30,364 nt of DNA, taken from assembly GCF_004010195.1 (NCBI RefSeq), contig NC_057749.1, positions 12,850,254 through 12,880,617 on the forward strand. The letters run 5' to 3'. The notes beneath the pieces are model-generated. The model saw nothing but the letters and a program-made list of their open reading frames with translations, had not been told where the DNA came from and did no database searches. Of this stretch, positions 1 through 30,364 are shown piece by piece (the first letter of the stretch is position 1; each line of letters starts with the position of its first letter). The position numbers and the translations under genes are program-made. The stretch is from Chiloscyllium plagiosum (lineage: Eukaryota).

Positions 1-29
1 ATGCTGCCTAACTGGCTGTGCTTTTCCAC

Positions 30-792
30 ACACCACATTGGACTAAAAACTGGCAAGTAACATTTATGCCACACAAATGCCTGGCATTGCCCATCACCAA
101 CAAGAGACAATACAACCAATGCCTCTTGACAATCAATAGCGTTATCATTACTGAATCCCCTCTATCAACATCCTGAGGGTTACCATTGATCAGAAACTCA
201 ACTGCACATGCCACAAGAGCTAGTCAGAGGCTAGGAATACTATAGTGAATAACCTACCTCCTAACTCCCTATTCACCATCCACTAGGCAAAAGTCAGGAG
301 TGTGATGGAATACTCCCCACTTGCCTGGATGGGGGCAGCCTCAACAACACTCAAGAAGTCTGACACCATCCAGGACAAAGCAGCCTGCTAGATTGGCACC
401 ACATCCACCACCTTTAATATTCAGTCACTTCACCATTCATGTTCAATAGCAGCAGTGTGTACATCCTATAAAATACACAACAGAAATTCACCAAAGATCT
501 TCAGAATGTGCCTTCCAAACCCATGACCACCTCCATCTAGAAGGAAAGGCACACTACTACTTACAAGTTCCTCTCCAAGCCACTCACCATTCTGTCTTGG
601 AAATATATCACCGTTCCTTCAGTACAGTTGGATCAAAATCCTGGAATTTCCTCCCTAAAGGCATTGTGTGTCAACCTGCAGCATGTGGACTGCAGCCATT
701 CAAGAAGGCAGATCAGCACCATCTTCTCAAGGGCAATTATGGATGGACAATAAATGCTAGCAATGTCCACATCCCACAGGTGAATAAAAAAA
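30..792 (+). mobile_element. Decayed 3' end of a CR1/L2-group non-LTR LINE (ORF2 C-terminus plus 3'UTR)
   Basis: About 287-397 translates to AKVRSVMEYSPLAWMGAASTTLKKSDTIQDKAAC*IG, a typical post-RT LINE ORF2 segment with an in-frame stop. It ends in the tail ...caagggcaattatggatggacaataaatgc...cacatcccacaggtgaataaaaaaaa. The same tail recurs near 5958, 9650, 18065, 27760(-) and 28050(-). Confidence 0.8.
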
Positions 793-920
793 ACTCTGAG
801 ATATCCCATATCCCTCACTGTAACACTCTGCTATAATCATCACTATAGTAATCTGAGATAGCCCACACCTCTCACTGTACATACAGATGTACCAACAATC
901 TGATATCTCCTGTAAACCCT
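793..920. repeat. Short degenerate tandem repeat (ctgagatatcccac...ctcactgtaaca-like unit)
   Basis: Two to three imperfect copies of tctgagata(t/g)ccca...ctcactgta near 795, 852 and 899. Confidence 0.45.
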
Positions 921-1002
921 TGTTACCACAGTCTGCAGGTGTTAGTAAGGACTATCCTTCCTCTGTGCTGTTTAGGGCTTGTTTCAGAGACACTGAAATT
1001 TT

Positions 1003-1212
1003 TGGATGTAGATTTGCTCGCTGAGCTGGAAGTTTTCAGATGTTTCATCATCACACTAGATAACATCTTCAGTGAGTCTCCAGATGGAGCTTTATCCGGA
1101 TGATGTCACCTAGTATGGTGACGAAATGTCTGAAAGTGAACCTTCCAGGTCAGCGAGCAAACCTACATTCAGAACCTCAACCTGAGCCAGAAATCTTCTC
1201 AAAATTTGCTAT
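1003..1212. mobile_element. Fold-back Penelope-terminal element (family C) with hammerhead motifs on both arms
   Basis: Imperfect inverted arms: tgtagatttgctcgctgagctggaag and cttccaggtcagcgagcaaacctaca. The 12-bp direct repeat cactgaaatttt occurs at 991-1002 and 1213-1224. The + arm reads cggatga-t-gtcacc-tagtat-ggtgac-gaaa-tgtc. Confidence 0.7.
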
Positions 1213-1357
1213 CACTGAAATTTTGTAATTTTCATGTCATATCCTATTGGCTCCTGAATGCAGAGATATCTCAGACTAAAGATTGTTGACTTTAAGCCCC
1301 TGGGCTTCAACTGATGTTCATTTTTAAACATTCTAAAACACAATGCTTAAAGCAACC

Positions 1358-1483
1358 TCACCCTCTCTCTCACACACAAACACACACACAGACAAACACA
1401 CACACAATCCCTCTCACTCTCTCTCTCTCACACACACACACAAACACACTCTCACTCTCTCTCACACACACACACACACACAC
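1358..1483. repeat. Compound (CA)n/(CT)n microsatellite
   Basis: Alternating ctctctct and cacacaca tracts. Confidence 0.95.
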
Positions 1484-1814
1484 AAAAAATCAGAGGATCC
1501 TGGTTGAATTACTACCAGAAGTTGCTTCACTTTCAAAGTGGGGACAGGAAATGAGTGAAAAGTAATACAAAAACAGTAAAATAAACTGGAAAATGAGAAA
1601 CATGAGCATAAAAATGAGAAGATAGACAGAATATGGGGTTTTATAGAATATAGATGAGGAACATTAGGCTAGGTATCTCACAATAGAAAATATAGATTGT
1701 CATGATAGACTGAACAGCCTGATTCTGTTGTGTAAGGTTCTAATTATAGAATGGATTGATATTTCCACCCCAGGGGTTAAACTACAAGAAAAACATGACT
1801 TGTAGTCACATGAG

Positions 1815-2197
1815 GTTTGAACAGTTAAGAGGTGATTTGATTAAACTTTTAATGATATTATGGGTATACAGAAAGGAAAGATTGAAAAAGACATTTTGTC
1901 TGACTGGGGAACCTAGGATGCCAAGGAGAGTTGAAAAATGAGAAACAGGTTTTTTCAGGAGTGACATGGAAATATTTCTAAGCAAATGGGTTGCAGAGGT
2001 TTTAGACTCTTGTCTGCAAATGGTGACTGATGCCAGATCAATGGTTAATGTTAAAATTAGGATTCACAACATTTTGTTACCAAAGATATTAAGGATATGG
2101 CATGAAGATATATGTAGCTAGGTTGGATATCAGTCTCACCTCATTAGATGGTAGAACTAACTTGAAGCCTGAAATTGTCTCTTCCTGCTCTATGATA
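1815..2197 (+). mobile_element. Old CR1 LINE 3' fragment
   Basis: Translates to EQLRGDLIKLLMIL (cf. the CR1 motif RRLRGDLIE.YKI), followed by a CR1-like 3'UTR ending cttcctgctctatgat. Highly diverged. Confidence 0.7.
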
Positions 2198-2991
2198 AGT
2201 TTGTTGAGGGCAAGAACATCATGCTTCTCTTTACCAGAAGTGAATTGATTTGGATATCAGATGAAGGTTGGTTAGGGCTGGTCAATAATTGAAAAACACA
2301 GCAGTGTTCTGCTCATACATGGCAAATAAGCAATTGGATAAGCAACTGGAGCCTCAGTAATTCCAAAACTCAGTGTGAGACCTTCAGGGAGGGGGGTGGC
2401 GGGGGGGGGGGAAGGTTGACAATAAATTGATAGCAATCTGGGAAACACAACATGAACCCTGTTGTCATTCAGTCAAATACAGCAACTCCCACAAGGAAAA
2501 CCATATTCAAACGTCTGGCTCCAAAATTCTACTTAAAAATAAGATCACTACTGATTTATAAGAATTATTTTTCCAAAAGGAAAAAAAACTAATATTCTTT
2601 CCCTGACTGCAGCTGATTCAGACATTTCAACATTAATGAGACTGGACTCCAATCATGATTTTGGCAAAAATTTCTAACAATAGAAAAAAACACAGAAAAC
2701 AAAGAAATGAATGGCATCTGAAAACACCCATTTTATAATCCCATGTAAACTCTCCCCACCCATTTAATCCCCTCCCATAGCTAAGTACACTCACCCCTAA
2801 CACTGACTTTACTCCGAATTTAATCACTCAATTGAAATTTCTGGGTAAGTAGATCCAGATTTCTCGATATAATTAGGATAACTCCAGAATTCTTTACATC
2901 CAACTGCTTGCCCATTACCTCTGGCATGTTGCTTGCTGTAACTATGCAGCTGAGTTCTACAGAGCAGTTCACAATTTTTAAAAACGTTTGT

Positions 2992-3282
2992 TGACAGGAT
3001 GGCTTGGCCAGCATTTATTGCCCATCCCTATTTTATTCAGAGGGCAGTTAAGAGTCAACCACATGCTGTGGCTCTGGAAACATATGTAGGCCAGACCAGG
3101 TAAGGACATGGGTCATCCAGATGGGTCCTGAACAATTAACAACAGTTGTCATTAGACTGGCCTTTTAAAAAAATTTCAGGTTTTATTGAACTCAAACTTC
3201 AGCATCGGCCACAGTGGGATTCAAACCCACACCCCCAGAACACTGACCTTGGGGTTCTGGATTATTAAACCAGGACATCATC
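2992..3282 (-). mobile_element. tRNA-derived shark SINE remnant with LINE-derived tail
   Basis: The reverse complement contains gtccttacctggtctggcctacatatg and gggatgggcaataaatgctggccaagcc. It also has a B-box-like ggtttgaatccc near 3217-3228. Same family as 9255-9480 and 17395-18175. Confidence 0.7.
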
Positions 3283-3379
3283 ACCTCCCATCAATTTAAT
3301 GCATCTCAACAGGCTACATCACATTTAATGCAATAAAATATACCAGGTTATTCTGAGGTGAGGGATTGGCTGAGTGAGG

Positions 3380-3494
3380 GCATGTGCCCGAAACGTCGAA
3401 TCTTCTGTTCCCTAGATGCTGCCTGACCTGCTGTGCTGTTCCAGCAATAAAGTTTCAGCTTTGATCTCCAGCGTCTGCAGACCTCACTTTCTCC
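3380..3494 (+). mobile_element. 5'-truncated Penelope-terminal element (family A)
   Basis: gggcatgtgcccgaaacgtcgaatc...gatctccagcgtctgcagacctcactttctcc matches the copies at 18786 and 27431. The 10-bp direct repeat ctgagtgagg occurs at 3370-3379 and 3495-3504. Confidence 0.8.
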
Positions 3495-3889
3495 CTGAGT
3501 GAGGAATACGCCATGATTCTGGGAATAGACAAAACTGAAATGGTAGAAGTGGATTTTAGGAACTGTTTGGATGGTGGATAATATTGAGTAGGTAAAGGAG
3601 GTTAAGGGAAGGGTGGGGGGGGGGGGGAGGAACTGAAGAATGAGCACCCCATGCAGTGCTAAGGAACATGTGAGAGGAGATCTGCAAGAGAGGGGAAAGT
3701 GAGCACAGAATAAGGAATTGAAGAAGGGTGCCAAGGACATGTGATGTCAGGCCATGGAAAGAGTTACAGATGTGAAGTAATATTCCAGTTCATGGACTGA
3801 GAGATGGTGTGATGCACCATGTGACCCACATCAGTTCTACATGTGTTTGTCTTTTTGCTCCACTGACTCTAACAGAGGTTTATAAACTT

Positions 3890-3988
3890 GTAATAAAAAC
3901 AAATTGCTGAGAAATTCAGCAGGTCTGGCAAAATGTGTGGAGAGACAGCAGAATCTATGTTTTGAGTCCAGTGACCCGTCTTCAGAAC
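3890..3988 (-). mobile_element. Short Penelope-terminal element (family B)
   Basis: The reverse complement starts agttCTGAAGAcgggtcactggactcaaaacat, similar to the 3' end of the PLE at 16491-16627. The 11-bp direct repeat tttataaactt occurs at 3879-3889 and 3989-3999. Confidence 0.7.
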
Positions 3989-4534
3989 TTTATAAACTTC
4001 TGCGTTGTATGTATTGCTGCACACTGTCAGGAGCAGAGACGTGGATGTTTGCGACATTATTTTGCTTTTGGAGGGGAAGCTGCTGAGTTGGACCAGATCC
4101 CAGCATGGCTTCTGGGATATCAATTCTCCAGAATGTCCTGTTTTCAGTAGGCAGTTTCCTGCATCCTACATTCCGCCACCCCACTTCAGCATTGGATCAC
4201 CTTAAATACATCCGGGTTAGCTGTACTTCTGCCAGGATCAAATTCTACAGGCGCCAGGAATTTTTACAGCCTGCCTAATGCCAGAATATCTGGCTCATTT
4301 CAAACAGATCATATCCCAAGGGGTTGTGGAATTTGGAATCTGGAATGTTCCAGCTGAGTATTCTGAGATTCCTGTTTTATTCTGTTTCTCTGCCAAATCA
4401 ATGCTTCTTGGATTATTAGGCAGAGTTCAACATGAGTCTGGATTACAAAACTATGCTGTAAATAAATTTCAAAACTTGACTGGCAACGGAAAATGCAAAC
4501 AAATTTCTTTGTGTCGTCAGATTCAGGACATCAA

Positions 4535-4945
4535 GATAGAATCATAGAGATGTACAGCATAGAAACAGACCCTTCGATCCAACCCGTCCATGCCGACCAG
4601 ATATCCCAACCCAATCTAGTCCCACTTGCCAGCACCCGGCCCTCTCCCTCCAAACCTTTCCTATTCATATCCCCATCCAGATGCCTTTTAAATGCTGTAA
4701 TTGTACCAACCTCCACCACTTCCTCTGGCAGCTCATTCCATACATGTACTACTCTCTGCGTGAAAAAATTGTCCCTTAGGTCCCTTTTAAATCTTTCCCC
4801 TCTCACCTAAACCTATGCCCTCTAGTTCTGGATCCCCCACCCCAGGGAAAAAACCTTGTCTATTTACCCTATCCATGCCTCACATGATTTTGTAAACCTC
4901 GCTAAGGTCACCTCTCAACCTCTGACACTCCAAGAAAAAAGCCTC
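4535..4945 (-). mobile_element. CR1 (HER1-like) LINE 3' end
   Basis: ORF 4531-4806 (RGERFKRDLRDNFFTQRVVHVWNELPEEVVEVGTITAFKRHLD) is the CR1 ORF2 C-terminus. The 3'UTR gaagggtctgtttctatgctgta resembles the HE1 SINE tail. Confidence 0.9.
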
Positions 4946-5130
4946 AGCTGGAGTAATCCAAGATGGAGACAAGAAAAATTTGTGGCCGTATTATTTGCAT
5001 CATTCTGGAATTCTTAAACTTTGGAAGTTCCAACAAGGTGACCACAATGTGGCTTTAAGTTAAAAGCTCATGGTGTCAAGTCTTCTTCCAAAGGGTCAAC
5101 CAAACAAATGTAGGACCACATTGCAGTTAT

Positions 5131-5957
5131 AGAGGGAGCGCTGCACTGTCAGAGTGTCAGTGCTGTGGGAATGCTGCACTGTCAGAGTGTCAGTGCTGAG
5201 GGAGCGCTGCACTGTTGGAGGGTCAGTGCTGAGGGAGTACTGCACTGTCAGAGTGTCAGTGCTGAGGGAGCGCTGCACTGTTGGAGGGTCAGTGCTGAGG
5301 GAGCGCCGCACTGTCGGAGGGTCAGTGCTGAGGGAGTGCTGCACTGTCAGAGTGTCAGTGCTGAGGGAGCGCTGCACTGTCAGAGTGTCAGTGCTGAGGG
5401 AGCGCTGCACTGTCGGAGGGTCAGTGCTGAGGGAGCGCCGCGGGAGCACCGCACTGTCGGAGGGTCAGTGCTGAGGGAGCGCCGCACTGTCGGAAAGGTC
5501 AGTGCTGAGGGAGTGCCACACTGTCGTAGGGTCAGTGTTGAGGGAGTGCTGCACTGTCAGAGGGTCAGTGCTGAGGGAGCGCCGCACTGTCGGAGGGTCA
5601 GTGCTGAGGGAGCGCCGCACTGTCGGAGGGTCGGTGCTGAGGGACTGCCACACTGTCCAAGGGTTAATGCTGAGGGATCGTCACGCTGTCGGAAGGTCAG
5701 TGCTGAGGGACTGCCACACTGTCCAAGGGTTAATGCTGAGAGATCGTCACACTGTCGGAGGGTCAGTGCTGAGAGAATGCCGCACTGTTAGAGGGTCAGT
5801 GCTAAGGGAGTGCCGTACCATCAGACAGTCAGTTCTGTGGGTGTACTGCACTGTCGAGAGTCAGTACAGAAGGAGTGCCGTATTGTCAACAGGGTCTGCA
5901 CTCAGGTAATGCTGCACTGTCAGAGCTCAGTAATGAAAATGTGCCATACTGTTGGAT
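5131..5957. repeat. 33-bp tandem satellite, about 25 units
   Basis: The unit ctgagggagcgctgcactgtcggagggtcagtg repeats head-to-tail and decays toward the right. It produces 11-aa periodic ORFs on both strands. Confidence 0.95.
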
Positions 5958-6056
5958 CAGTTCAAGAAGGCAACTCATCTTCTCAAGGGGCAACTAGGGA
6001 CAGGCAATAAATGCTGGCCCAGCCAGCCACGCCCACATCCCACAAATGAATAAAAG
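5958..6056 (+). mobile_element. Isolated LINE/SINE 3' tail fragment
   Basis: cagttcaagaaggcaactcatcttctcaaggggcaactagggacaggcaataaatgctggcccagccagccacgcccacatcccacaaatgaataaaa is homologous to about 695-790. Confidence 0.8.
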
Positions 6057-6060
6057 CTAA

Positions 6061-6545
6061 CACGACACTGTTTGGATGTCAGCATTGAAGGATGGCTGCA
6101 ATTTCAGAGTGTCAACTTTTCCATGAAATGTTAAATCAATGTCCCAGCTGCATGTCTTTGATGCTTGTTAAAGACCCCAACGAATTATTCAAAGATCCAT
6201 CAAAAAATTTTTTAACACAAACCAAACAGAGCTAAAACTAATTCTCTGGTCATTTATTTAATTCTTGAATGTCATTGTTGACTCTGAATCCACCACTCTA
6301 CTAGCATTGCAATCCAAATGCTAACCATTCATCACCTGAAGAAGATTTTGTAAATGTTACACCTGGTTCTTCAATCAGCTACCTGAAATTCAGAGGGTAT
6401 TGACCTTTGAGGCATTGTAAACAGTTTATTTTTATTTTCTCTTTCTAAACCCTTCACAAACTCTAAATACCTCAATCAAACCTCTTCTTCACCCTCTTTA
6501 TTCTAAGGAAAACTTTAGAACAGTGACTACATTTAAAAGGTAACA
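6061..6545 (+). mobile_element. Decayed DeuSINE-like remnant interrupted by a minus-strand CR1 fragment (about 6300-6515)
   Basis: Deu-domain-like words (tgaaatgttaaatcaatgtccc, taaagacccc, tctggtcattt) and a distal aacagtgactacatttaaaag. The intervening sequence resembles antisense CR1 (ctaaacccttcacaaactctaaatacctcaatcaaa). Confidence 0.5.
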
Positions 6546-6862
6546 TACACATACCTGCACACATTCACAAACACACAGAACTGCACATACTCAACACCAC
6601 CCCCACCCATGTATGCACAAACACACACTCTCACAGACACACCTCGCTGTTAACTCACAGCCACACAACACATTGTTATAGACACACCTCACTGTCACAC
6701 TCACACACCACATTGCATATCTTCATACAAGCTCCACTGCACATACTCATTAACATGCAACTACACATTCACAAACACAGCTCTCTGCACATACTCACAA
6801 ACACACCTCACTGTACGCTTATGGACATACCCAACTGCTCACATTCACAGACACAGCTCACA
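6546..6862. repeat. Degenerate CA-rich low-complexity tract
   Basis: Recurrent cacacattcacaaacacac, ctgcacatactca and gacacacctcactgt motifs. Confidence 0.8.
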
Positions 6863-6869
6863 AAAGCAG

Positions 6870-8280
6870 TGGATTGAAGGAGTGTCTTGAGGAAAGAGAA
6901 TTAGAGAGGGAATTTCAGAGATTAGTGGCCAAGCAGCTCAAAACCTGGTCAAAAATGGAAGAGCAATTTCCCCCGGTCCTCATCTTCCACCCCATTTATC
7001 TCCAAATACAGTGCATTATCCTTCGCCATTTCCGCCACCTACAATCAGACCCCACAACCAGACATATATTTCCCTCTCCACCCCTAACAGCATTCCGCAA
7101 AGACTATTCCCTCCTCGACTTCTTCGTTAGGTCCGTGCATCCCCCCACCCCCACCAATCCACCCTCCACTCTCAACACCTTCCCTTGCCACCACACCTCT
7201 CCACTCACCTCTGTCCAAGACCCCAAAAGATCCTTCCACATCCAGCAGAGATTTTCCTGCACATCCAAACACCTCATATACTGTGTCTGTTGCTCTTGAC
7301 GTGGTCTCCACTACATTGAGGAGGCAGGATGCCAATTTGTGGAACATTTCAGGGAACATCTCTGGGACACATACATCAAACAACTCCACTGAGCTGTGGC
7401 CAACTACTTCAACTCCCCCACTCCGTCAACAATATGCAAGTCTTGGGCCTCCACCACTGCCAAATCCTAGCCACCTGACGATTGGAGGAAGAACACCTCA
7501 TCTTCTGCCATGGGACTCTCCAACTACACGGCATCAACGTCAATTTCATCAGTTTCCTCATTTCCCCTCCTCTCACCTCATCACAGACCCAACCCTCCAA
7601 CTCGGTATTGCCCTCTTGAATTGTCCTACCTGTCCATCTTCTTTCCCACTGATCTGCTCCACCCTCCACTCTGACCTATCACCATCACCCCCCCCCACCT
7701 GTATCTACCTATCACCTTCCCAGGTACCTTGCCCCCAGCCCCACCCCCAGCCTCCTACTTATCCCCCCCATCCCATAATTAATGAAGGGCTAATGTCCGA
7801 AATATCAATCCTCCTGCTCCTTGGATGCTGCCTGACCTGTTGTGCTTTTCCAGTGCCACACTTTTCGACTCTGGAGCAACTAAACTCCAGTCTGCTCAAC
7901 AGAACAGGAAGAAAGCACAGAGATCCTGAAGTTTTATAGGTTTGGAAAAGGTTACAATGATAAGGAGGGACAATATCATTGATGGCTTCAAAAACAAGGA
8001 TGAGAATCTTCAAACTGAGGCTGTGCTTTACTGAAAGTTAATGTAGCTCAGCAAACCCAGGGGGTGAGAGGTGTAACAGGGTTGAGTGAGAGTTAAGAAA
8101 TGAATAGCAGAGTTTTGGATGACCTCAAGTTAATGAAGGATAGAATGGGAGCAGCCATCGGTGCAATGGAATCCTCATGTCTGCAGGTATCAATGTGTGA
8201 ACATGGTTCAGCAGTAAGTGAGCTGAGACGGGAGAGAGTCAGGTGAACTCGTGGAAATTGGAAAAGACAATCTTAGTCAG
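6870..8280 (-). mobile_element. L2-type LINE 3' remnant, split by a Penelope insertion
   Basis: Minus ORF 7759-8013 begins KILILVFEAINDIVPPYHCNLFQ (cf. the L2 motif FKIL.LVFK.LHGLAPPYL..LL). gagcaa is present on both sides of the nested PLE (6961-6966 and about 7874-7879). Confidence 0.7.
6967..7873 (+). mobile_element. Penelope-like retroelement 3' portion (GIY-YIG endonuclease remnant plus terminal repeat, family A)
   Basis: Translates to PVLIFHPIYLQIQCIILRHFRHLQSDPTTRHIFPSPPLTAFRKD...FSCTSKHLIYCVCCS*RGLHYIEE...FREHL, with stops. It ends in aatgaagggctaatgtccgaaatatc...ggatgctgcctgacctg, a decayed version of the family A hammerhead terminus. Confidence 0.88.
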
Positions 8281-8286
8281 TAATCT

Positions 8287-8571
8287 CTGCCTCACAACGC
8301 CAGAGACCTGGGTTCAATTCCCGCCTCAGGCGACTGACTGTATGGAGTTTGCACATTCTGCGTGGGTTTCATCCGGGTGCTCCGGTTTCCTCCCACAGTC
8401 CAAAAATGTGCAGGTTAGGTGAATTGGTAATGCTAAATTGCCCGTAGTGTTAGGTGAAGGGGTAAATGCAGGGGAGTGGGTCTGGGTGGGTGCGCTTCGG
8501 AAGGTCGGTGTGGACTTATTGGGCCGAAAGGCCTGTTTCCACGCTGTAAGTAATCTAATCTAATCTAATCT
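8287..8571 (+). mobile_element. HE1-type V-SINE, 5'-truncated
   Basis: B box gggttcaattccc, V-domain gggtgctccggtttcctcccacagtccaaa, tail gggccgaaaggcctgtttcc followed by (taatc)n. Confidence 0.93.
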
Positions 8572-8849
8572 CAAAGGTGATGGCCATTAGGAAATGTCTC
8601 CCACATTCAGGTCTCATTGTCAGGTGTTCTAGTAACAAGGTATGGATAGCCAAGTTATGACTCAGTAGTCAGCTCCCACTACAGAAAGTCTTTGGCTATA
8701 TGACTGTCATCCATCTGATGAATTAGACTGAGCCAACAGAGGCATTGTCCAAATGCTGAGTACATCTGATGAGTGCAAGATGAAAGAAAAGCTTCAACTT
8801 TTCATCTTCTTTTAGCCATGTTTAACTCCTCTACTACCAAGCAATTATT

Positions 8850-9165
8850 TACATATCTGGTCCATAAATCCTTGATAAACTTACCTAACAAAAAAGTCTA
8901 TCCATTTGATTCAAAGCCCCAGTTTCCACAGCCCTGTAGGGAGAGAATTCCAGAATTCATGACCCTTTGTGTGGAGAAGTTTTCCCTGATTTCAGTCTGA
9001 AGTGGCCTGGCTCTAATCTTAAGATTATGTCTTGTTTGAATTACCCCAAAGGAGGAAGTATTTTTGCCGAGTGCTGTTTTGAATATCATTAACTACCTTG
9101 ATTAGTGATCTCCCCTCCCCCAACTTCTAAACTGAAGGGAGTATGACTCAGTCCTTCTACAAACT
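8850..9165 (-). mobile_element. Old CR1 LINE fragment
   Basis: Minus ORF 8898-9089 reads TRHNLKIRARPLQTEIRENFSTQRVMNS, the CR1 ORF2 C-terminus. Confidence 0.75.
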
Positions 9166-9254
9166 TTCCTCTACTTCCTCTTCCTCATGGGAAAGGCAAC
9201 AGCCTAGTGATTTAATTGCTACCAGAGCCATGCCTTCTTTTCCTCTCTCTATTA

Positions 9255-9750
9255 ATCTACAGACCCAGGTACTGTTCTGGGGACTTGGATTTGAATCCCA
9301 CCATGACAGATGGTGGCATATTAATCCAATGTAAAAATCCAGTTCAATGATGCTCATGAAACTACTGTCGGGAAAAAACACACACTGGTTCATTAATGCC
9401 TTTAGAGAGGAAAACTGTCATCCTTACCTGGTCTGGCCTATGTATGACTCCAGACCCACAGCAATATCATTGATTCTGAGCAGACTTGTGTAAACCACTA
9501 GAACAAAAACCATCTGGCATTGTCATAGGCATCGGAAATGACAACAGCATAACAGCCCTGTCTCTATTGCCATTCCTTTAATGTCACTAGGTCAAAATCT
9601 TGGAACTCCCTCCTGATTGGCATTGTGGGTCGACCTACAACAAATGCACTGCAGTGGTTCAAGAAGGCAGCTCACCACCACCTTCCCAAGGGCAACTAGG
9701 GATCGGCAATAAATCCAGTATTGCCTTCATCCCACGAGTCAAAACAAAAA
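9255..9750 (+). mobile_element. tRNA-derived shark SINE remnant followed by a LINE 3' tail
   Basis: Contains ggatttgaatcccaccatg (B-box-like) and tccttacctggtctggcctatgtatgactccagacccacagcaat. These are followed by ggttcaagaaggcagctcaccaccaccttcccaagggcaactagggat. Confidence 0.7.
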
Positions 9751-9859
9751 TTCAACCCTCTCAGACTTTGCATTATTCTGATGAATTTTACTGCCAGGAG
9801 TTAACTCACTTCTTCAGAATCCATTCTGAAGCAAGCAGTGTGTCAGAACATTACAGACT

Positions 9860-10208
9860 GGGCGGCACGGTGGCACAGTGGTTAGCACTGCTGCCTCACA
9901 GCGCCTGAGACCCGGGTTCAATTCCCGCCTCAGGCGACTGACTGTGTGGAGTTTGCACGTTCTCCCCGTGTCTGCGTGGGTTTCCTCCGGGTGCTCCGGT
10001 TTCCTCCCACAGTCCAAAAAAGATGTGCAGGGTCAGGTGAATTGGCCATGCTAAATTGCCCGTAGTGTTAGGTAAGGGGTAAATGTAGGGGTATGGGTGG
10101 GTTTCGCTTCGGCGGGTCAGTGTGGACTTGTTGGGCCGAAGGGCCTGTTTCCATACTGTAATGTAATGTAATGTAATGTAATGTAATCTAATCTAATCTA
10201 ATCTAATC
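9860..10208 (+). mobile_element. HE1-type V-SINE, full length
   Basis: Head ggcggcacggtggcacagtggttagcac (A box), B box, V-domain, CR1-like tail, then (taatg)n(taatc)n. Confidence 0.96.
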
Positions 10209-10974
10209 CTCATGCCTTGACCTGCTAAGGCCCTATAAACATAGGAGCTATGATACAAACACATTCTCTGATGTGTTGATTCCATGATAAAGGGGTCGAC
10301 AGTGTTCTGCTATTGATTGTGCCCATCAAGTAGTTAAACACTTCCTGGAATGGGCATTTTTGCCATTGTGCCTCCGTTTCCTAAGCTTCCTATTACAGGA
10401 ACAGTGGAAAATATTAACAAGAAAATTCCATCCATTTTTCTTGATGCACACCATTGTAGAGTGGCCTAATATTGACACTACCCCTTTTAAGTACACGTTT
10501 TAAGCTCGTGTCAAACTGCAGCTTTGAAAGAAGAGCAAAGCTGCTGTAAATGAGCAGGCTGTTTTTCCTCTTGGCAGTTACAGCTGTGTTTCCGAAAGTA
10601 CTGGCCCCATTTCTGCAGTCGACAACGGTGAAGGCATATCGACCCTCTCAGTAATGTGTTCCAGCTGGAATCATTCTTACATCGGAAACCTGTGGACAAT
10701 TAAAGTTCCTGGGCATGTAAGAAATTAAATGGAACATCACCACCCATGTGGGGGAGGAATGTTGAACTACAGTTTCAGATTCACAGCAGCAGCTGCACAG
10801 AATTCAGACAGGAGGTAGCCTGTGTGCTGGAATCTAACTTGATAACAGGGCGGAACTGAACAGGGTATTTCATGGTATGAAGAATATTTGTTCCTCCCTA
10901 ACCTGGTGTGGGTGTGCCTGAATATACACAACTAATCTCTGGTTTAACAGGTTTATTTGGAAGCATTAGCTTTC

Positions 10975-11440
10975 CATCAAATCCTCTCTAAATGTTCTGC
11001 TTTTCATGTTAAAATTATGCCCCTTGTTCTTGGGGAACAACTGCTTTCTATTCTACTCTATCTCCCATGCCCCTTATAATATTCCACACCTTTATCAAGT
11101 CCCTTCTCTGCCCCAAAGAAAACAACCCGAGCTCATCCAGCCTCTGATCGTAGTGAAATTGCTACATCCCAGGCAACATCCTGGTGAATCGCCTTTACAA
11201 CCCCTCCAATGCAATCCCCACCTTCTATGGTGTGGTGACCAGAACCACACACAGCACTCCAGCTGTGGCCACACCACAGTTTTGTACAGCTCCAACATAA
11301 CCTCCCTGTTCTTATAATCTATGCCACAACTGATAAAGGCAAGCTTCCCAAATGCAACCTTAACTACTTTATTAACTTGTCCTGCACCTTCAAAGATGTA
11401 TGGACAAACACCCCGAGATCCCTCTGTTCCTCTGAGCCTC
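10975..11440 (-). mobile_element. CR1 LINE ORF2 fragment
   Basis: Minus ORF reads VNKVVKVAFGKLAFISCGIDYKNREVMLELYKTVVWPQLECCVWFWSPHHRR. Confidence 0.88.
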
Positions 11441-11454
11441 CAATGAAATATAGA

Positions 11455-11712
11455 AATATAAAGTGCACAGCAAGATTCTCCAATCAGCAATGTGAACAGC
11501 TTATCAATTTTTGTGATGTTGATTTAGGAATAAATATTAACCAGGACATGCGGAGTACTGTCCTTGCTCTTCTCAAAATTCTGCTGTAGGACCATTTTCA
11601 TTCACCAACGAGGACAAATAGAGCCTCAAATTAACATCTCATTTGAAAGGTATGAAGTCTCTGTCGTGGGTCTTTCCCAACTCAGGGGTAAGAGTGCTAT
11701 CCATTGAGTGAT
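11455..11712 (-). mobile_element. DeuSINE (SacSINE1/AmnSINE1-type) remnant
   Basis: The reverse complement contains aatgagatgttaatttgaggctc, gagaagagcaagg, gtcctggttaatatttattcctaaatcaacatcac and cacattgctgattggagaatcttgctgtgcac. These parallel 26334-26530. Confidence 0.7.
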
Positions 11713-11860
11713 TGGGGCCAGACTTCAAAGACAGGTTCAAAATTTCACAGCACACTAGCCATCTTTGAAACTGACACCATGCTGCTTTTATAACTTGAGA
11801 TTACGCCAAATCCACACTGAATTGAAACAAGTTTAAAGCAGTCAAACCAGATATGATGAT

Positions 11861-11967
11861 GTGGAGGTGCCGGTGTTGGACTTGGGTGGAGTGACACAAC
11901 ACAAGGTTATAGTTCAACAGGTTTATTTGGAACCACCAGCTTTCAGAGCGCTGCTCCTTCATCAGGT
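11861..11967 (-). mobile_element. Short Penelope-terminal-like element (family D) with a hammerhead motif
   Basis: The reverse complement reads acCTGATGAag-gagc-agc-gctc-tGAAAgctggtgg-ttccaaataaacctgttgaac. A related fragment (aacaggtttatttggaagcattagctttcc) lies at about 10947-10976. Confidence 0.6.
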
Positions 11968-12102
11968 CATTTCAAGAAAGTATTTTCACCCAGAGGATTA
12001 TAGGGGTCTGAAATGCATTGCCTGGGAAGATAGCAGAAGGGGGAAACCTCTCAGCTATATGGATGAGCACTGAAACATCATAAAATGAGACAAATACATG
12101 AG

Positions 12103-12273
12103 GTCAGTTAGCTCAGTTGGCTAAATGGCTGATTTGCAAATCAGAGTTATGCCAAGAACATGGTTCTTTCCTTACCTTAGATGTGGTGACCCTCAGGCAA
12201 AACTACCACCACACATGTCTCTCGAATGAGGGAGCAGCCCTTTGATCTGGTAGGACAAAGCTGACATTACTTT
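12103..12273 (+). mobile_element. Short tRNA-derived SINE (third family)
   Basis: A-box ttagctcagttggct followed by gtggtgaccctcagg...ctaccaccac...aatgag. Homologous to the split copy at 12281-12366 and 15153-15270. Confidence 0.6.
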
Positions 12274-12280
12274 AAGGGTT

Positions 12281-12366
12281 TGTTTAGCTGAGTTGGCTGG
12301 AGCAGCTGTTTGCAATCTAGCGTGATGCCAACAGCATGGGTCAAATTCCTGCACTGTCTGAGGTTA
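12281..12366 (+). mobile_element. 5' half of a tRNA-derived SINE split by the CR1 insertion
   Basis: tttagctgagttggctgg...gatgccaacagcatgggtcaaattcct. The 3' half resumes at about 15153. Confidence 0.6.
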
Positions 12367-12377
12367 TAAGATGGGAA

Positions 12378-15120
12378 AACCATAAGACATAGGAGCAGAA
12401 GTTAGGTCATTCAGCCCATCAAGTGGGCGGCACGGTGGCACAGTGGTTAGCACTGCTGCCTCACAGCGCCAGAGACCCGGGTTCAATTCCTGCCTCAGGC
12501 GACTGACTGTGTGGAATTTGCAAGTTCTCCCCGTGTCTGCGTGGGTTTCCTCCGGGTGCTCCGGTTTCCTCCCACAATCCAAAAGATGTGCAGGTCAGGT
12601 GAATTGGCCATGCTAAATTGCCCGTAGTGTTAGGTACGGGGTAAATGTAGGGGTATGGGTGGGTTTTGCTTCGGCGGGGCGGTGTGGACTTGTTGGGCCG
12701 AAGGGCATGTTTCCACACTGTAAGTAATCTAATCTAATCTAATCTAATCTAATCTAATCTAATCTAAGAAAAAAAGTCTGCTCCGCCATTCAATCATGGC
12801 AGATACGTTTCTCATCCCCATTCTCCCACTTTCTCCCTGTAACCCTCGATCCCCTTGACAATCAAGAACCTATCTATCTCTTAAATATATTCAATGACCC
12901 ACAGCTTTCTGTGGCAATGAATTCTATAGATTTAGCACTGTCTGGCTGAAGAAGTTTCTCCTGATCTCCATTCTAAAAGGTCTTCCCTTTACACTAAGGC
13001 TGTGCCCTCAGGTCCAAGTCTCTCCTACCAAAGGAGACATCTTCCCAACATCCACTCTGTCCAGGCTGTTTAGTATTCTGTATGTTTCCATTAGATTTCC
13101 CCCCTCATCCTTCTAAACTCCATCAAGTATAAACCCACAGTCCTCAAACGTTCCTCATATGTTAAGCTTTTCATTCCTGGGACCATTCTCGTGAACCCCC
13201 TCTGAACATGCTCCAGGGCCAGTACCTCCTTCCTGAGATATGGGGTCCAAATCTGCACACCTTACTCCAAGGCTAGAGCCTTATAGACCCTCAGAAATAC
13301 ATCCCTGCTTTTATATTCAAGTCCTTTCAAAATAAATGCCATCATTGCATTTACCTTCCTAACTACTGACTCAACCTGTAAGTTTACCTTGAGAGAATCC
13401 TGGACTAGAACTCTCAACACTCTTTGCGCTTTGGACTTCTGAATTTTCTCCCCATTTAGAAAATAGTCCAAGCCTCTATCCTTCCTACAAAAGTGCATGA
13501 CTTTAGACTTTCCCACATTGTACTCCATCTACCAGTTCTTTGCCCACTCTCCTAACCTGCCCAAATCCTTCTGCAGCCTCCCCTCCTCCTCAATGCTACC
13601 TGTCCCTCTACCTATATTTGTATCATCTGCAAACTTAGCCAGAATGCACCCAGTTCCTCCATCTCAATTGTTAATGTATAAAGTGAAACGTTGTGATCCC
13701 AACAGTGAGCCTTGCGGAACACCACGTGTCACCGGCTGCCATCCTGAGAAGGACACTTTTAACTGCACTTTCTGCTTCCTGCCAGACAGCCAAGCTTCTA
13801 TCCACACTAGCACCTTGTCTCTAACACCATGGGTTCTTTATCTTACTCGGTAGCCTCCTCTGTGGCACCTTGTTAAAAGTCTTCTTGAAATCCAGGTAAA
13901 TAACATACATTGGCTGTTCCAAGTCTAACCTACTCGTTACTTCCTCAAAGAATTCTAGCAGATTTGTCAGTCATGATTTCCCCTTGATGAAACCATGCTG
14001 ACTTTGCCCTATTTTACCAAATGCTTCCAAGTATTCAGAAACCTCATCCTTCACAATGGATTCCAGGATTTTACCCATGACTAAGGTTAGACTAATTGGT
14101 CTGTAATTTTCTGACTCTTGCCTTACTCCCTTTTCAAACAAGGGTGTCATGTTAACAGCCTTTCAGTCCTCTGGGACCATTCCTGATTCTCGTGATTCCT
14201 GAACGATCACCACTAACACCTTCACAACCTCTTCAGCTATCTTTCTTAGAACTCTGGGGTGTAGTTCACCTGGTCCAGGTGATTTATCCACTTTCAGGCC
14301 TTTCAGTTTTTCTAGCATCTTCTCCTTGGTGATGGCCACCACACTCAGCTGTGCCCCCCTCACACTCTTGAAGTTTTGGGAAATTACTCATGTCCTCCAC
14401 TGTGAAGACTGACACAAAGTAATTATTCAGTTCCTCCACCATTTCCTTGCCGCGCCCCCACTACAATCTCTCCAATGTCATTTTCCAGCAGCCCAATGTC
14501 CACTTTTGCCTTTCTTTTGCCCTTTACATATCTAAAGAAACTCTTACAGTCTTCTTTTATATTACTGGCTAGTTTACTCTCTTATTTAATCTTCTCCCTC
14601 CTCATTTCTTTTTTTGTTCCCCTCTGTTGGTCTTTGTAAGCTTCCCAATCCTCTGGTTTCCCACTGCCCTTCGCCACATTATATGCTTTCTCTTTTGCTT
14701 TTATGCTATCCCTGACTTCCCTAGTCAGCCATCCTCCCTGTACCATGCTTCTTTTTCTGTGGGATGAATCTCTGCTGTGTCTCCTGAATTACTTCCAGAA
14801 ACTCCTGCCATTGCTGTTCCACTGTCTTTCCTACTAGGATCCTCTTCCAGACAATTCTATCCAGCCCCTCCCTCATGACTCTGTAGTTGCCTTTATTCAG
14901 GTCTAATACCGTCACCTCTGATTCTATCTTCTACCTCTCAAATTGGAGAATAAATTCAATCATGTTACGATCACTGCCTCCTAAGGGTTCCTCCACCTTA
15001 AGCTGTCTTATCAAGTCTGCCTCATTGCCCAGCAGTAATGCCTGTTCTCTAGTGCACCCCACCACAAGCTGCTCCAAAAAGCCATCTTGTAGACTTTCCA
15101 CAAATCCTTTTTCTTGCAAT
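12378..15120 (-). mobile_element. CR1 LINE, about 2.4 kb of ORF2 (RT) and 3'UTR, pseudogenised
   Basis: Broken ORFs: GFVESLQDGFLEQLVVGCTREQA, LEKLKGLKVDKSPGPGELHPRVLR, and YNVGKSKVMHF...GLEYKSRDVFLRVYKAL. The 3' end cataagacataggagc matches the copy at 29231. Confidence 0.95.
12425..12773 (+). mobile_element. HE1-type V-SINE, full length, nested in the CR1 3'UTR
   Basis: Complete head, V-domain and tail with (taatc)n. aagt is duplicated at 12421-12424 and 12774-12777. Confidence 0.96.
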
Positions 15121-15152
15121 CGTTTCCTTATTTTACATGGTTAAAACCCCAA

Positions 15153-15270
15153 GGCTGAAGTTACCATGAAGGAACCTGCTTTTCAGTCTCTCTCTTTACC
15201 TGATGTGTGGTAACCCTCAGGTTAAATCACCACCAGTTGACTCTCTCTCTCTCTTCTCTAATGAGAGACT
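15153..15270 (+). mobile_element. 3' half of the split tRNA-derived SINE
   Basis: gatgtgtggtaaccctcaggttaaatcaccaccag...ctaatgagag is homologous to 12180-12232. Confidence 0.6.
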
Positions 15271-15639
15271 TTATGGACCAAGGGTTGAAACGTGTGAGTG
15301 GTGATTTAGATAGTTTTATTGATACAGACTCAATGGACCAAATGGCCTCTTCAGTATTAAATGATTTTATGCAGTTAATGCACAAACCTATTCTTGGATT
15401 ATTTCATATTAACATCATTCCCAGTGTCCTTTCTGAAAATGTCCTTGAATTCACTTCCTCTCCAACCCTGTGATGAGTTGGATGAGCTCAGCTGTTTGTT
15501 GGGAGTGTGGATTTAACTTCAATGCCTCCCTTCACTTACTTGTAAGCCAGTGAGACTCTTTTTGGAAGTGTCTATTCAGGGAACAAGAAAAAGATGCAAT
15601 TTCCACTCCACCCTCATTTTTACCTGGTCTTTATCTAAC

Positions 15640-16045
15640 TCTTCCTTTCCCTTCTTCAACATGTTTCCATTCTTTGGGGAATGACTGGCCACTAATATCC
15701 ACTATAAACCCACTGATTCCCACAGCTGTCTGGACTATACATCCTCGCACCCTGCTTCCTGTGAAAGACTTCATTCCACTTCCTCCGTCTCCATCACATA
15801 TATTCCAATGAGGCCAACTTCTTCCCCAGCTGCATATTCCCCAGCACTGTTGTCAACAGGGGCTCTCAGTCGGGTCCAACCCATCTCCCACATTTCTGAC
15901 CACACCCCATCTCTTCCCTCCCACACAGCAATAGGGTTCCCCTTATCCTTACCTACTATCCCACCAGCATCCACACCCAGATCATCAGCCACCATTTCTA
16001 CCACTTCCAACGAGATGCCACCAGACACATTCTCCCCTGTCCACC

Positions 16046-16109
<64 letters not shown>

Positions 16110-16627
16110 ACACCCCCCACCCCCCCACCACCGACCCCCCCACAGCACCCGCTCCCTCAGCACTGACCCTCCCACAGCACCCACACGGACCCTGCAGCCC
16201 TCCTGACTCAATATTGAGTTCAATAATTTTAGGGCTTGAACTCTTCCATATCCTAGTTCCCCAGCCCACACACAAGGCTTTGTTATGCCATAATACACAC
16301 TACCTATTATTAGCCACTAACAGTCTCCAATAACAGCTATTCACCCTCCTGGACAAATCGTTATCCCCTCCTTTGTCTGTCCAACTGTTCTTCTCTCTCT
16401 TTGGGCTCTACCCCCACCTATCATTTACTCCTGACCCACCCCTCCCACCCTATCTTCTGCATATAAACCAACATTTTCCTAGCTACCGTCAGTTCTGTGG
16501 ACGGGTCAGCAGACCTGAAACATTAACTCTTATTCGTCTTCACAGATACTGCCAGATCTGCTGAACTTTTCCAGCAGCTTCTGCTTTTGTTTCTGACCTA
16601 CAACATCCACAGTTCTTCCGATTTTTA
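15640..16627 (+). mobile_element. Penelope-like retroelement fragment (RT thumb region plus terminal repeat, family B), internally deleted
   Basis: TNIHYKPTDSHSCLDYTSSHPASC is the PLE RT C-terminal YKPT...Y.S.HP motif. The terminus reads agttctgtggacgggtcagcagacctgaaacattaact...gccagatctgctgaacttttccagc. Confidence 0.85.
16047..16109. repeat. Poly-C homopolymer (63 nt)
   Basis: Uninterrupted C run followed by a C-rich decayed satellite unit. Confidence 0.9.
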
Positions 16628-17394
16628 AGAAAAAGATCAAATTTCACTGTGACACCCTTTGATCTCCCCAAGTGAGGTATTTCAGACTGTAGAAATTGTA
16701 TTGCTGTCATTCATTTCCTACGTGAGATAATGTGTCAAAGCAGGAAAAGAACATTGAAACAAGCAGGAAAGGCAGAGGGATATTGAAGGGGGGTGAAAAC
16801 AAAAGGTTATATTTATCTTGGTATCATTGAAGCTCTATATTTATGAGCACCTTGCAAGAACATTTCACTTTTTCGAGGACAAGATTATTTCCAGTGAGTC
16901 CCTTTTCTGACCATGAAAAATCACTGTCAACTTTAACTCAGAATTTCCACATGAGATCCACAAGGAGAATGAAGTGAACTTCACAAGTTAGACATTTTGG
17001 GCATCGAAAGATTTCAACTAAAGAAAAATCAACTGTCCGATCAAGAACTAATCTGATGTCTGCCTCAGGGAAACTAAACAAAGTAAGGGGAATGAAAGGA
17101 GTTGATTGAGTGTCTGGAATGAGGTGAAACTTGTCTTCTGATGGGGAGGAATCAGCTCCATGGTAACTGTTGAATAAGCCTCAGGTTACATTCCAGGTTT
17201 GACCTCAGTAACATGATCATAGCAAGCACCATCCTGTCACCCAGCTACGGTCATACCTGCCTGACGACAGCTTAGGAATTGTTTATATGATCGCTATACA
17301 GAACAAACACTGCTCTCCACGTCAGAATTGTGTTTGTTCATTACTCATGTCCTTGTTTAAATGGAAGAGTGCTGGTGTTTATTTTTTGCCTGGG

Positions 17395-18175
17395 TTTGGT
17401 CTAGTCATTTAGAAACTAGACTAAAGATCCAGAGGTATGAGCTCAAATTCCACCACGGTATCTAGAAAATATAAATACAAATAATTTCATGGTGGCTCAG
17501 TGGTTAGCACTGCTGCCTCACAGTTCCAGGGACCCAGGTTCAATTCCATCCTCGGGTGACTGTCTGTGTGGAGTTTGCACATTCTCCCTGTCCCTGCGTA
17601 GTTTTCTCCAGGTGCTTCGGTTTCCTCCCACAATCGAATCCAAAGATGTGCAGGTTAGGTGAATTGGCCATGATAATTGCCCATAGTGTTCATGGATGTG
17701 TAGGTTAGCTATATTAATTAAGGGTAAATATAGAGTAATAGGGTAGGGAAATGGGTCGGTGTGGACTTGTTGGGCCAAGGGGCTTGTTTCCATACTGTAG
17801 GGATTCTATGAAATACAGTAAATACATCTGGAATAAAAGACTAGTGGTAGTATGGTGATTATAAAACTACAGGATTGGTCCAAAAATCCACCTGATTTAT
17901 TCATGTCCTTTAGGGAAGGAAATCAGCCACCCTTATCTGGTCTGGCCTACACATGGCTCCAAATCCACAGCAATGTGATTGACAGCTGTCTTTTGAAATG
18001 ATCCAGCAAGCCACTCAGCTGTATATAAAACACGCTGGAACTAGTGGGTGTCGGTTCACAACAAAGACTGTAGCAGTTCTCGAGGATGGATCACATCCCA
18101 CTTTCTCAAGGGCAATTAGACAGAAATAAATACCAGTCTAGCCAGTGACATCCAAACACCATAAACAATTAAAGA
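17395..18175 (+). mobile_element. tRNA-derived shark SINE with LINE-derived tail, interrupted by an HE1
   Basis: Head gagctcaaattccaccac. Body gtcctttagggaaggaaatcagccacccttatctggtctggcctacac...cagcaagccactcag. Tail ttctcaagggcaattag...aataaataccagtctagccagtgacatcc. Confidence 0.7.
17489..17811 (+). mobile_element. HE1-type V-SINE, older subfamily
   Basis: Head atggtggctcagtggttagcactgctgcctcacag, V-domain, two gatgtg(c/t)aggttag units, tail ctgtagggattctatga. Confidence 0.9.
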
Positions 18176-18624
18176 ATTGAGCTGAGAGAGGTCAGCATTG
18201 AAATAGAAGTATGAATGCTGTTACAGAAACACACATCAGCTGCAAATTTCAACTGGTCTTTGCAACAAATCACAAATCAAGATTATGTGCTCACACAGAG
18301 TCAAAATTACCTTTAATCTCTCTGTATTTGGTATAATTTTCTTTGAATGTATGCACCTAATGTTAACCTTCATAGTCCCAGGAGAAGGAAACTGAGAGAG
18401 TATTGAGACAAATTAATATCACAGAACTTCTAAAATCCCAGACATTGATGTTATTATTTTTTTAAAATGTTAATTCTAAAATTTTCCTATGTGCTATTCC
18501 CTTCACTGTTTCTAGCTGAACCAGACTGATCACAACCTTTATGTCCTATTTATCAACTGTGGAACCCCACACCAGTGTCTTTGTCACCTTTATATTCTAT
18601 TACCACAAAGGACCCTTACCAACA

Positions 18625-18769
18625 GTCTCCTGTCTTACACTCTGTATATAAATTTCAACTCAACCAAAACTCTCTTGTCCAAATCCTATTGTGCACCAAG
18701 TCCTGCTCACAAATCTCTCCTGAATGCCTTCTCCCCAACAGCTCAAACCTCAAATCCTAAGTTCCTCTG
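18625..18769 (+). mobile_element. Very old L2-like LINE fragment
   Basis: HSVYKFQLNQNSLVQILLCTKSCSQISP resembles the L2 motif L.KLQL.QNSAARILT..K..S.ITP. Confidence 0.5.
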
Positions 18770-18785
18770 GCTCAACTGTGTATTT

Positions 18786-19010
18786 GAGGAGAAAGTGAGG
18801 TCTGCAGATGCTGGAGATCAGAGCTGGAAATGTGTTGCTGGAAAGGCGCAGCAGGTCAGGCAGCATCCAGGGAACAAGAGAATCGACGTTTCGGGCATAA
18901 GCCCTTCTTCAGGAATGTTTGAAGAAGGGCTTATGCCCGAAACGTCGATTCTCCTGTTCCCTGGATGCTGCCTGACCTGCTGCGCCTTTCCAGCAACACA
19001 TTTCCAGCTC
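18786..19010. mobile_element. Fold-back Penelope-terminal element (family A), young
   Basis: 91-bp inverted arms (18821-18911 and 18920-19010, one mismatch) with an 8-nt spacer. The 16-bp direct repeat gctcaactgtgtattt occurs at 18770-18785 and 19007-19022. Confidence 0.92.
18881..18916 (-). ncRNA. Minimal type I hammerhead ribozyme motif (PLE-type, probably dimer-dependent)
   Basis: The minus strand reads auuc-CUGAAGA-a-gggc-uuau-gccc-GAAA-c-GUC-gauu. This gives an intact core, a 4-bp stem II, a palindromic ACGU stem III and a short stem I. Activity is not demonstrated. Confidence 0.7.
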
Positions 19011-19392
19011 AACTGTGTATTTCCCACCTTTTCCCTCATTTTTGGCAGCTATCCCATGATCTCTTGAAAATGTACCAGATTAATCCAGCTTTCAGTTACA
19101 GACCCAGTTTAATATTTCATACTTTTACCAACCAACAGTTTTTTTCTGATTACAACAGTAACATCTTGGAAACATTTTTCTACATTTTTTACATTGACAT
19201 TGTTGTTTACTTTCTATTAATCCTCCCCTACTAAATCTTTCTCATAAGCAGGAAAAGAAGAGAGGAAGTCCAGCTAATGATCGGTTTCATGCTGGTCATT
19301 ATGTGTCTGGAATATTTCTAACACTTCCACAGGATCATGGATTCATTGCAACAAGATGGTGGGACCAAACTCGATGGAGACCATTCTATTGT

Positions 19393-19706
19393 GGACGGCA
19401 CGGTGGCACAATGGTTAGCACTGTTGCCTCACAGTGCCAGAGACCCAGGTTCAATTCCTGCCTCGGGCAACTGTGTGGAGTTTGCACATTCTCCCCGTGT
19501 CTGCGTGGGTTTCCTCCGGGTGCTCTGGTTTCCTCCCACAGTCCAAAAATGTGCAGGTCAGGTGAATTGGCCATGCTAAATTGCCCATAGTGTTAGGTGA
19601 AGAGGTAAATGCAGGGGTATGGGCGGGTTGCGCTTCAGCGGGTCGGTGTGGACTTGTTGGGCCGAAGGGCCTGTTTCCACACTGTAAGTAGTCTAATCAG
19701 TCTAAT
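19393..19706 (+). mobile_element. HE1-type V-SINE, full length
   Basis: A and B boxes, V-domain, and the tail gggccgaagggcctgtttccacactgtaag. Confidence 0.95.
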
Positions 19707-20044
19707 TATAACCAGATGCATTGACTCATTTACAATCACTACAGAGACAGAAAAAGAGAAAGCAAAACAACATACTTACACCAATGACCATGTTTTCAGG
19801 ACATTATCCAGAAGTCCAATGTCCTACAATACTTAGCTGTTCAGAGAATAGACAATCAAGATCATCTCAAGAATTACAAAACTATTTTCTATTTTGTCAT
19901 TTTATTTTCTATTTTCAATGTCAAGATGATGTTTAAGGGCTTCAATATTGAGCTAGCTGCTCCAGAGGGTTGTGTAACATCATCACTCTAATAGCAAATA
20001 AATGTTGTTCAAATGTGCTGCGTTCATTGGCGAACATAGGCTAA

Positions 20045-20350
20045 AATCTGGGTTGATGCCCTTCATTATCCATTGTAAACGCAATAATGTGGTTTGTGCC
20101 TGTAATTACCCATTGTAGTAAGTAATATGGTCTCTGTCATTGCCTGCAGTAAAAACACATCATACAGTCTGTGCCTGTTGTTCTTCACTTTTGGCACAGT
20201 AATAGGGTTTGTGCTTATTGATACAAATTGTAGACACTGTATTGAGGTTTTGCCTGTTGTTACTAATTGTAGACAGTGTAATGGGGTTTGTGCCTGCTGT
20301 TAATTGTAGACACTGTGTGGGGGTTTTGCCTGTTGGAACTGGTTGTAATC
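20045..20350. repeat. Degenerate 36-40-bp minisatellite (left part)
   Basis: ttgtagaca(c/g)tgt...tgcctg(t/c)tg recurs at about 20228, 20267 and 20303, with older units to the left. Confidence 0.7.
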
Positions 20351-21241
20351 ATCCTTATATTCCGGTAAAGTCCCAGAGGCTGAGTGAACTGCCAATGTAA
20401 CACCACTATTCAAAAATGGAGAGAGACAAAAAAAAAGTAGGTAATTATAGGCCAGTTAACTTAACATCTGTCATTAGGAAAGATTTTGAGTCTATTATAA
20501 ATGATGTAATAGCACAGCATTTAGAAACCCAAAATATAATCAAGCAGAGACAGCATGGCTTCATGGTCTCATAATGGGGAAATCCTACCTGACGGATTTA
20601 TTACAGCTTTTTGTGGAGGCAACAAGCAGGAAAGTTAAAGGTGAACCAGTTGATGTAATATATTTGGAGTTGCAAACAATATTTGATAAGATACCACATA
20701 AAAAGCTACTAAATACGTTAAGAGTCCATGGTGTTGTAAGTAGTATGTTAGAGGACAGGTTAACTAATAGCAAACAGAAAGTTGGGATAAGGGGGCATTT
20801 TCAGGATGACAACCTGTAATTAGTGGAATGTCACAAAGATCACTGCTGGGGCCAGAATTATTTACATTATAATGACTTGGATGAAGGATGTACTAGAACC
20901 AAGTTTGCACATCACCTAAACAAAGATGGGAAATGGGTAAGGATGACACCAGAAGTCTGCAGCAGGATATAGAAAAGCAAGTGGGTGATCAAAAACTTGG
21001 CAGGTGGAACACAACTTGGTGAAAATATCAGGTAAAAAATTTTATCAGGAGGAACAGAAGAGCTGAATATTATTTAAATGTAGAAAGACTGCAGAAAGCT
21101 GCAGCACAGAGGAATTTGGGAATCCTACTGAATTAGCATCTAAGTTCTGCAGATAATAGGGAAGACAAATGGAATGTTGGCTTTTATTTCAAAGGGAACG
21201 CAGTATAAAAAGAAAGTTTTCTTGCTAAGCTATACAATGCA

Positions 21242-21415
21242 TAGGCATAAGTAAGGACTGCAGATACTGGAGATCAGAGTCTAGATTAGAGTGGTGCTGG
21301 AAAAGCACAGCAGGTCAGGCAGCATTCCTGATGAAGAGCTTTTGCCTGAAACATCAATTTTCCTGCTCTTTGCATTCTGCCTGACCTGCTGTGCTTTTCC
21401 AGCACCACTCTAATT
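21242..21415. mobile_element. Fold-back Penelope-terminal element (family A variant)
   Basis: 38-bp perfect inverted arms (21285-21322 and 21377-21414) enclose attc-CTGATGA-agagcttttgcct-GAAA-catc. The 11-bp direct repeat tatacaatgca occurs at 21231-21241 and 21416-21426. Confidence 0.85.
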
Positions 21416-21483
21416 TATACAATGCAGATTCAGACCTCAACTGGAATACGGTGAATACTGTGGAAAGATACGGTGAATACTGT

Positions 21484-21827
21484 GGCGGCACGGTGGCACA
21501 GTGGTTAGCACTGCTGCCTCACAGCGCCAGAGACCCGGGTTCAATTCCCGCCTCAGGCGACTGACTGTGTGGAGTTTGCACATTCTCCCCGTGTCTGCGT
21601 GGGTTTCCTCCGGGTGCTCCGGTTTCCTCCCACAGTTCCAAAGATGTGCAGGTCAGGTGAATTGGCCATGCTAAATTGTCCATTGTGTTAGGTAAGGGGT
21701 AAATGTAGGGGTATGGATGGTTTGCGCTTCGGCGGGTCGGTGTGGACTTGTTGGGCCGAAGGGCCTGTTTCCACACTGTAAAGTAAAGTAATCTAATCTA
21801 ATCTAAAGTAATCTAATCTAATCTAAT
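21484..21827 (+). mobile_element. HE1-type V-SINE, full length, nested in CR1
   Basis: Near-identical to the copies at 9860 and 12425. The tail has aaagtaatctaatctaatct duplicated. Confidence 0.96.
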
Positions 21828-22019
21828 ATACTGACATTGGATGCAGTCCAAAGAAGGTTTACTCAGTTAGTTTAGACATGGAGGGATTTTCTTATGAGGA
21901 GATGTTGAATAGGTTGGACTTGTACTAATTGGGGCTTAGAAGAATGAGAGAAGACCTTATGAAAAACACACATAAGATTCTTAATGGGCTTAGCAGATGC
22001 AAAGTTGTTTCCGTTGTGA

Positions 22020-22156
22020 AAGTCTGTGTTGAGTATTAACCATTACAATAGTCTAAACACTAACATAGTCTGAGTCTGTTCACAGCCATTGTAGACACTA
22101 TAATATGCCTGTATCTGTTGTTAGACACTGAAATAGGATCTGTGCCTGTTGTTACC
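22020..22156. repeat. Degenerate 36-40-bp minisatellite (right part)
   Basis: cattgtagacactataat and tagacactgaaataggatctgtgcctgttgttac match the units at 20045-20350. Confidence 0.6.
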
Positions 22157-22845
22157 TCATCTGAGTTTCTATCTCAGTTATATCACAAGGGATGAGCCAC
22201 TGAGTTTTAACTAGCGATGCTGAGTGGGCTTCTTCTAAATGTTGCTTTTTTCTGAAGTCACGTCCTGTTTCGGAATGATTTGTTGAGGAGTTCCAGTCAC
22301 TGTCTGATGTCACTCCCTTCTATTAGCCAAAGCGCTGAGATCCAACATGTGCACAGTCTCAGTGGTCAGAACACGTTGGAGTTGCTGCTTGAACCTCACT
22401 ATGTATTATATTTCTACACACATTATATTTCGACTGGCAGACTCCAGGGTTAGTTTGGGAACATGGCAGTGCAACAATGGCCTGACATTGAGTTCACCCC
22501 AGCTACTGCAAAGCGGGTTTATAGCTGACTGGACGTAAGGACCTATTCCAAAGGACGTAAGGACTCCTCCACGAGCTCCTCCAGAACTCAGAAAAAGTAG
22601 AGATGCCAGGACGGATTGAAACACCGTGAACTATAAAGTTAGGAAGTCCAGGCTTTATGATCACTGATGTAAGACATTGGCATTTATGTCATTGTCCAAT
22701 TCCCACTGGGACCAGCAGTGGTTCGTTAATATTGACACCATCTTTACAACATTTAACTAAAGATGTGCCGCTGCTTTGATGTCACCATTACTTCTTAAAT
22801 AGGGGCGTGGATATTCTCTGATGAGGATACATTACATCTTAACTT

Positions 22846-23230
22846 TTGCCCAGTTCCTGTGCAAACAGCAGCTTGCCCTTCTGGGAGTCACACTGACCGG
22901 TTAGAGTGCACAGTATGTACTAACATTAATATGCCCAATTATGTCACACTAAGTTCTGTGCCCAGTACATGTTCTAACAGCAGCCTGCCCCTCTGAGTCG
23001 CACTGACTAGTTCCAGTGTCCATTACCTGTTCTAAAAGTAGTTTGCTAGTCATGCTGACTAGCTATAGTGCCCAGTACCTGTTCTAACAGTAGTCTGCTC
23101 CTCCATGTTACACTGACTATTATAGTGCCTGGTACCTGTAATAATAACAGCTTGCCCCTTTGAGCCATGCTGGCTGGGTAAAATACCTAGTATGTTTACC
23201 AACAGTAGCCTCCCCCATTGAATCACACCA
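22846..23230. repeat. Degenerate 52-60-bp minisatellite, about 7 units
   Basis: The unit gtgcccagtacctgttctaacagcagc(t/c)tgccc...gagtcacactgactag starts near 22847, 22907, 22958, 23016, 23068, 23125 and 23185. Confidence 0.8.
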
Positions 23231-24454
23231 CTGATGCTCTCAGTCCCTCTGGAACATTCTACACATATTGATCATGTATGGTTATCATTATGCATTTTTT
23301 ATATTGAGAATATTAAATATTGCTGATATAGCAGTGTTTATAACCAGCCCTGATTATCAGTGTACAATTGAAAAATGATATACAGCTCTGAATAACATTG
23401 TAGTGGAACAGTTTGAGAGAATACAATCTAAAGTGCAGTGTACTCCTTGAACCATCCAGCACACCAGGAGCAAGGATATTGGCACATTGTAACTACAGGC
23501 TAAATCACAGTGAGACAACTTTCACCAGGGACTTACACACTCATTTAGAAGAGTATAAAGATGTCCCTTTATCTAGTGTAGCCTGTCATTCCTCTCTGTC
23601 TTCATCACCACCTCTTTTCACACATCCTGCAGTGGCCTCTAATCCTCCCTCACGTTCTCTTTTTCTTTCAGTTGCTGTCATTCTGTTGACATTTTCCGTT
23701 TTGAAAGTCAATTCCTTAATCCCAGCAAAACATACCCAACATTTTGGAAAACAAATCTGCCAACCCAATAGTCCATGTTATCTAGCTTAGCAAATTTTAA
23801 CAAATTGCTCTACTACAGTTAACATCCTACCTGTAATACTAAAGATTTGTCGTTGAACATGTCCTGTACGTCCCTGTACAGAAAATAATTAACTATCACA
23901 ACAGTTCAAACATCCTGTGGTGACAATCTGCAACTGCCACAGTCTGAGACTGAGAGCTAATTCCGGTGGTGGTGATCTTGTAAAGCCATATCCTCTGCCA
24001 GAAAATGAATGTAAACCTTGGGAGCTGGAAGAAGTGAACTGCTTCTGAATTAATGCCGTCTCCCTCGTTTTTGGGAAATCAATCTCCTTTAAGTGTCAAA
24101 GATAGAAAAACCCACAGTCAATGTGGCTGTTTCTGTTTGAATGTCTCCCGAAAAATGTACACTTGGTAGAAGTGATTTAGCAGAATTTTGCCACCTGCTC
24201 TGCCTTGGTAATATAATCCAAAGCAAGATTAGATTCCACATAAATATACTAAAGACGTTGGTACTGGTGCACAACACACTCTGAACTGATTTCTTAAAGC
24301 ACAATGTGTAAACAGCTCTGAATTATCCAGACTTGCAGTGATGATGGTGAGAGACAAGTGAACCTGTTGTACATCAAAACTCAGCTCAAAATGAACTGGC
24401 TCCTGGTGCTACAGTTCCATCTCAGTAATGGATTGCATCCGTTATGATATCGAC

Positions 24455-25725
24455 TATATGTGAGTGAGGGAATCAGGGAGGAGGTAATCGGAATAGGGGA
24501 AAGTCAGAAGGATCGGAGGAACATATAGGGATACTTGAATGAAGGGAGAGTGATTGAGAGAACTGGGGGAGATTGGAGGAGGACTTGAAAGGATGGGAGG
24601 GATCAAAGCAATCAGAAGAGGAATCGGCGGAGAGTTGAGGAGATCATGGTTGGTCAATGGGGAATGGGGGCAGAGTTGAAGAGATTGAGGGAGAGTCAAG
24701 GTAACTAGGGAAGAGTTGAGGGGCTCAGGGAAAGGTCCAGGGAATTCAGGGAGCTGGGGGAAGGAGTCAGCAGAATTGAGGAGACTGGAGGAGATTGGAG
24801 AAGGAGGTGAAGGGATCAAGGAAGGAGTCAATGGGATTTGAGGAGAGTCCGTGAAAAAGTCAAAGGGATTGGGGAAAGAACTGAGGGGACTGGGGAAGGA
24901 GTCAAGGGAATTAGAAAAAGAGCTAAAGGAATTGTAGGAAGAGTCAAGGGGATTAGGGTGGAGTTGAGGGGATTGGATAGAATTGAGGGGATTAGAGGAG
25001 ACTCGAGGGATAGGGAATGACTCTCGGGGTTTGGGGAGGAGTTAGGGAATTCAGGAGAAGAATCAAGGTGATTGAGGCATAGTCAGGGATTGAGATGAGT
25101 TAAAGACTTTGTGAAGGAATTGAGGGGATGGGATGATTTGAGGAAATTGGGGAGTGAGTCAAGGGGATTGGGGGAAAGTTGAGAGGGTTTTGGAAGTGTT
25201 GTGAAGATACTGCAGAGTTTGGAGAGGAATTGGGGAATTAGGGGACAGTTAAAGAGAATGGGGGTGGATTTGAAGGGACTGGAGGGAAGTTATGAAAGTA
25301 TTGAGGGATCAGGGAGGAGTCAAAAGACTGGGGAGGAGTTGTGGAGGTGCTTTGGGGATTGGGAGGAGTTGAAGGAATTAGCTGGAGTTAAGGATCGAAT
25401 GACCTGGAAAGAGTCAAATCTATTGGGGAGAAGTCGGCATTGGGGGAGAGTCAAAGATGTTGGTGAGCAGTCAGGGGATTGGGTGGAGTCAAAGGGTTTG
25501 GGGTGGAAACCAGGGGATTGGGGAGGAGCTGGAGAAAAGGGGAGAAGTCAAGAGGATAGAGGAGGAGTTAAGACCTTGGGGAGGGGTGAGGAGGTTGGGA
25601 GGAGTCAGGAAATCAGGAAAGAGTTGGGGATTGGTAAAGCTCAAGGGAAGTTGGAGAGATTCAAAAAGATTTAGGGAAGAGTTGGAGAGAATGTAGACAA
25701 GTCAAGTGGATCATGGAGGAGCCTA
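24455..25725. repeat. Purine-rich degenerate tandem repeat, unit about 21 bp (gggattggggaggagtcaagg-like)
   Basis: About 1.27 kb of G/A-rich sequence with recurrent ggagtcaag or gagttgagg followed by ggattgggg. Confidence 0.85.
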
Positions 25726-25776
25726 GGTATGTTTTTCCCACATAATCTTCCAGAGTCAAGGAGTGAGGGTCTTTTA

Positions 25777-26030
25777 TTACAATGAGTCATACAAATGCAG
25801 ACTCTGCTCCAATTGCTGGCTGATTCTCTGATAGAAGACAATTTGCTGCTGGAGGTAAGACTGCATCATGCGTTTGAAATCTATGATCCTGCGCTTGTGG
25901 AAGTGGTTCATCTCGGCCTGTAGAGCAAATCCTACCACTCGACATCGTCTCTTTATCCCATCCACTTGCTCCTGATCCATCTTTCCTTCATCGCTCATCC
26001 TCTGGCTATCTTTCACCTTGGCAAAGGCAC
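25777..26030 (-). CDS. SNX33: Sorting nexin-33, terminal coding exon (BAR-domain C-terminus)
   Basis: GAFAKVKDSQRMSDEGKMDQEQVDGIKRRCRVVGFALQAEMNHFHKRRIIDFKRMMQSYLQQQIVFYQRISQQLEQSLHLYDSL* matches the SNX33 C-terminus as I recall it (RRCRVVGFALQAEMNHFH), better than SNX9 or SNX18. Acceptor ...tctctgtattggtaacAG|GT (AG at 26032-26031, phase 1), with a CTGAC branch-like site upstream. TAA stop at 25779-25777. Confidence 0.93.
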
Positions 26031-26289
26031 CTGTTACCAATACAGAGACATATCTATCAGTCAGAACTCAGCACCTATTTTACACACAAATGGAATTGTT
26101 TGAATTCTTGATTTTGACATTTTACTCAGCATCAAAACCCTAAAAGAAACTTACTATTTTAAACATATTGCAGGACAGAAACATTTGAGTGTCTGAGCAG
26201 TGATATGACCACAGCACTACTGAAAAACACTTTTAATATGGGAGCTTCTTTGTACCAGGAGCAACTTTGCCTTTGTGATTGTTAATGTC

Positions 26290-26620
26290 TAAGTCTCACT
26301 TTTGAGTCATGAGATCAAAATCCAGGTTACACACTGAGGGAGTGCTGCACTGTCAAAGATCAAATGTTTTTAACGAGCCACTAAAACAAGCCTCATCTCC
26401 TTTGATTGGTAGATGTAAAAGATTCCCTGGAATTATTTTAAGAAGATCAGGAAAGTTTGACTTTGATGTCCTGAAGTCAATATTCATTTCTCAACCAACA
26501 TCATACTACACTTTCTGAAAGCTTGCCTGTAGGTAAGTTGGCTACACTTTAAATATGATTCTATTGCTGTAGAACTCTTTGGAACATGTTGAAGTGATCA
26601 CCAAAACTTTATATTGACAA
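26290..26620 (+). mobile_element. DeuSINE (SacSINE1/AmnSINE1-type) remnant in the SNX33 intron
   Basis: Deu-domain words ctgagggagtgctgcactgtc, gatgtaaaagattccctgg, aagaagatcagg and tcaaccaacatca, plus the tail ttgctgtagaactctttggaacat. Confidence 0.75.
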
Positions 26621-26781
26621 TTCCTTATTTACAATTGGAATTCAATTCCTTAAACACCTTCTGTACCTCAGTCAAGGGATTATTTCTGGTCAGTTGTTTG
26701 ACTTTTGTCAACAACTTGAGCTGGGTGTTCACTGGACACTAATGTACATTTACTGCATAGTAACAGAAATAAAGAGCAGGA

Positions 26782-26997
26782 TTAAATACTGAAAACACTG
26801 AAGGCGCTTGGTAGTATCTGTGGAGAAAAAAAAGAGGAAACATTTCAAATCTCTTGTGACTTTTCTTCAGAAATTTATTTTCGAAGAGTCACAGCAGACT
26901 CTGTTTCTCTCTCCACAGGTACTACCTGATGTGCTGTGCTTCTCCAATGTTCTCTGTCTTTGTTTCAGATTTCCAGTATCTGCAGGATTTTGCCTTT
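26782..26997. mobile_element. Old fold-back Penelope-terminal element (family B-like)
   Basis: Decayed inverted arms (gtagtatctgtggaga / tctccacaggtactac; gtgactttt / gaagagtcac). The 13-bp direct repeat ataaagagcagga occurs at 26769-26781 and 26998-27010. Confidence 0.7.
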
Positions 26998-27427
26998 ATA
27001 AAGAGCAGGAATCTTGGATGATTTCAGGCTCAACATCACAAGATTGAACATAACCTGATTATTGTAGCCTTTTTATGTCTGAACTACACATTAAGCTCTG
27101 CAGAGCTTCTTTAATTAGAGTTAAAATCAAAATGAACTACAAACAAAGCACTTCTCATGAGGATAATCCATTGTTGTGGTAACACAAAGAGTCTGAACCA
27201 GACTGTTTCAGAAGCCTAATGTGGAGGCAGAATATTAAATACCAGCATCATTTACTCAACAACACTAGCTGTGATCTATCACTCTTTTATCAGCAAGAGT
27301 CACATAAACAATAAAAAAGTTTAAATCTTTTGACTCATTTACGACAGTAATTTTAATTTTTGACTCAGTAAATATATACATTTTGGTGTTTCTTGTTATA
27401 CAGTTAGTTATTAGTTAAGATATTCTC

Positions 27428-27648
27428 AGCTGAAAATGTATTGCTGGAAAAGCGCAGCAGGTAAGGCAGCATCCAAGGAGCAGGAGAATCGACGTTTCGG
27501 GCATGAGCCCTTCTTCAGGAATGAAGAAGGGCTCATGCCTGAAACGTCGATTCTCCAGCTCCTTGGATGCTGCCTGACCTGCTGCACTTTTTCAGCAACA
27601 CATTTTCAGCTCTGATCTCCAGCATCTGCAGACCTCACTTTCTCCTAG
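27428..27648. mobile_element. Fold-back Penelope-terminal element (family A) in the SNX33 intron
   Basis: 90-bp inverted arms (27428-27517 and 27522-27611, about 6 mismatches) with a 4-nt spacer. The 14-bp direct repeat aagatattctcagc occurs at 27417-27430 and 27649-27662. Confidence 0.92.
27487..27522 (-). ncRNA. Minimal type I hammerhead ribozyme motif, sense to SNX33
   Basis: The minus strand reads auuc-CUGAAGA-a-gggc-ucau-gccc-GAAA-c-GUC-gauu. Confidence 0.7.
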
Positions 27649-27759
27649 AAGATATTCTCAGCACCAGTTAACTGGTGCTTTATGACTCTATGGTTGAAAA
27701 GTTCTTGTTTTGAAGCAGAATGAAATTGAACAAAATTTCCAGATTTTATTATTTTCTTT

Positions 27760-27888
27760 ACTCACTCATGAGTTGTGGACTTTGCTGGCTGGGCCAGCAT
27801 TAATTGCCTCTCCCTATTTACCCTTGAGGTCAGCTGCTTTCTTAAACTGCTGTAGTCCATGTGCTGTGGGTAGGCCATTCCAGGATTC
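27760..27888 (-). mobile_element. LINE 3' tail fragment (same family as 30-792)
   Basis: Reverse complement of the ...aagaaagcagctgacctcaagggtaaatagggagaggcaattaatgctggcccagccagc tail. Confidence 0.7.
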
Positions 27889-28049
27889 CAATTGTTTAAA
27901 TATTGAATAAACATACCAGTCATGTCGGAAGAATTATTTTCAATTCTATTTAATTGGTAGTTGAAGGCTTGGTTAATGAATCTCAACATTTAGCATGGTC
28001 ATTGAGATCAATCAGAGGAATGGAAGAAAAGATTAGCCCTGTGCTTTTT

Positions 28050-28495
28050 CGTTAATTCACAGAATGTGGGTGCTGCACAGAAGTTAATGCCAATCTCTCA
28101 ATGCCTTGAGAGAGTGGTGGTGAGCTGCATTTTTGAACTGCTGCAGTCCTTGGGGTATGGATACAGTCATAATGCTGTTAGGAAGGGCATTCCAGAATTT
28201 TGACCCAGCAACAGTGAAGGAGCAGCAATATAGATTCAAGTCAGAAACTTACAGATGGCGCTGTTCTCATTAATCTCCTGCTCTGGTCCTAGATGGGAGA
28301 AATCACAAATTTGGAAGGTGCTGTCGAAGGAGGCTTACTGAGTTGCTGCACTGCACCTTGTAGATGAAATGTACTGTTGCCACTATATGTCAGTGGTGAA
28401 AGGAGTGAAATTTGAAGATGGTGGATGCATGCCAATCAAGAAGTCCTGGACAGCGTCAAGCTTCTTGAGCATTGATGAAGCTGTACTCATGCAGG
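28050..28495 (-). mobile_element. LINE 3' end (same family as 30-792)
   Basis: The reverse complement has ctcaagaagcttgacgctgtccaggac (cf. 351-377) and gcagttcaaaaatgcagctcaccaccactctctcaaggc. Confidence 0.75.
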
Positions 28496-28497
28496 AT

Positions 28498-28766
28498 TAG
28501 CAAGGTCAATCCACTAATCTGCACATCCCTGGATGTTATGGGCAATTTAGTATGGCCAATCCACCTAATCTGCACATCCCTGGACGCTATGGGCAATTTG
28601 GCATGGCCAATTTACCTCATCTGCACATCCCTGGACTGTGAAGATCCAGAAGAAACACATGCAGACACAGGGAGAATGCGCAACTCCACACAGTTGCTTG
28701 AGGGTGGAATTGAAACCAATGCCTGACGCTGAGGTAGCAGTGCTAACCACTGAGCCACCATGCCAC
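28498..28766 (-). mobile_element. HE1-type V-SINE, old, with three internal 51-bp units
   Basis: The reverse complement head reads ggcatggtggctcagtggttagcactgctacctca. ct(a/c)atctgcacatccctgga occurs at 28514, 28565 and 28616. Confidence 0.85.
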
Positions 28767-29230
28767 GTGTTAAAGGATATCCAAAGAACACCAGCAAGAT
28801 TCTGAAGCAAACTGCTTGACAGAATAGAGACTTGTCATGGTTTTCTACCTACACCAGACTAAAATTTCTCAGCATTATTCCATTATTACTGAATGATCTC
28901 CACTTACTTATTGCATTTCCATACAAAACCGAGATCAATGTAATTATGGAAACATCACTGACAGGAAGTTTAGCGTAGTGTTACATAAACATGGCACAGA
29001 GATTTAGTTTAGTAATTGTAGTTGTGTTCTAGTTGTCACACTCAGCTAGGCCTCTGCTTAGTGACTTTTTAATTGGACTTATATTGTTGACATTTTAATA
29101 GTTACATTAGATTAGGTTTGTCAGTGATGTTTAACAGTTGCAGTTGGCTAGATCTTTCAAAGATGCCTCTATCAGCACACAGATTAGACAATTATTTGTC
29201 CTTGAACCAATCTTAAACACCACTCCTACA

Positions 29231-30364
29231 ATCATAAGACCATAAGACATAGGAGCGGAAGTAAGGCCATTCAGCCCATCGAGTCCACTCTGCCATTCAA
29301 TCATGGCTGATGGGCATTTCAACTCCACTTACCCGCATTCTCCCTGTAGCCCTTAATTCCTTGTGACATCAAGAATTTATCAATCTCTGCCTTGAAGACA
29401 TTTAGCATCCCAGCCTCCACTGCACTCTGCGGCAATGAATTCCACAGGCCCACCACTCTCTGGCTGAAGAAATGTCTCCGCATTTCTGTTCTGAATTTAC
29501 CCCCTCTAATTCTAAGGCTGTGTCCACGGGTCCTAGTCTCCTCCCCGAACGGAAACAATTTCCTAGCGTACACCCTTTCCAAGCCATGTATTATCTTGTA
29601 AGTTTCTATTAGATCTCCCCTTAATCTTCTAAACTCCAATGAATACAATCCCAGGATCCTCAGCCGTTCCTTGCATGTTAGACCTACCATTCCAGGGATC
29701 ATCCGTGTGAATCTCCGCTGGACACGCTCCAGTGCCAGTATGTCCTTCCTGAGGTGTGGGGACCAAAACTGGACACAGTACTCCAAATGGGGCCTAACCA
29801 GAGCTTTATAAAGTCTGAGTAGCACAACGGTGCTTTTATATTTCAACCCTCTTGAGATAAATGACAACATTGCATTCGCTTTCTTAATCACGGACTCAAC
29901 CTGCATGTTTATCTTTAGAGAATCCTCAACTAACACTCCCAGATCCCTCTGTACTTTGGCTTTACGAATTTTCTCACCGTTTAGAAAGTAGTCCATGCTT
30001 GTATTCTTTTTACCAAAGTGCAAGACCTCGCATTTGCTCACATTGAATTCCATCAGCCATTTCCTGGACCACTCTCCCAAATTGTCTAGATCCTTCTGCA
30101 GCCTCCCCACTTCCTCAGTACTACCTGCCTGTCCACCTAACTTTATATCATCGGCAAACTTCGCTAGAATGCCCCCAGTCCCTTCATCCAGAGCACTAAT
30201 GTATAATGTGAACAGCTGCGGCCCCAACACTGAACCCTGCGGGACACCACTTGTCACCGGCTGCCATTCCGAAAAAGAACCTTTTATCCCAACTCTCTGC
30301 CCTCTGTCAGACAGCCAATCCTCAATCCATACCAGGAGCTCACCTCGAACATCATGGGCCCTCA
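29231..30364 (-). mobile_element. Young CR1 LINE 3' part with an uninterrupted ORF2 (RT) frame running off the window
   Basis: SGVPQGSVLGPQLF...KFADD...LQKDL...RPHLEYCVQFWSP...RRLRGDLIETYKI. The frame stays open to the window edge (RAHDVRGELLVWIEDWLSDRGQRV). Stop at 29319-29321, with a (tcttatgg)-type 3' terminal repeat. Confidence 0.96.

What the first reader, a model, noticed from the sequence alone, without database searches (positions are those of the whole stretch)
18770..19022. MITE-like fold-back retro-insertion whose inversion point sits on a hammerhead ribozyme core
Seen: a 225-bp non-coding insert with 91-bp inverted arms (one mismatch), an 8-nt loop and a 16-bp target duplication. 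The minus arm has an intact minimal hammerhead (auuc-CUGAAGA-a-gggc-uuau-gccc-GAAA-c-GUC-gauu), while the plus arm starts one base inside the CUGANGA box. The arm sequence matches the 3' terminus of the GIY-YIG Penelope fragment at 6967-7873. Established: PLE terminal repeats carry minimal hammerheads and can form inverted termini. Inference: these are ribozyme-bounded minimal PLE insertions, possibly a non-autonomous family. The copy at 27428 breaks at the same base (TGAAGA), suggesting the ribozyme structure determines where reverse transcription stops or switches strand.
Basis: partly seen in the sequence, partly recalled or inferred. Interest (0 to 1): 0.72.

Follow-up and report, generated by a model that had tools for sequence, protein, structure and literature searches.

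The report
Miniature fold-back Penelope-like retroelement insertion
This hairpin-shaped insert is a dead-end miniature copy left by a Penelope-like jumping gene, built from two head-to-head copies of the element's tail end with its small hammerhead motif; it is one of tens of thousands in this genome and of an already described kind.

Summary
In detail: 91-nt inverted arms (1 mismatch), an 8-nt centre, a 16-bp target duplication, and a complete minimal hammerhead motif on the minus arm.

It is a single-event insertion of the last ~130 nt of a Penelope-like element (PLE). One arm carries the 34-nt "tail"; the other stops at arm position ~99.

The family is very large: 29,917 exact copies of the 32-nt tail in the 3.56-Gb genome. 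In a positional sample of 95 resolvable copies:
- 51 are fold-backs. 46 of these have a tail-less partner arm and 44 are framed by one 8-19 bp duplication.
- Arms within a copy match each other better than arms of other copies.
- Arm 5' ends pile up 4 nt upstream of CUGAAGA (69 of 146 at positions 1-8), not at the ribozyme cut site (6 of 146).

This matches the published PLE signature: an inverted 5'-truncated copy, a tail at one end, both strands cleaved and extended, and two RT start sites.

The claim that the ribozyme fold sets the breakpoint is not supported. A transcript 5' end is more likely, but this is inferred.

The scan has already found the same kind of element elsewhere in this genome. 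It is a new member of a known kind.

The parts
18770..18785 (.). Left copy of the 16-bp target-site duplication GCTCAACTGTGTATTT
   Evidence: family D1, 100% identical to 19007-19022
18786..18819 (-). 34-nt 'tail' of the long arm (arm positions 134-101, ...GATCTCCAGCATCTGCAGACCTCACTTTCTCCTC on the minus strand). It is present on this arm only.
   Evidence: A 32-nt stretch of it occurs 29,917 times exactly in the genome. It corresponds to the 30-40 bp PLE tail of PMC8557442 and PMC11167929.
18820..18916 (-). Rest of the long (tail-bearing) arm, arm positions 100-4, ending at ATTCC just upstream of the hammerhead core
18881..18916 (-). Complete minimal hammerhead motif on the minus strand: auuc-CUGAAGA-a-GGGC-uuau-GCCC-GAAA-C|G-UC / gauu. 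The predicted cut lies between arm positions 35 and 36 (window 18885|18884).
   Evidence: core at 18885-18912, 0 expected by chance. Features checked against the min-HHR description in PMC4209133. No Rfam match.
18917..18919 (.). 3-nt spacer GTT at the inversion point.
18920..19006 (+). Short, tail-less arm, arm positions 9 to ~95-99. It begins TGAAGA (hammerhead core lacking C3). 19007-10 (GCTC) is microhomology shared with the duplication.
   Evidence: query 9-99, 98.9%
19007..19022 (.). Right copy of the 16-bp target-site duplication
27431..27648 (.). Second fold-back of the same family. The tail-less arm (antisense) runs 27431-27522 and the tail-bearing arm runs 27522/3-27648. The stem-II loop is UCAU in both arms. 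The 14-bp duplication is at 27417-27430 and 27649-27662.
21249..21408 (.). Older fold-back of a related family (CUGAUGA core). The tail-bearing arm is cut at about position 53 and the tail-less arm is complete. It is flanked by TATACAATGCA.
3377..3494 (+). Single 5'-truncated arm (starting at stem II) with tail, second subfamily (loop variant AUGU here), flanked by CTGAGTGAGG
6949..7299 (+). Decayed PLE ORF fragment covering the RT-EN linker and the start of GIY-YIG
   Evidence: 52% identity, pairwise E 1e-38, to residues 243-362 of P0001. P0001 carries GIY-YIG at 355-432 (23.2 bits, cut-off 22.6) and RVT_1 at 1-121 (22.7 bits, below the 29.6 cut-off). Pfam on the window frames themselves gives no hit.
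7657..7873 (+). Old, decayed 3' region plus tail-less arm of that PLE, on the same strand as the ORF fragment. Its hammerhead core is mutated.
   Evidence: 71% over 229 nt to body plus arm of a young copy (L002), E 3e-22

Best explanation
The insert is one integration event of a Penelope-like element (PLE), reduced to the last ~130 nt of the element.

Inferred mechanism, built on published PLE biochemistry:
1. The PLE enzyme made two nicks staggered by 16 bp.
2. Each 3'-OH primed reverse transcription on the same template RNA. One primed at the outer RT start site (arm position 134, giving the 34-nt tail). The other primed at the inner start site (position ~99, tail-less).
3. Both cDNAs ran to the 5' end of the RNA, which lies about 4 nt upstream of the hammerhead core. 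This is most likely the transcription start of the promoter in the pseudo-LTR.
4. The two cDNA 3' ends were joined through a template jump or 2-3 nt microhomology. The self-complementary hammerhead sequence offers such microhomology.

The result is a head-to-head fold-back framed by one target duplication.

The copy lacks the sequence upstream of the presumed transcription start and any ORF, so it is probably dead on arrival. Within a transcript of the fold-back, the hammerhead would be locked in a ~90-bp hairpin.

Shown here: the structure, the family, the single-event duplication, the tail asymmetry, the same-template arms and the 5' hotspot. Inferred: that both primers use one RNA, and that the 5' hotspot is a transcription start.
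For: (1) PLE origin. The arm lies 3' of and on the same strand as an RT-linker-GIY-YIG ORF remnant in the window. In 16 of the 30 best genome matches the arm continues upstream into one shared sequence; 2 of those are partly masked.

(2) Single event. 44 of 51 sampled fold-backs are framed by an exact 8-19 bp direct repeat, mode 14-15. Here the repeat is 16 bp.

(3) Two start sites, one per arm. In 51 fold-backs ascertained by a tail, the partner arm ends at positions 89-104 in 46, carries a tail in 3 and is shorter in 2. P(<=3 of 51) is 1e-11 if tails were independent at 0.5. A second listing not ascertained by tail gives 10 of 14 head-to-head pairs with one tail, 3 with none and 1 with two, while 44 of 72 unpaired arms have a tail. 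Published: the tail is the sequence between the two RT start sites, the PLE protein cleaves and extends both strands (PMC11167929), and the tail is often at one end only with an inverted 5'-truncated copy adjacent (PMC8557442).

(4) Same template. Stem-II loop variants are concordant in 32 of 32. Within-copy divergence is 1.44% against 3.74% between copies, with 0 of 2000 shuffles as low (sf1, n=30). 68 variants are shared by both arms against 31 in one arm only.

(5) Two independent cDNAs rather than a copy of one. The tail-less arm reaches further 5' in 24 fold-backs, the tailed arm in 19, and they are equal in 8. Junctions show AGG/CCT or GAA/TTC overlaps and short templated fillers.

(6) 5' hotspot. 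69 of 146 arm ends fall at positions 1-8, and 17 of 36 single copies end there. In one search the listed 'before' loose ends fell at the same places (L002 1502, 1503 and 1511 in X15; 1502 in X19; 1504 in X1), alongside a larger class at 1595 that I attribute to a diverged subfamily.

(7) Transcription-start reading. TTTTATC sits at -32..-26 and CTCATTCC matches the initiator consensus (recalled), with identical spacing in both subfamilies. A TSS within the pLTR is reported for Penelope and Chlamys-3 (PMC8557442 passage).
Against: - No RNA evidence for a start at ATTCC. In a polyA single-cell RNA run, depth over the arm relative to the upstream body (~5x) mirrors that of DNA-like contigs (~5.5x), and no pile-up of read starts or ends was reported. 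That library is poorly suited to mapping starts.
- Some arms extend 1-2 nt beyond ATTCC and match the body sequence (C, TC), and 10 of 146 continue upstream. The boundary is therefore not absolute.
- 'One RNA, two primers' is inferred. Two sister RNAs from one locus would give the same data.
- The sample covers only the first 9.8 Mb of one contig. It was ascertained by an exact 32-nt tail, so it favours young, tail-bearing copies. Alignment ends are uncertain by 2-5 nt where microhomology exists.
- Recurrent junction types (for example the same AGG/CCT junction in 5 copies) could partly reflect amplification of fold-back units.
- The coding part of young copies is masked (N) in the loci, so the young family's ORF was not seen directly.
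Confidence: 0.8

Rival explanations
1. One reading: the folded (or protein-bound) hammerhead acts as a template boundary, so the reverse transcriptase stops or switches strand at the ribozyme whatever the length of the RNA.
For: 5' ends and inversion points cluster sharply at the 5' edge of the motif: 69 of 146 at positions 1-8. The cluster is seen in two subfamilies and in an older family. PLE RTs are relatives of telomerase RT (PMC8557442 abstract), which uses template boundary elements (recalled). No RNA start at ATTCC was seen.
Against: The enzyme has already copied the whole motif when it stops, whereas a structural block should act before the structure. The cut site is not a hotspot (6 of 146). 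For the Anolis PLE the text reports that 5' truncation of the template RNA shortens the product, which I read as run-off at the RNA's 5' end, and that hammerhead core mutants change neither insertion activity nor band size (PMC11167929). 10 of 146 arms read on upstream.
Confidence: 0.15
2. Snap-back: a single cDNA folds back on itself at the palindromic hammerhead region and copies itself, so the second arm is a copy of the first.
For: The arms of a copy are near-identical. Junctions use 3-nt self-complementary sites with 5-nt loops. Very short inverted fillers occur at some single copies, such as AGCCC in L033.
Against: The arm that starts internally often carries the tail while the arm that reaches furthest 5' lacks it (24 of 51), and a copy cannot contain a tail that its template lacks. 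The distal ends of partner arms cluster at positions 95-101 (36 of 51) and often show microhomology to the target, as expected for separate priming at a defined site.
Confidence: 0.07
3. The fold-backs are a self-propagating non-autonomous family (hairpin SINE- or MITE-like units copied as a whole from master fold-backs), not by-products made anew.
For: Copy number is very high. Identical junction types recur. L063 and L116 share an arm-specific CpG change. L053 and L086 show an identical complex structure.
Against: Many junction types occur within one subfamily; the 10 UAAU-loop copies have at least 6. Distal ends are set by a start site, not by truncation of a master. Single arms with the same 5' end and their own duplications are about as common (36 against 51 of 95). 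Duplication length is variable at 8-19 bp, and the arms differ by the tail, which rules out a transposase-type MITE. The units begin at the presumed +1 and lack the upstream promoter-like sequence.
Confidence: 0.08

Closest known systems
Canonical EN+ Penelope-like element insertion units: pseudo-LTR, adjacent inverted 5'-truncated copy, and a 30-40 bp 'tail' at one end. Craig et al. 2021, PMC8557442 (passages read); Frangieh et al. 2024, PMC11167929 (main text read).
   Same: An inverted copy abuts the 5' end. A 34-nt tail is on one arm only. There are two discrete 3' ends about 34 nt apart. A variable-length target duplication is present. The hammerhead sits near the 3' end, and an RT + GIY-YIG ORF lies upstream in longer copies.
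   Different: Both copies are cut down to ~90-130 nt, so the whole unit is a 221-bp hairpin. Truncation is not random but peaks 4 nt upstream of the hammerhead. The passages I read do not state that the two arms of one event use different start sites, or that they share one template.
Minimal hammerheads (min-HHR) of metazoan PLE pseudo-LTRs. Cervera and De la Pena 2014, PMC4209133 (parts 1-2 of 4 read).
   Same: CUGANGA and GAAA boxes, a GUC site, the extra base after the first box, a G10.1-C11.1 pair, no helix III loop with the palindromic ACGU, and a short helix I. Thousands of dispersed copies occur. That paper also notes pairs of motifs 100-700 bp apart on opposite strands.
   Different: Helix II is only 4 bp here. 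Helix I has a U-U mismatch in this subfamily but is a perfect 4 bp in the second subfamily. Activity is untested. In the fold-back the motif is sequestered in a hairpin.
L1 twin priming (Ostertag and Kazazian 2001; recalled, not read here)
   Same: The second target strand primes reverse transcription on the RNA. This gives an inverted segment inside one target duplication, joined by microhomology.
   Different: In L1 the inverted segment is a different, upstream part of the RNA and the internal priming site varies. Here both arms cover the same region, the second priming site is fixed (~position 98), and about half of the insertions are of this type.
Non-LTR retrozymes, proposed as non-autonomous PLE derivatives. 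Li, Clavereau and Pollet 2026 preprint, 10.64898/2026.07.22.740005 (abstract and passages read); Cervera and De la Pena 2020, PMC7229834 (listing only).
   Same: Short non-coding units with a PLE-type hammerhead, related to the pseudo-LTR, in high copy number in non-mammalian vertebrates.
   Different: Retrozymes are head-to-tail tandem repeats bounded by ribozyme cut sites and give circular RNAs. These units are dispersed, single or head-to-head, and are not bounded by the cut site. One head-to-tail joint contig was seen but not followed up.
MITEs (miniature inverted-repeat DNA transposons)
   Same: Small size, terminal inverted repeats, a target duplication, and a hairpin-forming transcript.
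   Different: The arms are a retroelement 3' end. The arms are unequal (tail). Duplication length is 8-19 bp and variable. Single-arm copies are equally common, and junctions differ from copy to copy.

Membership tests
Penelope-like element (EN+, canonical) | Single ORF with RT followed by a C-terminal GIY-YIG endonuclease, upstream of the terminal region on the same strand | tested here: met
   Window 6949-7299 aligns (52%, E 1e-38 pairwise; 1.9e-28 in the database) to residues 243-362 of P0001. P0001 has GIY-YIG at 355-432 (at the cut-off) and RVT_1 (below the cut-off). The arm homologue follows at 7657-7873. The caveat is that this is an old relative; the young family's ORF is masked in the loci. 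Pfam on the window frames themselves gives nothing.
Penelope-like element (EN+, canonical) | Inverted 5'-truncated copy adjacent to the 5' end of the insertion | tested here: met
   Present here and in 51 of 95 sampled copies within 45 nt, plus 8 more within 400 nt
Penelope-like element (EN+, canonical) | Optional 30-40 bp tail, often at one end only | tested here: met
   A 34-nt tail is on the left arm only. The partner is tail-less in 46 of 51. 10 of 14 pairs have one tail.
Penelope-like element (EN+, canonical) | Partial tandem copies forming pseudo-LTRs around the ORF | not testable with these tools
   Coding parts of long copies read N in the loci, and no tandem unit fell in the sample
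min-HHR (PLE minimal hammerhead) | Core boxes CUGANGA and GAAA and a UH cleavage triplet in type I order | tested here: met
   CTGAAGA...GAAACGTC at 18885-18912 (-), 0 expected by chance
min-HHR (PLE minimal hammerhead) | Extra unpaired base between 9 and 10.1; G10.1-C11.1 pair; palindromic 15.2-16.2 with no loop 3; helix I of 4-5 bp | tested here: met
   Read: CUGAAGA-a-GGGC uuau GCCC-GAAA-CG-UC. Helix I is auuc/gauu with 3 pairs and a U-U mismatch; it is 4 pairs (auuc/gaau) in the second subfamily. The criteria come from PMC4209133.
min-HHR (PLE minimal hammerhead) | Self-cleavage (as a dimer) | not testable with these tools
   No assay was possible. No read ends piled up at the cut site, but that library is unsuited to the question.
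Rfam hammerhead families | Covariance-model match | tested here: not met
   No hammerhead hit at gathering score or at E <= 10. This is expected for a motif without a helix III loop.
MITE (DNA transposon derivative) | Equal terminal inverted repeats, a fixed-length target duplication, and a constant unit | tested here: not met
   The arms differ by 34 nt. Duplications are 8-19 bp. Junctions vary. 36 of 95 copies are single arms.
Non-LTR retrozyme | Head-to-tail tandem repeats bounded by hammerhead cut sites | tested here: not met
   No tandem arrays were found among 95 copies. 6 of 146 ends lie near the cut site.
L1-type twin priming | The inverted part comes from a different, upstream RNA segment, and the internal priming site is variable | tested here: not met
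   Both arms cover the same segment, and the distal end is fixed at positions 89-104 in 46 of 51. It works like twin priming but is not the L1 form.

The most novel reading that the evidence does not exclude
Each fold-back records one PLE integration in which the two staggered nicks prime on the same RNA at the two adjacent RT start sites. The 34-nt tail is then simply the offset between the two primers, which explains why exactly one arm carries it. The two minus-strand cDNAs are then paired through the self-complementary hammerhead segment (CCU/AGG, UUC/GAA, stem II). On this reading the conserved min-HHR sequence also serves, at the DNA level, as the annealing module that resolves PLE integration. 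That would help explain why a barely active ribozyme is kept at the 5' end of PLE transcripts.
Probability: 0.22. Interest if true: 0.65.

Novelty: new member of a known kind. Interest (0 to 1): 0.33.

Why it matters
The element itself is ordinary: a dead-end by-product of a known retrotransposon class, and the scan has met the same kind of element elsewhere in this genome.

Its value lies in the numbers. By extrapolation from the sample there are on the order of 15,000 near-perfect 90-bp hairpins and about 30,000 tail-bearing copies. Together they form a natural record of PLE integration events.

That record agrees in vivo with what was shown in vitro for an Anolis PLE: both strands are cleaved and extended, there are two RT start sites, and the hammerhead cut is not used as a boundary. 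It adds two testable regularities:
- the two arms of one event almost always use different start sites and the same template;
- the cDNAs end 4 nt upstream of the hammerhead.

In practice, such hairpins are a source of long double-stranded RNA, of miRNA-like false positives and of assembly errors in this genome.

Tried and rejected
- Rfam gave no hammerhead family match, at gathering score over the whole window or at E <= 10 over 401 nt. The weak miRNA-family matches (best mir-4524, 50.6 bits against a cut-off of 68) are generic hairpin matches and I reject them as annotation.
- Pfam on four reading frames of window 6754-7939 gave no family. The PLE link came only through a database relative.
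- RNA evidence: no RNA holder was listed for the window stretch.
- Reads of one polyA single-cell RNA run (X19) laid on a body + arm + flank copy showed depth that tracks DNA copy number. No place was reported where molecules begin or end. A second run (X20) laid nothing. This neither supports nor refutes a transcription start at ATTCC or cleavage at GUC.
I used the printed coordinates instead.
- The incidental arms in the fetched loci were too few for a firm tail frequency among single insertions: 19 arms, 7 single with tail and 7 single tail-less.
- The snap-back and MITE readings were considered and set aside for the reasons given under rival explanations.
- I did not run an RNA dimer fold of the hammerhead, because it would not be decisive.
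- Lunse et al. 2017 (PLE hammerheads cleave as dimers) is not in the library; one search found only papers that cite it, so it is recalled and was not read.
Full report
**Observation**

The region holds a near-perfect inverted repeat with arms at 18821-18911 and 18920-19010: 91 nt, 99% complementary, 8 nt apart. It is framed by a perfect 16-nt direct repeat at 18770-18785 and 19007-19022 (sequence).

The DNA between the duplications is 221 bp. The left side has 35 nt (18786-18820) with no counterpart on the right.

On the minus strand the left arm reads auuc-CUGAAGA-a-GGGC-uuau-GCCC-GAAA-C-GUC-gauu. The pattern CTGANGA-N(6-30)-GAAACGTC occurs twice in the window (18885-18912 and 27491-27518, both minus) against 0.00 expected. 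The plus arm starts at TGAAGA.

As RNA the insert is a single hairpin of -188.4 kcal/mol, z = -28. Rfam finds no hammerhead at gathering score or at E <= 10, only sub-threshold generic miRNA-hairpin matches.

**Coordinates used below**

'Arm' is the reverse complement of window 18786-18919, 134 nt:

| Feature | Arm positions |
|---|---|
| ATTCC | 4-8 |
| CTGAAGA | 8-14 |
| Stem II | 16-27 |
| GAAA | 28-31 |
| GTC | 33-35 |
| Predicted cut | 35\|36 |
| Tail-less end | ~95-101 |
| Tail | 101-134 |

**What it belongs to**

The window's genome is 3.56 Gb in 101,977 contigs.

- A 32-nt stretch of the tail occurs 29,917 times exactly, with 0 for the reversed control.
- A 22-mer at positions ~79-100 occurs 66,051 times.
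- That 22-mer continues into the tail 38,785 times.

Among the 30 best full-arm matches:

| Class | Loci |
|---|---|
| Continue upstream into one shared sequence | 14 |
| Probably continue (partly masked) | 2 |
| End 26 nt upstream | 1 |
| End at ATTCC with their own target duplications | 8 |
| Fold back there | 4 |
| Small direct duplication | 1 |

In the window, an older relative of the arm (7657-7873, 71% over 229 nt to a young copy including its upstream part) lies about 360 nt downstream of an ORF remnant on the same strand. That remnant (6949-7299) aligns at 52% identity to residues 243-362 of a 469-aa database protein. The protein has a GIY-YIG domain at 355-432 and a weak RVT_1 match. 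The arm is therefore the 3' terminal region of a Penelope-like element. The coding parts of young long copies read N in the loci and were not examined.

**A positional sample**

I took the first 100 places of the exact tail 32-mer on contig C1 (0-9.8 Mb), which are listed by position and not by score. Five were dropped because masked N reached the arm (L031, L043, L047, L117, L128).

Of the 95 left:
- 51 have an inverted arm within 45 nt upstream;
- 8 have one at 46-400 nt;
- 36 have none within 400 nt.

Two subfamilies share the tail: sf1 with loop UUAU or UAAU, and sf2 with loop CUGU.

*Single events.* 44 of the 51 fold-backs are framed by an exact direct repeat of 8-19 bp, mode 14-15, lying at both outer ends. 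Single copies show duplications of about 8-17 bp, usually with 1-5 nt of microhomology at the 5' junction.

*Tail asymmetry.* The partner arm's outer end lies at positions 89-104 in 46 of the 51 fold-backs (21 of them at 97-98), at 127-130 in 3, and at 44 or 51 in 2. If tails were independent at frequency 0.5, 3 or fewer of 51 has probability 1e-11.

A listing not ascertained by tail (the first 100 places of the 22-mer) gives 14 head-to-head pairs: 10 with one tail, 3 with none and 1 with two. Among the 72 unpaired arms in that list, 44 have a tail.

Tail-less 3' ends also occur on longer, body-containing copies. All three fold-backs in the window, including the older-family one at 21249-21408, have exactly one tail.

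*Same template.*
- The stem-II loop variant agrees between arms in 32 of 32 fold-backs where both are visible: 13 UUAU, 10 UAAU, 9 CUGU.
- Over positions 40-95, sf1 arms of one copy differ by 1.44% against 3.74% for arms of different copies (n=30; 0 of 2000 partner shuffles as low).
- The 10 sf2 copies are all identical, so they carry no information.
- 68 variants are shared by both arms against 31 in one arm only.

*Junctions.* Junctions differ from copy to copy, including within one loop variant. They show overlaps such as AGG/CCT and GAA/TTC, or short fillers such as GCTTA, AGCCC and CCC that look templated from the stem-II region.

The tail-less arm reaches further 5' in 24 fold-backs, the tailed arm in 19, and they are equal in 8. 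A snap-back copy of one cDNA cannot give a second arm with a tail that its template lacks. Two separately primed cDNAs are therefore the better reading.

*The 5' hotspot.*
- Of 146 arm 5' ends (95 main and 51 inverted), 69 lie at positions 1-8, 6 at 33-38 (around the predicted cut) and 10 continue upstream.
- Of 36 single copies, 17 end at positions 1-8 and only 7 at 0 or upstream.
- In one search the listed 'before' loose ends fell at the same places (L002 1502, 1503 and 1511 in X15; 1502 in X19; 1504 in X1), alongside a larger class at 1595 that I attribute to a diverged subfamily.

But they lie at the 5' edge of the motif, scatter over about positions 2-20 in fold-backs, and avoid the cleavage site.

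**Comparison with print**

- Craig et al. [quoted passage not shown] They also state that in Penelope and Chlamys-3 the pseudo-LTR harbours the transcription start.
- Frangieh et al. 2024 (PMC11167929; main text) show for an Anolis PLE that the protein cleaves and extends both target strands. Reverse transcription starts at two adjacent internal RNA sites, and the tail is the sequence between them. 5' truncation of the RNA shortens the product. Hammerhead mutants do not affect insertion.
- Cervera and De la Pena 2014 (PMC4209133; parts 1-2 of 4) define the min-HHR. The motif here meets its features: the extra base after the first box, G10.1-C11.1, and palindromic 15.2-16.2 without loop 3. They also note thousands of dispersed copies and pairs on opposite strands 100-700 bp apart.

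The fold-back here is therefore the known PLE signature in its smallest form.

In the texts I read, and in searches, I did not find three things: a statement that the two arms of one event use different start sites, a statement that they share one template, or a report of a truncation peak at the hammerhead's 5' edge. This is not a full literature check. Supplements were not read and may bear on these three points.

**Mechanism**

The geometry fits two nicks staggered by the duplication length. The 3'-OH of the left duplication is followed by the antisense tail-less arm. The right duplication is preceded by the sense tailed arm. [quoted passage not shown]

*Why ATTCC?* In both subfamilies TTTTATC lies at -32..-26 and CTCATTCC fits the initiator consensus (recalled), with identical spacing. 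64 of the 73 upstream nt are identical between the subfamilies. With the pseudo-LTR start sites reported for other PLEs, and my reading of the in vitro truncation result as run-off at the RNA end, I take the hotspot to be the transcript 5' end (about 0.55). I give about 0.15 to a ribozyme- or protein-imposed stop. RNA reads could not decide this.

**Verdict**

The PLE, hammerhead and de novo formation parts of the interpretation hold. The idea that ribozyme structure sets the breakpoint is not supported.

The element is a new member of a known kind. Earlier notes of this scan on other windows of the same genome reached the same classification.

Noticed in passing
L044, L053, L057, L066, L067, L082, L102, L105, L111, L129 and other sf2 loci: The second subfamily (stem-II loop CUGU, perfect 4-bp helix I) shows zero differences over arm positions 40-95 within and between all 10 fold-backs compared. 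This suggests a very recent or ongoing burst of this PLE.
   Followed up: partly
window 5114-5909: A stretch open in several frames on both strands, built of a degenerate short repeat (peptide-like SAEGALHCQSV units). It looks like a minisatellite just upstream of the old PLE fragment.
   Followed up: no
window 18786-18919 (-), arm positions 22-102: In the UUAU subfamily an AUG in the stem-II loop opens a 26-codon frame whose UGA stop (positions 100-102) falls exactly at the tail-less boundary. The CUGU subfamily lacks this AUG, so it is probably chance. In the Anolis PLE, however, the ORF starts at stem II.
   Followed up: no
L053 and L086: Two loci on C1 show the same complex structure: an inverted arm spanning positions 1-108, a 140-nt spacer, then body and arm. 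This could be a duplicated segment or a fold-back-capped longer unit that was copied as a whole.
   Followed up: no
L016 (near 1634), L118: Some single copies carry a short inverted or direct duplicate of the target sequence between the duplication and ATTCC. This points to template switching at the 5' junction.
   Followed up: no
L002 560-1369 and 1563-2864: Long ORFs of an unrelated LINE-type element (endonuclease-like and reverse-transcriptase-like sequence) flank the PLE copy. The PLE inserted into or next to a LINE.
   Followed up: no
L002 1595 (arm position ~97): Many reads and contigs match only from position ~97 onward and share a different upstream consensus. The tail region is therefore conserved across otherwise diverged PLE subfamilies, as expected if it holds the RT entry site.
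   Followed up: no
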